From IMG/VR virus record IMGVR_UViG_3300029250_000344: a stretch of 64,000 nucleotides of DNA, one strand, 5' to 3'. A program made the translations under genes and the position numbers. Positions 1-64,000 of this stretch are shown piece by piece. A model generated the notes under the pieces. That model was not told the origin of the DNA and made no database searches. It saw only the letters and a program-made list of their open reading frames with translations. Every line of letters starts with the position of its first letter. The first letter of the stretch is position 1. The stretch is from a virus.

Positions 1-1341
1 CTATAAATTGAAATCTATGTTTATTTTATCGTGGGTTATGGTTATCTGTTTAATAGCCTCGTGCAACACTTCGCGCTGTTCTTCGGGAGCCATAGTATCC
101 CAACGGTCACGAATGTTACCAACCTTCTCTACAAGCCGACGTCTTTTTGTCTCCTCCTTTTCTCTATCTTCTTCGTTGACGATTTTGTCTGCTATACGAA
201 CCAGTTGTTGCTTAGATTCTTCAATGGCTTCTATTAAATAATCGTCACCTCCATCACCATACAATCCATAAAGCCTCCTAATTTTTTGCTCTAAGGTTTT
301 CTTCTGTTGTACAAGTTCATCGAGAACGTTGGTCTTAATGTCGTAAGCCTCGGCTTTATTAAACCGACTGGTGTTCTGGAAAAATATAGTCAGCACGGCG
401 TTCTCTATGTCTTGGACGTTGTGGGACTCATTGTCGCAGTTCGGGTCTTTAACCAAATACGCTTTACTTTTTTGACGCGAATAGCAGTATATATGTCCGC
501 CTTGATAACGCATCTTTGCACCGCACACCCCACACACCAACAAGCCTGTCAATAGATAGACATTGTTCCGTGGGGTAGGAGCTGCCGACCGCTTCTTCAT
601 ACAAGCCATGGCACGTTCATAGGTCTCGAGGGATATTATTGGTTCGTGTTTACCCTGATACTCCACTCCGTTATACACAATCACGCCAGTGTTGGTTTTG
701 CGGGCTAAAATCTGCTCGGCCAGCCTGTCGTATTTCATGCCCAGTATGCGCTGTATCTCGTATGTTGAGCAACCCCCTATGTACAAATCATAGATTTTGC
801 GCACAGTCTCAGCGTCTTTATTTGGCACCAGCGTCTTAAGCTTGGGATCATAATCGTACCCAAACGGTGTCCTGCCGCCTCCAGGCCAATATCCTTCACG
901 TACACGACCTAACATACCTGCCTTTGTGCGCTCTTTGATATTCTCACGCTCAAGTTGTGCAAACACAGATAAGATGCCTATCATGGCGCGACCAAATGGG
1001 GTCGCAGTATCAAAGCTTTCACTAATAGACACAAAATCTACATTGTGTGGCAGGAATACCTCCTCAATAAGATAGAGCGTGTCCTTTTGGCTGCGGCTTA
1101 AACGGTCAAGTTTGAACACAACTACCCGCTCAACTTCCCCGCACTTACAATCTTCTATAAGGCGCGTCATTGCAGGACGATTGAGATTGCTGCCGGTATA
1201 TCCACCATCTACATAATGTTCAAAAGATTTATATCCTTTCAGCTTACAGTATGCTTCTAACCGCTCGCCTTGAATGTCGATGCTGTAGCCTTCTTCGGCT
1301 TGTGCATCGGTAGATACTCGTGCGTATAGCGCAGTAACCAT
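1..1341 (-). CDS. large serine recombinase / integrase, C-terminus truncated by window edge
   Basis: N-terminal resolvase-type catalytic domain (YARVSTDAQ..., Ser/Arg motifs), recombinase domain and Cys-rich zinc-ribbon region. The ORF runs off position 1. Confidence 0.8.
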   Translation of the reverse strand: MVTALYARVSTDAQAEEGYSIDIQGERLEAYCKLKGYKSFEHYVDGGYTGSNLNRPAMTRLIEDCKCGEVERVVVFKLDRLSRSQKDTLYLIEEVFLPHNVDFVSISESFDTATPFGRAMIGILSVFAQLERENIKERTKAGMLGRVREGYWPGGGRTPFGYDYDPKLKTLVPNKDAETVRKIYDLYIGGCSTYEIQRILGMKYDRLAEQILARKTNTGVIVYNGVEYQGKHEPIISLETYERAMACMKKRSAAPTPRNNVYLLTGLLVCGVCGAKMRYQGGHIYCYSRQKSKAYLVKDPNCDNESHNVQDIENAVLTIFFQNTSRFNKAEAYDIKTNVLDELVQQKKTLEQKIRRLYGLYGDGGDDYLIEAIEESKQQLVRIADKIVNEEDREKEETKRRRLVEKVGNIRDRWDTMAPEEQREVLHEAIKQITITHDKINIDFNL

Positions 1342-1358
1342 AATGTTCCTCCTTAACC

Positions 1359-1393
1359 AAAAAAAAACTAAGGGAGTCTTTCGACTCCCTTAG
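1359..1393 (-). terminator. intrinsic terminator on minus strand
   Basis: Perfect 11-bp stem CTAAGGGAGTC/GACTCCCTTAG with a TTTC loop. On the minus strand it is followed by a T9 run. Lies just upstream of the recombinase start. Confidence 0.6.
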
Positions 1394-1617
1394 TATATCA
1401 TACTGCCTCCTTAATTTCTACTGTTTTTGACCTACTGTTATTCGATATCGAGCGGCTAAAATCGTGCTGTCGATACTCCTCCATGCTCACTTGGACTCCA
1501 TTGATGCTTACTGTTATTTCATATTCCATATACAAGTTATTGCCTGTTCTTGTTGATTCATACCTTACTCACCGAGATTTATATGGTGCCCACATCTTGG
1601 ACAATGGACGATTCTGC

Positions 1618-1830
1618 TCATACACATCGACCTTTCATAAATCGTTTCCCGCACAGTGGACAGTTGCGTATCTCAATGATATCTTGAGTCGTGAAACTGC
1701 CATCATCGTCAAGCACTCTCACTCTCAATATTCCCTGCCTGTTTACAGCCATCTCAATGCCACTGTATTCAACGGCTTGGTTCATTGGAACAAAATCATT
1801 TGTCTCAGACTCACAGTATGGACATCTCAT
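1618..1830 (-). CDS. small zinc-ribbon protein
   Basis: CPYC...CPLC Cys pairs. Same strand as its neighbours. The overlapping plus-strand ORF 1483..1854 is considered spurious. Confidence 0.4.
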   Translation of the reverse strand: MRCPYCESETNDFVPMNQAVEYSGIEMAVNRQGILRVRVLDDDGSFTTQDIIEIRNCPLCGKRFMKGRCV

Positions 1831-1834
1831 AGAA

Positions 1835-2401
1835 TTAACCTTTCATCATCTTAAGAGGGAGTAATACAGTTGTACGCTCTCTCATCCACGGCTTATCGGC
1901 TGGCACAAAATCGCCGTCATATTCTGTTAGGACAACGAAGTCCCCGACAATGTATTGAATACTATCTCCAGACTCCGGTGCTCCGGTATTTTTATTGTAG
2001 GTTTGAGCCAAGCATACCTTCCGAACACACTTATCCATTGCCTCTCTGATAAAATACAGCGTACCATCGTGAACACAACTTTCAGATGTGAAGTAATCGA
2101 AATCTGCATTGCAATTAAAAGAAATACTAACATCAAAACAGATTTCGGTTTTATCATCAACCTTTCTCTCAAAGAAAAAGTTTCTGGCACCGTGAAGATA
2201 TTTATCGAAGATGGTTTCGGTCTCATAATCTTCAACAGCATTATCCCAGCTACGGTCTACGTAACTTGAACGATAGGTATTTTGTACTGTTGCTTTGCAG
2301 AAATCAAATGACTTACTCATAGATTCCCCCCGAAATATCGAGTTCGCCGACCGCCTTGATTCCGAATAGCTTGATATACTTTTCGCCCTCCCACCAGTCA
2401 T
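1835..2401 (-). CDS. hypothetical protein (true start possibly the internal Met at 2320)
   Basis: ORF from the track. The internal MSKSF start would remove most of the overlap with the upstream ORF. Confidence 0.4.
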   Translation of the reverse strand: MTGGRAKSISSYSESRRSANSIFRGESMSKSFDFCKATVQNTYRSSYVDRSWDNAVEDYETETIFDKYLHGARNFFFERKVDDKTEICFDVSISFNCNADFDYFTSESCVHDGTLYFIREAMDKCVRKVCLAQTYNKNTGAPESGDSIQYIVGDFVVLTEYDGDFVPADKPWMRERTTVLLPLKMMKG

Positions 2402-2594
2402 TCAGAAACTCGACGTCACTAAGGCTTATTGGACTGGCAACTTCGTTACGAAGGTCATAGGTATGCCCGTCGTAGGAAGTACCAATGGATACGATAACTG
2501 TGTCTAAGAAGTTGTGATTCCAATACCTATAAATGTAATCGCTTATAGCGTCATAACCCGATTGACCATTTTTTAATACAATATCAATCATCAA
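2313..2594 (-). CDS. hypothetical protein
   Basis: ORF in operon orientation. Confidence 0.35.
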   Translation of the reverse strand: MMIDIVLKNGQSGYDAISDYIYRYWNHNFLDTVIVSIGTSYDGHTYDLRNEVASPISLSDVEFLNDWWEGEKYIKLFGIKAVGELDISGGIYE

Positions 2595-2717
2595 ATTAAC
2601 CTTCTTTCATGTTCTCCAATATTCCTGTTCTTTGTCCCACCATTCAATCTTTCTCGGCCTTTAACTCTTTCCGCCGCCTACGCAAGGGTCTTACGGTGCC
2701 TTATTATCTGTTATACC

Positions 2718-3668
2718 TTACTCGCCGAATTTTATTATGGGGAGCGTGCCATCGCCACCTACATACTGCGGTAGTTTGCCATCCCAATGATTAGCGTAGT
2801 AATACCTTACCAAAGCGTCAGTCAGGGACTCGGCCAGCTTGCGGTTCATTTCAGCCTCCTTTTCGCCAGCATACTTAGCAGCATCGGCTTCTATCTTGGC
2901 AACTTCGGCGGCGGCTTCAGCGTTAATACGGGATACTTCAGCAGCGGCCTGTGCTTCTATCACTTGTCGCTGTGATGCGGCTTCAGTCTCCATAGTCTTC
3001 TGCGCCTGTTCGGTTTGTGCTTTAAGCTTATTCTGTTCGGCTACTTGTTTGGCTTCAACAGCATCCGTAAAAGCATCCGTAAAATCAACGTCCTCTATGG
3101 ATATTGCTACAATATTTATGCCATACTCAGACACGTCCTCAGACAGTGCTATGCGTATCTGTTCACTTATTTCGCTACGATTGGACATGAGGGACTCTGC
3201 CGTATACTGGGCAAATACAATCTTGACATGCTCAAGGATGCGAGGATACAGGATGGCATTGTAGTAGTCTTCTCCAACAGTTTTGTATAGCACCTGCGCC
3301 GTATTCTGGTCGATGCAATAGTTAATAGACACTTTCAGGTCTACCTGCTGGATGTCTGAACTAAATGCTTCAGTTTCTATGAGTGTTTTCTGTGTACGGT
3401 TATCTATTTTAACAACATTTTGCCATGGAGCTTTAGCGTGCATACCTGCTCCAATATTGCCGTCTTCAACTTTGCCAAATGTGGTCAGAATGCCTGTATA
3501 GCCGGTCGGCACAGATGTAATGGTGCTAAAAGCGAGTCCTGCTACCAGAGGTACAGCCGCCAGAAACTGAAACTTATTCAGAAATTTCTTGTCGTGCTCT
3601 ACATTGCTTATGCCCGTAAGCAGAAATACGCCTATCGCCAGAACGATGCCTAAAACGAATATAATCAT
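2718..3668 (-). CDS. SPFH/band-7 (prohibitin/HflC-like) membrane protein
   Basis: N-terminal TM helix, SPFH-like core and an Ala/Glu-rich coiled-coil tail. Confidence 0.6.
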   Translation of the reverse strand: MIIFVLGIVLAIGVFLLTGISNVEHDKKFLNKFQFLAAVPLVAGLAFSTITSVPTGYTGILTTFGKVEDGNIGAGMHAKAPWQNVVKIDNRTQKTLIETEAFSSDIQQVDLKVSINYCIDQNTAQVLYKTVGEDYYNAILYPRILEHVKIVFAQYTAESLMSNRSEISEQIRIALSEDVSEYGINIVAISIEDVDFTDAFTDAVEAKQVAEQNKLKAQTEQAQKTMETEAASQRQVIEAQAAAEVSRINAEAAAEVAKIEADAAKYAGEKEAEMNRKLAESLTDALVRYYYANHWDGKLPQYVGGDGTLPIIKFGE

Positions 3669-3680
3669 ATAACTACCCCC

Positions 3681-4115
3681 TTAATTTTCGCCTGTACTAC
3701 CGAATCCACCGCGATTAGCGTTGCCTAAATCATCTACGGATTCAAACGTTATATTGCCGAACTCATGCCGCATAGTTTTGTTTATGCGGAACTGGCAAAT
3801 GCGTGTGCCATCTGGGATAAACGTGTCACGCAGAGCATACACGGGGAATCTCCACACGTCATCATTGCCGCGATAGCTGCTGTCAATCACTCCGTAATGG
3901 TTGGTCTGTATTACGCCCCATTTAGCAAAGGTTGAGCTGCGAGGCACGACATTGGCCTCGTACCCATCAGGCAATGCCATGGCAAAGCCGAGAGGTATGA
4001 GAGCAGACTCACCAGACTTAAGTCGAGTGTCGCCACAGGCATAACAGTCAATCCACTCTCCTTCTGCAATCATCTTTAGCTCAGGAGAGCCACAATATTT
4101 AATCTTGATGTTCAT
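3681..4115 (-). CDS. dut: dUTP diphosphatase
   Basis: GVIDSSYRGND motif and overall dUTPase-like layout in 144 aa. Confidence 0.75.
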   Translation of the reverse strand: MNIKIKYCGSPELKMIAEGEWIDCYACGDTRLKSGESALIPLGFAMALPDGYEANVVPRSSTFAKWGVIQTNHYGVIDSSYRGNDDVWRFPVYALRDTFIPDGTRICQFRINKTMRHEFGNITFESVDDLGNANRGGFGSTGEN

Positions 4116-4668
4116 TCAGACTCCTTATCTCATCTAAAGTTCTTGGTGTGTAGTCCATCCACGGCATCATAGCCCCAACGTTATACATATGGCATGGTAT
4201 CCCGTATAGCTCTTGCATCAAGTAGCGGTTGTGCTCCATCATGTTGTACTCGAAGGAGCTATGAACATGACCATACAAGTGATACCAACCGTAGTAATGG
4301 TTTTTGAAGCACGGGATGGGGTAGTGGCAAAGCACTACCTTTCTCCCCGCGTCTTCGACTTCTAAGTATTCAGTCACCTTAACGAATTTTTTGAGAAACC
4401 GCCCGTCGCCACAACGGTCGTGGTTCCCTTTGATTAAGAAGATATTGCCATTTAATTGCTCGAGGACGGCGATAGCTTCTTGCATATTGCACCAGAACAT
4501 ATCTCCCAGCATATATACTATGTCGCTTGCGCCCACAGCTGAGTTCCAACGCTCAATAAGTGTCGCGTTCATTGCTTCAACCGTTTTGAATGGGCGATTA
4601 TCAAACGCTAATATGTTTTGATGCCCGTAGTGCCAGTCGGAGATGTATAGCTTTCTGTTATCAGGCAT
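4099..4668 (-). CDS. calcineurin-like metallophosphoesterase
   Basis: DWHYGH, GDMF, GNHD motifs. Confidence 0.7.
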   Translation of the reverse strand: MPDNRKLYISDWHYGHQNILAFDNRPFKTVEAMNATLIERWNSAVGASDIVYMLGDMFWCNMQEAIAVLEQLNGNIFLIKGNHDRCGDGRFLKKFVKVTEYLEVEDAGRKVVLCHYPIPCFKNHYYGWYHLYGHVHSSFEYNMMEHNRYLMQELYGIPCHMYNVGAMMPWMDYTPRTLDEIRSLNEHQD

Positions 4669-4677
4669 ACTGTACCC

Positions 4678-6912
4678 TTAGCTACATTTGCTCCAGCCAC
4701 ACTGCTTGCAAACAATGCATCCACCTTCATGCACAACTTCTTTGGCTCCGCAACTTGGGCACGCACCACCCTCAGATGTAGCAACAACAGGGGTTTCCTG
4801 CACCGCATCTTCTTCGTTAGCGCTCTGTTTCAGTTCGTCAAGAATCTGCTGTAACATATACGCTATTGCGCTGGGGCAAGAGCGTCCCTTGCTAACCTCT
4901 ATGCCTTTGCCGCGTGCATACTGATAGCTTGGGCAACTGCCAGCTTTCTGTAGCTGTTCAATTATATATTCTATTGGCACTCCTCCGCGCAATGCGGCAG
5001 ACATGAGACGGCTATTAGCTTGCGTTGACACTACACAACCACCAACGCCATCCGTGTTTGTGAAGAAGTCGTATATCTTACCTTCATCCTCGTCTATACC
5101 GACAAATAGATAAAGTTTGCCACACCCAGTCTTTAACTTATATTTACGATAGGTTAAACCTTCGGGTACATCCTCTATCATGCCACGTTGCAGCTCTTCA
5201 CAAACACGTGGGTCATCGCCATGGTGCGCCTCATTACTGTCAACCAGTATACCTTCACGCTCACACCCAGCACGATAGATGGTTAAACCTTTCAGTCCTG
5301 CCTTCCATGCTTCCATATAGATATTCATCACATCATCTATAGTGGTTTCGTATGGCAAGTTGATAGTGGAGCTAATAGATGCGTCTATATGGCTCTGCCA
5401 AATCGACTGCATAGCTATGCGGTCTATATAGTCAATATCCTTGGCGGTGACGAAATAAGATGGTAATTCAGCCTCATCTTTGAGATTGTGCATTTCCATA
5501 TACTTCTGGACTATAGGAGTATACACCTTATACGTTACTTCCTTGTTATGCAAGCTTTCTGTACGGCGCGTATATGAATTGGCGAAGATAGGTTCTATGC
5601 CGCCACTAATACCAAGCATTGTGCTAAGAGTCCCAGTTGGTGCAATAGTCAGAAGCTGTGAGTTCTTCATACTAATAGGTGTGCGCTTACTATAACGACA
5701 ATTATACTTAAAGAACCCTGTATCCTTATAATTATCAGGGGATAATACGTCAATCTCCTTTGTAGCAGTCATGGAAGCATCTATTGCTGTGTCGGCAAGA
5801 TGAATTCCTATCTCATCACACAGTTCTATTGCAGCGCTTGAGCCGTATTCGACACCCATCATAATTAGCATGTCTGCTAACCCCATTATGCCAAGTCCTA
5901 TCTGACGCCACTTGCGTACGCTATTTCTTTGTTCTTTGAGAGGGTGCAGTGGCATACCTTCATCCAGCACGTCATTCAAGGCATTTACAGCCCTTTCCAC
6001 CGTATTGATGAATGACTGATAATCGAATGAAGCAAAGGGTGTAAATGGTTTTTCGACGAAAGCCGCAAGATTAATGCTGCCAAGCAAACACGAGCCCCCC
6101 TCCGGCAACGGCTCTTCAGCGCATGGATTTACGCCAGCAAACTCAAATTCAGGTGTGTTCGCAAGTAGATTCCACGTCTTTATTCTATCCCAAAACAATA
6201 TACCCGGCTCGGCGGTACGCCAGTTCATTTCAGCTATCTTACGAAATACATCACGAGCATTGACCGTCTTGCTAATGGTTTCGCCTGTCTCAGGACGTGT
6301 ATATGACAGTGTGTAAGGCAAATTGAGTTCTACGGCTACCATAAAGTCATCGGTGATTCGTACAGATATATTTGCCTTAGTGACACGAGATAAATCTGAT
6401 TTGACTTCGATAAATTCTTCGAGGTCGGGGTGGTCACAAGGCATTGAAATCATCAAAGCCCCGCGCCGGCCACATTGCCCTATCAGCCCTGTTACCATGG
6501 AATACAAATCCATAAACGATACAGCACCAGATGTTTCTTTAGCAGTGTTATGAATCTTAGCTCCGCGTGGGGCAAGTTTGCCGAGGTCGATGCCGCACCC
6601 TCCACCATAGCTGAATGTCCGTGCTAACTTGGAAGCACATTCAAAAATAGATTCTATTGAATCTTCGGGCGGCGCAATAACGTAACAGTTAGAATATGTA
6701 ACCTTCTCGCCGTTCTTGTTGAGTCCTCTGTTAGCAAGGATTCTACCGCCAAATAGGAATTTTTTCTCCTTGATGAGAGTTTTAACCGACTCGTCTCCCC
6801 CGCTAACGCGGTCAAGCCATTCGTCAAATGATTCGTTACCGTTCTGGTATTTTTTATGCCATATGTCAATACCAATCTGATTGTCTGCGCCAAGCCATTC
6901 TTCTACTTTCAT
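4678..6912 (-). CDS. nrdJ: ribonucleotide reductase large subunit, probably class II (B12-dependent)
   Basis: NPCAEEPL...GSCLLGSINL active-site region. No ATP cone. C-terminal CxxC...CxxC zinc ribbon. No beta-subunit gene nearby. The ATG at 6912 overlaps the stop of the upstream kinase gene (ATGA); the track ORF extends to 6957. Confidence 0.75.
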   Translation of the reverse strand: MKVEEWLGADNQIGIDIWHKKYQNGNESFDEWLDRVSGGDESVKTLIKEKKFLFGGRILANRGLNKNGEKVTYSNCYVIAPPEDSIESIFECASKLARTFSYGGGCGIDLGKLAPRGAKIHNTAKETSGAVSFMDLYSMVTGLIGQCGRRGALMISMPCDHPDLEEFIEVKSDLSRVTKANISVRITDDFMVAVELNLPYTLSYTRPETGETISKTVNARDVFRKIAEMNWRTAEPGILFWDRIKTWNLLANTPEFEFAGVNPCAEEPLPEGGSCLLGSINLAAFVEKPFTPFASFDYQSFINTVERAVNALNDVLDEGMPLHPLKEQRNSVRKWRQIGLGIMGLADMLIMMGVEYGSSAAIELCDEIGIHLADTAIDASMTATKEIDVLSPDNYKDTGFFKYNCRYSKRTPISMKNSQLLTIAPTGTLSTMLGISGGIEPIFANSYTRRTESLHNKEVTYKVYTPIVQKYMEMHNLKDEAELPSYFVTAKDIDYIDRIAMQSIWQSHIDASISSTINLPYETTIDDVMNIYMEAWKAGLKGLTIYRAGCEREGILVDSNEAHHGDDPRVCEELQRGMIEDVPEGLTYRKYKLKTGCGKLYLFVGIDEDEGKIYDFFTNTDGVGGCVVSTQANSRLMSAALRGGVPIEYIIEQLQKAGSCPSYQYARGKGIEVSKGRSCPSAIAYMLQQILDELKQSANEEDAVQETPVVATSEGGACPSCGAKEVVHEGGCIVCKQCGWSKCS

Positions 6913-7481
6913 TTGCCACGACCTTTCTTGTTTTCTGTGTTCTGTATATATTCCCATATCTCATCAACCGTAGTTACAATCGCATCGTTCCAAATCGTTG
7001 TATCTGTAAGATTCGCGACTTCTGCAAACGCCTTACGGTCGTGCGATATGCGGGCTTCAATCTGTTCGGGGTCATCGCCTCTATTGGCCATTCTTAAACG
7101 TCGTGTGATGCCCGTAGCCTTTAGATAAATGGCTTTAATCCCCTTCTTGCCGTGATAACGCTCTCTAAACGTTATAAGCCCTGCCGGGTCAATTACGTAC
7201 AAATCCGCGTTATCCGCCTGAGACTGCGTACACCAGTACATATTGCCGTCAAATACGGTTTCTGCGACGATATCAGGGTACTGGTGGTGTATTTGGTCAA
7301 ACGTCAGGCCGGACACGAATATATGGCCGTTCTCGCCCTCAAATCGAGGCTCACGCGTGGTATAACTGCGTAGTTCGGTCAGGCCGTATTGCTTGCACAA
7401 CTCCTCTACAACACGGGATTTGCCAGCCCCCGATTCCCCGACAATGCAATAGATGTTTTTCATGCGCGAGGCTCTCCGCAA
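6909..7481 (-). CDS. guanylate-kinase-like nucleoside monophosphate kinase
   Basis: GESGAGKS P-loop and TTREPR motif. Confidence 0.65.
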   Translation of the reverse strand: MRRASRMKNIYCIVGESGAGKSRVVEELCKQYGLTELRSYTTREPRFEGENGHIFVSGLTFDQIHHQYPDIVAETVFDGNMYWCTQSQADNADLYVIDPAGLITFRERYHGKKGIKAIYLKATGITRRLRMANRGDDPEQIEARISHDRKAFAEVANLTDTTIWNDAIVTTVDEIWEYIQNTENKKGRGK

Positions 7482-8095
7482 GGGTACGCTTCACGGCACT
7501 CCCCACGCACGCACGGTGCGCCTGCATCCTTAAATAGCTCAGGGGCGGTCTGTTTGCACAGCGCAAGCATCTCGTCTGCCACAGCGCGTATCTCCCACTG
7601 AGCACGATTACAGCAACGCAGTGCAAAAAAGTGCCGCAACTCACGGGCATTCATCGTAACTACCATATTGGTAACAGTTGCTTCGGGCAATACGAATCGT
7701 GCGTCTTCTGCGCCAACACCCATGCCAATAAGAGCGGTATAAGCATTCGCCGCCTGCTGTATCGTTTCTCTGTAAAGTTGGTTGGCACTATCGTTATTGG
7801 TAATGCTGGGCGGTACTACTACATTAACATTGTTCGTGTATTTGCAGTACCGTTGGCTCTCTACAGAGAAACTTGCCAGCCTATGGCGGGTTATCTGTGC
7901 CAGAAATGCTCGACTCACATCCGTTATGCGGAATGTAAATGATACATGCTCCAGCACCGATTCATGCCCGCTCTCTATAGCTACTTCCAGCCCCTTCTTT
8001 GTCGGGCCAGTAGCTCGGCACATACCGGCAGCGATTTGTGCAACCACCACTGGGTCTGGCGTATACGCCAGCAGTTCAACGTGTTTTCCCATCAA
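7460..8095 (-). CDS. thyX: flavin-dependent thymidylate synthase
   Basis: ThyX signature region ITRHRLASFSVESQRY. Confidence 0.85.
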   Translation of the reverse strand: MMGKHVELLAYTPDPVVVAQIAAGMCRATGPTKKGLEVAIESGHESVLEHVSFTFRITDVSRAFLAQITRHRLASFSVESQRYCKYTNNVNVVVPPSITNNDSANQLYRETIQQAANAYTALIGMGVGAEDARFVLPEATVTNMVVTMNARELRHFFALRCCNRAQWEIRAVADEMLALCKQTAPELFKDAGAPCVRGECREAYPCGEPRA

Positions 8096-8298
8096 ACTTC
8101 ACTCCAATCTATAAAATTAAATCCATAAAAATCTTTAGCACAGGCTTCACTGCAAAATACAGCACCCTCGTCTGTTGTTACAGCACAGTCCTCATCTCGA
8201 TAGATAGGACAACCGCAATGGTCGCACCACGCATAGACTTCACGCTTATGATTTGGGCAACGCGGCGGGCATTTCACTCGTTCACATATTTCACACAT
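8092..8298 (-). CDS. Cys-rich small protein
   Basis: 68 aa, Cys-rich (about 10 Cys); likely metal-binding. Confidence 0.4.
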   Translation of the reverse strand: MCEICERVKCPPRCPNHKREVYAWCDHCGCPIYRDEDCAVTTDEGAVFCSEACAKDFYGFNFIDWSEV

Positions 8299-8653
8299 AT
8301 TTATTTTTGTTTAATTTTTTGAGCAAATACAGATAGTCACTTTGTGATATAAGCTGTATGTCGGATATGATTATATCACACTCTGCGTCAAATGTGTTGT
8401 CTATGGCAGCCATCGCTTGCTCCAACGGAAACGTCGGGCTTGTACCGGACACGCAGCCGATAGTCTTGCGCGCATAACCTGTGCGCGGCACCCGTACATC
8501 ATACGTAAAATACCAATAATGTATATCACCTTCCTCTATGTGGTCAACTTTGAATGCATTAGGTGTTCTACCCAAACAAATAGTACATACAGGCTCTCCT
8601 ATTTCCGTGAAGTCGTCAGCTTCATGACCGCATTTCATAATATAGTGTGTCAT
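8291..8653 (-). CDS. hypothetical protein
   Basis: ORF in operon orientation. Confidence 0.4.
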   Translation of the reverse strand: MTHYIMKCGHEADDFTEIGEPVCTICLGRTPNAFKVDHIEEGDIHYWYFTYDVRVPRTGYARKTIGCVSGTSPTFPLEQAMAAIDNTFDAECDIIISDIQLISQSDYLYLLKKLNKNKYV

Positions 8654-8713
8654 CAGTTTTCCGTTGCGGATACCCCTTGCTTTAGCTACGGGGCAACGAA
8701 CCTCCTTTCATAT

Positions 8714-10009
8714 TTATGCTATTAAAAAATTCCGACTACGTTCCAGTAATTTCAAATGCTTATAGTTTACGCCATCCTTAACCTTTGTTCCATCAAGCTG
8801 CCGTAACAAAAAAGAACCACTGGTTCGCCTCCCCCAAACAAAACACACAATGCCATTGTATAACACTTTGTCGTAGAGGCGGTATCCAAAGACATACCTC
8901 TCTGCTTGATTGGACTTGCGGATTCCTCCCTTGAGAACAGTCGCCTTGTGGAGCTGCCGATTGTGGTGTCTCACTGGGCGAATCGTATAAACCTTATTGA
9001 CTTGCACGATCCCCGGAAGATGGCTGACATTGAAGCCATGCTTGCCTTGTGCGATTGCCAGAGCGTCATTGGTGTGGCTCTTGGGGAGCACTAACAACTT
9101 CTCTCGGGTAGCCTTTGTAATGTAGCCTTTCGTTTCGACAACGGGGATGTGCAACTCAGAGCAGAATCTTTGAACCAGTGTTGCCCGCATGACTCCCATG
9201 AACGTAGCATCTCTGGTTGGCCTTCGCTTGCGCTTCTTGAGGTCTTTCTCCGTAATCAACCCGCCGTGATGCTTTTTGTGACAACTTTCGCAAAGAGTGA
9301 TGAGGTTGCCGGGAGCGTCGCCGCCATATTTTCGGCTTTCCAGATGATGAACATGGAGCCGAACTTCATTCTTCTTTGTTGGCTGAACCCCGCAGCACTG
9401 GCAAGCATAGCCATCCCTCCAAAGTACGTACTGACGCACATTGTAGTGACCGTACATCTCTCCCTGCTGGTAGTCCTCTCCCTGTGGGACAGATTTCCCT
9501 TCTTCAATGGTTTTCAGCAGTTGCAAGTCGAACTCAGCAGTTTCTACGACCACCTTGCTCACCGGCAGGATGCGGCAAACCATCTTGATGGCGGTAATAT
9601 GCTCTTGGATTTTCACCTCCACAGAAGGCGCTAACCACCCTTTATGCTTACTGCGAACTCTGTTATTGAAACGTGGTTTACGGTAGCGGTTTTTTCGGTT
9701 TCTCCGAGCCTTGCGGAATTCACGACGAGTTGACATCAATTCCACCACGTCATTGCGCGGCTTTACTTCTGCTGAGAACAACTCCTCTTTTGTAGTGGAC
9801 GCGGACACTCCAATAGTCTTACTCCCAGCGTCCACTCCCAGAATAACCTTTTGAGTGTAACCGCTACTCCCGTAGATTAACTGGATGGTAAAAGGCGTCC
9901 TTTTCTTCACTTTGGCTTTCCCTTCATCCAGCAGATGGCGGGCTTTCGCCGGGGAGCAGGGCATCAGCGGACGCCCGTGCTTGTTAAGGACATATACTTT
10001 ATTTTGCAT
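8714..10009 (-). CDS. iscB: IscB RNA-guided nuclease
   Basis: N-terminal PLMP motif (GRPLMPCSPAKARHLL). RuvC-I GVDAGSKTIGVS. Arg-rich bridge REFRKARRNRKNRYRKPR. RuvC-II ETAEFD. HNH CQCCG...HVHHL...LCESCH. RuvC-III HTNDALA. Confidence 0.85.
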   Translation of the reverse strand: MQNKVYVLNKHGRPLMPCSPAKARHLLDEGKAKVKKRTPFTIQLIYGSSGYTQKVILGVDAGSKTIGVSASTTKEELFSAEVKPRNDVVELMSTRREFRKARRNRKNRYRKPRFNNRVRSKHKGWLAPSVEVKIQEHITAIKMVCRILPVSKVVVETAEFDLQLLKTIEEGKSVPQGEDYQQGEMYGHYNVRQYVLWRDGYACQCCGVQPTKKNEVRLHVHHLESRKYGGDAPGNLITLCESCHKKHHGGLITEKDLKKRKRRPTRDATFMGVMRATLVQRFCSELHIPVVETKGYITKATREKLLVLPKSHTNDALAIAQGKHGFNVSHLPGIVQVNKVYTIRPVRHHNRQLHKATVLKGGIRKSNQAERYVFGYRLYDKVLYNGIVCFVWGRRTSGSFLLRQLDGTKVKDGVNYKHLKLLERSRNFLIA

Positions 10010-10297
10010 GACACCAACCTCCCTCTTTTTTTTTGATTGTGACTAAAATAAAAAGCCACGCGGCCTTTCAGCCGTCAGGTATCCGTCCCCAATGTTATCT
10101 CAAGGTTTTTGTGTGCAACACTGCTCCTTACCCTCAGAACTGTTTAATCACACACCGCAGTGCGGCAGGTTCGGATTCACGCCCGCCGGTGCCTATACAT
10201 ACATTCTTGAGTAACGTAGTGCTCGAAGCACTCAGGGTAGTCAGTCTGAGCTTACGATTTCTCGCAAGCCCCGGCTTTAGCCGTGGGCTACTGACTT
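10010..10297 (-). ncRNA. candidate IscB omegaRNA
   Basis: ORF-free leader immediately 5' of iscB. Conserved blocks (TCCCCAATGT, TAACGTAGTGC, AGGGTAGTCA) and a compensatory-substituted hairpin are shared with the leader of the second iscB copy. Confidence 0.5.
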
Positions 10298-11451
10298 GAT
10301 GCAGTCAGACCACGAATGATGCTGTCTATCTCATGCGCGACTGATATGAAATCTGCCTGCCGAAATCCCTTAGTAGTCATAGCGGCGGTGCCAATTCGCA
10401 CGCCAGAGGTCTGCATAGGACTGCGAGATTCGTTCGGTACGCTGTTTTTATTGAGCGTGATGGAGTATTTGTCTAATGCGTCCTGAACGGCCTTGCCAGT
10501 CAGATTTGGGTGTGTACGTGTAAAATCGAGAAGGAACATGTGGTTGTCTGTACCGCCTGTCACCACTTCGTAGCCCATACGTGTGAATTCATTTGCCATA
10601 GCTTTGGCGTTTGCCTTGACTTGACAGATATAACTGATAAAATCAGGCTTTAAGGCTTCTTCAGCAGTTACAGCTTTTGCCGCTATAGTGTGCATATGTG
10701 GACCACCAGCCAAGCCGGGGAACAGCGCACTATCTACCTTCTTAGCGTATTCAGGTTTGCAGAAGATAAGAGCAGACCTTATGCCGCGTAACGTTTTATG
10801 AGTAGTAGTCGTTACAATATCGGCATAACCAAACGGAGATGGATGCTCTCCCGCCGCTACAAGTCCAGCTATATGGGCGATGTCTGCAAGTAGCAGTGCG
10901 TCATTGGCGTGCGCAATCTCAGCAAAACGCTCAAAGTCAATGACACGGCTATATGCAGATGCGCCAGCCACGATGAGCTTAGGCTTAAACGCCTTAGTCG
11001 TCGCTTCGACGTGTGCCATGTCTATATATCCATTGATATCAAGGCAATAGTGGCGAATATTGTACAATTTGCCAACCTGACTGACGGCAGCACCGTGTGA
11101 AAGATGCCCACCCATATTCAAGTCCAAACTAAGTATGATGTCGTTGGGTTTTAGCACCGTTGCATATGCTACCAAATTAGCGTGCGTACCGCTAAGTGGC
11201 TGAACGTTTACATGATAATCTGTATGGAATACTTCCTGCCACTTCTGTTGGCAGTATAGTTCAAGCTCGTCTACAATATCGCAGCCACCATAGTAGCGTT
11301 TGCCCGGATAGCCCTCGGCATATTTATTGGTTAAGCAACTTCCAGCCGCCTTTAGCACGTTTGCGGATACAAAATTTTCTGATGCTATCAGCTCTATGGT
11401 TGAATCTTGGCGGTTTGCTTCCTTTTGTATCAGTTCAAATACTTTACTCAT
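10288..11451 (-). CDS. glyA: serine hydroxymethyltransferase
   Basis: ELIASENF N-terminal motif and PLP-lysine region THKTLRG. 387 aa. The last codons and the stop lie inside IS-derived sequence. Confidence 0.85.
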   Translation of the reverse strand: MSKVFELIQKEANRQDSTIELIASENFVSANVLKAAGSCLTNKYAEGYPGKRYYGGCDIVDELELYCQQKWQEVFHTDYHVNVQPLSGTHANLVAYATVLKPNDIILSLDLNMGGHLSHGAAVSQVGKLYNIRHYCLDINGYIDMAHVEATTKAFKPKLIVAGASAYSRVIDFERFAEIAHANDALLLADIAHIAGLVAAGEHPSPFGYADIVTTTTHKTLRGIRSALIFCKPEYAKKVDSALFPGLAGGPHMHTIAAKAVTAEEALKPDFISYICQVKANAKAMANEFTRMGYEVVTGGTDNHMFLLDFTRTHPNLTGKAVQDALDKYSITLNKNSVPNESRSPMQTSGVRIGTAAMTTKGFRQADFISVAHEIDSIIRGLTASSQ

Positions 11452-11717
11452 TATACCTCTAACAAAAAATCATCCTCAGAATACAAGAGCTTAATAACCT
11501 CGTCCAAGGTGCAAACATCAGAATGGCTTATTAGCTCTGCTAAGGTGTCGGCATCTTCTACATCAACATCGTTTCTGCTTACGCCTCCTCGTTTCCAAAA
11601 AGAAGCTATCGTTTTGTAATCCAATATAAAATGCACTCCTCGCCCCGACACCCAACCACAGCAATCATCCCATGGGATGTTGAGGTCTAATTTGTTGTTT
11701 AGTGTATATTTAATCAA
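11451..11717 (-). CDS. hypothetical protein
   Basis: ORF. Confidence 0.4.
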   Translation of the reverse strand: MIKYTLNNKLDLNIPWDDCCGWVSGRGVHFILDYKTIASFWKRGGVSRNDVDVEDADTLAELISHSDVCTLDEVIKLLYSEDDFLLEV

Positions 11718-11781
11718 TGTTTATCCTCCTTCGGTTTAATTCCGCATACAGGATCTTCGGTATCCATATGCTCATCCGTAA

Positions 11782-11904
11782 ATATGCATCCGGTCTGCTT
11801 GCTTAAGAAGCTGTGCCAATGTGCTGTCGGCAGGGGCTTCAACTGCGGAGTTATTGTCGTAACCATTAAATATAAATTTAATTGTTTTTGCCATACCTAT
11901 TCTC
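11782..11904 (-). CDS. small ORF (40 aa)
   Basis: Below the track cutoff. Preceded by the RBS AAAAGGAGAATAGG. Confidence 0.3.
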
Positions 11905-11944
11905 CTTTTTATAATATTCTGGGATCAATTCTAAGCACGTGTTG

Positions 11945-12994
11945 TCAGTAATCAAATGCACCACTATTTGATATTAAGTGCATAATAACAGCAACTGTCC
12001 AGCCATTACCAAGACATTTATAAGCCTGCGAGTCGCTTATGACACTCATATCATACCAATCGGGGACAGTTTGCAGTCGTTTACACTCGTTGACGGATAG
12101 CTTACGGACAATGTAAAGGCCATCAGCCAGCCCGATAGGATACCAACTGCCATCAATCAGGATGTGTCTATTAAACACCCTGTATACTATTTTTGCTCTT
12201 ACGTCGCTATCTATCGGCACAGCATATAGTCCCGTCTTCGCTCCCACACCACCTCCTTGACCGCATAGCGTCGTTGCTTTACCTTCAGAAGAATATACGC
12301 GGTACTGCTTACTATCAAACGCTACATTTTTAGCGTTATTCTTAATGGTTCCTATACGTATGGGCTCGGCTACCATGCTATGCCTATGCTTGGTTAGCGT
12401 GTCCTTTACTATAGCCCCTGAGATTCTTGTTGTTAGTGCGTAACTCTTTTCTGTCCACACAGCACCACTATCAATCACGTCTTGCAAACGCCCCCCCCTA
12501 TCGGCAGGTGGAGCTATACCAGCACGAATATATGAGCCATTCGGATTCCGCCTACCCACCCAATACAACCTGCGTCTATTTTGTGCGGATACCAATGCAG
12601 AATTGATCTCTACCGCCTCAAATCCAAACGCTTCATCAATAGCAGCTCGTATGGCCTTACTCATACTCTGGTTGTTCTCGTATAAGAAGTATTTGGGTTT
12701 TGCCTCTTTTACAGCCCGTACATATTGACTAAATAGTTCCCAGCCCATACCACTATTCGGTTGTGTCTCTCGGTTATTCTTCTGGGCTATTGACCAATGT
12801 GTACACGGACTACCGCCAATAAGCCAATCTATATTTTGGTATTGAGTGAAATCAGCAGTAAACACGTCACCACGTTGTTCTGTATTGGGGAAATTGTGTT
12901 GTGTTACTTGAATTGCGTATTTGTCTATTTCGTAAGAGATATAGCGATCTACATCTATGCCAAGTTCTTTGAAAGCTATTTGACCACAACTCAT
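11945..12994 (-). CDS. DNA (cytosine-5)-methyltransferase
   Basis: PC motif GGSPCTHWS and ENN motif. Motif I (LSLFDGMSCG) straddles the ATG, so the real start is probably a non-AUG codon near 13021-13027. Confidence 0.8.
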   Translation of the reverse strand: MSCGQIAFKELGIDVDRYISYEIDKYAIQVTQHNFPNTEQRGDVFTADFTQYQNIDWLIGGSPCTHWSIAQKNNRETQPNSGMGWELFSQYVRAVKEAKPKYFLYENNQSMSKAIRAAIDEAFGFEAVEINSALVSAQNRRRLYWVGRRNPNGSYIRAGIAPPADRGGRLQDVIDSGAVWTEKSYALTTRISGAIVKDTLTKHRHSMVAEPIRIGTIKNNAKNVAFDSKQYRVYSSEGKATTLCGQGGGVGAKTGLYAVPIDSDVRAKIVYRVFNRHILIDGSWYPIGLADGLYIVRKLSVNECKRLQTVPDWYDMSVISDSQAYKCLGNGWTVAVIMHLISNSGAFDY

Positions 12995-13044
12995 GCCGTC
13001 AAATAAACTTAAAACTGATATGCCTATATTTAATTCACCTTACT

Positions 13045-13767
13045 TTATTTGTATTTTATGAAATTTTCGCCATATAGTTTGTTGAGTTCATCAAAGACGT
13101 GCCCCATACCTAAGCCTTCCGAATTAGGCTTCCAAATACCGTCAGCATCATACGCTCCCCCGTTAATGCAATATTTGTATTGAACGGGGTGTGTCTCTTT
13201 AAGGCGTTGGAAGCGGGTAGGAGCTTTGTCGGAGTGACAACCAAACCCACAAAACACACAGCCGGTGCGCGATACTCCTGTCGTATACAGACGCCCTGAC
13301 TCATCTTCCTTAATGTCGCCGTACACAGAGCAGTATGGTACATTGAACTCGCGCAAGTATTGCAAAATATCTTGTTCCGTCACGCCCTGACAACGCTTAT
13401 CGCCGTCCATTTTGTATGGCAGGCGCTTCTTCGTAGTGGCAAACAGGCAATGCTCTGTCAACCCACGGTAATACTGACCAAGACCTACTTTGTCTTTCAT
13501 CCATGTGATTGTGGTGATATATTCAAATCCCCACGCCTTGATACATTCAAACGCTGCTGGTAGATAGTTGTTAGTAGCCCATAAATACAAATGGCATCCT
13601 TCAGGATCAGCCAGTTCGCCTACGGGCAATGCCATAATCTCTTTGACCGACATCAATGGATAATGGCGGTCTGCCCCGCGTTTAATTTTGCCACCCCCTT
13701 GTTCGGGCCAAGGGGGATCAGCGTAGATAGTTTTATATTTATTTTTAGGAAAATTGATTTTTAACAC
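13045..13767 (-). CDS. DNA amino-methyltransferase, DPPW/MT-A70-like family
   Basis: IYADPPWPE motif near the N-terminus. Confidence 0.7.
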   Translation of the reverse strand: MLKINFPKNKYKTIYADPPWPEQGGGKIKRGADRHYPLMSVKEIMALPVGELADPEGCHLYLWATNNYLPAAFECIKAWGFEYITTITWMKDKVGLGQYYRGLTEHCLFATTKKRLPYKMDGDKRCQGVTEQDILQYLREFNVPYCSVYGDIKEDESGRLYTTGVSRTGCVFCGFGCHSDKAPTRFQRLKETHPVQYKYCINGGAYDADGIWKPNSEGLGMGHVFDELNKLYGENFIKYK

Positions 13768-16700
13768 CTCTCATAGTCTTGCAGATACCAATATCCACGA
13801 TTGTCTTTAACTAAAGAACTTGCATACAGTATATCGCCCCGCTTAAATGGGGTGCTGTTATATACCTTGCTACGCACCGTCACCACGGCGTTTTTACCAG
13901 AGCCAACCGACTTGATACCAACCTTATACGCCCATATACTTCCAGAATCTTTACTTTTTAAGGGCGTAAGGTCGGTGATGAATACCTTGCGTCTGTCCTC
14001 TTCTTTGCCGGTTGTAAGGTTGACACACCCCAACAATTCAAGTTGCGTCTTGGCCCGCTCCTGCAATGTCATATCAGGCAAATCTAACGCCCTGATATGC
14101 GCTTCGCAAGCCCTAATCAGCCCCATACAATCCGCAATAGTCCAATTCTTTAGGGGTTGCCCCTTGGCATTTACATCGGTGGCAAATCGTGGCAACAATG
14201 CGGATAAGTCTTCTGCTTGATCCTTGCGCATGGTTTTCGCAGTTCCGCCTTTCAAGCGTCTGAACGCTTCGTTAATCTGGAGCAATGTTGCTGGGTTCCC
14301 GAACTCGGAGAAAAATTCAACTCGTATTAAGATATCAAGCTGCCGCGAGTCTACGGATGTGTGCTGGTTTATCGCATACAATAAATCGGTGAAAGTGTCA
14401 AACGTGTGTGTGTGAGCCAGTTGGTATAACTCATCGGTTATCTGCTTATTCATATACTTAATTGATGTTACACCTTTAGCAATAATGCGCTTGTCTGCGT
14501 CTGCAACATATACATTCTTAGATACACCGAACTTAGGAGGAGTAATGTTAATACCGTACTCTTGTGCTAAGGTACTGCCGTTAACTGTATCCTCCTCATT
14601 CTTGGCATTATTCAAATATGCGGTTATAAACTCATATGGGTGATAGTAGCGGAGATATGCACACATATACCCTATCAGACAATAACCGATTGAATGATTA
14701 TATCCAAACTGATACGACGCACTATCTTCAATAATCTGCAAAAATTCTTTTGCTTCCTGTTCAGCAATCTCTCGCGGCTGCGACGATTTGGCACAATAAC
14801 CCTCCAGAATACGCGGCAAGGCAGCTTGCAGTCTATCCTCTTGTTTTCGACCAATCGCCCTGCGCACATTGTCGGCTTCGCTACCCGACAACCCACATAT
14901 TTGTTGCAGAAACTTTATCGTATCCTCTTGGTAAACCAAGAAATTCAAATTGTTCTTCAGCAACTCATCTATAATTGGTGACGGGTTCGCGTGCGTCTTA
15001 CGCGCCAACAGGTCATTACGATAGGATGCCCCTGACGGTCTGATGGCTGCCGTTACCAACGACATCTCGAAGATCGATGTAGGCTTGAACTGTCGCAACG
15101 CCTGAAACGCAAATGCCGACTCCATTTGGAAAATGCCAACAGGGGAACGCAGCATATCCTTCCACACGGCTTGGTCATCCCAGTCTATCTCGCATGTACG
15201 CGGATACGGCCGGTCAAGCAACCTGTATGTGTCGCGTAATATCTGCACGTTGGCGAGTCCTAACAGGTCGTACTTGACCAAATTGACTTCGTGTACGGCC
15301 TCCATGTCTATTTGTAACACAATCTTGCCTTCGCGTCGCAGCGTACCATACCCATCAGGCAATGTGACGGGGCTAACTATAACGCCAGCCGGATGCATTG
15401 ATTGAGACACAGCGGTGTTAAGAAGCCCATCATAATAATAAAACAGCTCTGGATAAGCTTGCCTTGCCTTATTCTCGTCCGCTTCAAACTCACGTTTAAT
15501 TTTATCTATACAGGCGAGTGTATATGGGTTTGTACCCCTGTTTTTATTTTCGTCCCATCGCAAACTAAGCGCACGCCCTATTTCGTCTATTGTGCCTTTA
15601 GAGCTAATTGTGCCTATGGCGAGGATGTAAGATGTATAATCGCTACCGAATTGGTCGAATATATGTTGATACACACGCTCTCGGCTGTCTGGCGGTAAAT
15701 CAAGGTCAACATCACCCAATTCCTTACGGTCTTCATTACAGAAGCGAGAGAAGACTGTGTGCCACTGTTCGGGGTTCAGGTCTGTGATATCCAACACATA
15801 AGCAACTCGCGAACCACCGACTGAGCCGCGCGAAGGGCCAAGAGGTATGTCGTGGGATTTACACCACCGCACCAACTCTCCTACGAAAAGCATATAGCCC
15901 TTCATATCAACCTTATCAAAGACTCGCCCTTCTTCTTCAATCGCCTCACGGAATGCTTGTGCCTGCTCAGCGGGGATGATACCGCTCTGGACCTTAGCCT
16001 CAAAACACTGTTGTACTTGCTTGTCATATTCTTCCGCATCACGCTGGTGTGACCCGTACAAAATAGGGTATTTGAATGCTGTATCCAGTGTAAAATCCTC
16101 CACCATATCTGCCATAGCATTGGTATTGGATATAGCTTCCGCTATGAGGTTGTCCGGCAATGCTTCTTGCCGCCTAAATATATCCCATAGTTCATCATAT
16201 GTTTTATAAGTTAAATCAAAAGCATCTTCACCGGTGTAAGCGATGTGTTTAGCCTTTTGCAGAATGCTGCGACATTCAGCCTTGTACTTATTGATGCTGT
16301 GGGTATCTGTACCGGCGATGAGCGGCTTGTGATACTGGTGCGACAACTGTGCCAAGTGCTGATTATATAGTACCTGATCCGCACATAGATGAGGCTGGAC
16401 TTCATAATAATCATAGGTACGAGCAAGCTTGTCATACCACGCATTGTCAAGCTGAAGCTTATTAAGCGGCGACGCCAGACACGCACTTATTTTAATAATG
16501 TTTGGGGAGATGCGCACAAACTCATCAAAGCTAATGCGGGGCTTGTAATAGAAGTGATCTTCTTCATACGACCTGCTTACAAGGGAATTTAGTTCCAATA
16601 CACCGTCATAGTTCTTCGCTATCAATACCGTATGGTAATTATCACGCACTTTGTCGCGCGGGTTTTCGGTCAGATAACACTCTACGCCGTGCAGGTACTT

Positions 16701-16883
16701 AATACCCATGGTATCACAATACATCTTTTTATGTACCCAGTTCAGAATGTTACCATGCTCCGTGAACGCTATGGCATGTTGTCCATTCTGTACCGCATAA
16801 TCCACATAGTCACTAAACTTAGTGCAACTATCCAGTAGGCTTAAGTCTGAGTGTAAATGATAAGCTACATAGTTGTCGGGCAC
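13761..16883 (-). CDS. dnaE: DNA polymerase III alpha (DnaE-type) with PHP domain
   Basis: N-terminal PHP motif YVAYHLHSDLSLLDS. 1040 aa. Confidence 0.85.
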   Translation of the reverse strand: MPDNYVAYHLHSDLSLLDSCTKFSDYVDYAVQNGQHAIAFTEHGNILNWVHKKMYCDTMGIKYLHGVECYLTENPRDKVRDNYHTVLIAKNYDGVLELNSLVSRSYEEDHFYYKPRISFDEFVRISPNIIKISACLASPLNKLQLDNAWYDKLARTYDYYEVQPHLCADQVLYNQHLAQLSHQYHKPLIAGTDTHSINKYKAECRSILQKAKHIAYTGEDAFDLTYKTYDELWDIFRRQEALPDNLIAEAISNTNAMADMVEDFTLDTAFKYPILYGSHQRDAEEYDKQVQQCFEAKVQSGIIPAEQAQAFREAIEEEGRVFDKVDMKGYMLFVGELVRWCKSHDIPLGPSRGSVGGSRVAYVLDITDLNPEQWHTVFSRFCNEDRKELGDVDLDLPPDSRERVYQHIFDQFGSDYTSYILAIGTISSKGTIDEIGRALSLRWDENKNRGTNPYTLACIDKIKREFEADENKARQAYPELFYYYDGLLNTAVSQSMHPAGVIVSPVTLPDGYGTLRREGKIVLQIDMEAVHEVNLVKYDLLGLANVQILRDTYRLLDRPYPRTCEIDWDDQAVWKDMLRSPVGIFQMESAFAFQALRQFKPTSIFEMSLVTAAIRPSGASYRNDLLARKTHANPSPIIDELLKNNLNFLVYQEDTIKFLQQICGLSGSEADNVRRAIGRKQEDRLQAALPRILEGYCAKSSQPREIAEQEAKEFLQIIEDSASYQFGYNHSIGYCLIGYMCAYLRYYHPYEFITAYLNNAKNEEDTVNGSTLAQEYGINITPPKFGVSKNVYVADADKRIIAKGVTSIKYMNKQITDELYQLAHTHTFDTFTDLLYAINQHTSVDSRQLDILIRVEFFSEFGNPATLLQINEAFRRLKGGTAKTMRKDQAEDLSALLPRFATDVNAKGQPLKNWTIADCMGLIRACEAHIRALDLPDMTLQERAKTQLELLGCVNLTTGKEEDRRKVFITDLTPLKSKDSGSIWAYKVGIKSVGSGKNAVVTVRSKVYNSTPFKRGDILYASSLVKDNRGYWYLQDYERC

Positions 16884-16887
16884 TTAC

Positions 16888-18858
16888 TTATCCACCTCCT
16901 TCCATGATGGGTGCGCCCAGCACCTCATCTTCTTCGGCTTTAATTGGGTATTCGAGGGTATCCGTATAACGTGTTTTATCCCAAGCATACTGGCGGTCAA
17001 ATTCCTCTGGTGTGCTAAAGAACCTGCGGGATGGTATGTCATAATATAACCCCCACTCAAACCCACTCTTGCCGCGCATCCGGTCTTTAATTACACTAAC
17101 GATAACGTCGTATTTAATTGGGGGCTTCTCCCACCCCTTCCCATTGCGCTTGGGCGTGCCTTCCTTCTCTTTCTTAGTGACACGCTTCAAGCTTAACGCT
17201 CTGTGTGCAAGGTTAATGAGATTAGAACTGCCGCCGATATCGTACATCCCAACGTTATCGGTATACTCTTGCATCTTGCGGGGGTGACAAATCAACACGG
17301 TGGCCACATTATATTTGAGGCTGAACTGAATCAACCAGTTGACCAGTTCTGTTTGCTTGGTGTATTTGCTTTCCTCGTCTCCGCCGAGGTTGATAGTGGT
17401 CAAATTGTCGAGGATAAATAAGCGTGACCCATATTTACGGGCAGCATCTACCATCGAATCTTTAAGGCTTTGTATGTCGTTATCGTAATCATCGCGGTAA
17501 AAATACATACGCCCTTTATAGTAATCCCCTATAGCAGCTTTGGCATCATTATCAACCTTGTAATACACGGTGTCATTATCACCATGATATTTGCTGATAT
17601 GCCTGCGTCCTGCAAACAAATAATTTATCCAGTTGCGAGACATATATGCCGGTAGTTCCCTCGAAAATACCCACGGGTCGTACCCTTGGTCTAAGCACGA
17701 ACAGGCAATCTGATACATAAATGATGTTTTGCCGCTGCCCGGTGTGCCAGAAATTAACGTCAGTGTCCCGAAGAAAAGCCGCATTATCTCTTTGTCTATG
17801 CCCTTAATCCCGGTGTAAATACCGTCTATATCAGATAGGTCTATATCCTCGATATCAGAAAAGTCTATCAAAGACGGTATTGGGGAATCTTGAGCGTTAA
17901 TAATGGTATCCAGAACCTTTTCTTTGCCCCAGCGTATTAAGACTTCGTTTAGATCCTTAACGGGAATCTCCTTGCCGCTGGGAGTAATAAATAGGTCTGG
18001 CACTTTTGCTACCTTGCAGCGCCAGCTTCCTAAACGCGGCACGACTGTCTTGGCGAATTTTGTACCAGATTCATCGTTGTCTGGGCAGATAATAATTTCA
18101 TTGAACTGCTCTAACCAGTCGAAACACTCATCTATCCATCGTGTGTTGCCGTCGCCAAGAGGGATGCTAACGGCGTTAGCAAACCCACTTTCTATGGCAG
18201 CGGCACAGTCAAACTCACCAGAACAAATCAGCAACGGCGCATTGACGTTAATCTTATTCATGTTGTATAACAGCGGAGCTGTGCCATAAGCATTGCCGTG
18301 TTTGTCCTTGAGGCACCATATCTTTGTCTCGCCGTGTTGCACCTTATGTGACGGGCGCACCTTGACCATAGTGAGTACGTCATTCGTGTCAAAGTATTGA
18401 ATTAAAATATTCCCACGCTCATCCTGTTTGAGATTAAGATATTCGCACACTTCAGTGCTGATGCCTCGCCTATTCAAATAAGAATAAGCTTGGTCGCAGT
18501 CGTTGGCATATACGGGCTGGGGATAATAATACGCCTGCTTAGTCTTTACCCCTACTTCGCCAAAACTGTAGGGGATGCTCGCCTTTTCAAACAGCTTGCG
18601 CACTGCCCCCAAATATGTATCGCCCATTAGCATATATGCATCAATAATGTCTAAATTACGATTACATCCAAAGCAGTGAAAGCTGTTCGATTTTGGATTC
18701 CATATCATGCTTGGTGTGTCTTCGTCGTGGAAACAACAAAGACCTTTGTGGTTATGGCTGTCGTATTGCCGTAACCCTACCGTGGCGGCTATTATATCCG
18801 CCCCTTCAACCCCAAGTTTTTCTTTAGCCTTCCATATCTTTTCTTTGTCAATCAGCAT
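16888..18858 (-). CDS. bifunctional DNA primase/helicase
   Basis: Zinc-binding CCFHDE...CFGC, a TOPRIM-like region and a C-terminal Walker A GTPGSGKTSF. Confidence 0.8.
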   Translation of the reverse strand: MLIDKEKIWKAKEKLGVEGADIIAATVGLRQYDSHNHKGLCCFHDEDTPSMIWNPKSNSFHCFGCNRNLDIIDAYMLMGDTYLGAVRKLFEKASIPYSFGEVGVKTKQAYYYPQPVYANDCDQAYSYLNRRGISTEVCEYLNLKQDERGNILIQYFDTNDVLTMVKVRPSHKVQHGETKIWCLKDKHGNAYGTAPLLYNMNKINVNAPLLICSGEFDCAAAIESGFANAVSIPLGDGNTRWIDECFDWLEQFNEIIICPDNDESGTKFAKTVVPRLGSWRCKVAKVPDLFITPSGKEIPVKDLNEVLIRWGKEKVLDTIINAQDSPIPSLIDFSDIEDIDLSDIDGIYTGIKGIDKEIMRLFFGTLTLISGTPGSGKTSFMYQIACSCLDQGYDPWVFSRELPAYMSRNWINYLFAGRRHISKYHGDNDTVYYKVDNDAKAAIGDYYKGRMYFYRDDYDNDIQSLKDSMVDAARKYGSRLFILDNLTTINLGGDEESKYTKQTELVNWLIQFSLKYNVATVLICHPRKMQEYTDNVGMYDIGGSSNLINLAHRALSLKRVTKKEKEGTPKRNGKGWEKPPIKYDVIVSVIKDRMRGKSGFEWGLYYDIPSRRFFSTPEEFDRQYAWDKTRYTDTLEYPIKAEEDEVLGAPIMEGGG

Positions 18859-19615
18859 TTTCGCTCAACTCCGCTTTGTACGGGCAACTATTACGATAGT
18901 CGCACAAATACTCACAGTAGAACTTATCATAGTGCGGTGGCCATTCATGCACCGCCTCTATTGTTTTTATTTGCGCACGTGCCCACTCAACAGCCTCATC
19001 ATATTCATCCATACGAAATGGAAACTCACACGTTGAGCCGGAACGGAACATATTAAATATCAATCGAGTTGGGTATTTGCCATAAACAGAGTGTATATGC
19101 TTGCTATATAGGAGTGGCTGACGGCGGTAATGGATTTTATCCTTTTTGGTTTTCAGTTCTTTTTTGCTCTTGTGGTCAACAATGATTATGTTACCATCGC
19201 CATCTTCTAAGATAAGGTCTATAAAACCTTTTAGCTTAAAGTCCCCAAAATCTTCAACGAACTCCTTCTCAACGCCCAGAATCTTTGTGCCGCCAAGATA
19301 ACCAAACCCATCGAAGTTTTCAAAATAGGCATACCCACCATTATAATACGACTCCCTTAAGTCTACGAAGGCGTTCGGGGGGAAATCAAGATTCACCTGA
19401 ACATCAAATTCGTCTTTGTATTTATCAAGAAGTTCGTACTCGGCTAACTCACCATTAGCGTACTCCTCAAGTAGTTTATGGCAGAAACCACCGTATATTG
19501 CGAAAGCATTTTCCTCCTTTGGAGGCCGCTGTGCGGCGGGTACTATGTAGTTAAGATAGTACCCGTAGCGGCACTGCTCTAATGAGGAAAGGCGACTAAA
19601 GCTGTAAACCGTCAT
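18848..19615 (-). CDS. PD-(D/E)XK Cas4/RecB-like exonuclease
   Basis: DLILED...VDHK motif, plus one N-terminal and three C-terminal Cys (Fe-S cluster pattern). Confidence 0.6.
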   Translation of the reverse strand: MTVYSFSRLSSLEQCRYGYYLNYIVPAAQRPPKEENAFAIYGGFCHKLLEEYANGELAEYELLDKYKDEFDVQVNLDFPPNAFVDLRESYYNGGYAYFENFDGFGYLGGTKILGVEKEFVEDFGDFKLKGFIDLILEDGDGNIIIVDHKSKKELKTKKDKIHYRRQPLLYSKHIHSVYGKYPTRLIFNMFRSGSTCEFPFRMDEYDEAVEWARAQIKTIEAVHEWPPHYDKFYCEYLCDYRNSCPYKAELSENAD

Positions 19616-20013
19616 ATGGGCAGCTCGTCATCGTCTTCCATAAACGACTCGGGCGGCGTAGGTGCGGATGATGTTGTAACGGCGGTTGATTCGCCCTTCT
19701 TTTCTATAAATGCAATGCGCTCTACCTGTACCTCAGTAGCGGTTCGTTTTTCGCCGTCCTTAGTCTCGTAATTACGAACCTGTATGCGGCCTTCTATGCC
19801 AACGCGATCCCCCTTACCAAAATACTTTTCAAGAAGTTCTGCCGTCTGCCGCCACGCCACGCAACGAACAAAGTCAGCTTCGGGGTGTTCCCCCTTGGTG
19901 ACAGGACGATTGATAGCCACGGTAAAGTTACAAACCACGCCACCATCACCAAATGTTTTCAGTTCAGGGTCAGCGGTCAGCCGCCCCATCAGATGCACAC
20001 AGTTTTCAAACAT
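19612..20013 (-). CDS. ssb: single-stranded DNA-binding protein
   Basis: OB-fold-like sequence and acidic tail DDDELPI. Confidence 0.8.
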   Translation of the reverse strand: MFENCVHLMGRLTADPELKTFGDGGVVCNFTVAINRPVTKGEHPEADFVRCVAWRQTAELLEKYFGKGDRVGIEGRIQVRNYETKDGEKRTATEVQVERIAFIEKKGESTAVTTSSAPTPPESFMEDDDELPI

Positions 20014-20015
20014 AA

Positions 20016-20918
20016 TTAAACCTCCAGATTATTCAAAGCAAGAACGACACCTTTTGCCACATTGATGTCAGTTATTTTGTTGTAATTGGCGCTACCGGCA
20101 ACAGACTTAATTGTTGCACTGATTACATCACGGCTGACCCCGCTGTTGGTCTTTTCATCAACAACGGCTTTTATTTCTGCTATCACCGCATCAATACTTT
20201 CCTCTGCCTTCTTTGCTGCCACCTTCTTAGGGGCAGGGGCTTCGCCAGAGTTTGCCCACTCATATAACGCCTTCCCATCCTTTTCAGTCAGCACATCATA
20301 TCTGTCTTCAAACAGATGCGTATTGTCTTTCATTACGGAAGCTATGTGAGTATCCTGTGCGATATTAAAAGTACAAGTGTAGTTGTACTCCATACCATCA
20401 CGCTGTTTATAACCCAAACCAACTTTCTTAGGAGTCTGCTTGCCGTTCTTTTCCTCAAGCACATACTCATCTTTGCCCCTAACTGTTGTAATGATGTGAA
20501 TAGGGCTCTGCAACATCTTTTCCATAAACGCATCGTGGCGCGGTGTAATTTTAGCCCAATTTGCATAGCTGTTACCGGGCATTTTATCGTGAACGGCAAG
20601 GCAGTAATCCCACTCATGTGTTGATGAGTCGATAATGAGAACCTTATACCCGCTGTCTACCGCCACTTCAATCGCGTCAATATAATTTTCGGGCGTAAAC
20701 GGTGCCTCAAACTGGATATCATCAAAGTCAAATTCGTTAGCATAATACCTAATACGGCCATTTTCAGTATCTATAGCCGCTATACGACTATTGCACTCTT
20801 TAGCTATACCGGATGCCAACCGTAGCGCCGTATAAGTTTTGCCGCTGCCGCTGGGCCCTGCAAGCAACACTTTGAGCCACAACTGTTCTCGTTTTGCTTT
20901 CTGAAATGAAATTGCCAT
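20016..20918 (-). CDS. Sak4-like AAA_24 ATPase (recombination)
   Basis: GPSGSGKT Walker A. About 300 aa, RecA-like. Confidence 0.6.
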   Translation of the reverse strand: MAISFQKAKREQLWLKVLLAGPSGSGKTYTALRLASGIAKECNSRIAAIDTENGRIRYYANEFDFDDIQFEAPFTPENYIDAIEVAVDSGYKVLIIDSSTHEWDYCLAVHDKMPGNSYANWAKITPRHDAFMEKMLQSPIHIITTVRGKDEYVLEEKNGKQTPKKVGLGYKQRDGMEYNYTCTFNIAQDTHIASVMKDNTHLFEDRYDVLTEKDGKALYEWANSGEAPAPKKVAAKKAEESIDAVIAEIKAVVDEKTNSGVSRDVISATIKSVAGSANYNKITDINVAKGVVLALNNLEV

Positions 20919-20930
20919 TAAACATCCTCC

Positions 20931-21209
20931 TTATATATTAAACATCAAATCAAGCAGACGATTAACATCGCTGCGTTCAGGATAATAATCCTTCCAATAC
21001 TGTGCTTTAAGTTTGTTAGCGTGCGTGTATGCGTCCTTAACCTCCTGTGCTCTCTTACTCCGCTGTTCGGCAAGCTCTGCCTTGCGCAACCGCTCGGCCT
21101 CTGCCTTTTTTCTTGCTTCTGCCTGCCGCGCCTCGTGGAGCGATTCAGCAGACTCCAGTGCCTCAACCGTATCAAATGTGCGGTTGAGAGTTTCAGACCA
21201 ATACTTCAT
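20931..21209 (-). CDS. hypothetical coiled-coil protein
   Basis: ORF with charged heptads. Confidence 0.4.
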   Translation of the reverse strand: MKYWSETLNRTFDTVEALESAESLHEARQAEARKKAEAERLRKAELAEQRSKRAQEVKDAYTHANKLKAQYWKDYYPERSDVNRLLDLMFNI

Positions 21210-21311
21210 TTTGACCTCCGTCTATATTAAATTTTCCATTATGGACATTGGGAAAGGAGGCGCGTTTTTGTCGGCTGCACGCGCAAACCGCCAAAGAGAG
21301 GATTCCAAGAA

Positions 21312-21387
21312 TGGAGCCATCTGTGGGACTCGAACCCACAACCTTCGCCTTACGAAAGCGTCGCTCTACCGATTGGGCTAAGATGGC
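21312..21387 (-). tRNA. tRNA-Thr (anticodon CGU), CCA encoded
   Basis: 7-bp acceptor stem, GTTCGAGTC T-arm, A14/G18G19/A21 D-loop. The anticodon stem has one mismatch. Confidence 0.6.
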
Positions 21388-21567
21388 CTGATGAATGGAA
21401 GCTTCCCCCGAAGGGAGGTTTACCAACCCAGATGCATCTTAGGGTTTCCTTTACAAACTCGAAAGTCTTACCTGTCAAACCAAGTTTAATACCGTGACTC
21501 TTTATTTAGGGTGTACCCCTCGGGGTGAGGGACGGATACAAGACGATTTCCCCGAGCTGGAGCCGAC

Positions 21568-21641
21568 AGGCGGACTCGAACCGCCACTACCTGCTTACAA
21601 GACAGGGCTTCTGCCATTGAATTATGTCGGCTTGGCCCTAT
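21568..21641 (-). tRNA. tRNA-Thr (anticodon UGU), CCA encoded
   Basis: Perfect acceptor and T stems. Anticodon loop CTTGTAA. Confidence 0.65.
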
Positions 21642-21673
21642 ATGATATAGGGCCTTTTCGAAAGGAGGCTTAA

Positions 21674-21721
21674 GCCAGTGGTGGGAGTTGCACCCACATA
21701 TCGACACTAAATTACACTGGC
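21674..21721 (-). other. tRNA-like minihelix (acceptor-type 7-bp stem enclosing a T-arm-like hairpin)
   Basis: GCCAGTG ... GTGGG-TGCAACT-CCCAC ... CACTGGC on the minus strand, with no D or anticodon arms. Confidence 0.3.
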
Positions 21722-21836
21722 ATGATGAGCAACCTTTCTGCCGTAGTGTGCCAAAGTCTTACTCCGGCCACGGCCGTCTCCGTAGCTGCTCGGGACGCAT
21801 AAACTCGTCTACGTGGGCATCCATGGAATGCCAAAT

Positions 21837-21921
21837 TGGTGCCGAGAGCGGGATTTGAACCCGCAAGCTTTTCGCCGGCGGATTTTAAGTCCGCTGTGTA
21901 TGCCTATTCCACCATCTCGGC
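21837..21921 (-). tRNA. tRNA-Leu (anticodon UAA), type II with long variable arm, CCA encoded
   Basis: Acceptor GCCGAGA/TCTCGGC. T-arm GCGGGTTCAAATCCCGC. Anticodon stem GCGGA/TCCGC with loop CTTAAAA. Confidence 0.8.
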
Positions 21922-21974
21922 AGAGGCACGCGAACTGAATCGCGTGTCAATATTGACTTACTATTTCGTGACTA

Positions 21975-22010
21975 CTAAATTATAGCACAGTTTACTTATT
22001 TTGTGTCAGA
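21975..22010 (-). promoter_or_regulatory. sigma70-like promoter for the tRNA cluster
   Basis: Minus strand: CTGACA, an 18-nt spacer, then extended -10 TGcTATAAT. Confidence 0.4.
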
Positions 22011-22205
22011 CTGAGAAGACGGCACGTTGCTAAACAGTATATCACATAAAGTTTTCAACGCTACCGCTATACCGAACGTTATGTGTGGTAATCCAAAGAA
22101 GTCTGCCAACCATATATTCCAAAGCAAGCATATTACACCTGCCCAAATGGCATATGCTGCTACGGCTACTAAAGAGGCTACTGCTAAAGCTTTTATTTTG
22201 TCCAT
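21996..22205 (-). CDS. small membrane protein (2 TM)
   Basis: 69-aa hydrophobic ORF. Confidence 0.45.
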   Translation of the reverse strand: MDKIKALAVASLVAVAAYAIWAGVICLLWNIWLADFFGLPHITFGIAVALKTLCDILFSNVPSSQSDTK

Positions 22206-22360
22206 ATCATTATACCATAAGCCGTTATGAATAGCGTCAACAGCACAGCCAGTATGATTATGTGTGACTTAAACTGCCGAATCGTGAATGGCGGATATGC
22301 GTCCATAATGATAATCTCCGCCATCAATATACCGGCCAACACTGCAAACGCTATCTTCAT
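22193..22360 (-). CDS. small membrane ORF (55 aa)
   Basis: Below the track cutoff. 2 TM. Its stop overlaps the start of the downstream 69-aa ORF. Confidence 0.3.
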   Translation of the reverse strand: MKIAFAVLAGILMAEIIIMDAYPPFTIRQFKSHIIILAVLLTLFITAYGIMIWTK

Positions 22361-22375
22361 GGCTGCGTCCCTTTC

Positions 22376-23461
22376 CTATTCGTTGTATGTTATCAAGAAC
22401 TGCGGGCTTACCGCCTTAAAGCTTGCAACCCCATCTTGGCTGCGTATAACCAACCCTTCTCGCAGTGTGTCGCCTATTGCGCTCTGGCCTGTAGCGTAGT
22501 CAAGCACTTCATTCACTGTGTCCGGCAGTACATAATTGGCGTTTACAATCGGAACAAATTTTAGACCTACCACTTTTGCCAACTTATAAGCTTCTAACGT
22601 TCCCAGCCTGCCTTTCGGCGTAATCACATTAAACACATAAAAGTCAGGTTCGGTTACTTTGTATTTATTGCCTTGAACTTTAGGAGAAATACATTCGCCT
22701 TGTATGGCAACCCACGATGGGTTGCCGCACCAACCCATCAGCGCCGTCAAAGACAATTCTATATGGTACTTGGCAGACACGGCCCAATATGATGAATCAT
22801 CCTCCTCATACAACCTGCGATTGCGGGAACATACAATGTACTCGTACTTACGTCCGAATAACCCTTCGTGACGCACAAGAGCAAATGTGCCTGACTGCCC
22901 ATCAATCTTTTCCGTACAAATCATAGGCTCTTTATTCCGCAAAATGAACGGCATGTTTTGTATACGCACTTCATCTGTTTTTGAGATGAAATTAGGGAAC
23001 GCACGTGCCTCTCTCTTGCTTGAACGAGAGATAAGCTTCCTAAACCAGCCCCAGCGCATTAACCACTTGGGGTATTTGAATGTCGCCTGCTTGGGCTGCA
23101 TTTGTTGCGGCGCATCATCCATGGTTTTCTCATACTGCTTCACGCCGATTATTTCCGTCACATCTTGTTCCAATATATACTGGCCACGCGGTAGGATGCT
23201 TAACGGAAAACAAATGCCCTGTGAAATTACTCCCGCCATTTTCATCGTGCGAATACGGAAGTCTTTGCTTCGCAGAAACTCAAACTCTGGTTTCTCTGGG
23301 AGTACAGAGTCTATCTCTATATACACACATTTATCTCCGCGAGAGAACTCCCCCTTCTTTACAATGACCTGCCAGCCATCTATGATGGCAAGCTCAATGC
23401 GGTCACGCCCCTCTATGGGAATTAAATCGCTAATCTCTTTTATGCTTGCAAGCTTTCGCAT
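22376..23461 (-). CDS. ATP-dependent RNA ligase (nucleotidyltransferase domain C-terminal)
   Basis: Motifs I KIDG, III FYVFNV, IV EGLVIR, V FKAV. Confidence 0.7.
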   Translation of the reverse strand: MRKLASIKEISDLIPIEGRDRIELAIIDGWQVIVKKGEFSRGDKCVYIEIDSVLPEKPEFEFLRSKDFRIRTMKMAGVISQGICFPLSILPRGQYILEQDVTEIIGVKQYEKTMDDAPQQMQPKQATFKYPKWLMRWGWFRKLISRSSKREARAFPNFISKTDEVRIQNMPFILRNKEPMICTEKIDGQSGTFALVRHEGLFGRKYEYIVCSRNRRLYEEDDSSYWAVSAKYHIELSLTALMGWCGNPSWVAIQGECISPKVQGNKYKVTEPDFYVFNVITPKGRLGTLEAYKLAKVVGLKFVPIVNANYVLPDTVNEVLDYATGQSAIGDTLREGLVIRSQDGVASFKAVSPQFLITYNE

Positions 23462-23472
23462 CGAATTCCTCC

Positions 23473-23904
23473 TTAGTAGTTCTCAGAGTGAGTGAAAGAG
23501 ACTGTTACCGGCATTTTCCAATTTTGTTGTGCCGCGCCAATGACCGCATCTAAGAATGCCGCCGCCAGTTGTTGCCGGACAGACGGCTTGTTTAGCTCTG
23601 CTCGAATAGCTTGCGAAAACTGCTCCTTATTTTCTTCGACCATTTTAGCTATTTCGTTTTTAACAGATTCCTTGACGCTCTGTTCTGCTAAATACTTAAG
23701 ATATGGTATTGCGCGATAGGAGCCCGAGCTGCACGGCCTGCCTTCTGTGTCTACATACGATGACACCACTGCCTTAACGGCTTTCTCAATTAGCTCATCT
23801 TTATTCCCCAGTGCGCTTGCTATGGCAACGCATACAGCATTGCTTACATTGTTCTCAATGAGTTCTTTGTCGATTTGAATACCCATATTAAGTGTTTCTT
23901 TCAT
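23473..23904 (-). CDS. hypothetical protein
   Basis: ORF. Confidence 0.45.
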   Translation of the reverse strand: MKETLNMGIQIDKELIENNVSNAVCVAIASALGNKDELIEKAVKAVVSSYVDTEGRPCSSGSYRAIPYLKYLAEQSVKESVKNEIAKMVEENKEQFSQAIRAELNKPSVRQQLAAAFLDAVIGAAQQNWKMPVTVSFTHSENY

Positions 23905-24045
23905 TGCGATATCTCCTCCACCTTTTTATTGACTACACCCTATCGCTCCACGATAGGCGAATGTAGCCCAAATATTCTTATAGTTTCCCAATCAATGTTA
24001 ATGACATTATCTAATGTGGGCGTTGAAATATTGGCTTTCTCTTCA

Positions 24046-24363
24046 TTAGTCCTTTGGGACAGACATCCTCGCCCCACAGTTTGGACAGATGGGGTATATA
24101 CCTTGTTTAGCCCATTTATATTTTTCATGCATTGCCTCCGATCCGCATTTAGAGCAATTATAACAGTAATTACTATTTTTCCAATGCGGGTTAATCCAAT
24201 AGCCGTGTTTAATTGGGACAACGTTGTTTACAATATACGTCTCTATACTGTCCTTTATCAGAGGTATTGGGACACGACCATGTTCATTCAGATGACTCAG
24301 CTCATCGTCACCGTCAAATGAAAAAAGTGCAAGTAGCTTGTCTGCGTCTGCGTATCTGGTCAT
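24046..24363 (-). CDS. hypothetical protein with C-terminal zinc ribbon
   Basis: CYNCSKCG...CPNCG. Confidence 0.45.
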   Translation of the reverse strand: MTRYADADKLLALFSFDGDDELSHLNEHGRVPIPLIKDSIETYIVNNVVPIKHGYWINPHWKNSNYCYNCSKCGSEAMHEKYKWAKQGIYPICPNCGARMSVPKD

Positions 24364-24602
24364 AGTATTACCTCCATGCTGACTTCTTTTGGAATAATTA
24401 CTTCGGTGTTATCGTCTATCGTTTGTTGGTTTTTAGATCTGAAATTCCAAGCATTCCATACACTCCACTCGTCCCCTTGGTCTATTTTTACACAAACGTC
24501 GGTTTCGTTAAGCATAAAAACATCGCCCATGCTTAGTGAGCCGAACACAGCTTTGGTACTATTTGATATGTTTATTATCATATATCCTCCCTTACCTCCC
24601 AT
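24360..24602 (-). CDS. hypothetical protein (trimmed from track ORF 24360..24842)
   Basis: The internal Met avoids a 200-nt overlap with the upstream ORF. Confidence 0.3.
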   Translation of the reverse strand: MGGKGGYMIINISNSTKAVFGSLSMGDVFMLNETDVCVKIDQGDEWSVWNAWNFRSKNQQTIDDNTEVIIPKEVSMEVIL

Positions 24603-24642
24603 TTGAGCCGTCTCTGCGCCGCGACGCACCCCCATTTTACAT

Positions 24643-24936
24643 TCACCATTCTCCTCTACGTATAATCCAGACCGCGAACGACCTTGGAGCTTTTGTGTTG
24701 TATACACAGTATCCTCCACGTGGCTCACCGTCCAAGTTGTCCCAGTCTCTTCGTACTTCCCAACGACACCAGCCTTCTTGCACATACATTTCTGACTTGT
24801 GTTTTTCTGGTATTCCGTTTTCACGGCAGATAAAATCAACAACGTTTTCTCTGTCCGGGCAAGCGTCTTTTGCTATGATATACGCTTCGCCGTCAAGGTC
24901 GAAATCCCATACATCCCAGACAAAGCTTCGTTTCAT
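24643..24936 (-). CDS. hypothetical protein
   Basis: ORF. Confidence 0.35.
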   Translation of the reverse strand: MKRSFVWDVWDFDLDGEAYIIAKDACPDRENVVDFICRENGIPEKHKSEMYVQEGWCRWEVRRDWDNLDGEPRGGYCVYNTKAPRSFAVWIIRRGEW

Positions 24937-24963
24937 ACATCATACCCCGTATATTTCATTTCT

Positions 24964-25710
24964 TTATATCCGCGCATAAAGCATAGCCTCCTTACGAGTC
25001 ATGAAGAAATGAACGCCTGGCGCACACTCCTTCCAGCGATTGGTGTCAAAATTTTTAATCTCAATAGTTTCTCCAACCTTATAAACGAATTTTGGGTCAT
25101 AACCAGAGCGTGCTTCCGTAAATTCAGTTAAAGCTCCACTGAAATGATAAATACCTAATACCTGCGCTTTGCTGGCTCTGCACCTGCGTGATGTAGCACT
25201 CGAGCGTAAGGCATCGGCTGGTATTTCAAGTTTTATGAGATAAGAGTGAAACCCCAAAACACCAGTCTCTACATACCCTATTTTCCACCCTATAAAAGCC
25301 CCCTCTTCGGGACATTGCAAATAATAATAGGCATTATCATCATCCAAGTTCGCCCATTCGAGATTTTGGGCTTCACTTAAATCAAGAGTATGAAGATTGC
25401 AATCGTTAAAACTCGCATTACGAAAATTGCCACTAAATTTAGGATTGTCACGAAAAGTGCAGTTAGTAAAAGTGGCCTGCTCAAAATTGCAGTCTATAAA
25501 TCTTGCCGCGCTAAAATCGCAACAATAAAAATCAGCATTGACAAGAGTTTCGTCTCTAATCTCGCACCAAATACGCAGACCCTCTGCTTTCAAACGAGTT
25601 CCTCGGCCCCCTTGACTAAGTAGCCAAATCCGATGTTGCTCTATACGATGGTAAAAATCATCATATGATATATAATGATTCCGGAATGTCCCCGCAATGA
25701 TCCGATTCAT
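24964..25710 (-). CDS. pentapeptide-repeat protein
   Basis: Tandem A(D/N)LXX-type pentapeptides (ADFYCCDFSAARFIDCNFEQATFTNCTFRDN...). The start is likely the Met at 25710. Confidence 0.6.
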   Translation of the reverse strand: MNRIIAGTFRNHYISYDDFYHRIEQHRIWLLSQGGRGTRLKAEGLRIWCEIRDETLVNADFYCCDFSAARFIDCNFEQATFTNCTFRDNPKFSGNFRNASFNDCNLHTLDLSEAQNLEWANLDDDNAYYYLQCPEEGAFIGWKIGYVETGVLGFHSYLIKLEIPADALRSSATSRRCRASKAQVLGIYHFSGALTEFTEARSGYDPKFVYKVGETIEIKNFDTNRWKECAPGVHFFMTRKEAMLYARI

Positions 25711-25711
25711 C

Positions 25712-25978
25712 TTATACCTCCGCCTTCGGCAGCTTTGGCATCGGTAACTCTGGCATCGGCATCCACGCAACGACGGGATTTTCTCTCATCCATGAACCAC
25801 CACCACCGCAGTACACATACTCCATTCTGTCGGTGAGGGCAGGACCGTAGTAATACCACCACTCCAGTAAAGACTGTCCCTTGCGCACCGTGCCTCTAAA
25901 TATTTGTCCGTCCCTAAGCAGAATAATCACCGGCTTGTCTTCTTCCGGCAACTTTTCCTCAACGCTTATCCATTTCAT
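25712..25978 (-). CDS. DUF551-like phage protein
   Basis: N-terminal MKWISVEEKLPE signature. Confidence 0.55.
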   Translation of the reverse strand: MKWISVEEKLPEEDKPVIILLRDGQIFRGTVRKGQSLLEWWYYYGPALTDRMEYVYCGGGGSWMRENPVVAWMPMPELPMPKLPKAEV

Positions 25979-26253
25979 GGTCTATCCTCCTTCGGCGGTA
26001 TTTTACTAATTTGGGTTCCTGCATAATCCACATCATTTAATAGATACTTATCCCGCAAATATTCAGCCATTTCTTGCAAGCAAGCGGGGCATAAATGTAC
26101 AGGGATTAACAGTGGTGTCGGTCTGCTGCCATCGCAAGAGGTAAACCAGCCGGGTAATATAGCCTTACTCAATTCTGATTTTTCACATTGGAGCTGAAAT
26201 TCCTGATTACACATATCACATTTTTGAAAATATCTTGCTACTACCTTACTCAT
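25975..26253 (-). CDS. hypothetical Cys-rich protein
   Basis: ORF. Confidence 0.4.
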   Translation of the reverse strand: MSKVVARYFQKCDMCNQEFQLQCEKSELSKAILPGWFTSCDGSRPTPLLIPVHLCPACLQEMAEYLRDKYLLNDVDYAGTQISKIPPKEDRP

Positions 26254-26256
26254 GGA

Positions 26257-26499
26257 TTAGCCCTCCTTCGGTGGCTCTGGCAGTGGCAACCAGTGGGTAA
26301 CTTTTGGCTCTTTTATGTAACTCCACCCCCACAATAGCCAGTTGCTTGCTTTTGATGTAATTCCGGTTAGCCATGACGTTTCACTTTCAACTCTTTTGTA
26401 TTGGCCTACACACACTAAGCGTTCCCCCCATCCGTGGGATATCACAAGCACTTCCTGCCCATCTTCCGGCAATCTCTCTTTAACGCTTATCCAATCCAT
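26257..26499 (-). CDS. DUF551-like phage protein
   Basis: MDWISVKERLPEDG signature. Confidence 0.55.
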   Translation of the reverse strand: MDWISVKERLPEDGQEVLVISHGWGERLVCVGQYKRVESETSWLTGITSKASNWLLWGWSYIKEPKVTHWLPLPEPPKEG

Positions 26500-26587
26500 T
26501 CTTTAATCCTCCCTTTGCTCGCGGAGGGCACTGCTCTTTTATCCAAGTATTTCATAAGTCCAGCAAATGTAGGCCGCTTTCCTCGTG

Positions 26588-26785
26588 TTAAAAATATCCA
26601 TGCTCAAGCGTCCAGTTGTCCATAGTGAGCAATTTGAATAGTTCCATATGCCCATCTATCCATACAGATGCATCTGATCTGGTCTTCCCGCGAAATTTTT
26701 CGCCTACAAATTCTTCCATATATGCAATAAGTTTAAGCTGTTTCTCAGTAGCAGGTAGTCTGTCTCTCACGCTTATCCAGTTCAT
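26588..26785 (-). CDS. DUF551-like N-terminal paralog
   Basis: MNWISVRDRLPATEKQ. Confidence 0.4.
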   Translation of the reverse strand: MNWISVRDRLPATEKQLKLIAYMEEFVGEKFRGKTRSDASVWIDGHMELFKLLTMDNWTLEHGYF

Positions 26786-26792
26786 TGGTTTT

Positions 26793-27161
26793 CTACTTGT
26801 CCATTTCGGCCAAACACATAGGACAATATTTCAGTGGCTCATGCCAGCAGCCTTCGCATTGTGAGCAAATATAATCCACATTTCGTATTGGATAATCCTC
26901 TTTTTCATTTTCTATTATCCTTTTTATCCAATATCCATGTTTCTTCTCTATAACATCGGCGGCGGGCAACATCCCTATCTCAGCTATTGCACACTCTATT
27001 GCACCACTATGATAACCGAGCGTCGAACCACTCGACAGGTCGTAACGCTCCAGAATTTTTATCACTTCTTTGCGGTCTAAATATTCTTTACTCATTATCA
27101 ATCTCCTCAGCTGGTTGTCGAAGCCAGTCAACAATAGTATGATAGCAAAATTTTCTATCAA
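26793..27161 (-). CDS. hypothetical protein with C-terminal zinc ribbon
   Basis: CSQCEGC...CPMC. Confidence 0.4.
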   Translation of the reverse strand: MIENFAIILLLTGFDNQLRRLIMSKEYLDRKEVIKILERYDLSSGSTLGYHSGAIECAIAEIGMLPAADVIEKKHGYWIKRIIENEKEDYPIRNVDYICSQCEGCWHEPLKYCPMCLAEMDK

Positions 27162-27306
27162 TGTCTGAAGCCACTGAACAGTTAGTTAAAAGATGTGCCA
27201 GTTGCTCGTCGCTCATCGTCCTGATGAGGTCGGCGTTAGTCTTCATTTTGTAGGGCTTTGGGTAATCCAAATAAGGCGGGTAGTTTTTTATTTCGTCCAT
27301 AATCAT
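27088..27306 (-). CDS. hypothetical protein
   Basis: ORF. Confidence 0.3.
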   Translation of the reverse strand: MIMDEIKNYPPYLDYPKPYKMKTNADLIRTMSDEQLAHLLTNCSVASDIDRKFCYHTIVDWLRQPAEEIDNE

Positions 27307-27321
27307 TTCTCCCTGTATTCA

Positions 27322-27675
27322 CTATGTTCTCGACCAAAGCGACGCTGTTAATGATTCCATCGCTTTGCAAGCAGCCTCTATTGCCTCGCTCAAATCCGCT
27401 TTGGTTATATCTTCTTCGTTTGCTATCTTTGTAGTGTTAAATTCAGGCGTATATTCATCAGACAGTTCTTTTCTTATATTCTCTCTTTCTTCATCGGGAT
27501 AAGAAATTGGGCATTGCCTTTGAATGTTTGCGATATGCGAGATTTGTTCTTGAGAGAACATGTATAAATGATCTAAGACCACTTCTCTACGTTTGCTTCT
27601 GTCTGGATGACAACTACCACTATACCGGCATTGACACGTATCAATCCTATAGTTACAAATTGGGCATTTATCCAC
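27322..27675 (-). CDS. hypothetical Cys-rich protein
   Basis: ORF. Confidence 0.4.
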   Translation of the reverse strand: MDKCPICNYRIDTCQCRYSGSCHPDRSKRREVVLDHLYMFSQEQISHIANIQRQCPISYPDEERENIRKELSDEYTPEFNTTKIANEEDITKADLSEAIEAACKAMESLTASLWSRT

Positions 27676-27734
27676 TTATATTTCCCCGCACTTCTTGCAC
27701 CTAAGCTTATGAGTTATGATGATTTTGACAAAAC

Positions 27735-28586
27735 TCATTCATCCATTTCCACAAAATTGCCGTCCACGAGGACATAATATGTATCTGCTTTTATGGTCAC
27801 GCCGTCTACCTGCGCCATCTTGGCACAGATAAGCTTGCCTTCCTTCCACTCCGTGCAAACAATATATGCTCCAAGCACGCCCTTGGCACGGCCTTTTAAG
27901 CCCCACGCAACCGCAATGGCAGTAGGATTGTCCGCAGATGCTGCGCCCCGACAGCCTGTCACCAATGCCGCACTATAATTGCCTGTCGCAAATGCAGCAC
28001 CCTTATCACCTGTCGCAGATGCCACACCCCCTTTGCCTGTCGCAGAGACCGCGCTCTGATCACCTGTCGCAGATGCAGCGCTATAATCACCTTCCGCGAA
28101 TGTTGCACTATAGTCGTCTGTCGCAGATGCAGTGCTCTGAATGCCTGCCGCAGATGCCACGCTTTGATAGCCTGTCACGGATGCCGCGCTATAATCGCCT
28201 GTCACATATGCCACACTCTGATCGCCTGTTGCAGATGCAACGCCCTGATCGCCTGTCACGCGCTTACGGCGTGATTTATTGCACTTGGACATATTATATT
28301 TCAGGGATGCCTTCACAAGGCTTGCTATATCCATTCTTGCGCCAACCCTGATGGTCTTGGCACATACCTTGCTATCGTCTTCACACTCGTCAGATACCTC
28401 ATCAAGCTCTACCTCATGATATACGCTGCTGTTTGGTGGGTAGTAAGCCAGCACGTCAAGCGGATACTTACATGCGTGGAAGCCGCTTTCGCACAGCTTT
28501 GTCATATCAGTATGGTACGTCTCGCCCTCTGCATATTGAAAGCCACGGCACGTCATATCGCGATTGAAACCCTTGTATGCTTTCAT
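27735..28586 (-). CDS. nonapeptide-repeat (TGDxSxASA) protein
   Basis: About 12 tandem 9-residue repeats following a Cys/His-containing N-terminal domain. Confidence 0.55.
   Translation of the reverse strand: MKAYKGFNRDMTCRGFQYAEGETYHTDMTKLCESGFHACKYPLDVLAYYPPNSSVYHEVELDEVSDECEDDSKVCAKTIRVGARMDIASLVKASLKYNMSKCNKSRRKRVTGDQGVASATGDQSVAYVTGDYSAASVTGYQSVASAAGIQSTASATDDYSATFAEGDYSAASATGDQSAVSATGKGGVASATGDKGAAFATGNYSAALVTGCRGAASADNPTAIAVAWGLKGRAKGVLGAYIVCTEWKEGKLICAKMAQVDGVTIKADTYYVLVDGNFVEMDE
27930..28270. repeat. 27-bp tandem coding repeat array (about 12 units)
   Basis: Repeated CCTGTCGCAGATGC(A/C)(G/C)C... units visible directly in the sequence. Confidence 0.7.
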
Positions 28587-28592
28587 TCTTAT

Positions 28593-29186
28593 TTATACCC
28601 CCTCATCGAGCCGCTCAATCTCTGCTTCAAGTTCAGCCTTTTTGTATATGGCAATAGCGCGACGCATATCATTTATGGCCTGTTTATATATATTACCAAA
28701 GTCTTTATACAGCTTATACCCATTTTCGACGGAGAAGATATAGTCATTATTTACACCATCCCAATCTATAGGGTTATATTCCTGTATGCGCTTTAGAAAA
28801 TTAACCCAAACATCTTCGGCTTCTGCTTTATAGGCATAGGCGGAACTCGCGCATAAATTCAATCGCCCACAACCTCCACAACCAAAATGAATATACCATT
28901 TACTATCATTCAGCGTTTGATGTGTAGTTTTATTTGTAAGTCTGTAATTATGAACTACGTCAAAGCAAAAACTACAATAATGGCGCTTTAGCTTAATCAT
29001 ATGCCAACCATCGACAGACATTTCCTCCGGTGGAATATCGCACTCTATTGCAGCAGACAGTAGTTCTACTACTTGTTGAGGTGTCTGCCCGTTGTATTCT
29101 TTTGTCAACACCTTTGTGTCCTTAACAATTCTTTTAGCAATGGATAGATGTTTTTCCAACTGCTTCTTATTAACCATTCCCAACAT
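28593..29186 (-). CDS. hypothetical protein
   Basis: ORF. Confidence 0.45.
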   Translation of the reverse strand: MLGMVNKKQLEKHLSIAKRIVKDTKVLTKEYNGQTPQQVVELLSAAIECDIPPEEMSVDGWHMIKLKRHYCSFCFDVVHNYRLTNKTTHQTLNDSKWYIHFGCGGCGRLNLCASSAYAYKAEAEDVWVNFLKRIQEYNPIDWDGVNNDYIFSVENGYKLYKDFGNIYKQAINDMRRAIAIYKKAELEAEIERLDEGV

Positions 29187-29514
29187 CCCCTCCCTTGTAT
29201 TTCGGCATCTCGGCCCAATTTGTCACTTCACACTCTTCACACAAAGCATGACAAAACCATGTTCCTTTGGGGGTTAAAAAACATTCACGCGAAGTAGGGA
29301 ACGGATCTTGACTTGGTATATGTCCTATCACTGACACATACTCCGGGGGTGGGTTACTTGGGGCGTCGTGCCAAGTTACGACCTGTTTACTAAGCTCCTC
29401 TATGACATCGGCAGCTTCCGCACATATATCACGTTTTCGAAGACTGACGCTATTTGTGTGCGATATTTCTCGCAAGCTCTTTATAAGTTCCTCTTTGTTC
29501 ATTAAGTGGGGCAA
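29170..29514 (-). CDS. hypothetical protein (TTG start)
   Basis: ORF. Confidence 0.4.
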   Translation of the reverse strand: MPHLMNKEELIKSLREISHTNSVSLRKRDICAEAADVIEELSKQVVTWHDAPSNPPPEYVSVIGHIPSQDPFPTSRECFLTPKGTWFCHALCEECEVTNWAEMPKYKGGDVGNG

Positions 29515-29637
29515 GGATACCCATAACTTTAGTCATGGGAGGAATTGCCCTTTTACTTCCTTTCTGTAATGTAATTCGTTGAAGCTTCTAATAGTCGCAG
29601 CTTTCTGTAGGACGCACTGTTAGAAACAACAGTGCCA

Positions 29638-30805
29638 TCAAACTTTTTTTAGAGCAAAATATCCTGATATGCGTCTGCCTGTGATAAAGCATTCTGTACC
29701 GTTATAGGATACTTTGTCCCAAAGGCGATAGCCTTTTACGATGTACGGTGCTTGATTAGCTTTGCGTATGCCGCCTTTCAGGATGGTTGCTTTATGCAAC
29801 TGCCTGTTATGGTGACGTACTGCTTTTGTGTAGTAGCAAGTACCACAAGGTATAGCCAATAGATTTTTACTAATGCATCGTGCATCATTGGTGTGGCTTT
29901 TAGAGATGCTGTTCTTTTCGCGTAAATACTTTGTTATGTAGCCGTAAGTCTCTTGCACAGGGATCTTTAGATTTTTGTGCAGGCGTTCCATAAGTGTCTT
30001 GCGCATAATGCCCATAAAGGCTGCATCTTGGAGAGGCTTTCCTCTCTTTTTGCCGTCAAGTGTTACCTTTCCAGCGTGTAGTGCTTTGTGACAAACTGTG
30101 CAAAGCACTACAAGATTGTTGGGTGCATTGCCACCTGTTCTACGGGTCTCGATGTGATGCACATGCAGCTTTATGCCTTTAGTTTTGGTAGAATGCGCTC
30201 CACAGCACTGGCAAGTGTTTTAGTACATACTGGCGTACATTGTACTCATCGTACATTTCACCAATCTGATAGTCTGTGCCAACTGGCATAGGTTTACCTT
30301 CCAGCATTGCTTTCAAACGTTGTGTGTCAAACTCTGCTGTCTCCACTCTGACGAGCGTAATAGGTAAAATGCGACATACGCGCTTAATGAGCGTAATGTG
30401 TTCCTGAATCTTAACCTCTACCGACGGCGCTAACCAGCCCTTATGTTTGCTATGCACCCTGTTGCTAAAACGCGGCGCACGATAGCGTGTTTTACGGTGC
30501 CGTCTGTTGCGTCTGAAAGCACGGCGTGCAGAAAGCAAATCGACCACATCATTGCGTGGAGTTGCTTCTTCACGATAGAGTTCGTACTTTTCAGTCGTAG
30601 CAGATATACCGATATGTTTGCTGCCTGCATCCACACCCAAAGTAACGGGTTGTTTGTATCCTGTACTTCCGTACAGAAGTTTGATTGTAAATGGTGTACG
30701 TTTTACAACGCTCGCCTTATTCTGCTTTAACAATAAGCGAGTCTTGCGTGGAGAACACGGCATCAAGGGTTCGCCGCGCTCGTTAAGTACATACACATAT
30801 TGCAT
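29638..30805 (-). pseudogene. iscB: iscB pseudogene (frameshift/stop in the HNH region)
   Basis: ORFs 30179..30805 and 29638..30162 together align to full-length IscB. About 13 nt are missing between ...VRQYVL and CQCCG, which shifts the frame. PLMP, RuvC-I/II/III and the second half of HNH are retained. Confidence 0.75.
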
Positions 30806-31125
30806 GACGCCATGCCCCTTTCTTAGTGTGACAGCTAATGATAAGCTGTCCTCTCCTCCGAAGAAGAGTTAGAATCCTTCCCCAATGTCATAAGCGGTTT
30901 AATGCAGCCACACCTGTTGTCTTTGCCTCGGATTTCTTTGATGTGTTGCCTTAGAGCGTGCAGTTAGGATTGACGCCACACGGTAACTATCTATTCGCCT
31001 ATAACGTAGTGCAGCATACAGCACGAGGCTATAGCTGAGGGTAGTCAACACACCCTTTCGGGCGCGGCTGAAGTTACAGACTCACGTTTCCACAAGCCCG
31101 CGACTTCAGTCGTGGGTTATTGACT
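30806..31125 (-). ncRNA. candidate omegaRNA, copy 2
   Basis: 5' leader of the iscB pseudogene. Shares conserved blocks and the covarying hairpin with 10010-10297. Confidence 0.45.
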
Positions 31126-31541
31126 TCCTCAAAAGGCTTAACCTCCGGCTCGACATGACCACTGATTGTCATATCATCACGTCTCCGTGGTGTATACACG
31201 CGCTCCTGTTGCTTGTTATATAGTTTTCTGGCATTGCCTTGTATCTGTGTGAGGCGGTTCTTAAATGCTGATTGACTTTGAAGATAAGTGTAAAGCTCGT
31301 TTAGTAGTTCGTTTTCCTCCTTGGCTTTGCGCCGTCGCTGTCGTGCCTCCCGCAATTCCTTATATATAACGTATCCTTCGCGAGCATTCTTGGGTTTACC
31401 GAGTTCGATTTCATGCAGCAAGTCGTTTATTTCCCCGTTTACCTGCTCCAACTCGGTCTCATTGGCACGATACGCTGACGCCACACTGTCATATATCTGC
31501 GTGATGGTTGTAGCATACCTGTCAACGATATTAGAACTCAT
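31074..31541 (-). CDS. hypothetical protein; C-terminal codons lie in the IS end
   Basis: ORF. Confidence 0.4.
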   Translation of the reverse strand: MSSNIVDRYATTITQIYDSVASAYRANETELEQVNGEINDLLHEIELGKPKNAREGYVIYKELREARQRRRKAKEENELLNELYTYLQSQSAFKNRLTQIQGNARKLYNKQQERVYTPRRRDDMTISGHVEPEVKPFEEVNNPRLKSRACGNVSL

Positions 31542-32313
31542 AATTCCTTATCCGCTTATCACCCGGTGCAACACGGTTGTAATGCCGCCATATCTCGCAG
31601 GCCACTGACGTGCGGGATTCGCCATCACCAAGCACCTTAGCCCTTGCAATCAGCGAACGGGGCTCAATCCCTTTCATGGCTTTCACTAATATCTTCTCAT
31701 CTATTTGGTCATAATAATATTTATAAAACAGAGACATGCCGGACATCATAGCCTGTCCTACGGCGTTCCTGTCCTGCGGCCAGAGCTTGTTGAGCATGAT
31801 GAGCATAGACTGGAACTTAGCCTTACCCAATTCTTTATAAGCTCGCTCCATGGCTCTAACGGCGCTTATCTGCACAGCGCCCTTGATAGTTCCACAGGAT
31901 GTACCGCAAGCATAACCGGCCTTACGTACAGCTTGCATCATGTCGAGAGCGATGGGTTCCTTAGCCTCCATACGGGCATTCAGCATAGGCTTGGCAGATA
32001 CAACAGCGCGTTTATTATTGAATTCAATAAACAACTTAGCCTCGTCCTCATAAGACAACCCTTCCAGCACCTGACACAGATGGCCCTTGAGGCCACGCAT
32101 CTGCATGGCTATCATGCGGTGATGGCCATCGATTACAACATACGTGCCGTCAGTCCTATGTGACACCAGCAGAGTGCCTACCATATCTGGATTGAAATGC
32201 TCTTTAATGTACTTACAACGCGAGTAATTGATTGGTCTCTGATAAGCAGCGCAACTAATGTCCGAGAACATTAAGGTCTTGAATACGGCGGTTTTCTTTT
32301 CCTGAGCTTCCAT
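31531..32313 (-). CDS. ParB-like nuclease domain protein
   Basis: VIDGHHRMIAM (DGxHR) motif. Confidence 0.55.
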   Translation of the reverse strand: MEAQEKKTAVFKTLMFSDISCAAYQRPINYSRCKYIKEHFNPDMVGTLLVSHRTDGTYVVIDGHHRMIAMQMRGLKGHLCQVLEGLSYEDEAKLFIEFNNKRAVVSAKPMLNARMEAKEPIALDMMQAVRKAGYACGTSCGTIKGAVQISAVRAMERAYKELGKAKFQSMLIMLNKLWPQDRNAVGQAMMSGMSLFYKYYYDQIDEKILVKAMKGIEPRSLIARAKVLGDGESRTSVACEIWRHYNRVAPGDKRIRNYEF

Positions 32314-32316
32314 GGT

Positions 32317-33759
32317 TTACGCAATTCCTTTCAATTTGGTTTTGATGATGTTGAAATTATCTTCCATTCCACGCACAAAACTACATACAGCATCAACGTC
32401 GCCGTCTTTACTATTTACATTTAAGACTTCGGATAAAGCATAATGTTGGATTTGTTCGGAAACTTCTGACAGATAACGCAGCAGGGTCGGCATCGAGTAC
32501 GGCGTGTCAAACTGGGCGATATTGCTGGCGGAAGATTTCTCAACCTCCGCCGCAACAGCCTTCAGGTCTTTTACCTGACAGCGTAACTCGGCGATTTCCC
32601 TGTCTTTTTCTGCACTTATTCTATCATATTTTTCCTTTTCTATGTCTCTGTCTGCCTGTGCTTTGTCTAAGTCATCAAGCAAATCATTAACCTGACTGGC
32701 TGCTTCGGACAGCTTGGTATCAAGCCGTTGCACCTGCGTTTCCAACTTACACTTTTCTGCTTGCAATGACTGCGAAAGCTGACGCTCACGCTCGCTTTGT
32801 TCGTATAACTTCTTCATAGCGGGATCGCGTTTGGTGCGTAGCTCCTTAACTGTATTTTCCAACTCGATCACCCTCTGAGCCTTTGCATCGTTATCGTCAT
32901 TTAACTCCGCTATATCTTTACGGTTTTGCTGTTTTATTTCAGCAATTTGCTTGTCATACTCCCGTTGCTGTTGCTCCAGCATATCTATATATCGCTTTGC
33001 TTCGCTGGCGGTTAAACGTTGCTTAGTGCCATCTGGCAAAGACTCCAGCAGCTCTGTCTGCTTATCAGATGGGAGTTTGGCAATGATACGAGACGCCACA
33101 GATGCAGACACGTTTCCTGCCTCTAAAAGCTCCTGCCAATCAGGGTTGAGGTCTGCAAGAGATTTGAATTTCCGATACGATTCATAATCTATACCTGCCG
33201 CCGCACAAACCTCTGCTGTAGTTTGCGGAGAGTTTGCCAGTTGGGACAATGTCCCAACTGCCACCTTACCACCCGTATGCTGATTTCCTCTGTCCCCTCC
33301 GTTTTGCACCCCATATATCCTTCTCAGTTCGTCTACCCTATGTATTGCCTTAAGTTCGCTGCCACCTATTTCCCCGCGCTGACGGACATTGGTCTCAATC
33401 AAATCCTTTAATATCCAGTCTTCCTTGCTGCGGCCATCCTTATCGGCGTAATACCGCACATCGCACATCACAGTTTCAATTCCCTCGTCTATGCAACCGC
33501 GACGGCGTTGATGGCCGGACACAATAATCATATCCTGCGTCACAATCAGCGGCTCGATAACCCCGCTTGTGCGGATACTTTCACGAAATTCCTCGTACTT
33601 CTGCCCTGTCATGTCATCAAAGAAATACTCATTCTTTGGGTGCGGTTTTAAGTCTTGTACCTTTAACGCCTGCATTTGTTCGTCCTCCCCGTTTTTAGAA
33701 CTTTCGTTCGTATTTATCGTGTTGCTATTGTATCTCATGTAGACACAAATTGCAAACAC
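32317..33759 (-). CDS. ParB/Spo0J-like protein with long coiled coil
   Basis: LKPHPKNEYFFDD...IVSGHQRRRG ParB N-terminal motifs, then a Gln/Glu-rich coiled coil. Confidence 0.6.
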   Translation of the reverse strand: MFAICVYMRYNSNTINTNESSKNGEDEQMQALKVQDLKPHPKNEYFFDDMTGQKYEEFRESIRTSGVIEPLIVTQDMIIVSGHQRRRGCIDEGIETVMCDVRYYADKDGRSKEDWILKDLIETNVRQRGEIGGSELKAIHRVDELRRIYGVQNGGDRGNQHTGGKVAVGTLSQLANSPQTTAEVCAAAGIDYESYRKFKSLADLNPDWQELLEAGNVSASVASRIIAKLPSDKQTELLESLPDGTKQRLTASEAKRYIDMLEQQQREYDKQIAEIKQQNRKDIAELNDDNDAKAQRVIELENTVKELRTKRDPAMKKLYEQSERERQLSQSLQAEKCKLETQVQRLDTKLSEAASQVNDLLDDLDKAQADRDIEKEKYDRISAEKDREIAELRCQVKDLKAVAAEVEKSSASNIAQFDTPYSMPTLLRYLSEVSEQIQHYALSEVLNVNSKDGDVDAVCSFVRGMEDNFNIIKTKLKGIA

Positions 33760-33765
33760 AAAATT

Positions 33766-33969
33766 CTAAAGTTTCTCAACAGTAAATAATTGGTCGACAT
33801 CAACCCGCAAAGCCCGCGCTATAGCCACCAATGTGGACAGCTTAGGATCGGTCACATCGTTTTCGATATTATTCAGCGCCGATATGCTTACTCCGCAACG
33901 GCGCGATAGCTGCGGGAGCGACATCCCGCGCAAGGTTCTTAGTTCAAACAAATTACTTCTAACAATCAT
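33766..33969 (-). CDS. XRE-family HTH transcriptional regulator
   Basis: LRGMSLPQLSRRCGVSISALNNIEN helix-turn-helix. Confidence 0.65.
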   Translation of the reverse strand: MIVRSNLFELRTLRGMSLPQLSRRCGVSISALNNIENDVTDPKLSTLVAIARALRVDVDQLFTVEKL

Positions 33970-34062
33970 GTAGTTAGCGTTTGCGTTCCCGCTTGACTAC
34001 ATTCTATCAGACTTGCCTTTCTCTTCAGAAAAAGATTAACATAAAAAGAAGGGACTGCCATC

Positions 34063-34102
34063 TCGACAGCCTCTTCAGATTATATCACAAAAAAATAGCC
34101 TA
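34063..34102 (-). promoter_or_regulatory. candidate extended -10 promoter for the XRE gene, flanked by direct repeats CTCTTCAG
   Basis: TGaTATAAT on the minus strand (plus 34071-34079). CTCTTCAG repeats at 34014 and 34067. Confidence 0.35.
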
Positions 34103-34157
34103 TGTTATATCCCAATTCAGCGGCGGCATCTGCTATGCTCTCGCAGTCTTCTTGACA

Positions 34158-34928
34158 CTATAACTTTACCGTTATCTTTGCGCCTTTTACCATCGGCCAC
34201 CCGATCATCAGTACCAGACTTGACAAGAGTATGCCCCAGACCAGATAACGCACTCCAGCATTGTAATCGCTGTCCATATGAGCACACTCATTGATAGCCT
34301 TTGTAATATCGGGATGCGGATAGAAGGACAACTGGCTGAACTGCGCTACCAACTCGTTCTTAACTATTGCCATTTTGACTATGCCCACGACTATCAGGCT
34401 CAAGCAGAGCGTCAAGACAATAGCGAATATTATTTTGTTCTTATCCGCCGCCTTCTTCGAGGCCACCTGCGCTTCATGGATTATCTTCTTAGTTCTCTCA
34501 ATCCGCGCCAAAATGATTTCCGGTTTGTGTATGCGCAGCCACTCGTTTGCATCCGCACCATACGACCTGTTGTACTGCAAAAAGCAATTATAAGTGTGCC
34601 GATTGAACGAACCCCACGCATCCATGGGCTTACAGCCGTTTTCCAGCATACATTGCGCGGCCAAGGCATCGAAGTAAGCTTCCCTCGCGCTGTTGTTTTC
34701 CTCGAAGAATCCTTCCAGTCCTTCCGGTATGAAGTCACGCTTGCCGGTTTCCCACAGACTGCGAATGTCATGCTGCAACATACGCTCCACTTCCGGATTG
34801 GTGGGCCAGAATACACCCTCGTCATCCATGCGGTTGGCGTTGCGGTATATGTTGGCGTTCGTCTTGATGCTATCCGCCGCAAAGTACGCGCCGCTTGCCA
34901 ATAAAGTTGCTAATGCTCCTGCTATCAT
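34158..34928 (-). CDS. membrane protein (hypothetical)
   Basis: Several TM helices. Confidence 0.45.
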   Translation of the reverse strand: MIAGALATLLASGAYFAADSIKTNANIYRNANRMDDEGVFWPTNPEVERMLQHDIRSLWETGKRDFIPEGLEGFFEENNSAREAYFDALAAQCMLENGCKPMDAWGSFNRHTYNCFLQYNRSYGADANEWLRIHKPEIILARIERTKKIIHEAQVASKKAADKNKIIFAIVLTLCLSLIVVGIVKMAIVKNELVAQFSQLSFYPHPDITKAINECAHMDSDYNAGVRYLVWGILLSSLVLMIGWPMVKGAKITVKL

Positions 34929-34939
34929 AATGCCTCCTC

Positions 34940-35293
34940 CTAACTCAGCCAGATTTCACGCTTGATTGCATTCTGAACGGCTTCTTGCTGCTCTGTTCTG
35001 GGTGTAAATTCGCTGGTTGTCGGGCGAAAAGTCTCCACGTCAAACAGAACACAGTCCCACGTTTCCACTTGGTATTTCACCTTTGGCGGGCGCACCAGCA
35101 CATAGTACGGTTTGAACGGGCCATTGCCGAACATATCCGTGGCCAGCATCATCGCCCTGTTTATTACCCGCATGAGCGCCTTATCTTCTCCGAAATACTT
35201 CAGCATCTCCGGGTCGAAGTAGTGCCCGTCAGGGTTGTGACGATAATACTCAGCTATAAACGACTCTAATGAATCAAACGGCACATCCGTCAT
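34940..35293 (-). CDS. hypothetical protein
   Basis: ORF. Confidence 0.4.
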   Translation of the reverse strand: MTDVPFDSLESFIAEYYRHNPDGHYFDPEMLKYFGEDKALMRVINRAMMLATDMFGNGPFKPYYVLVRPPKVKYQVETWDCVLFDVETFRPTTSEFTPRTEQQEAVQNAIKREIWLS

Positions 35294-35544
35294 AGAATTT
35301 CCTCCAACAGGCTTACGGCCTCATTCAGTGAGCTTATGCCATCATCTATATTAGATACAGCATCCTCCATGGTGTCCACAGCCGTTTCCATATTCTCATA
35401 TATTTCCGTTCCCTGTAAATTCTCAGGATAGTTGCACATAGAATCTTCTTCTTCGTCCTTAACTTGATTTACTATATCCAGCGCTGTTTCTATAATCTCA
35501 ATAGCCCTGCGCAATTCTTTCCTACGTTTGTTATTCATTAGCAA
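35290..35544 (-). CDS. hypothetical acidic protein
   Basis: ORF. Confidence 0.4.
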   Translation of the reverse strand: MLMNNKRRKELRRAIEIIETALDIVNQVKDEEEDSMCNYPENLQGTEIYENMETAVDTMEDAVSNIDDGISSLNEAVSLLEEIL

Positions 35545-35837
35545 CTCCTCATATCAGATATAACAGTCGGCTCGAACCCATCCTCTTGTTCCCAGAATCT
35601 TTCCACAGATAGGTCTGCCATCGCGGCAACACGACCAAGGCATTTCCCATAACGTTCAGCAACGTCCATTGTGGCATAGTGTGCATCACTAAAATAATTG
35701 TCTTGATTAGATGTACTGGCTCCGTCTTCGCGTGTTCTGTATACAGCGTTTTCCCTGTCCACCTCCAATAGTACAACCCTGTCTCCGTCATTCACCTGTA
35801 ATATAATCTCATATACGTTTTCCATAAACTTTAACAT
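35538..35837 (-). CDS. hypothetical protein
   Basis: ORF. Confidence 0.4.
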   Translation of the reverse strand: MLKFMENVYEIILQVNDGDRVVLLEVDRENAVYRTREDGASTSNQDNYFSDAHYATMDVAERYGKCLGRVAAMADLSVERFWEQEDGFEPTVISDMRSC

Positions 35838-35863
35838 ACCTTTCCTTTTTATTATTATTTAGC

Positions 35864-35890
35864 ACAAAAAAGAGGGCGGAATCCGCCCCT
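35864..35890 (-). terminator. intrinsic terminator on minus strand
   Basis: GGGCGG-AAT-CCGCCC stem followed by a T-run on the minus strand. Confidence 0.55.
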
Positions 35891-35894
35891 TCAA

Positions 35895-35972
35895 TCAATT
35901 CGACAGCAACGTCAGTATGACGATTACAATTATCCATGCAATTAATCGTTTGGGATAGAATTCAAAATACAT
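35895..35972 (-). CDS. 25-aa hydrophobic peptide MYFEFYPKRLIAWIIVIVILTLLSN (copy A)
   Basis: RBS AGGAGGG with an 8-nt spacer. A paralog at 39785-39862 differs almost only by synonymous changes. Confidence 0.55.
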   Translation of the reverse strand: MYFEFYPKRLIAWIIVIVILTLLSN

Positions 35973-36150
35973 TTCCAACACCCTCCTATTTGCATTACAG
36001 AAGCCTGAGCTCCGTTTATTTATTAGCATTGTACCATATTGTTTACAATTTGTATAGATATCCCTTTATTTTTCATGCGTTGAAGTTGCACAAAATGTGC
36101 CATAACTCTCATATTTTTACATTTATAAACGCATATTCTGGTTTTGTGTG

Positions 36151-36384
36151 TTAAAACCACCTTTCCCATTCTCTCCGGCGTTCCTTTCTGCGCCACACGC
36201 CGCGCTTGCTGCCCTTCACTGGGTCGAAGCCGACTATGCACAGCCGCAACTGTTTGCTTATTGATACCGTGCCGCGCACTCCGTCCCACTGCACGATTAT
36301 CTCTCCGGTGTTTCGCACATGACCCACAATCGTGCCGGTGCGTGTGCTGTCGTCTGCTAATGCAATTCGTGTGCCTTGATACAT
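36151..36384 (-). CDS. hypothetical small protein
   Basis: RBS GGGAGGAG. The overlapping Arg-rich ORF 36023..36406 is judged spurious. Confidence 0.35.
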   Translation of the reverse strand: MYQGTRIALADDSTRTGTIVGHVRNTGEIIVQWDGVRGTVSISKQLRLCIVGFDPVKGSKRGVWRRKERRREWERWF

Positions 36385-36439
36385 AATTCGCTCCTCCCTG
36401 CAACATATAAAAAGAACCGCTATCTGCGGTTCCTAATCC

Positions 36440-36898
36440 TTAGCACGCTCGACACACCGAGCCGCCATTATTTCTGATTATTATTTCCCCGTACTTAGAA
36501 TCGTATGGTTCGTTTGCGTTCTTGGTACAACCGAATGCTCGCCAGAGTATGTCGCCATTTTCCTTGCCAGGCTGTTCGTCCATTTGCGGCAAATCGTCTG
36601 GGGATTCATTTGTTACCAGCAGATACGTAAACCTTTCCTTGCGCTCTTCATCTTTCATCTTATAACAGTCATGTATAAAGAACCAGACTACTGCGTCATT
36701 TCCAAATTCTGCTTCCACATTATGTATCGCCTCTTGCGCCTCTGGAACCAGTCCTGATTCCCTAAATCTGAGCACGGGAACACCTATTGAATAACTATCC
36801 GGATCGTCCTCTACTGTGAACATTGAATACCCGCCTAAAAGCGTAACAAACATTCCCAACTGCCCCATATATCGGAATCCTTTTTCGATGTTTTCCAT
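36440..36898 (-). CDS. hypothetical protein
   Basis: ORF. Confidence 0.45.
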   Translation of the reverse strand: MENIEKGFRYMGQLGMFVTLLGGYSMFTVEDDPDSYSIGVPVLRFRESGLVPEAQEAIHNVEAEFGNDAVVWFFIHDCYKMKDEERKERFTYLLVTNESPDDLPQMDEQPGKENGDILWRAFGCTKNANEPYDSKYGEIIIRNNGGSVCRAC

Positions 36899-36899
36899 G

Positions 36900-37733
36900 T
36901 TAATCCTCCCCTAATTCATCCCGTAATGCCTGCGCAAAAGCCCAATCATAGTCCTTTGCCGACAGGTTACATATCTCTTTGATTTCCTCTGCCTCGATAC
37001 CTATGTAGCAAAGCGTTATGGCCTCGTTGCTGTGCCCCAATTCCTTACAGAGCATAGACAGCGCCCTATACCCACGTTCCCGACTCAGATGCTGTGCCTG
37101 CGTGTAGAAGCGATATGCATATGTTTTGCGCATAGTGTGGCTGCCGTACAACAGCGGATTCCACCCCAGCCGTTCTGCCGCCGGAACGATTATGTTGTCG
37201 TTGAGCGTTTTGCGGGTCAGGCATCCGCCCTTCTGTGAGCCGAACAGGAAATCTTCGCTTGCCAGATGCATATCATCCGTGTACTGGGCGACCATCGCCG
37301 CCACCTCGTCGCTTATCTTCAGCTCCCTGCCCTTGCCGGTTTTCTGCTCGATGACATACACCGTATCCTTCGGGCTGCCGTCCTTGCCAATGAACTGCCC
37401 GGCCTTGAGCTGCACCAAATCCCCGCCGCGCAAGCCAACGTTACACCCAAGCCGGAACAGAACCAAATTTCTGTACGCGAGACGCCTGCGCTTAGTGTCC
37501 TGCAAAGCGTGTTCCATGGCGGTTATCTCGGCCATTGTTTTGAGCGGAACCTTTGTGTGCTTAGTCAGCGGCGCGTACTGTTGCTTGGTGCTGCGCAACT
37601 GTGGTCTTAACGCTTTGCCGCAATGTGAGCAGAAATTCGCCGTGCCCTCATTTTCCTCCCCGCACTTGGTGCAGATGAGTATGTACGGCGTTTCCACCAC
37701 TCGCGGCTTGAATTGTAATAAGTTACTTGGCAT
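36900..37733 (-). CDS. tyrosine recombinase (phage integrase family) with N-terminal zinc ribbon
   Basis: CTKCGEEN...CSHCG ribbon. R...HTMRKTYAYR...LGHSN...Y catalytic residues. Confidence 0.75.
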   Translation of the reverse strand: MPSNLLQFKPRVVETPYILICTKCGEENEGTANFCSHCGKALRPQLRSTKQQYAPLTKHTKVPLKTMAEITAMEHALQDTKRRRLAYRNLVLFRLGCNVGLRGGDLVQLKAGQFIGKDGSPKDTVYVIEQKTGKGRELKISDEVAAMVAQYTDDMHLASEDFLFGSQKGGCLTRKTLNDNIIVPAAERLGWNPLLYGSHTMRKTYAYRFYTQAQHLSRERGYRALSMLCKELGHSNEAITLCYIGIEAEEIKEICNLSAKDYDWAFAQALRDELGED

Positions 37734-37956
37734 CCTTTAACACCCCTTGCCGTTTTAATGAGTGGTCTACCTCAGTCCAAAAGTCGAATCCCGAATCCAA
37801 AGTAGATTCACATGCTTTATTGACATCCTCGTCTATTTTCTCCATTATGCCGTACAGTTGGTCTTCCTCATCTATCTCCATGCGGCCAGTACCTTCAAGA
37901 AAACCAAGATAATTTGCCACGCTTATGAGCGAGTGAGTATCCATATGGTATTTCAT
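37723..37956 (-). CDS. hypothetical acidic protein
   Basis: ORF, translationally coupled to its neighbours. Confidence 0.4.
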   Translation of the reverse strand: MKYHMDTHSLISVANYLGFLEGTGRMEIDEEDQLYGIMEKIDEDVNKACESTLDSGFDFWTEVDHSLKRQGVLKDAK

Positions 37957-38177
37957 GGTCGCATTATCTCCTCAATAAACGCCATCTTTTGAGCAAATGT
38001 TGCAACGGCCTGAATGATTTGCTGCGACATCACATCGAATGCTTTTACGGCGTACTTTAAGTTTTCTGGTGTGTATGGTATTGCCAAACACCCTAATCCG
38101 TGTTCCAGATACAGCTTGTCTGTCACGTTATTAAGATACAATGTCATTCCGCTTACGGGTTCTCTCTTAATTTCCAT
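37953..38177 (-). CDS. hypothetical protein
   Basis: ORF. Confidence 0.4.
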   Translation of the reverse strand: MEIKREPVSGMTLYLNNVTDKLYLEHGLGCLAIPYTPENLKYAVKAFDVMSQQIIQAVATFAQKMAFIEEIMRP

Positions 38178-38213
38178 TGCCTATGCCCTCCATGCTACCG
38201 CTAATTCTCTTGC

Positions 38214-38435
38214 TTATTCTCGCTTGTTTGCCGCCAGCAACGACACCATTATGCTCATCGTCTGCTCAGGTGTTAATTCGTACAACTCCTGCTTGTCCTC
38301 CACCATTCTGCGGATGTACTCATCGGAACTGTAATCATATTCCTGTGGCGCGGCATTACGCATCATAAAGAAGGTTTCGCGCAGGGTGTTTTCATCATAT
38401 ATATTGCCCGTGGCAGAACTGACGTACAGTTTCAT
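38214..38435 (-). CDS. hypothetical protein
   Basis: ORF. Confidence 0.4.
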   Translation of the reverse strand: MKLYVSSATGNIYDENTLRETFFMMRNAAPQEYDYSSDEYIRRMVEDKQELYELTPEQTMSIMVSLLAANKRE

Positions 38436-38635
38436 CTTGTCTCCTCCAATGTGCCGTTCTTGCTTGTGCAGTTCTGTATGTACTGCTCAAAGGTGTAATC
38501 ATATTCTTCCGGCTGCTCCCGCTTGAGCTGCTCAAATTCCTGCCGCAGTTCCTTCTCGGTCACAAACCGCATTGCCTCTGTATCAATGAAAATATTCATC
38601 TGCCATCTCCTTGAACCCCGCCATAACAAAGTCAT
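38432..38635 (-). CDS. hypothetical protein
   Basis: ORF. Confidence 0.4.
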   Translation of the reverse strand: MTLLWRGSRRWQMNIFIDTEAMRFVTEKELRQEFEQLKREQPEEYDYTFEQYIQNCTSKNGTLEETR

Positions 38636-38771
38636 CGTATGTCAGCCCGAATCCGTTTTCATCCGTCAGCGTATCCATGATATCGCTGTCATTCCAGAAC
38701 CAGTCCCTGCCGACGCTTATAGCGGAATCTATGAGCAGCTTTAAGGCGGATATGTATTCGTTATCGGTCAT
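38583..38771 (-). CDS. hypothetical acidic protein
   Basis: ORF. Confidence 0.35.
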   Translation of the reverse strand: MTDNEYISALKLLIDSAISVGRDWFWNDSDIMDTLTDENGFGLTYDDFVMAGFKEMADEYFH

Positions 38772-39152
38772 TTAGTGTTCCTCCATCCATTTCTCGGCAA
38801 TTTTAGCCGCCTCGTCGTAGGAATCGGCTTCGCCTATCGAACACCCGCTACTCCACATATTGTCTTCCAAATAACATTCGGCAATTATCCGTCCTGCATC
38901 ATCGCCGTATATCTCTCTTATACTGTCTGTCATATAGCCATATGGTTCAAGGCAATTCTCGATGTCTTCTTCGCTCAAGTCGTCCATATTTGCTGAGACA
39001 TGGCATATCACATACTCATGTTCTCCAGCCGCCCTGTCCTTCTCAGTAAGGTTTACACATGTCATCTGCACCATTTCATATTCGTTATTACCGTTATCAC
39101 GCATCCACTGGCCATCATCAGTTTCAATCCAGCCTTTACACTCTATATTCAT
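38772..39152 (-). CDS. hypothetical acidic protein
   Basis: ORF. Confidence 0.4.
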   Translation of the reverse strand: MNIECKGWIETDDGQWMRDNGNNEYEMVQMTCVNLTEKDRAAGEHEYVICHVSANMDDLSEEDIENCLEPYGYMTDSIREIYGDDAGRIIAECYLEDNMWSSGCSIGEADSYDEAAKIAEKWMEEH

Positions 39153-39526
39153 TGGGTATCCTCCACTATTTCAACTATATTCAGCAATTTGCCCGGTTCT
39201 ATACTGAAGCACCGCGCTATCTGAGCTTTATAAGCTATGTTGTCATCATCCCCGTCCCATTCCTCATCAATATCACTGGTGTCCTCACCTATTCGTTTGA
39301 AGCTATATTCAGCCAGATTGCGATAAAAGGCGGTAATGAACTGTATCTCTTCGTAATCGTCGTACCACTTAACCCACTCCCAATAAAAGGTGACATATTC
39401 ATCTTGGTCTACAACGTGCGCTATACACATAAATGGCCGCACCGCATTACTTTCTTTTGCCTGCTTTATTAGTTCCAGAGCATCCTCCTTGCGCAATGTT
39501 AGCGCCACATCACTACGATACCCCAT
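39149..39526 (-). CDS. hypothetical acidic protein
   Basis: ORF. Confidence 0.4.
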   Translation of the reverse strand: MGYRSDVALTLRKEDALELIKQAKESNAVRPFMCIAHVVDQDEYVTFYWEWVKWYDDYEEIQFITAFYRNLAEYSFKRIGEDTSDIDEEWDGDDDNIAYKAQIARCFSIEPGKLLNIVEIVEDTQ

Positions 39527-39539
39527 TATTCTTCCTCCT

Positions 39540-39770
39540 CTATTTCTTCAAACATGTCGTATATATATGCTCTGTGGTGATGATGTCTCTTGTGCCATCA
39601 TCACCCCATATTTCCATCCAATCATATGGTTCATCACTGGCATCTCTCAAGTCATCGCTTCGCAGTAAGTCCCGGCAAAACAATGCCTCTGCCTGTATCT
39701 CCTGAAGCGTACCGGATTGCCATTTATCATGTCTGTCTTGATCTTTGTTGTATGCCATTAAGTGAAACAT
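39540..39770 (-). CDS. hypothetical protein (trimmed to the internal Met)
   Basis: Track ORF 39540..39827 overlaps peptide copy B. The internal start has an RBS GAGGAG. Confidence 0.35.
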   Translation of the reverse strand: MFHLMAYNKDQDRHDKWQSGTLQEIQAEALFCRDLLRSDDLRDASDEPYDWMEIWGDDGTRDIITTEHIYTTCLKK

Positions 39771-39784
39771 TGCTTTCTTTCTCC

Positions 39785-39862
39785 TCAGTTCGATAAGAAC
39801 GTCAATATCACGATAACGATAATCCATGCTATCAGTCGTTTGGGATAGAATTCAAAATACAT
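39785..39862 (-). CDS. 25-aa hydrophobic peptide MYFEFYPKRLIAWIIVIVILTFLSN (copy B)
   Basis: RBS GAGGAGG. 9 of 10 nucleotide differences from copy A are synonymous. Confidence 0.55.
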   Translation of the reverse strand: MYFEFYPKRLIAWIIVIVILTFLSN

Positions 39863-39995
39863 AGTTATACCTCCTCAGATGCCACCAGAGCCTCAAATAG
39901 CCCCTCTGCGGCGTTTTTATTATTTTGTAGATAGATTGGTTGTGTAAGATACAGAATTGCTCATAACGTGTATTTGGAGCCGATATAAGAATTGC

Positions 39996-40124
39996 TTATT
40001 TCTGTAGCTCCCACACATGCAGCTCCTGCCATGTCATCACCAGCCAGCCGCCGCAAACCCTGACAATGGGTTCATTGCCGTGACAGGCTTCTTCCGCTTC
40101 CTTGCGGGTATCGTACTGTGTCAT
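39996..40124 (-). CDS. small ORF (42 aa)
   Basis: Its start overlaps the stop of the upstream gene (ATGA). Below the track cutoff. Confidence 0.3.
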   Translation of the reverse strand: MTQYDTRKEAEEACHGNEPIVRVCGGWLVMTWQELHVWELQK

Positions 40125-40348
40125 TCCGTTTCCTTCTTCTCAAGGTTACAAAAGAAATCATCTTCCGAAAACATCATACCGTCATAATACTCAAACAGTG
40201 CTTCATCAGGGATGTCATCTGGGTCTGGCAAAAGCGCTGGATACTCAGTGTCATTCTCCAACACCATCAGATAACTCAGTTTCAGCTCATCCAGTTCATC
40301 GCGGGTCAGGTCTTGTATTACTCGATACATTCTTTTTCTCCTTCGCAT
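40121..40348 (-). CDS. hypothetical acidic protein
   Basis: ORF. Confidence 0.4.
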   Translation of the reverse strand: MRRRKRMYRVIQDLTRDELDELKLSYLMVLENDTEYPALLPDPDDIPDEALFEYYDGMMFSEDDFFCNLEKKETE

Positions 40349-40434
40349 AGCATATCTGTACTCATTAAATACATTCCGTTCCTCCTGTCGCTTTAATATT
40401 TGCCCTTTATGGGCGGGGAATTAACGATTCAATA

Positions 40435-41130
40435 TCAAATGCAGAAGCCCAGCGCCACGCCATACGAGTCCAAGGCATAGCTATAGCTCGCGAATCCAGA
40501 AGTGTCGACCACACAAAAGAAGCGGGAGTCACCGAAATACGCGGAACGCAACCAAGCCGAACAAGCGGAGCCCTTCTTGCCAAAAGTAATTCTATCCCTG
40601 CGCGTTGCGAACGCCTCATACCGCTTACCATCTTCAGCAGGCGAATAAATAGCACTGCCAAACATTTCGCTTTCAGAAAACACCCATAGTTTGCGACACA
40701 TAACTTTAATACTACCATTATGCATTACATATTCTTTCGACACTGTACGCACATAAGGCAATATTGACTCAGGAATCCAACTCTGGGGCGATTTTATAAG
40801 AAATTTATCCAATTCAGAGGCAGCAAATCCATCAGGACAAGAACCGGGATCTATGCGACTCTTTTTTATATGATCCACCTGCCTCAGCGTAATAGTGTTA
40901 TACTTTCCGGTTAAAGCGTCTATATCGTGACCTATGCCCACAATCTCAAATGTAATACCATCCACTACAATGGTATCATGTACATTATAGTAAGCTTCTG
41001 TTTCTCCCGCTTTAGAAATGCGGGACATCTTTGCTATTTCACTTTCAACAGGCGTTATGCCAAGTTGCCGCATCTGCTCGTCAGTCAATTTCGTTTTCTT
41101 ACCATTGATACAAAGATAATTTTCAAACAT
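40435..41130 (-). CDS. hypothetical protein (start likely MFENYL)
   Basis: ORF. Confidence 0.45.
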   Translation of the reverse strand: MFENYLCINGKKTKLTDEQMRQLGITPVESEIAKMSRISKAGETEAYYNVHDTIVVDGITFEIVGIGHDIDALTGKYNTITLRQVDHIKKSRIDPGSCPDGFAASELDKFLIKSPQSWIPESILPYVRTVSKEYVMHNGSIKVMCRKLWVFSESEMFGSAIYSPAEDGKRYEAFATRRDRITFGKKGSACSAWLRSAYFGDSRFFCVVDTSGFASYSYALDSYGVALGFCI

Positions 41131-41257
41131 AGTTCGGTTCCTTTCTAATTTAGTATTCGCCCGGCCAAAGCTCGCGTATTGCACCAGTCAGGCGCTTAGT
41201 TGCTTTTGCCGCGTCCCGCAGCCCCTTCATTGTAATACCATAAGTGTTTGTCATAGT

Positions 41258-41509
41258 TCAGACCTCCTCTATTGTTATCTTGAATCTGTGAACTGAACCC
41301 CCTCCAATATCAACATACACCACATTATCATCCGTACTACTTGGGTAGGCATAGAATTTCTCGCAAGTTAGCTGTTCGCCATAATACTCATGGATTCCAT
41401 CCACCAACAGGCTGTCCTCGCCCAAAAAGTCTTGGTACAACCCACTTTGAATTGCGTCTTTAATGTAGTCTATCACTTTGATTCCTCCTGCGTTCTCAGT
41501 GCGCACCAC
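41258..41509 (-). CDS. hypothetical protein
   Basis: ORF. Confidence 0.4.
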   Translation of the reverse strand: MVRTENAGGIKVIDYIKDAIQSGLYQDFLGEDSLLVDGIHEYYGEQLTCEKFYAYPSSTDDNVVYVDIGGGSVHRFKITIEEV

Positions 41510-41760
41510 GCTGGCCAGTCCAACTTCGACACTAACGCTCGTGTTCTTTCTATAAACGTTGTTATAGCCTGCAACCTTTCATCCGAATATCCACCCCAAT
41601 AAAATGATGGGACCCCATTCTCATAAACATAGTTCCACACCACAAACGGGGCGGGATCGTTTTTGATGCCAGACCGCATACCTATTGCAACGCCCGCATC
41701 GCCAATTTCATGGAAAATCTTGATTTCATAGCCCTCGTTAATATGACCTGTGTGTATCAT
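41473..41760 (-). CDS. hypothetical protein
   Basis: ORF. Confidence 0.4.
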   Translation of the reverse strand: MIHTGHINEGYEIKIFHEIGDAGVAIGMRSGIKNDPAPFVVWNYVYENGVPSFYWGGYSDERLQAITTFIERTRALVSKLDWPAWCALRTQEESK

Positions 41761-41822
41761 TTACCGTTCCTCCTACAAACGAACTCTTGTAAACACGCCC
41801 TCCTTCTTTTGAGGGCTCCAAG

Positions 41823-42107
41823 TCAGTCTCCAATACTGAATGCCTCGGGTTTACGGTCTACAGTATTATTTTCGATTCTGCGTTCAGTTACACCGCTCTC
41901 TTGAAACACTATTAGCCTGTCATAGTTACAATTCTCACGCACGTCGTAATCATATCCGACCAACGAATAGTAAACATCACTTGCATAGTCCTCGCATAAT
42001 CGCCCTGCAATCTGCACCATCCGTGACATGATGCTTGATATATTGTCGTTTACGCTTTTAGCTGTGTACCCTTTGTCCGTACTGTAGGGGTGTATTGTAT
42101 ATGCCAT
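41823..42107 (-). CDS. hypothetical protein
   Basis: ORF. Confidence 0.4.
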   Translation of the reverse strand: MAYTIHPYSTDKGYTAKSVNDNISSIMSRMVQIAGRLCEDYASDVYYSLVGYDYDVRENCNYDRLIVFQESGVTERRIENNTVDRKPEAFSIGD

Positions 42108-43040
42108 TTATCGCTCCTCCTTAACTAATTCTGTGCGCCACGCCGATGCACACATCGCGTATACATTGCTGATGTTCCATCTGGATACAGCTTCGTCTGG
42201 TATTGCCGCGTCTATGAATTTCAGCGGAATCCGCAAATCCTTCTCTAACTCAATTTCCAACACGCTGCCAGCGCCGCTCCACTTGTCAAACAGCCCGCAC
42301 ATGACGGTGCGCGGCACGGTAATGTAATCCTCGCTGGTGTTTTTCCAAGGCTCATAACGAAACTCAGGATTCTGGCTTGCAGCAATGCGTTGATTCAGTT
42401 GCAAACACTCACCCAATGTCATTGACACCAGAAATACCAACTGTTGCATGTCGCTGGCACGATTCGCAAGTTCTTGCTCAACCGATTTCAAATAGGCACT
42501 GCCGCCAAAATCTGTGCCCTTCCGCGCCTTATTAAGCTGCTCCTTGGTATACCCCATCTGTTCGGTTAACCACATTAGGGCCGCTTTATCATTAATTTCA
42601 TCATCTTCCGGGTACACACAATTTAGAACATAATCGTAATTGCCATCGCCCGTATCTATGAGAATGTCGACATTCACTTTCTGGTCGAGATAATGGCGAT
42701 AATCTGGCTGCCAATGTACGTGCTCATCAATATAAGCAGTGATTTCATCTTCAACTTCATCCCACTCGGCAACGTCCTCATCCCATGCCAATTTCACGTT
42801 AGACATAGTATCGGCTTTCATGTCTTCTATGTTCCAGAACCACCCATCATCAATAGCCTCATAAAATGCGGTGTCCGGGTCATCGCTTTGAAAGATTTCC
42901 TTTATATCCGACGATGATATTTCGTCACGATAGTTGGCAGGATAAGTGCAATAATAGTCGTCACCTTCCTTACTGTCTAAAACCCACCGCAATTCATCAT
43001 CTAAAATGCGCTGTAACTCAGCTTGCACCCTTACTTCCAT
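42108..43040 (-). CDS. hypothetical highly acidic protein
   Basis: 310 aa, strongly Asp/Glu-rich. Confidence 0.45.
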   Translation of the reverse strand: MEVRVQAELQRILDDELRWVLDSKEGDDYYCTYPANYRDEISSSDIKEIFQSDDPDTAFYEAIDDGWFWNIEDMKADTMSNVKLAWDEDVAEWDEVEDEITAYIDEHVHWQPDYRHYLDQKVNVDILIDTGDGNYDYVLNCVYPEDDEINDKAALMWLTEQMGYTKEQLNKARKGTDFGGSAYLKSVEQELANRASDMQQLVFLVSMTLGECLQLNQRIAASQNPEFRYEPWKNTSEDYITVPRTVMCGLFDKWSGAGSVLEIELEKDLRIPLKFIDAAIPDEAVSRWNISNVYAMCASAWRTELVKEER

Positions 43041-43052
43041 TTCCGCCCCTCC

Positions 43053-43325
43053 TTACTTCACAACATGTTCCAGTGTTTCCACATCGAAATGATGATACGC
43101 ACGGCGCGGCCCCATTGGGTGTTTCTTTTGCAAGCTGCTGAGAATATAACAAGTGTGTTCTTCGCCCATACTATCCGTCGCTTTCACAGTTCCTTTTAGC
43201 AACCGCATTGAGCTTACCGTTTCCCCAAAGAATTTGAGTGTATCTCTGTCAAAAAAGTGCCCGTTAGGATGCATACGCTGATACTCGCTAATAAGACCGT
43301 ATACACTATATACTTTCACTGCCAT
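43053..43325 (-). CDS. hypothetical protein
   Basis: ORF. Confidence 0.4.
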   Translation of the reverse strand: MAVKVYSVYGLISEYQRMHPNGHFFDRDTLKFFGETVSSMRLLKGTVKATDSMGEEHTCYILSSLQKKHPMGPRRAYHHFDVETLEHVVK

Positions 43326-43370
43326 TTATTATTCCTCCTTGCTTTTCTGTTATTCACATCTTTCCTCCCA

Positions 43371-43865
43371 TCAATACACAAAGTCCGTCTCGACATAATC
43401 CCAGCCGGTGCCCCAGTGCGTCACACCCAGCACGCACAGATCAAGCATCTCGCAGTAGAAGATGATTTCGTCCGTGTGTTCCTTCAGCCGTTCTGCCGTG
43501 GTGCGGTCAATCAGATAATACTGGTAGATTTCTATTGGTTCCTCACTCTCCCAATCGTCATCCGCGTCCACCTCGTTGTCGTCGGCATCGTAGTAGCGGC
43601 ACAACTCACCGTTCTCAATGTTGTCATACAGGTTCCCATCCACACTCGCAATATCGTTGCAGAGCAACATCTGACTGTCTGGATAGAATATCTGGCTGTA
43701 CTCGCAGCGCACAGTCTTGCCCCTACAAGTCGTGTACGGATCTGCCACCTTTTCAAATTTATATCTATCTTTGAGCCACTCGTTGTGTTCCAGTGCCAAG
43801 CCGGTATAGAAATCGTCGTTTTCGTTGCGGTATATCTCATCCACATAGAATGATCTGTTAGCCAT
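43371..43865 (-). CDS. hypothetical acidic protein
   Basis: ORF. Confidence 0.45.
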   Translation of the reverse strand: MANRSFYVDEIYRNENDDFYTGLALEHNEWLKDRYKFEKVADPYTTCRGKTVRCEYSQIFYPDSQMLLCNDIASVDGNLYDNIENGELCRYYDADDNEVDADDDWESEEPIEIYQYYLIDRTTAERLKEHTDEIIFYCEMLDLCVLGVTHWGTGWDYVETDFVY

Positions 43866-43876
43866 ATTATATCACC

Positions 43877-44086
43877 TCACCTGTATATCTTAACAATTTC
43901 CCAATCTGTTAGTGCTGCTGTGGTATCGAGCTCCCTTATGGGCAACCTCTTAATTACGGCCTTATCGAAGTCGCATTCATAAATATAACGATAAATCTTG
44001 GTATCAATTATCCTCTCTTTTTGTATTCGTGTTTCAAATTCCTTGGTCATTGTTACCTTTCCAGCTCTGCCATGCAATCCTCGCAC
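43877..44086 (-). CDS. hypothetical protein
   Basis: ORF. Confidence 0.35.
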   Translation of the reverse strand: MRGLHGRAGKVTMTKEFETRIQKERIIDTKIYRYIYECDFDKAVIKRLPIRELDTTAALTDWEIVKIYR

Positions 44087-45015
44087 AGCATACCTATTTC
44101 CGTGTGTTCCAGCTTATCCTTGCACTTTATCTCGCCACACCAATAGCAGCGATCGTATTCATCTTCGTAGTCCAGCAGTTCTTCAAAGCTGATATCCATG
44201 CAATACGGCATCAGCTCGGCCAGCTTTGAATCGTACTTGGCTCCGCCCTCCAACTCTGCCCGCTCGCTGGGATAGAGCATGTCATCCTCCCAGTTGTAGC
44301 CATACACATTTCCCTTTTTGTCCACGTAAAACTCGCCGTAGTCGCTGTATTTGTTGCCGTCAAGGGTCACTGTGCCGCCAAGGTCAAAAATGTCGCACAC
44401 GCTCTTGGTCGGAGTCCAGTATTTCGGTGTCTTGTAGGACGTATTGCTGAACATCAATCCGGTTTGCTCGTCTGTCACGAAGTCCCCCACGGTGCTGATG
44501 TTACCTTCCATATCGAGGAATGCAAGCCGTGAGCCGCCTATTTCGTTTTCTATCAGCTTGCGGAAATACTTGTCCTGCGGGAAGTGTTTGTTGATACATT
44601 TCATGGTGCTGAGCTGGGTCAGTATGTATTCCATCGTGTCGCTTATGCCGCTCCTCGGCTGCACGCTCAGTATGCCGTTGTGCGCCACACCCAGACTGGT
44701 TTTGCACATGAGTTTCCGCAGCATACTCAGATTGTCCGTCACAGGGAACGGATGTGTGTTCTCAGGCGATGTGCCACCGTGTGTGGTTATGCGGAAGTGG
44801 AATACCATAGGCGTCTGCACAGTGTCTATTTTGCCCTCTACGCGCTTATATGCCTTATAGAAGTCTTTATATTCCATGAAACCTTTCTCGATGCACACGC
44901 CGCCGTTGGCCGTGTACATGAAGCCTGCGCCGTCCGGATTATGGTTCCACATATTCTCGAACATTTCCTCGCTGGGTGTTGCTATGCCGGCCTTCTTTAC
45001 TACTATGATGCACAT
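44053..45015 (-). CDS. class-II glutamine amidotransferase-like Ntn hydrolase with C-terminal zinc ribbon
   Basis: N-terminal MC nucleophile, HNGIL motif, C-terminal CYWCG...CEDC. Confidence 0.6.
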   Translation of the reverse strand: MCIIVVKKAGIATPSEEMFENMWNHNPDGAGFMYTANGGVCIEKGFMEYKDFYKAYKRVEGKIDTVQTPMVFHFRITTHGGTSPENTHPFPVTDNLSMLRKLMCKTSLGVAHNGILSVQPRSGISDTMEYILTQLSTMKCINKHFPQDKYFRKLIENEIGGSRLAFLDMEGNISTVGDFVTDEQTGLMFSNTSYKTPKYWTPTKSVCDIFDLGGTVTLDGNKYSDYGEFYVDKKGNVYGYNWEDDMLYPSERAELEGGAKYDSKLAELMPYCMDISFEELLDYEDEYDRCYWCGEIKCKDKLEHTEIGMLCEDCMAELER

Positions 45016-45017
45016 GA

Positions 45018-46343
45018 TTATGCTGCCTCCTGTTGTCTATGGAATGTTGTTCTCTTGGTCAAATAGTCAATAAGGTCTGGGTAATCCACGTCGCGGAATA
45101 TATCTTCCCATGTGGTTTTATTTATATCGTTGATGTTTAGTTTCTTAGCAAATCGGCAAAGGGTGTCTACGAATTGAAGTGTTGCGTTGAATGTGCTTGC
45201 TTTTAGTGTTCCTCGGAACAGTCTGAACTCTATCGTGTTGTCGTTTCTTAGGTTGACGGCGTAATATCGGCCTTTGTTGCGTAGATCACGCGCTTTGCTG
45301 GCAAGTGTGGCATCGTTGTCATCATCCTCCAGCGCGATTTCGTTCTTGCTTGCCCAATGGTTTAGCTGTTCTTCCGTGCGGCGGCTGAACGGTATCATAT
45401 GTGATTCCCAGAACCGATTGACCAGCAGCACGGCCTTGGCGATATTCAAGTCGATTTCAGTTTGGGTATTGCCGAAGAAATCTCTGTTGACGTGCACATG
45501 CAGGCCGCACGTTCCGGCATCGTGTGATGTGAACCCGTACTCACAGCATTTCTTCCGTATCCATTCCCAATCAAGTTCGTCCATGTGGTAGGCAAGTGTG
45601 CAGGGATGGGACACAATTTCCACGCCATCCTCGAGGCTGCCGTCATGCTTGCAGTAGATTTCCGGCACATTATCCTGCAATTCCTCGGCCAATTTTTCCG
45701 GGTCTTTGCCTTTGTCCACTTCCAACTCCACGCCCATATACAGCGGTGTGCCGTGAGCGAAGTCCTCCCGCTTCCCATAAAAGTCTGGGTCTGGCTTGTA
45801 CGAATAGTCGTGAATAGTTGCGGATTCCACTTCCTCCGCGCAGTCTTCGCAGTAGATATAGCCGTCGATTATGTGAACATCATCATCATGCACCAAGCAT
45901 CCGCAGTTGTCACAGGTATTCCAGCTTAAGTTATAGCACCAGTCGCACACCCATACATCATTATCATCGCAGCGCATATCCCGATCACGGCACCAGTCAC
46001 CGCAATCCGCGCATTGATGATAGGAGCCATGTTCGCGGCAGTATCTGCACACCATGCCTTGGTCCGGCACTTCCACGCAGTTAGGTTCCCAGTCACCGCA
46101 GTCCGTGCACTTGTAATAACCCATTTCTTCGGCGCATTCCTTGCTGCAAAAGCAAGAGCTGTCGGTCGTCTCTATCCAGTCATCTGTCCATTCCCCGCAG
46201 TGCTCGCACTGCACATAGTCCTTCTCCTCAGCGCATTCCTTATTGCAAAACGTTTTGCCATCCTGCGCCGTTATCATTGCTTCTTCGTCTTCGATTACCG
46301 CACCGCAGTTCGCACAAATATACTCTTTCATATTGACATTCAC
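45018..46343 (-). CDS. amidoligase-family enzyme with multi-zinc-ribbon N-terminus
   Basis: GVELEV...HVHV core and a repeated CxxC N-terminal region. Confidence 0.55.
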   Translation of the reverse strand: MNVNMKEYICANCGAVIEDEEAMITAQDGKTFCNKECAEEKDYVQCEHCGEWTDDWIETTDSSCFCSKECAEEMGYYKCTDCGDWEPNCVEVPDQGMVCRYCREHGSYHQCADCGDWCRDRDMRCDDNDVWVCDWCYNLSWNTCDNCGCLVHDDDVHIIDGYIYCEDCAEEVESATIHDYSYKPDPDFYGKREDFAHGTPLYMGVELEVDKGKDPEKLAEELQDNVPEIYCKHDGSLEDGVEIVSHPCTLAYHMDELDWEWIRKKCCEYGFTSHDAGTCGLHVHVNRDFFGNTQTEIDLNIAKAVLLVNRFWESHMIPFSRRTEEQLNHWASKNEIALEDDDNDATLASKARDLRNKGRYYAVNLRNDNTIEFRLFRGTLKASTFNATLQFVDTLCRFAKKLNINDINKTTWEDIFRDVDYPDLIDYLTKRTTFHRQQEAA

Positions 46344-46358
46344 TTTTCCTTTCTGTTG

Positions 46359-46475
46359 TTACATAGCTGAGATGAGCACGAATATTATATACCATGTGAC
46401 GATTAAAAAGACGATTCCTGCCGTTTGCACCGCGTACCACGCCCCGCTGTACGGTCTGAGCTTATAGCGTTTCAT
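46359..46475 (-). CDS. small membrane ORF (38 aa)
   Basis: RBS AAGGAG. Lies just after a terminator hairpin. Confidence 0.35.
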   Translation of the reverse strand: MKRYKLRPYSGAWYAVQTAGIVFLIVTWYIIFVLISAM

Positions 46476-46498
46476 ATTTTATTATCTCCTTATAAAAA

Positions 46499-46525
46499 AA
46501 AGACGCCATTAAGCGTCCAATATGT
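46499..46525 (-). terminator. intrinsic terminator on minus strand
   Basis: GACGC-CATTAA-GCGTC followed by a T8 run on the minus strand. Confidence 0.5.
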
Positions 46526-46574
46526 TAGTCAAAATTCAATTTAATGCCTTGTTACAGTTAATATATTATCTGTT

Positions 46575-46763
46575 TTACATTTCTTCCTTTGTTTCGCTCA
46601 GCTCCTCCCAGTCATCGGGGTTTCCCAGTCGCCGCAGATAGTCATGTCCTCCGTCCACGGCGCAAGCGCCGCAGCTACACATCTTGAAGTCGTGGGTGTA
46701 TTCACTTTCGATTACATCTCCGCACTTCTTGCACCTAATCTTATTGGTTATGATTTGCTGCAT
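46575..46763 (-). CDS. zinc-ribbon small protein
   Basis: CKKCG...CSCGAC. Confidence 0.4.
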   Translation of the reverse strand: MQQIITNKIRCKKCGDVIESEYTHDFKMCSCGACAVDGGHDYLRRLGNPDDWEELSETKEEM

Positions 46764-46772
46764 GGTTTCCTC

Positions 46773-46955
46773 CTACGCCACGGCACAGCCCCGTAAGGCC
46801 GCGAACAGTTCATCCAGTTGCCGCCACAGTCTTTCCCAGTCGGCCACGGCAAGCGGGTTGCGTGTTCCGCCCGGCACGTCCGCCCAGTCTTGCGCAAACG
46901 TTTCGATTTCCTTGCGCGTATCTGCCACGCGCTGCATGATTTCCCATTTAGACAT
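46773..46955 (-). CDS. hypothetical protein
   Basis: ORF. Confidence 0.35.
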   Translation of the reverse strand: MSKWEIMQRVADTRKEIETFAQDWADVPGGTRNPLAVADWERLWRQLDELFAALRGCAVA

Positions 46956-46967
46956 TGTTGTTTCCTC

Positions 46968-47231
46968 CTAATTTGCGAATCTTGCGCCAAAGAACCAATA
47001 TGTTTCCTTGGGTTTTATGTTTACGATATCGCACACCGCTTCCGACACGCGATATTTCAGCACCAACTTTTCCCATTCCCTGACGGTATACAATTCGTTG
47101 CCGATAAGTATGCCGTCAAAGGTTCTTTTTGCCCGGTTCAGCAAGCGGGCATTGTCATACTCCGGCTTGATACGATAGTATTTCATATGCGTTTCCCCTT
47201 TCGTGAACAATTCGTGAGCCATTGCGAACAT
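46968..47231 (-). CDS. hypothetical protein
   Basis: ORF. Confidence 0.4.
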   Translation of the reverse strand: MFAMAHELFTKGETHMKYYRIKPEYDNARLLNRAKRTFDGILIGNELYTVREWEKLVLKYRVSEAVCDIVNIKPKETYWFFGARFAN

Positions 47232-47277
47232 AAAAATAAGGCCACGCCGTTGCGTGACCCGTAATTGAGTTCTGTGT

Positions 47278-47730
47278 TTATTTCCTTTTTGTCATTACGT
47301 TTAGGAATGTCAATCCTATCATGATTCTATCGTTCGTTGTTGGGACGATTTCAAAATTGTCTACAAGATTCATTACTTCCCTTATGGCATCCATGCCGTA
47401 TACCCTTACGGTTAAATCCGTACAATATACAGTTATTTCGCCAATATCGGGGAAAATGTCGTTCATTTGACACTCGAATGTGGCATTCTCATCGTATTCG
47501 GTTACGATTTCCTTGAGTAAATCGTAAGCCTTATGCATATCATTATATCTTTCCTTATTCACAGCCCAGAGCGATTTTGCGTTTTCTTTAGCTTTTGCTT
47601 CTAAGGCTTTTTCCATAGACGCCCAGAAACGTTCTTCCTCGCTCATAGGCGTAATATCTATGATTTCCTTCATCCTCTCCTCCTTCTTGCGTTTATGTAA
47701 AAGCTTACCATACCGCGCCCGATAAGGCAA
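47278..47730 (-). CDS. hypothetical protein
   Basis: ORF. Confidence 0.45.
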   Translation of the reverse strand: MPYRARYGKLLHKRKKEERMKEIIDITPMSEEERFWASMEKALEAKAKENAKSLWAVNKERYNDMHKAYDLLKEIVTEYDENATFECQMNDIFPDIGEITVYCTDLTVRVYGMDAIREVMNLVDNFEIVPTTNDRIMIGLTFLNVMTKRK

Positions 47731-47916
47731 GGCTTTTCCAAATCATACAAGCAAACCCCGCACACCATTGCGCGAGGCTTAATCTATGATTTATGACGGG
47801 GTATGACATTCCGTGTCACACACCCCGATAGCCCACTACCACATAAACTATCGGTTAAAAAGCGAAAGGCCATACCCTTGCGCTAATCATATCACGCTTA
47901 GGAATAAAACGCAAGA

Positions 47917-48654
47917 CTACTTATTGCGCTCGTACAGTGATTCATAGGACGTTCCGGTTATGACGCGGTTGATAACCTGCACAACCAGTTTGATTATGGT
48001 ATTTCCTTTAGGCATAGCCACAGTCTTAGGCTTTTTACCTGCTTTGCACGCCGTCAGCACCATAAAGGCGATATCCTGAGACGTTACCTTATAAATGTTC
48101 TTCCCTTCGCCATTGTCCTCGAATATGATAGCATCCACCAAACGCTGGAGCTCTTTCGTCAACGTTGTTTTGCTGATAGGATTCTTTTCCTGAGTACGTT
48201 CCGCGTGCTTGTCCATGCGGTACACGTTAAGCAATTCCTTCCAGTCTCCGCCCAATTCCGCCGTTGCATAAGCGGACAGCAGACGCGCCATGTTATCCGC
48301 CCGGTATACCCAGCCGGATTCGTTACTGATTTTCTGAGGTTCACAGAAACGGTTGAACGCCGCCAAGTCGATAATCTTTTTCCCATCGACAAGCATATAC
48401 TTGCCATTTTCCTTATCCTGCCCTAACGTTATCTTGCTTACTTCCAACGCCATAATTGCGTTGTACATGGGCTTATTAGATGCCCGCAGCACGGAAAATT
48501 CCTCATTCATAACCATGAGGTTAAGTTTGCTTACGTTTTCGCTCACGCCGTGCAGCAGCTTTGCAATTTCGTCATTGGGCTTATTCTCAAGGATAAGGCC
48601 ATTCAGGTTCTGGATATCGCTTTCAAGGTTCTTGCGCATTTCAGTTGAATTCAT
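47917..48654 (-). CDS. hypothetical protein
   Basis: ORF. Confidence 0.45.
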   Translation of the reverse strand: MNSTEMRKNLESDIQNLNGLILENKPNDEIAKLLHGVSENVSKLNLMVMNEEFSVLRASNKPMYNAIMALEVSKITLGQDKENGKYMLVDGKKIIDLAAFNRFCEPQKISNESGWVYRADNMARLLSAYATAELGGDWKELLNVYRMDKHAERTQEKNPISKTTLTKELQRLVDAIIFEDNGEGKNIYKVTSQDIAFMVLTACKAGKKPKTVAMPKGNTIIKLVVQVINRVITGTSYESLYERNK

Positions 48655-48697
48655 TGTTGTATCTCCTTAATATTTGTTATACTAAGGGCATAAGCCC

Positions 48698-48726
48698 TTT
48701 GATTAACAATCAGTACGTTAATCAAA
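48698..48726. promoter_or_regulatory. operator-like perfect palindrome TTTGATTAAC-N9-GTTAATCAAA
   Basis: 10-bp inverted arms, about 45 bp upstream of the 48654 start codon. Confidence 0.4.
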
Positions 48727-49168
48727 AGTCTTACAAAAGCGGGCTACACCCGTTAAGGTATAACCCGCCTGATACGCTTATTTTTTTGCCCTCACATGTT
48801 CGCTTACGTTTCAACACAATGCAGGTTCAAACGCTTACATGGCAGACGCGGAACGAATTCCATGTAATGGGCTGTTTTACGCAATGGCGCGGAACGCCTT
48901 GCACGGCCTGTTCTTGCCTGTACGCATATCAATGTATGCTTGCACGTTGGCGGTAACTAACCCCGATACAGTCAAGCGTATTTGCTCAACGCTTTGCCGC
49001 GCGGCTTTGCGTCCCGCGCGTAACGTTGCAGGCGCTTGCTTTCGCTTTTCGCCCGTGTTGTGCAGGCGCTTGCTTTGCGGCTTGTGTTCGTGCCGCTTGC
49101 TTGCGCTTACAGTTATAGGGGAATGAGAATGACGGCAGTACACACAAAATACAAAATTTTTTGCATAA

Positions 49169-49196
49169 AAAAAGCCGCCTTGCGGCGGCCTTGTTT
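49169..49196 (-). terminator. intrinsic terminator on minus strand
   Basis: GCCGCC-TTGC-GGCGGC stem followed by a T7 run on the minus strand. Confidence 0.55.
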
Positions 49197-49905
49197 ACAG
49201 TTTGAATGCGCGTGTTTCATCAGGCCATATGCGCGTTGCTATGCGCTGAATGTTGCGGCGAATGTTGCTTATACGTTGCTTTGATACCCCCAGCCGTTCG
49301 GCTATCGCGTCCCCGCTCAGCCCTTGCATACGATAACTTAATACGGCACGTTCAGCATGAGTAAGTAACGGCCTTATCTGTTGCAACATATCCATAGTAA
49401 CGGCATAATCTGCCCAGTCATGCACGTCATAGTATCGCGTCACTTTGATGTATTCGGGATCGGATACTTCCATACCGTCATCCGTATGCGCCATATCTTC
49501 AATGTATGTATCACGCAATGCCGGACGCACGGCGGCGGCATATATGGCCTTGTGTACGGCCTTATAGGCGGCTTTGCGCACGGCATCGGGCAGAATATAG
49601 GCCGCATCGGTGGCTATCGCATCAGCTATGCAAGGCGCGGCGCATTCGATAATGGCAAGCGCGGCAACCTGCACAAGATCCGCCGCATCGGTTAGCGGCT
49701 GGACGCGCAGCGCGTCATATGCGTCCGTATCATCCATTGCACGGCCATACATACGCATTGCAGCCGCATCACGTCCGGCCAATGCCGCGCGCATATTGTC
49801 TATCTTTTCAGCGCGTCCAGCTTTAGCGGCGCAAGTACGCAATGCCGTGCGGGCAATTATAGTTGCGTGTTCGGTGGTGGTGTGTGTGTAGGTGGTGTGT
49901 GTCAT
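49195..49905 (-). CDS. sigma-factor-like regulator (region-4 HTH)
   Basis: C-terminal LTHAERAVLSYRMQGLSGDAIAERLGVSKQRISNIRR. GC- and Ala-rich, unlike the surrounding genes. Confidence 0.5.
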   Translation of the reverse strand: MTHTTYTHTTTEHATIIARTALRTCAAKAGRAEKIDNMRAALAGRDAAAMRMYGRAMDDTDAYDALRVQPLTDAADLVQVAALAIIECAAPCIADAIATDAAYILPDAVRKAAYKAVHKAIYAAAVRPALRDTYIEDMAHTDDGMEVSDPEYIKVTRYYDVHDWADYAVTMDMLQQIRPLLTHAERAVLSYRMQGLSGDAIAERLGVSKQRISNIRRNIQRIATRIWPDETRAFKL

Positions 49906-50039
49906 AGGTTTTATCCTTCTTTCCGGCCTATTGGATGGCCTGTTATTGTGATACTGCTATTTTACCGCTTTGCGGTGGTAGTGCATAGATGGTTTGTCGT
50001 TATATTGGGGTCGCAATGCTATAAGCGCACGTTATGGCG

Positions 50040-50112
50040 GTGTGGATAATGTGCATAAGTGTGTGGATGGGGTGTGAATGGAGTGTGGACGATTATCGTT
50101 AAACGATAATTT
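50040..50112. promoter_or_regulatory. iteron-like GTGTG(G/A)A x4 plus perfect palindrome ATTATCGTT-A-AACGATAAT
   Basis: Direct repeats at 50040, 50063, 50072 and 50083. Palindrome at 50092-50110. Confidence 0.4.
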
Positions 50113-50173
50113 TAACTAATGGTTATTAGTTTAATCCTGCCTTATTAGCCCTGATCCCCCTAATATCCGCCGA

Positions 50174-50207
50174 ACGTAGAAAATGGCGGATTTTTTTACA
50201 GATATAT
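50174..50207 (+). terminator. terminator-like hairpin on plus strand
   Basis: ATCCGCC ... GGCGGAT stem followed by a T7 run. Confidence 0.4.
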
Positions 50208-50535
50208 AAGGGGGTATTTTCAACCGTTTCAGCCCATATTCCGGGCGTTTTTCGGTGTAGTACATCCACCCACACCTCACCCGCCAATTCTCGCCATCTC
50301 CGTTCATAAAATTTACGCATCCCAATATCCATCCCAGCACCATTCCCACCCCACAACAAAAATCCCCTAATCATCTACGTTTTTTACCTATAATCTATGG
50401 TTATATCGAATGGTATTACCGAGGATACCGAACTACACTATACGCACAGCTTATACCCCGAAGAACCTTTTTTGGTTATAAGGGCAAAAAAAAGAAAAAG
50501 CGCGAGCGAGTCACCGGTGGTGCGAGCGAGCATAT

Positions 50536-50565
50536 TGACAGATAAGTGGTGCTTATGGTATACTC
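50536..50565 (+). promoter_or_regulatory. strong sigma70 promoter for the rightward operon
   Basis: TTGACA, an 18-nt spacer, then TGgTATACT. Confidence 0.55.
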
Positions 50566-50667
50566 ATTTTCCCTTATATATCTTCTTTAAGGAAATGCTT
50601 CAAAAAAGCCCCTAATTTAGGGGTGTTTCAGAAAAAAAATGAGGTAAAATCTAATAAAGGGGGGTTT

Positions 50668-51894
50668 ATGACCTTGAAAATCCATGTTTGTGATGCTGTT
50701 ATGGGCAGTGGGAAAACGCAAGCTGCCATAACAATGATGAACCGCGAAACTGATAGGCGATTCTTATTCGTCACCCAGTTTCTCGATGAATGTAGGCGTA
50801 TTGAAGAGGCTTGCCCTAAGCGACGATTTAAGCAGCCCAAGAATGTCGGCAAAGGTAAGTTGACATCGTTGAACGACCTATTGCGAGGCCAATACAACAT
50901 AGCGAGTACACACGCCTTATTTTATAAGTACAATTCTGAGACCTTAGACCTTATACGCTCTGGCCATTACACCTTAATATTGGATGAAGTCATTGATGTA
51001 CTGGAGTTTATTGATGTGGCCTCCAGTGATATAGACATCTTGTTTGAGGCAGGAATTGTAGATGTTGAGCCTGATACCAGACGTGTTGTATGGATAAAGG
51101 ATAATTACAAGGGCTGTTTTGATGGATTGCGGAATAAGGTGGAGTCTGGTTGTGTTACATATGAGAACAATAGACTGGTGGTATGGCAGTTGCCGTTAGA
51201 GGTGTTTGAGGCTTTTGATGAGGTGATTGTACTGACGTATATGTTCTCGGCACAGTACCAGTCTTATTACTATAAGATGCATAATGTTGATGTGGACTAT
51301 ATAGGCGTGCGACATACCGATGGGCTTGAATATGAGTTTGTGCCGGGGTTGATGCAGGAGAAGATAACTCTGCCTACTATCAATTTATATGCGAACAAGA
51401 AAATGAACGCTATTGGTGAAGCCAAAAATGCTTTGTCTGTGTCGTGGTATAATGGTCAGCAAAGTACAGGGGTGGAAGATCTTAGACGTAATCTGGCTAA
51501 CTTCTTTACCAATATAAGCCCCAGCAATAGCAAGTTGCGGTTGTGGTCTACCTATAATGATAATAGGAAGGGGTTGCAAGGCAATGGCTATGCCAGAAGG
51601 TTTCTCGCGTATAATACACGTGCTACTAATGCCTATAGGGAATGCTCTCATTTAGCATACGCCGTAAACATATTTGCTAATGTGAACACCCAGATATACT
51701 TTGCCGAGCGGGGTTATACCATAGATAATGATGCTCTCGCCACCTCTGAAATGGTGCAGTGGTTGTGGCGGAGCAGACTGCGGGATGGCAAGGAAATATG
51801 GTTGTATCTGCCGTCCAGCCGTATGCGGAGATTGTTATACAAGTGGGTAGAGGAGGTAACGGGTAATGTTGACTGCATTAAGGAATGGAAATAA
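50668..51894 (+). CDS. P-loop NTPase (Walker A at residues 11-16, DEAD-like LILDEV)
   Basis: AVMGSGKTQ and LILDEV. The start is taken at the Met preceded by RBS AAAGGGGGG (track start 50623). Confidence 0.5.
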   Translation: MTLKIHVCDAVMGSGKTQAAITMMNRETDRRFLFVTQFLDECRRIEEACPKRRFKQPKNVGKGKLTSLNDLLRGQYNIASTHALFYKYNSETLDLIRSGHYTLILDEVIDVLEFIDVASSDIDILFEAGIVDVEPDTRRVVWIKDNYKGCFDGLRNKVESGCVTYENNRLVVWQLPLEVFEAFDEVIVLTYMFSAQYQSYYYKMHNVDVDYIGVRHTDGLEYEFVPGLMQEKITLPTINLYANKKMNAIGEAKNALSVSWYNGQQSTGVEDLRRNLANFFTNISPSNSKLRLWSTYNDNRKGLQGNGYARRFLAYNTRATNAYRECSHLAYAVNIFANVNTQIYFAERGYTIDNDALATSEMVQWLWRSRLRDGKEIWLYLPSSRMRRLLYKWVEEVTGNVDCIKEWK

Positions 51895-52634
51895 AAGGAG
51901 GGGTTCTATTGTATAAGGCAAAAGTAAAAGACGGCACATTCTTTCTGTATATGTTGCAAAGTATGCCTAAGATGCGTCCTAAGACGGCGGCGCGTTTGAT
52001 GTACTTGGCCACATACCTATCATATGATGGTGCGCTGCGTAGTACACAGCGAACGAAGATGACTAAAAAGCGTATGGCAGAGCTGCTGGGGTTGAAGCGT
52101 AAGACCTTTGACCGGTTCTTCACTGAAGTGACAGACGCGGGGATGCTAATAAAGACAGATGACGGTTACACCATGAATTGTAATTACTTTGTACGAGGCA
52201 GGGTTGAGCGCACCGATAATACTCGCTTTACCAGAGTCTTCATCAAGTCTATGCGTGCCTTATACGAAGCCACTTCCCCTCGTCTTCATCAGTATCTTGG
52301 TTATATCTTCTTATTAATGCCCTATGTGAATGTGCAATGGAATATTGTGTGCCATAATCCTCTGGAGGATCATCTTGAGGCAATAGAACCCATGACACTT
52401 GGCGAGTTTTGTGACGCCATTGGATATGAGCGAGACAATGCGCAACGCCTACTGGACAACTATCGCAAGATAACGTTCAACTGGAATGGCAGGCAACAAT
52501 ACTTTTGCACATTCTTCTATGAGGAGGATATACGGGATATGCGCATTGTGTGCAACCCTAACCTATTCTATATAGGGGGGCACATAGAAAAGGTTGAGTC
52601 TTACGGCGAGTTTTGCGTAAAAGGTGATGGCTAA
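51885..52634 (+). CDS. winged-helix protein, possibly a replication initiator/organizer
   Basis: MAELLGLKRKTFDRFFTEVTDAGML HTH-like segment. Confidence 0.4.
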   Translation: MEIKGGVLLYKAKVKDGTFFLYMLQSMPKMRPKTAARLMYLATYLSYDGALRSTQRTKMTKKRMAELLGLKRKTFDRFFTEVTDAGMLIKTDDGYTMNCNYFVRGRVERTDNTRFTRVFIKSMRALYEATSPRLHQYLGYIFLLMPYVNVQWNIVCHNPLEDHLEAIEPMTLGEFCDAIGYERDNAQRLLDNYRKITFNWNGRQQYFCTFFYEEDIRDMRIVCNPNLFYIGGHIEKVESYGEFCVKGDG

Positions 52635-52759
52635 TTTCACAATCTGTTCACATTTACCTTATTGACTGATATAAGCGCAAGTTATATACTACAAAGGACA
52701 ACTTAGAGCGGCACCCGCCGCCATCAAAAAAATAATTCCAAATGGAGGAAAATTGAATA

Positions 52760-52942
52760 TTGGAAAACAACAAGGCGCAGGTGTTCAGCAGTGAACAGTT
52801 CGGTAATGTATGCACTATTATGCGTGACGGTGAGCCATGGTTCGTGGCGGCAGATATATGTAAGGCGATAGAGATTGCAAATAATCGTGATGCGCTTACC
52901 GGAAAGTGGCGTAAAGCCCTTTGCTTTAGCTATGGGATATAA
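52760..52942 (+). pseudogene. Bro-N domain N-terminal fragment, cut by the TnpB element
   Basis: EQFGNVCTIMRDGEPWFVAADICKAIEI matches the Bro-N starts of the paralogs at 55344 and 56927. The last codons are encoded by the IS end hairpin. Confidence 0.5.
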
Positions 52943-53069
52943 GCCACAATGTTTTCCGCAAAATATTGCAATAGTTTTGCGCTTGTAGTGTAACGTTGCT
53001 ATGAAATATAAAGCAACCAAAATGCAGTACATAGAGAATCAGAAAAACGTCTGAAAGCGAGGTGAGATA

Positions 53070-54182
53070 GTGGAATATTCCTACAAGTTTCGTTTGTATC
53101 CTACCGCTGTGCAGAGAGCGCAAATATCCCGGAATTTTGGTTGCTTCCGGTATGTGTTTAACCACTTTCTCGCCCAAAGGCAGGAGCAGTATAAAGAAAC
53201 AGGAACATCTCCTACGCGGTTCCAGCAAGACAAAATCCTCACGATACTCAAACAAGAATTGCCGTGGTTGAAGGAAGCGGATTCCACGTCATTGCAGGCA
53301 ACCCTTCAAGACTTGGACATGGCCTATCAGAACTTCTTCCGTCGTGTAAAGCAGGGTGAGAAGCCCGGCTATCCCCGATTCAAGAGCAAGAGAGCCCATC
53401 GGCAGAGCTACAAGAGCAAGTGCGTAGGGACAAATATCAAAGTATTAGAAGGTGCTGTACAGCTCCCCAAACTGGGAAAGGTAAAATGCCGGATAAGCAA
53501 GCCCGTAGAGGGGCGTATTCTATCTGCAACCGTCAGCCAGACTCCAAGCGGAAAATATTTTGTAGCCCTGTGCTGTACAGATATTGATATGGAGCCGCTG
53601 CCATCTACAGGGGCGGTGGTCGGCATCGACATGGGGCTGAAAGCATTTGCAATCACCTCCGACGGCGTTTCATACCAAAACCACAAGTATCTTGCGAAGT
53701 CCGAAAAGAAGCTTGCGAAACTTCAACGGCAACTCTCCCGAAAATCAAAGGGGAGTAACCGCTGGGAGAAGGCAAGATTGCAGGTAGCGCGGCTTCACGA
53801 ACACATTACTAACCAGCGGCATGATATGCTCCACAAACTATCCACCGACCTTGTACGGAACTATGATTTGATTGCGATTGAGGATCTGGCTTCGTCTAAC
53901 ATGGTGAAAACCCACAAGCTTGCGAAAGCAATCTCTGATGCAGGTTGGGGCGAGTTCCGGCGGCAGTTGCAGTACAAGGCAGCATGGTACGGAAAGGAGG
54001 TGGTTGCGATAGACCGCTTTTACCCCTCCAGCCAGCTTTGCTCCGCTTGCGGCGCTCAGTGGTCGGGCACGAAAGACCTGTCCGTGCGCGAATGGACTTG
54101 CCCACAATGCGGCGCACAGCATGATAGGGACATAAACGCTGCGAAGAACATTTTGAACGAGGGATTACGCCTGTTGGCGTAA
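53070..54182 (+). CDS. tnpB: TnpB RNA-guided nuclease
   Basis: RuvC D (GIDMG), E (AIEDL), zinc finger CSACG...CPQCG, C-terminal [10 protein letters not shown]. Confidence 0.85.
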
Positions 54183-54305
54183 CCAATACACATGGTAGGG
54201 CGGGACACGCCCGAACCTATACGCTCGGGGACACCGTGTAAGACCTTGCAAACGCAGGCGGTGGTGGTTGAACCGAGAATCCCCCGGCTTTAGCCGTGGG
54301 GTGTC
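54100..54305 (+). ncRNA. candidate TnpB omegaRNA / right-end region
   Basis: The 3' end of tnpB plus a 120-nt tail ending in the type-A hairpin. By family knowledge the guide would lie beyond 54305. Confidence 0.35.
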
Positions 54306-54344
54306 AAAAATATTAGCGGTGTTGATTGTTATTAAAAGGACGGC

Positions 54345-55058
54345 ATGGCCTATTTGAAGCTTGAGGCCGTAGCCAGAGGGTTGGGTTTTACAGACAACAG
54401 TAAGGGTGTAGAGTATGTGCGTTGGAACACCGTTAAACAGTATTTGGCCGATATTGGCTTTTCGCAGGAAGTTGCGAAAACAGACTACATCCCCGAGAAC
54501 GTATTCTATCGCCTTGCTATGAAGGCCAAGAATGAGACTGCGGAAAGGTTTCAGGCATTAGTGGCTGACGAAATAATACCCACCATCCGTAAGACTGGCG
54601 GCTATGTGCAGGCTGGCCGTGAAGAAGAATTCATCGAGAGGTACTTCCCCGCTTTCTCGGACGAGACCAAGCTTACTATGGTTAAGGATTTGAGGACGCA
54701 GGTGCTGGCATTGAAGGCCGACAACGCCAAACAGCAGGCACAACTGGCCGAGCAGCAACCCAAGGTCGAGTTTGCCGACCATGTGGCCGATTCCAAGACA
54801 CTGCTCACTGTGTCCGCCTTTGCCAAGATAGTGCAGAACGAGGATATTAAGCTGGGGCGCAATAAGCTGATGGCGTGGCTAAGAGATCGTGGTTATCTGC
54901 GTGCTAATAACGAGCCGTATCAGCAGTATATTAAACAGGGGCTGTTTCAGGTGCGTGAGGTGTATGTGAATGGTATGGTTCACCCTGTCACCTTCATCAC
55001 TGGTAAGGGCCAGCTCCATTTAGTTGGGAAGCTACGTGCCGAGTTTTGTGCGGCGTAA
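54345..55058 (+). CDS. antirepressor C-terminal region (Bro paralog remainder)
   Basis: Aligns with residues about 40-249 of the 55344 paralog (IPENVFYRLA..., EFADHVADSK..., GYLRANNEPYQQY). Confidence 0.55.
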   Translation: MAYLKLEAVARGLGFTDNSKGVEYVRWNTVKQYLADIGFSQEVAKTDYIPENVFYRLAMKAKNETAERFQALVADEIIPTIRKTGGYVQAGREEEFIERYFPAFSDETKLTMVKDLRTQVLALKADNAKQQAQLAEQQPKVEFADHVADSKTLLTVSAFAKIVQNEDIKLGRNKLMAWLRDRGYLRANNEPYQQYIKQGLFQVREVYVNGMVHPVTFITGKGQLHLVGKLRAEFCAA

Positions 55059-55076
55059 CAGGAGGATGCAGTATAT

Positions 55077-55280
55077 ATGGAAAACGAACTTTTGAGAATT
55101 GACTACACTAATGTAGACAGGCCAACTGTGCTTGGTCGGGACTTGCACGAGGCTCTGGAGGTACAAACGGCATATAAAGATTGGTTCCCACGCATGTGTG
55201 AATATGGATTTGAAGAAGGTAAGGACTATTGCTCAAAAATGAGCAATAGGGTTGATGGGCTTGGTTTTACTCAGATTTGA
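55077..55280 (+). CDS. hypothetical protein
   Basis: ORF. Confidence 0.35.
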   Translation: MENELLRIDYTNVDRPTVLGRDLHEALEVQTAYKDWFPRMCEYGFEEGKDYCSKMSNRVDGLGFTQI

Positions 55281-55343
55281 GTAAAATAAGATGCTTGTCG
55301 CAATACGTGTGTTGTTGAAATAGTCTAATAGGGGATAGTTTAT

Positions 55344-56093
55344 ATGAACGGAATACAGGTCTATAAGAACGAACAGTTTGGTGAGGTAAGAATGGTGGTT
55401 GAGGGAGATAAGGTACTATTCTGTGCTAAAGATGTAGCCGCTGCTCTTGGGTACAAAGATACAGTTAATGCAATCAAGCAACACTGTCGGTGGGTGGTGA
55501 AACGCCATCTACCTCATCCACAGTCTAAAGATAAGACTGTGGAGATGTCTTTTCTGCCGGAAGGAGATGTGTATCGGCTTGTTGCTCACAGCAAACTCCC
55601 TACATCTGAGCAATTTGAGAAGTGGGTGTTTGATGAAGTCATACCTACCATTCATAGACATGGCGTGTATATGACCCCCGCTAAAATAGAGGAGGTACTG
55701 CTTAATCCCGACACCATTATCAGTCTTGCTACCCAGCTTAAAGCGGAGCGAGAAAAGAGCCAAGCGCTACTTGCCGAAAACAGCGCCATGAAACCCAAGG
55801 CCGAGTTCGCTGACCGCGTGGCTAATACGGATGGCCTGCTGTCTATGTCCAACTTCGCTAAAGTAATACAAGACGAACATATAAATATGGGGCGTAACAA
55901 GCTATTTGAGTGGCTACGTAGTCAGGGCTATTTGCGGGGTAATAACGAACCATACCAGCAGTATGTCAATCAGGGGTTGTTTAGGGTGCGCGAAACAGTA
56001 CATAACGGCGGCCTGCGCACTCAGACCTATGTAACCGGTAAGGGTCAGCTCTATTTGGTAGAAAAGCTTAAGACTGAGTTCTGTGTGGCGTAG
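55344..56093 (+). CDS. Bro-N domain antirepressor
   Basis: NEQFGEVRMVVEGDKVLFCAKDVAAALGY Bro-N, then an antirepressor-type C-terminal domain. Confidence 0.65.
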   Translation: MNGIQVYKNEQFGEVRMVVEGDKVLFCAKDVAAALGYKDTVNAIKQHCRWVVKRHLPHPQSKDKTVEMSFLPEGDVYRLVAHSKLPTSEQFEKWVFDEVIPTIHRHGVYMTPAKIEEVLLNPDTIISLATQLKAEREKSQALLAENSAMKPKAEFADRVANTDGLLSMSNFAKVIQDEHINMGRNKLFEWLRSQGYLRGNNEPYQQYVNQGLFRVRETVHNGGLRTQTYVTGKGQLYLVEKLKTEFCVA

Positions 56094-56166
56094 GGGGGGT
56101 CGTGAAACGCGACGGGGTCTTTCCCACTTGTGGAGACGGCAATATCTTATAAAGGAGGTGAGCAGG

Positions 56167-56409
56167 GTGACTATAAAATTAACCGAGAGTCAGCGAGATA
56201 GCCTAATAGACTTCATCGAGTGCAACTTCTATCCGAACATTCAGAACGACGACAGCATAGACAGCATTGACTACGCTATAGACCTTTTGAATGTATATAC
56301 GCGGTTGCGGAGCGCGGCCAAACATCGGCGGCGCACGGAGGCTCTGGGGTATTCTGAGGCCGCGAAAAGGCTTGTGGCCGAAGGCAAGGGTAGACTATCA
56401 AAAGATTAA
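56167..56409 (+). CDS. hypothetical protein (GTG start after RBS AAGGAGGTG)
   Basis: Track ORF 56083..56409 trimmed. Confidence 0.35.
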   Translation: MTIKLTESQRDSLIDFIECNFYPNIQNDDSIDSIDYAIDLLNVYTRLRSAAKHRRRTEALGYSEAAKRLVAEGKGRLSKD

Positions 56410-56420
56410 AGGAGGAGTGT

Positions 56421-56852
56421 ATGAAGGAAATTGTAGGACAGAATATCGAAAAGGCGTGTCAGGCGCTTGGGGTTAATGCGGTGCTGGAAGGCCACGCCGA
56501 TTTCGGGTGGTACGGGGTTTGCGATGTGTATCAGGTTGACGATGAGGATTATAGACGTCTATGCGATGTCAAGGATGAGGACTGGCCGGATGATTGGGGC
56601 TGGTGGCGGCATGGTCATTGCATCTATGATAAGCAGAACGTACCGCTCGTGGTGTACGTCGTGAATGGTCACACTATGGCGGGGTACTACAGACGGGACA
56701 AGGACGAGAAGCCTTATAAGAATTTTATTAGTTGGTGTCGCTGGGCGATGGACATAAGCTCGCTTAGGAACATCATCTACTTTGCCACCTCGCTTGCCGA
56801 GCATAACGGCATGACGCTGGTTGAGTTCATGCGTACATTCCAAGGCGTGTAA
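56421..56852 (+). CDS. hypothetical protein
   Basis: ORF with RBS AAAGGAGGAG. Confidence 0.45.
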   Translation: MKEIVGQNIEKACQALGVNAVLEGHADFGWYGVCDVYQVDDEDYRRLCDVKDEDWPDDWGWWRHGHCIYDKQNVPLVVYVVNGHTMAGYYRRDKDEKPYKNFISWCRWAMDISSLRNIIYFATSLAEHNGMTLVEFMRTFQGV

Positions 56853-56926
56853 CGAAACGTGATGCATAGGCGCAGACGGTGGAACAGAACGTTCCGTGGT
56901 CTGATAATAAATATGGAGGATAAATA

Positions 56927-57700
56927 ATGGATCAGCAAGTGAAAGTATTCAACAATGAGCAATTTGGTAGTGTGCGTATTATCGAGGAGGATGGTAGGGT
57001 TCTATTTTGTGGCGTTGATGTAGCGAAGGCGCTGGGTTATACCAATCCCAGAAAAGCAGTACGTGACCATACAAAGGGAGGAACGTTTCGTTCCACCCCC
57101 ACGGCAGGTGGAATGCAAGATATGTCATTCATCCCGGAAGGCGACGTGTACCGGCTTATCACCCACAGCAAGCTGCCCTCCGCAGAGCGCTTTGAGCATT
57201 GGGTGTTCGATGAGGTGTTGCCCACACTGCGGCAGACAGGCAGTTATGTGCTCCAGCGCCCAGATAGCTACATGATAGACGATCCGATAGAGCGAGCCAA
57301 ACGATGGATTGAGGAGGCACAAGAGAAACTTGCTCTACAGGCCAAAGTGGAGGCCGATGCGCCCAAGGTTCTATTTGCTGATGCGGTTGCCACATCAAAG
57401 GACAGTTGTCTTGTTGGCCAGCTTGCCAAGGTGCTGCGCCAGAATGGTTACAATATCGGCCAGAACCGTCTGTTTGACTATCTGCGCAACGAGGGATATC
57501 TGTGCAAGAGCGGCGAGAACCGTAACATGCCGACACAGCGCAGCATAGATGCAGGCTGGTTTGAGGTAAAAGAAGGCACGCTGTATAACTTTGATGGTAC
57601 TGTGCGAATAACGCGCACGCCCAAAGTAACAGACAAGGGTCAAATATACTTCGTCAACAAATTCTTAAAGGAGGCCAAAGGTGCAATATCATGTAGGTGA
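56927..57700 (+). CDS. Bro-N domain antirepressor
   Basis: NEQFGSVRIIEEDGRVLFCGVDVAKALGY. Confidence 0.65.
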   Translation: MDQQVKVFNNEQFGSVRIIEEDGRVLFCGVDVAKALGYTNPRKAVRDHTKGGTFRSTPTAGGMQDMSFIPEGDVYRLITHSKLPSAERFEHWVFDEVLPTLRQTGSYVLQRPDSYMIDDPIERAKRWIEEAQEKLALQAKVEADAPKVLFADAVATSKDSCLVGQLAKVLRQNGYNIGQNRLFDYLRNEGYLCKSGENRNMPTQRSIDAGWFEVKEGTLYNFDGTVRITRTPKVTDKGQIYFVNKFLKEAKGAISCR

Positions 57701-58064
57701 TAAGGTTCGTATAAAGGATACGTGCCGGATTGACAGCTTGCGTGCCGGAGATATCGTTACAATAGATTGGGTCGGTGTTGATTTGAACAATATCGTACTA
57801 TATACCGTAAGGGAAGACCCAACAGGCAATCTGTTAGACGAGTACGACATTGAGCCGTATAATATCGGGTGGGTGTGTCCACGGTGCGGCGCGGTAAATG
57901 CTCCATGGGTGCGGATGTGCTATTGCCAGAGAGACGATGTCAACCTTAATTACGGCACTTCCTGTGACCATGATTGGGAGTACATTCGTGACACCGGCGG
58001 CGGCTTTCACTGGGTATGCCGGAAGTGTGGGGCGCAGTCATTTACGCCGTATGAGGTGCGATGA
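57681..58064 (+). CDS. hypothetical protein with zinc ribbon
   Basis: CPRCG...C..C; CRKCG. Confidence 0.45.
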   Translation: MQYHVGDKVRIKDTCRIDSLRAGDIVTIDWVGVDLNNIVLYTVREDPTGNLLDEYDIEPYNIGWVCPRCGAVNAPWVRMCYCQRDDVNLNYGTSCDHDWEYIRDTGGGFHWVCRKCGAQSFTPYEVR

Positions 58065-58242
58065 TGAAGCTATACACCATTCAACTTAAACTTCCCGACA
58101 AGGCACATACAATTCTTGAAAGCATTTTAGTAGCGGCTAATTTCCAACAGGCTATGCAGTTGGCGATAGGTATATACGGCAAACGAGTATCAATTCTGAG
58201 TATTACTGAAAAGGACTAATATGGAATCATATAACGATTATT

Positions 58243-58719
58243 ATGAATGGAGGTCTGATTTTTGGGGCTATCTTGAAAATGAATGGGACTTCTGGGATTA
58301 CACAGCGGCAGATGCGTTATTTGCAGCACGCGGCGAGAGCTGCGAATCTGAGTGACTTTAGGATAAAGGTGGGCGCAGTTGCCGTTTGCGGCAAACAAGT
58401 GTTGAGTGCGGGATGGAATTCTACCAAATCTCACCCGCTACAGGCCGCCTTTGACCGTTTCCGAGACTTTCGCGCTGGCAGTGAGCCGCCGCACAGTATC
58501 CATGCGGAAATCATGTGCCTTTCCCCTATCTTTGACAGCCCTGATGTTGATTGGAGCCGTGTGACGCTCTATGTGTGCCGGCTGCGTAACGACCGTCCGT
58601 ATGGCATGGCGCGTCCGTGTCCTGCTTGTATGGCGGCTATACAATCTCTGGGCATTAAACACATCATATACACCACAAATGACGGCTTTACTGTCGAGAA
58701 TTTAATGAAAGCGAGTTGA
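58243..58719 (+). CDS. dCMP/cytidine deaminase family zinc enzyme
   Basis: HAE ... PCPAC zinc-binding signature. Confidence 0.7.
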   Translation: MNGGLIFGAILKMNGTSGITQRQMRYLQHAARAANLSDFRIKVGAVAVCGKQVLSAGWNSTKSHPLQAAFDRFRDFRAGSEPPHSIHAEIMCLSPIFDSPDVDWSRVTLYVCRLRNDRPYGMARPCPACMAAIQSLGIKHIIYTTNDGFTVENLMKAS

Positions 58720-60311
58720 GAGATATATTTGCACCACCTCTTTATGTTGTGCGGTCGTATCCGTTACGGGAAATAATCGCAGCAGACTACTATTTGAGCC
58801 GCGAACAAGGCTCTGACAAACGTTTTTACATCAAACAGGCAGATAATCCACTGTTCAGGCAAACACGTCTTATAACAGGTTTTTCGGGCAAATTTAACCC
58901 ATATGTAGTCTTTATTGACAGCGCGGGCTCCCCAAAAACAGAAGAATACATTGGCCGTTTGGTACGTGATGGCATCTATATCGATGGGCACCACTTTGTG
59001 TTTGGCGAGCGTTCGGCCTCTATGACGCGCAATGGCATCTTTAGTGTCGTTGATGCGGATATCTTCCCCGAACTTAATAAGCGTATAACTATGGACATTC
59101 AGTTCGATAAGACTGTGCTGTCGAAGTATTATGCCTATCGCGGATTGTTCTTTAGTTCATGTCATTGCTTGGAGGGTTGGAAGCCCAAGGTGATTATTGT
59201 GCCGGATTTGATGCTGCCTGTGCCGCAACAGCGTATCAAGTATGTATATGACAATACTGTTGAATACGAGAAGGATGGCGAGGTTAGGCAGTGGACGCAG
59301 AAGGATATCGCCGAGGATGTGCGCGATATGGAGATTAACGCCTTTGACGGGTGCGGTATCCACCACCCTGACATCACGCGCCAAGTAACGGAATTGTTAC
59401 ACGCCAAAGCACCGGTTACGACAGTTCTCTGGCGTTTACCATGGACGAAGGGTTTATCGCATTCGGTTGATTATGAGTCCTTCCTGTTGGAGCGCGGCGT
59501 TGAATATATACAGGATATATGGGGACGCTGGCATAGCGTGCATGATAAGATGCTCATCTTCACCGAGAGTATGTTTAAGGGCATGAAATACTTCAAGGTA
59601 TACGGCGATGGGCGCGATTGGGATAGATACTGGGATTTATTCGACAAGTATCAGCATTGTTTCGGTGTTGCTAAGTGGAATTTCTCCTTTGACGAGGAAC
59701 CTGTGTTCACTCGTGCTAATTACCAGATACTGCAAGACCTTGACTTACCGTATAACAAGTTCCGGATGTTAGCTGAGGATAGCGCTGAATGGGCACAGCG
59801 CATTGTGTCAGGCGACAACTTGTATACCTACAACTTTCTCGGCCTAACGGCTGATAGGTGTACGCCGGTTAATGCCTATGCCAAAGCCATACTAAAGAAT
59901 CCTGAGATGATGTACGAGCGGAATGTGCGCAAATACCTGCGCGAATCGGTCAAGAAGTACATTGACGGCATGAAGTGCGGGAAGCTATGGATGCAGGCAT
60001 GTTTCAAGTTCCTTGTGCCAGACCTGATACTGTTTATGGAGCATATCGGCGGGTTGCCCCTGCACGGGTCGCTTGAGGCAGACGAGTTTTATTCGCGTGA
60101 TATAGATGGCGCATTTAGCGGCGAGTATCTTATAGAACGTAACCCGCATATATGCAAGTCAGAGCACGCGCTGTTGCGAGCTGTGACAACGCCCGACATC
60201 ATCAAGTATGTTGGTGACTTGGCCAATATATGCATGGTCAACTGCAAAAGTCTTATTGCACCGCGTTTGAATGGGGCTGATTCCCCCTTAAGAAGTCCAG
60301 TACGGCAGTAA
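58716..60311 (+). CDS. large hypothetical protein
   Basis: 531 aa, no motif recognised. Confidence 0.45.
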   Translation: MRDIFAPPLYVVRSYPLREIIAADYYLSREQGSDKRFYIKQADNPLFRQTRLITGFSGKFNPYVVFIDSAGSPKTEEYIGRLVRDGIYIDGHHFVFGERSASMTRNGIFSVVDADIFPELNKRITMDIQFDKTVLSKYYAYRGLFFSSCHCLEGWKPKVIIVPDLMLPVPQQRIKYVYDNTVEYEKDGEVRQWTQKDIAEDVRDMEINAFDGCGIHHPDITRQVTELLHAKAPVTTVLWRLPWTKGLSHSVDYESFLLERGVEYIQDIWGRWHSVHDKMLIFTESMFKGMKYFKVYGDGRDWDRYWDLFDKYQHCFGVAKWNFSFDEEPVFTRANYQILQDLDLPYNKFRMLAEDSAEWAQRIVSGDNLYTYNFLGLTADRCTPVNAYAKAILKNPEMMYERNVRKYLRESVKKYIDGMKCGKLWMQACFKFLVPDLILFMEHIGGLPLHGSLEADEFYSRDIDGAFSGEYLIERNPHICKSEHALLRAVTTPDIIKYVGDLANICMVNCKSLIAPRLNGADSPLRSPVRQ

Positions 60312-60464
60312 TGTCGATACTGCACGGCGTGAACCCTTATCAGGGGTGTAGGCTTACAGCCTGCTAACGGTGGAGGTTGCGAGAGCAAATAATACCGTGC
60401 CAAGCCTATTATGTAGGAAGGTGTAACGACTATCGGTGATGAGTGTAACTGAGTACACTGGCTA

Positions 60465-60845
60465 TTGATACGTCAGTGGGAGTGCGCCGCCGCCATATTA
60501 GATGGTGGAAGATATAGTCTACGCGAAAGCGTGTTTGATGGCGACCTTGTTCTGGTGTTGCAGAACGAGATTATGCAAGAAGGTGTACATAGAGACATCC
60601 CTATAGTGATAGATGTAGAAGACAAAGCTACGGCAATGGTTGAGCCAGATACCGTAGAGGGGCGCGTGGCATTGACTATGCGTACCATGAAGTCACTTAT
60701 CGGGGAGTACAGCAACTATAGCAGCGCGTATCACAACAAATGCCCGCGCACAGATGAACAAAAACGGCTTTATGAGAAGTACGTTGACCAGATAAGCGTT
60801 TTGACCGGTAAGGCGATTGATCGAATTGGTCACTATAGCTGGTGA
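60465..60845 (+). CDS. hypothetical protein
   Basis: ORF. Confidence 0.4.
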   Translation: MIRQWECAAAILDGGRYSLRESVFDGDLVLVLQNEIMQEGVHRDIPIVIDVEDKATAMVEPDTVEGRVALTMRTMKSLIGEYSNYSSAYHNKCPRTDEQKRLYEKYVDQISVLTGKAIDRIGHYSW

Positions 60846-61194
60846 CAGCTATTAGCAAAGTTTGTGAACCCATAATTGTGGGGTGTCAGCTCAACGACAA
60901 GTAGCAACAGGAAATGGTTGTTAATGAGCTGGCTAACAGGGAACACCTAAGTAATATGGCAATCCTGTGCCAAGCTCCATATGGAGAAGGTGCAACGACC
61001 ATCCCCTCGGACGTGAAATTCGTCAATAGGAGTAGGGCTTGCATGAAATGGCAAGTGGGTGAGAATCCCTTAAATCGAAGTGCAAACTATCTGATAACAG
61101 ATAAAGATATGGTCTACTCCGACCGCGAAGGCGGTGTTAAAGTTCTGCGAAAGCAGCGGTACAAAGGCAAGCGAAGACGGGAATATTCTATAAA

Positions 61195-61857
61195 ATGCCC
61201 CCACATATTGCTAAAATGGGGCGTCCTCTCCCCTATTTTATGAAATATCGCAAAGAATATTACGCTAATCAGAAGCTATCTATGGCCCCATCTAATATGA
61301 ACAGATTGTGTATCGAAATGGAGAAGTGGCATAAAGAGCTTCGCTGGGGGCGTGCGCCGCAATTTGATTATACGGTTATGCTTGGCGAGCAAGTAAGTGT
61401 GCAAGCAAATGTGTATGAGCGGCTTCGTGAAGTGTTCCTCGCATATAACAAGGAGATGTCAATCTTACAAGCCGAGCAACGGCGCGTGCGAGCATATCAG
61501 GATGAAGATATACGGGCGCAGGTCACTAAGTTTGACGCGCAATACTACACTGTTAATTGGGCTTATTACCATGAGCTGTATAGGCAGAAGTGCCATGAGA
61601 TTTGTCCAGATGAAAAGATGCTGGCGAATGCGGCTGTGTTGTTACAGTATCGTGATTACCCTAACGTTGACAGTAAGTTCATGTGGGTGGTAGCTGAGCA
61701 AGGGCTGTTGGATAATATTAAGCCGACTGAAAAACGATTGTTACCTAAACGCGACCCTGATGGCAGTGAGCTATATTTGGGGCGGCGCTATTCAATGGTT
61801 GAAGTGCCGTATAACGAAATAGAAATACAAGAGATTGGAGAGCAGATTATTGATTAA
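61195..61857 (+). CDS. hypothetical protein
   Basis: ORF. Confidence 0.45.
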   Translation: MPPHIAKMGRPLPYFMKYRKEYYANQKLSMAPSNMNRLCIEMEKWHKELRWGRAPQFDYTVMLGEQVSVQANVYERLREVFLAYNKEMSILQAEQRRVRAYQDEDIRAQVTKFDAQYYTVNWAYYHELYRQKCHEICPDEKMLANAAVLLQYRDYPNVDSKFMWVVAEQGLLDNIKPTEKRLLPKRDPDGSELYLGRRYSMVEVPYNEIEIQEIGEQIID

Positions 61858-62458
61858 CGAACTTATTGAAGTGCAGGAATACCTTGAAGGCAAGAATATA
61901 GACCAGCGTTTTAGCTATCGTATATGTTACATGCTGGCCTCCTACTACCGCGACCAAGGGCTTGACCATCAGGCCATACGCGAGCGGATATTTGATTGGG
62001 GTAGCAAATATAAGTGTTTCTTCGATTTTAGCGTCAATAGCGTGATATATCGGGTCATGGAAGATGGCACACCGCTAAGAGGCGAAAGCCCCTGCTACAT
62101 TAACCAGAACGATATTGAGGAAGTGCGTAGCAGATTCGATAGCAAGAATACTCGTATGGTGGCATTAGCGTTAATTGCTTATGGTAAGGTGTGTGCGAAT
62201 AAGAACGGCGAGTGTAATGTGTCTCTGTATGGTCTGTCGAGGTGGCTGAATATTGCGTACACCAACCTGTCTGGGCGTCACTTTAAGGAATTAGTTGACT
62301 TCGGCCTTATAACTCGTATTGAGCCTAAGAATAGTTGGAGTAAGAATACCCGACACAAAATGGTGCGCGTCAGGTTTAATGTACCTCTGGTTAATGAAGG
62401 CGAAGACGCTGTGGTGGGTAATAATATAGTCGCTATCTTTAATCGCCACTTTTTATAA
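61835..62458 (+). CDS. hypothetical protein
   Basis: ORF. Confidence 0.45.
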   Translation: MESRLLINELIEVQEYLEGKNIDQRFSYRICYMLASYYRDQGLDHQAIRERIFDWGSKYKCFFDFSVNSVIYRVMEDGTPLRGESPCYINQNDIEEVRSRFDSKNTRMVALALIAYGKVCANKNGECNVSLYGLSRWLNIAYTNLSGRHFKELVDFGLITRIEPKNSWSKNTRHKMVRVRFNVPLVNEGEDAVVGNNIVAIFNRHFL

Positions 62459-62499
62459 TGGGTGTATATGGATACTAAGATATTACTCGTGTTCAGTTA

Positions 62500-62552
62500 T
62501 CATTAATTCTTATCACGGATTCTTATCACGGATTTTTATCACGAGTTTTTGT
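62500..62552. repeat. four tandem 13-bp iterons TTATCACGGATT(C/T)-like
   Basis: TTATCACGGATTC, TTATCACGGATTT, TTATCACGAGTTT, TTGTCATGGTGTC in direct succession. Confidence 0.55.
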
Positions 62553-62583
62553 CATGGTGTCTAATATAGAGTAAAAGGAATGA

Positions 62584-62751
62584 TTGGACATTATTAACGT
62601 AAGTAAGGCGGAGGCTGCGTATCTCCGCGAACATGGTGCGCACATTACAGTGCTCAATAAGTACGCTAACGCCCGTAAGAAGAAGTGGCTGGCCGAGGAG
62701 TCCCGTGAAACGGCGAGGCTCCTCAGACGTTATAGTGGCAAGAGGGCGTAG
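62584..62751 (+). CDS. small basic ORF (55 aa, TTG start)
   Basis: AAGGA RBS. Coherent basic sequence ...NKYANARKKKWLAEESRETARLLRRYSGKRA. Stop is 2 nt before the next ATG. Confidence 0.25.
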   Translation: MDIINVSKAEAAYLREHGAHITVLNKYANARKKKWLAEESRETARLLRRYSGKRA

Positions 62752-62753
62752 CT

Positions 62754-63932
62754 ATGTTTGATGTACGGCGTCGCTCTGATGAACTACTGGACGAACAGTA
62801 TCTCTACCGTATTGGCAAAGCCAAGGATGATGGCCTGATAACATACACTTGGGACGAACTTGCGCCGGTGCTCAATGAAGAATGCGATGTTGAGCGGGTG
62901 GCCGGTTCGTGGCGGCAGATTTACGCATTGGGTAAGAAATGGCAGGCCGTGTTTCAAAAATGCGGCGTTGCACAAGACAACAAGCAAGAAGTAGTTATTG
63001 AGCGAATGAAGTTGCGTGACGAACGTACTGCGCTCAATAAAGAGCTGCGTAGTCAGGCGCGGTATGAAGCTAACAATGAGTTGTGGGAGCAACGTTTAGC
63101 TGAGATTGGTTCAGTTAAATACCCTGTTGCCACTGTGCCGCAAATTGACGGTAATTGCGATTTGCTTGTATGTTTGAGCGACTGGCACATCGGGATGAGG
63201 TTTGACAGCTATATAGGCAAATATGACAGTGATATCGCTCAGGCGCGGTTGTCTCAATTTCTTGGCTATATACAAGACATTCAAAAGCGACATAATGCCG
63301 CTAATGCTCATGTTGCCATTTTGGGAGACTTAATTAGTGGCAAGCCTCATTCAGTGGTTGCCATTGAGAACCGTGAGGATGTGGTTGACCAAGTTATACT
63401 GGCCGGTGAAATGTTGTCGTGTTTTTTGTATGAGCTTTCATTAATGTTCACATATGTAGATGTGGCTTCTGTGGCAGGCAATCACTCTCGTTTAACTCAA
63501 AACAAGAAAGAAGCTGTGCTTGGCGAGAGGCTGGACAAGCTGGTGGTATGGCACGCTAAATCCGAGTTGAAGCATTGTGCGAACATCAGGTTCCCTCCCC
63601 TATCCACCCCATTTCAGGGCACGATAGAACTGCTGGATGTGCGTGGCAAAAACTACGTGTTAAATCATGGCGATTTTGACACTTTTTCTGAAGCGGGTGC
63701 GGCAAAGTTGTTCTCGTTTTTGGGATTTGTGCCATCAGGGATAATAACAGCACATAAACATACGCCTGCCTATATGACAGTGAATAGTGTAACGTGCATA
63801 CAAAACGGATGCTTGTCTGGTGGCGGAGATCAGTTTACTTTGGAACACAGGTTGGGCGGTAAACCGTCTCAGACTGTATGTGTGTGTTCAGATAACGGCA
63901 TTGACGCAATGTATCCTGTGCGATTGACGTAG
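62754..63932 (+). CDS. SbcD/Mre11-like metallophosphoesterase nuclease
   Basis: LSDWHIG, GDLISG, GNHS, NHGDFD phosphoesterase motifs. Confidence 0.6.
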   Translation: MFDVRRRSDELLDEQYLYRIGKAKDDGLITYTWDELAPVLNEECDVERVAGSWRQIYALGKKWQAVFQKCGVAQDNKQEVVIERMKLRDERTALNKELRSQARYEANNELWEQRLAEIGSVKYPVATVPQIDGNCDLLVCLSDWHIGMRFDSYIGKYDSDIAQARLSQFLGYIQDIQKRHNAANAHVAILGDLISGKPHSVVAIENREDVVDQVILAGEMLSCFLYELSLMFTYVDVASVAGNHSRLTQNKKEAVLGERLDKLVVWHAKSELKHCANIRFPPLSTPFQGTIELLDVRGKNYVLNHGDFDTFSEAGAAKLFSFLGFVPSGIITAHKHTPAYMTVNSVTCIQNGCLSGGGDQFTLEHRLGGKPSQTVCVCSDNGIDAMYPVRLT

Positions 63933-64000
63933 AACCGACCACGCAGACTTGTGACTTTAGTCATGAGTTAGTGGTCGGATATATTCAAAATCAAAAAGTC

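Follow-up and report, generated by a model that had tools for sequence, protein, structure and literature searches.

The 64-kb window analysed here (the whole stretch of 64,000 nucleotides, from a gut phage genome) contains two iscB loci and one tnpB locus with similar hairpins at their ends, which raises the question of whether two unrelated guide-RNA nucleases can be served by the same transposase, and of why one of the two hairpins of each locus should lie on the side of the guide RNA. A preliminary description of this DNA had distinguished a type A hairpin, always on the omegaRNA side, from a type B hairpin at the opposite end, and had interpreted both as the ends of a single IS200/IS605 subfamily mobilized by a TnpA encoded elsewhere. 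We find that the three loci are non-autonomous IS200/IS605 "OMEGA" transposons (two IscB elements and one TnpB element), and the hairpins are very probably their subterminal imperfect palindromes, which would be bound by a dimer of the Y1 (HUH) transposase TnpA in the single-stranded top strand.

Hairpin motifs at the element ends

All six motifs were located at the positions given in the preliminary description. They follow the pattern CCC-N5-TT(T/C)A-N5-GGG and lie on the + strand, one at each end of the three elements and none elsewhere in the window. Exact searches of the 64 kb matched the type A core (CGGCTTTAGCCG) solely at 10272 and 54285 and the type B core (TTGCTTTAGCTA) solely at 8677 and 52921, while the pattern CCC-N5-TTTA-N5-GGG gave four matches against 0.09 from shuffled sequences, all on the + strand and at element ends, and its TTCA-loop counterpart gave one (31097-31116). 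Since both patterns match at element ends alone, the motif is absent away from the elements within the window, so that the abundance of unlinked copies, which had been named as a possible objection, was not observed there.

The TTTA loop that had been ascribed to both hairpin types does not hold for the type A hairpin of IscB copy 2, which has a TTCA loop. The hairpins of copy 2 differ from those of copy 1 at several positions, and the substitutions in its type A hairpin, described previously as compensated, comprise one true compensatory pair (G-C to A-T), the other change being an inserted G that pairs with a T of the 3' arm; this T is bulged in copy 1 and in the tnpB element and forms a G.T wobble in copy 2. 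Folding as single-stranded DNA, as had been suggested, gave stable structures for the three type A hairpins (-8 to -9.4 kcal/mol, z-scores of -3.0 to -3.8). The type B hairpins are weak on their own; they contain a T.T or A.C mismatch, do not correspond to the minimum-energy fold and have z-scores of -0.2 to -1.2. Alignment of the six ends shows a single architecture common to all of them, so that types A and B amount to variants of the same hairpin. When the IscB elements of the window are compared with its TnpB element, the hairpins of ~20 nt are alike, whereas the remaining end sequence and the cleavage and guide tetranucleotides differ. As in IS200/IS605 elements, terminal inverted repeats are absent and subterminal imperfect palindromes are found at both ends, on the top strand, in all three elements.

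Boundaries and integrity of the elements

An exact search of IMG/VR with the 18-mer CCCGGCTTTAGCCGTGGG retrieved at least 120 stretches, and protein-based searches added a further 79 IscB and 69 TnpB loci; boundaries were drawn from comparisons covering over 30 independent IscB insertions and over 15 TnpB relatives (Table 1). Across 34 distinct IscB insertions, flanking sequence varies as far as TCAT, and conservation of the left end begins directly after it, and the right ends of the relatives always terminate in TTGAC. In the TnpB relatives, the left end begins after TTAC or TTAT and the right end terminates in GGGGAGTGTCAA. Insertion takes place 3' of a specific tetranucleotide, no direct repeat (that is, no target-site duplication) flanks the three copies in the window, and the IscB and TnpB element families are found in dozens of different sequence contexts.

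It had also been proposed to map the boundaries by comparing occupied and empty sites. The multi-copy comparison and the breakpoints in one sister contig support the boundaries, but no true empty site for the three insertions was found among the sister contigs retrieved through four flanking genes. These sisters, identified by exact-protein look-ups, are gut-metagenome contigs of about 240 kb, and all of them carry the three elements except L275, which is devoid of IscB copy 1. In L275, homology breaks exactly at 10295/10296 and resumes at ATGACACAC, which corresponds to 8653/8654, although this contig represents a replacement and not a clean empty site, an AcrVA2-like gene being present at the position of IscB copy 1. 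An exact search of metagenome contigs for the donor joint of the tnpB insertion, a megablast comparison of both insertion regions with GenBank phages and a search of IMG/VR for relatives of the 120-aa flanking ORF gave no match. With a slash marking the joint, the predicted donor joints are GCATCAA/ATGACAC, GAGGAA/ATGAAC and GCGCTTAC/AAATATTAG.

The ORFs of iscB copy 1 and tnpB are intact, and both give Pfam matches along the full length; the frameshift in iscB copy 2 is common to all sister contigs. Some of the sisters (L272, L273 and L277) have the iscB gene of copy 1, intact in the window, split into ORFs of 125 and 302 aa. At the right end of the TnpB element (54298-54307), the window has GGGG-TGTCAA where every relative has GGGG-AG-TGTCAA, and this 2-nt (AG) deletion between hairpin and cleavage site could impair excision or the omegaRNA. 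The TnpB element is inserted after TTAC in a Bro-N gene fragment (52760-52899, with 54308-55058 beyond the element); once the donor joint is restored, this fragment is in frame with an ANT/Bro-N ORF downstream (54345-55058), separated from it by one TAA (54333-54335).

Table 1. Coordinates of the three elements and of their component features in the window.
Feature	Position	Strand	Basis or remark
TCAT target and left cleavage site, IscB element 1	8650-8653	+	Variable flank stops exactly 5' of TCAT in 34 distinct insertions; ATGA (predicted TAM) on the iscB strand, overlapping the start codon of gene 8291-8653(-)
IscB element copy 1	8654-10295	top strand +; iscB and omegaRNA on -	Multi-copy comparison; L275; HEARO match ending at 10295
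Left end, copy 1: guide GATA; type B hairpin CCCCTTGCTTTAGCTACGGGG	8669-8672; 8673-8693	+	Pairing rule, TCAT with GATA
iscB copy 1, 431 aa, intact	8714-10009	-	Pfam RRXRR (2.6e-60), HNH (4.4e-07)
IscB omegaRNA 1 scaffold (HEARO)	10074-10295	-	RF02033, 122 bits (gathering score 83), E 1.1e-24
Right end, copy 1: guide CAAG; type A hairpin; cleavage site TGAC	10265-10268; 10269-10287; 10292-10295	+	
Predicted guide segment, IscB omegaRNA 1	10296-10315	-	Flanking DNA (3' end of the SHMT gene); predicted from the HEARO 5' end at 10295 and Meers et al., 2023
TCAT target and left cleavage site, IscB element 2	29499-29502	+	Overlaps the ATG of gene 29170-29502(-)
IscB element copy 2	29503-31124	+	
Left end, copy 2: guide GATA; hairpin	29516-29519; 29520-29539	+	
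iscB copy 2, frameshifted (two ORFs)	29638-30162; 30179-30805	-	Same protein as copy 1, split (Pfam)
IscB omegaRNA 2	30868-31124	-	HEARO, 69.4 bits, E 5.5e-14, below gathering score; 5' end at 31124
Right end, copy 2: guide CAAG; type A variant CCCGCGACTTCAGTCGTGGG; cleavage site TGAC	31093-31096; 31097-31116; 31121-31124	+	
TTAC target and left cleavage site, TnpB element (also predicted TnpB TAM)	52896-52899	+	Within Bro-N gene fragment; TTAC or TTAT in relatives
TnpB element	52900-54307	top strand +; tnpB sense	
Left end, TnpB element: guide AAAG; type B hairpin CCCTTTGCTTTAGCTATGGG	52913-52916; 52917-52936	+	
tnpA relic (MKYKATKMQYIENQKNV-stop)	53001-53054	+	N- and C-termini of Y1 transposase fused
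tnpB, 370 aa	53070-54182	+	Pfam HTH_OrfB_IS605, OrfB_IS605, Cas12f1-like TNB
TnpB omegaRNA scaffold, 3' part	54186-54307	+	5' limit may fall inside the ORF
Right end, TnpB element: guide GAAT; type A hairpin; cleavage site TCAA	54277-54280; 54281-54301; 54304-54307	+	
Predicted guide segment, TnpB omegaRNA	54308-54327	+	Flanking DNA; predicted from the right-end boundary and published TnpB architecture

The type A hairpin within the guide RNAs

The assignment of the type A hairpin to the omegaRNA side is supported for the three elements. In both IscB copies the HEARO match corresponds to an RNA that begins with GUCA at the element end, and the type A hairpin is the first internal stem-loop of the HEARO model (consensus CCC.CcgcccUaAAggAgGGGG), so that a curated family has included this motif for years. 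The full model is matched by copy 1 at a score above the gathering threshold, whereas copy 2, which has an insertion, scores below it. For the region 3' of tnpB, 16 relatives gave a consensus structure of 30 pairs, 14 of which show compensatory changes, with 98.7% of the cells paired; these values were reached by none of 500 shuffles and collapse when the partners are slid by 1-3 columns. The last helix of this RNA is the type A hairpin, after which come (AG)UGUCAA and the flanking sequence. When the region 3' of tnpB was scanned against Rfam by E-value, the sole match was at chance level (the H. pylori sRNA HPnc0580, E 1.8), and therefore no curated family covers this TnpB omegaRNA. Each element thus combines a nuclease gene with a structured RNA that overlaps its right end, as described for OMEGA systems and as evidenced by the HEARO matches and by the covariation 3' of tnpB. 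The omegaRNAs are predicted to continue into the flanking DNA, which would provide the guide.

Orientation of the nuclease genes

The preliminary description had considered iscB to be antisense to tnpB within the transposon frame and had related this to the TAM being 3' for IscB and 5' for TnpB. Taking the TTTA loop as reference, the genes upstream of the type A hairpin in viral contigs follow this arrangement without exception among the matches listed, with tnpB in sense in 56 of 56 cases and iscB in antisense in 6 of 6. The TAM sides fit as well, since the left-flank tetranucleotide is located 5' of the TnpB target and, as ATGA, 3' of the IscB target (both being predicted TAMs). A constant opposite orientation of tnpB and iscB was described in 11 families (Kapitonov, Makarova and Koonin, 2016, J Bacteriol, PMC4810608), in a study that also reported shared termini of ISC and IS605B elements, hairpins as Y1 transposase sites, trans-mobilization, and N/ATGA targets with 5'-GTCA termini in ISC elements (PMC4810608).

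This arrangement is very probably explained by the way in which the guide RNAs are built. In either nuclease, the guide RNA would join a scaffold inside the element to a guide taken from the DNA beyond the right end, and the right-end hairpin would therefore always be part of the omegaRNA, in sense and as the last helix for TnpB, and as the reverse complement and first hairpin for IscB. With both omegaRNAs read from the scaffold across the right end into the flank, a 3' guide (TnpB) needs a sense gene and a 5' guide (IscB) an antisense one, so that incorporation of the right-end hairpin into the omegaRNA would force tnpB to be sense and iscB to be antisense to the top strand. The TnpA target would, in turn, fall on the TAM side of each nuclease, TTAC being 5' for TnpB and TCAT (ATGA on the iscB strand) 3' for IscB.

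The top strands of the three elements are all on the + strand of the window. We considered GC skew as an explanation and discarded it, as the skew merely follows gene orientation and flips near 48-50 kb, and thus allows no inference on the replication strand; a better explanation of the common strand is that each nuclease gene runs in the direction of its neighbours. At ~48000-50600 the sign of the GC skew changes and gene orientation switches from - to +, the three top strands being + on both sides, and this region is a possible origin or divergent promoter region.

Pairing of guide and cleavage tetranucleotides

The TnpA of IS608 binds the hairpins of both ends in the top strand; its two cuts follow TTAC, at a distance of 19 nt upstream of the left hairpin, and TCAA, 10 nt downstream of the right one, and 4-nt guides on the 5' side of each hairpin foot (AAAG at the left) recognize these sites (PMC3201880). 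The tetranucleotide pairs identified here are TTAC with AAAG (left) and TCAA with GAAT (right) in the TnpB element, and TCAT with GATA (left) and TGAC with CAAG (right) in both IscB elements. The right guide of IS608 is also GAAT. All four pairs in the window obey the rule that bases 2 and 4 of the cleavage tetranucleotide pair with guide bases 1 and 4, respectively. Of 111 distinct right ends with an identical hairpin, 68 have the 4-mer that this rule predicts, compared with a mean of 30.6 and a maximum of 41 for permuted pairings, and guide and cleavage sites covary as sets (GAAT with TCAA, GAAG with TCAC, GAAC with TCAG, CAAG with TGAC and AAAG with TTAC). At the left ends of TnpB relatives, TTAC goes with AAAG and TTAT with AAAA. 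A covariation of the same kind was reported between TAM/TEM and DNA guides (Meers et al., 2023). TnpA would thus not read the cleavage sites themselves, which would be selected by pairing of the cleavage tetranucleotide with the four bases 5' of the hairpin foot.

Distribution of the hairpins among relatives

The search for further copies that had been recommended was productive, with many instances of the same hairpins next to tnpB, iscB or tnpA in viral contigs and genomes. The exact 26-mer AGAATCCCCCGGCTTTAGCCGTGGGG around type A is present in at least 120 genome contigs (L292-L411), from Bacillota, Chloroflexota, Cyanobacteria, Acidobacteriota, Planctomycetota, Actinomycetes and others, attesting that the hairpin is very widespread. 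Such a spread is unusually wide for an identical IS end.

The relatives do not sustain the notion of two end-specific hairpin types. In the window, type B is at the left and type A at the right, but in relatives either type can take either end. We rejected A and B as end-specific classes because most IscB relatives have nearly identical hairpins at both ends, the type A 18-mer constitutes the left hairpin in some tnpA-bearing elements, and a few elements have type B as their right hairpin, while some mini-elements have it as their sole hairpin. The conclusion drawn from the shared ends, that the three elements belong to one IS200/IS605 subfamily, was overstated: the ~20-nt hairpins are indeed shared, but the tetranucleotides differ and type A occurs in many phyla, so that a shared type A hairpin is weak evidence for a single transposase. 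A derived type B variant, with a swapped pair and the T.T mismatch, is common to IscB copy 1, the tnpB element, locus L122 and the autonomous element L110, and is somewhat better evidence for a common transposase than type A.

Single-hairpin mini-elements of the form TTAC/...gtaaag-CCCCTTGCTTTAGCTATGGGG-agtatgTCAA/ (slashes marking the element ends) were observed in IMG/VR (L429, L440, L456, L461, L462, L473, L479 and L481). Their lone hairpin is located between a left-type guide and a right-type cleavage site, and they may be extreme PATE-like derivatives.

Transposase, autonomous relatives and a tnpA relic

That TnpA is encoded elsewhere, as previously proposed, is plausible. We used four TnpA queries in tblastn, two of which, taken from relatives, were confirmed as Y1_Tnp by Pfam, and found no TnpA in the window save a 17-codon relic; as a positive control, TnpA was detected with these queries in about 50 loci elsewhere. 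Any present mobility would therefore need a transposase supplied in trans. The relic, in the TnpB element, consists of the first four and the last nine residues of the TnpA of autonomous relatives (L355, L360 and L110) with four other codons in between, which identifies the element as an internal-deletion derivative of a tnpA-tnpB IS605 and illustrates the origin of TnpB-only elements from an IS605.

A Y1_Tnp transposase (Pfam E 1e-45) is encoded by autonomous relatives whose right end is the same. Such relatives were identified in IMG/VR (L023, L076 and L110, the latter also having a type B left hairpin) and in Clostridia/Oscillospiraceae genome assemblies (L355 and L360, whose TnpBs are 81 and 78% identical, respectively, to that of the window). 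The source of TnpA in trans is probably an IS605 of a Clostridia or Oscillospiraceae host. A single GstTnpA was shown to excise both TnpB and IscB elements (Meers et al., 2023).

Nature of the hairpins and present state of the elements

Hairpins with G+C-rich stems at gene boundaries could, in principle, be transcription terminators or regulatory hairpins of gene boundaries, with no role in transposition. The chance of this being correct seems to be negligible, as the hairpins are not followed by a T-run, all six are on one strand whatever the gene direction, type A is inside a curated RNA family, and the hairpins are conserved along with the flanking tetranucleotides (guide and cleavage) across hundreds of unrelated contexts, in every case beside tnpB, iscB or tnpA; the multi-locus comparison effectively refutes a terminator function. 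The hairpins could, alternatively, have a transposition origin but be relics today, the three elements being immobile fossils fixed in the phage lineage, with neither TnpA excision nor homing, and the type A hairpins may then survive solely as parts of the guide RNAs. We regard this as a genuine possibility, albeit a doubtful one. The presence of all three elements in the sister contigs, the frameshift of iscB copy 2 in all sisters and the split of copy 1 in some, the reduction of tnpA to a relic by deletion, the loss of 2 nt between hairpin and TCAA at the tnpB right end and a window that encodes no TnpA are all in line with it, but iscB copy 1 and tnpB are intact with full-length Pfam matches, the hairpins and the guide and cleavage tetranucleotides are all preserved, a host TnpA could act in trans, and retention of the elements is what the TnpB/IscB homing model predicts (Meers et al., 2023). 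Present mobility of the elements is uncertain, and recent mobility in this phage is unsupported, since the sister contigs carry the elements and neither a true empty site nor a donor joint was found.

A further question is whether the IscB and TnpB elements are mobilized by different TnpAs, the shared hairpin being a very widespread consensus. The occurrence of the type A 26-mer in genome contigs of many phyla and of the 18-mer core in viral stretches (at least 120 in each case), the different cleavage and guide tetranucleotides of IscB and TnpB elements, and the departure of the copy 2 hairpins from those of copy 1 at several positions would agree with such a separation. Nevertheless, we consider it unlikely, since in the IS608 model TnpA reads the hairpin and not the tetranucleotides (PMC3201880), one GstTnpA excised both kinds of element (Meers et al., 2023), and the derived type B variant is common to IscB copy 1, the tnpB element and the autonomous L110. 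We thus favour the hairpins being TnpA-binding palindromes of non-autonomous transposons; by analogy with the published systems, TnpA would bind and excise the elements, and the RNA-guided nucleases would home to the donor joints.

Comparison with known systems

Shared termini, opposite orientation and trans-mobilization have already been published (Kapitonov et al., 2016, PMC4810608; Meers et al., 2023). The IscB elements resemble the N/ATGA group of ISC elements (PMC4810608) in the 5'-GTCA terminus on the iscB strand, the insertion directly upstream of ATGA, the imperfect subterminal hairpins, the termini shared with TnpB-only elements, the opposite orientation of tnpB and iscB, and the lack of tnpA, for which trans-mobilization was proposed. 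In contrast, the present copies are in an uncultured gut phage of ~240 kb and the ISC elements in a bacterial chromosome, and the ISC/IS605B pairs of 2016 share the ATGA target, whereas here the TnpB element uses TTAC and TCAA and the IscB elements TCAT and TGAC.

The TnpB element is similar to IS608 of Helicobacter pylori in TTAC, the left guide AAAG and TCAA (PMC3201880), in having hairpins on the top strand at both ends and no inverted repeats, and in the order tnpA-tnpB of its autonomous relatives. It differs from IS608 in the hairpin sequence, in its tnpA, which is down to a 17-codon relic, and in spacing, with the left hairpin 17 nt from TTAC (19 nt in IS608) and the right-end cut 6 nt from its hairpin (8 nt in relatives and 10 nt in IS608). 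The ISGst elements of Geobacillus stearothermophilus (Meers et al., 2023) likewise comprise elements of both nucleases, TnpB and IscB, which have related ends and mostly lack tnpA, with covarying TAM/TEM and DNA guides and a HEARO omegaRNA that starts at the right end and has its guide outside the element; here, however, the host is a phage and the cleavage tetranucleotides are others. Our example agrees with the published model, according to which a single transposase system that reads hairpins can serve two guide-RNA nucleases unrelated to each other, with the transposon frame setting gene orientation, omegaRNA side and TAM side, and it adds no new principle. Its practical value is in the exact boundaries, the predicted TAMs (TTAC for TnpB and ATGA for IscB) and the guide positions of three phage-borne OMEGA elements.

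Insertion at start codons and phage context

The IscB target TCAT is ATGA on the iscB strand, and both copies in the window coincide with the start codon of the next gene. Among the 34 distinct IscB insertions (loci L121-L199), 25 have an ATG that begins an ORF of 50 codons or more, compared with 37% of control ATGA sites. At such ATGA sites, the IscB element falls between the ribosome-binding site and the start codon. The specific homing target in phage genes may be the ATGA made of a start codon plus the following A, and the IscB element may run in the direction of the upstream gene, with read-through transcription then producing the guide.

The AcrVA2-like gene (PF26125) of the sister phage is located at L275:2923-3945 (Logan ERR11591931_12), on the opposite strand, in the slot equivalent to window 8654-10295, which hints at exchange or competition between OMEGA elements and anti-defence genes in large gut phages. 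A joint scenario, in which IscB elements home to start-codon ATGA sites, wedged between ribosome-binding site and ATG, and in which OMEGA elements either compete with anti-defence cassettes for common hot spots or are exchanged with them there, is conceivable, even if we judge it improbable as a whole.

A nucleotide-metabolism block comprising serine hydroxymethyltransferase (SHMT), ThyX (Thy1), ribonucleotide reductase and a DNA methylase is present at 10288-11451 (-) and in neighbouring genes (gene table of L271), and the SHMT reading frame terminates at a TAG (10288-10290) inside the right end of IscB copy 1. The window also contains three tRNA genes in a row at 21315-21921 (-), each with an Rfam score of 60-61 bits.
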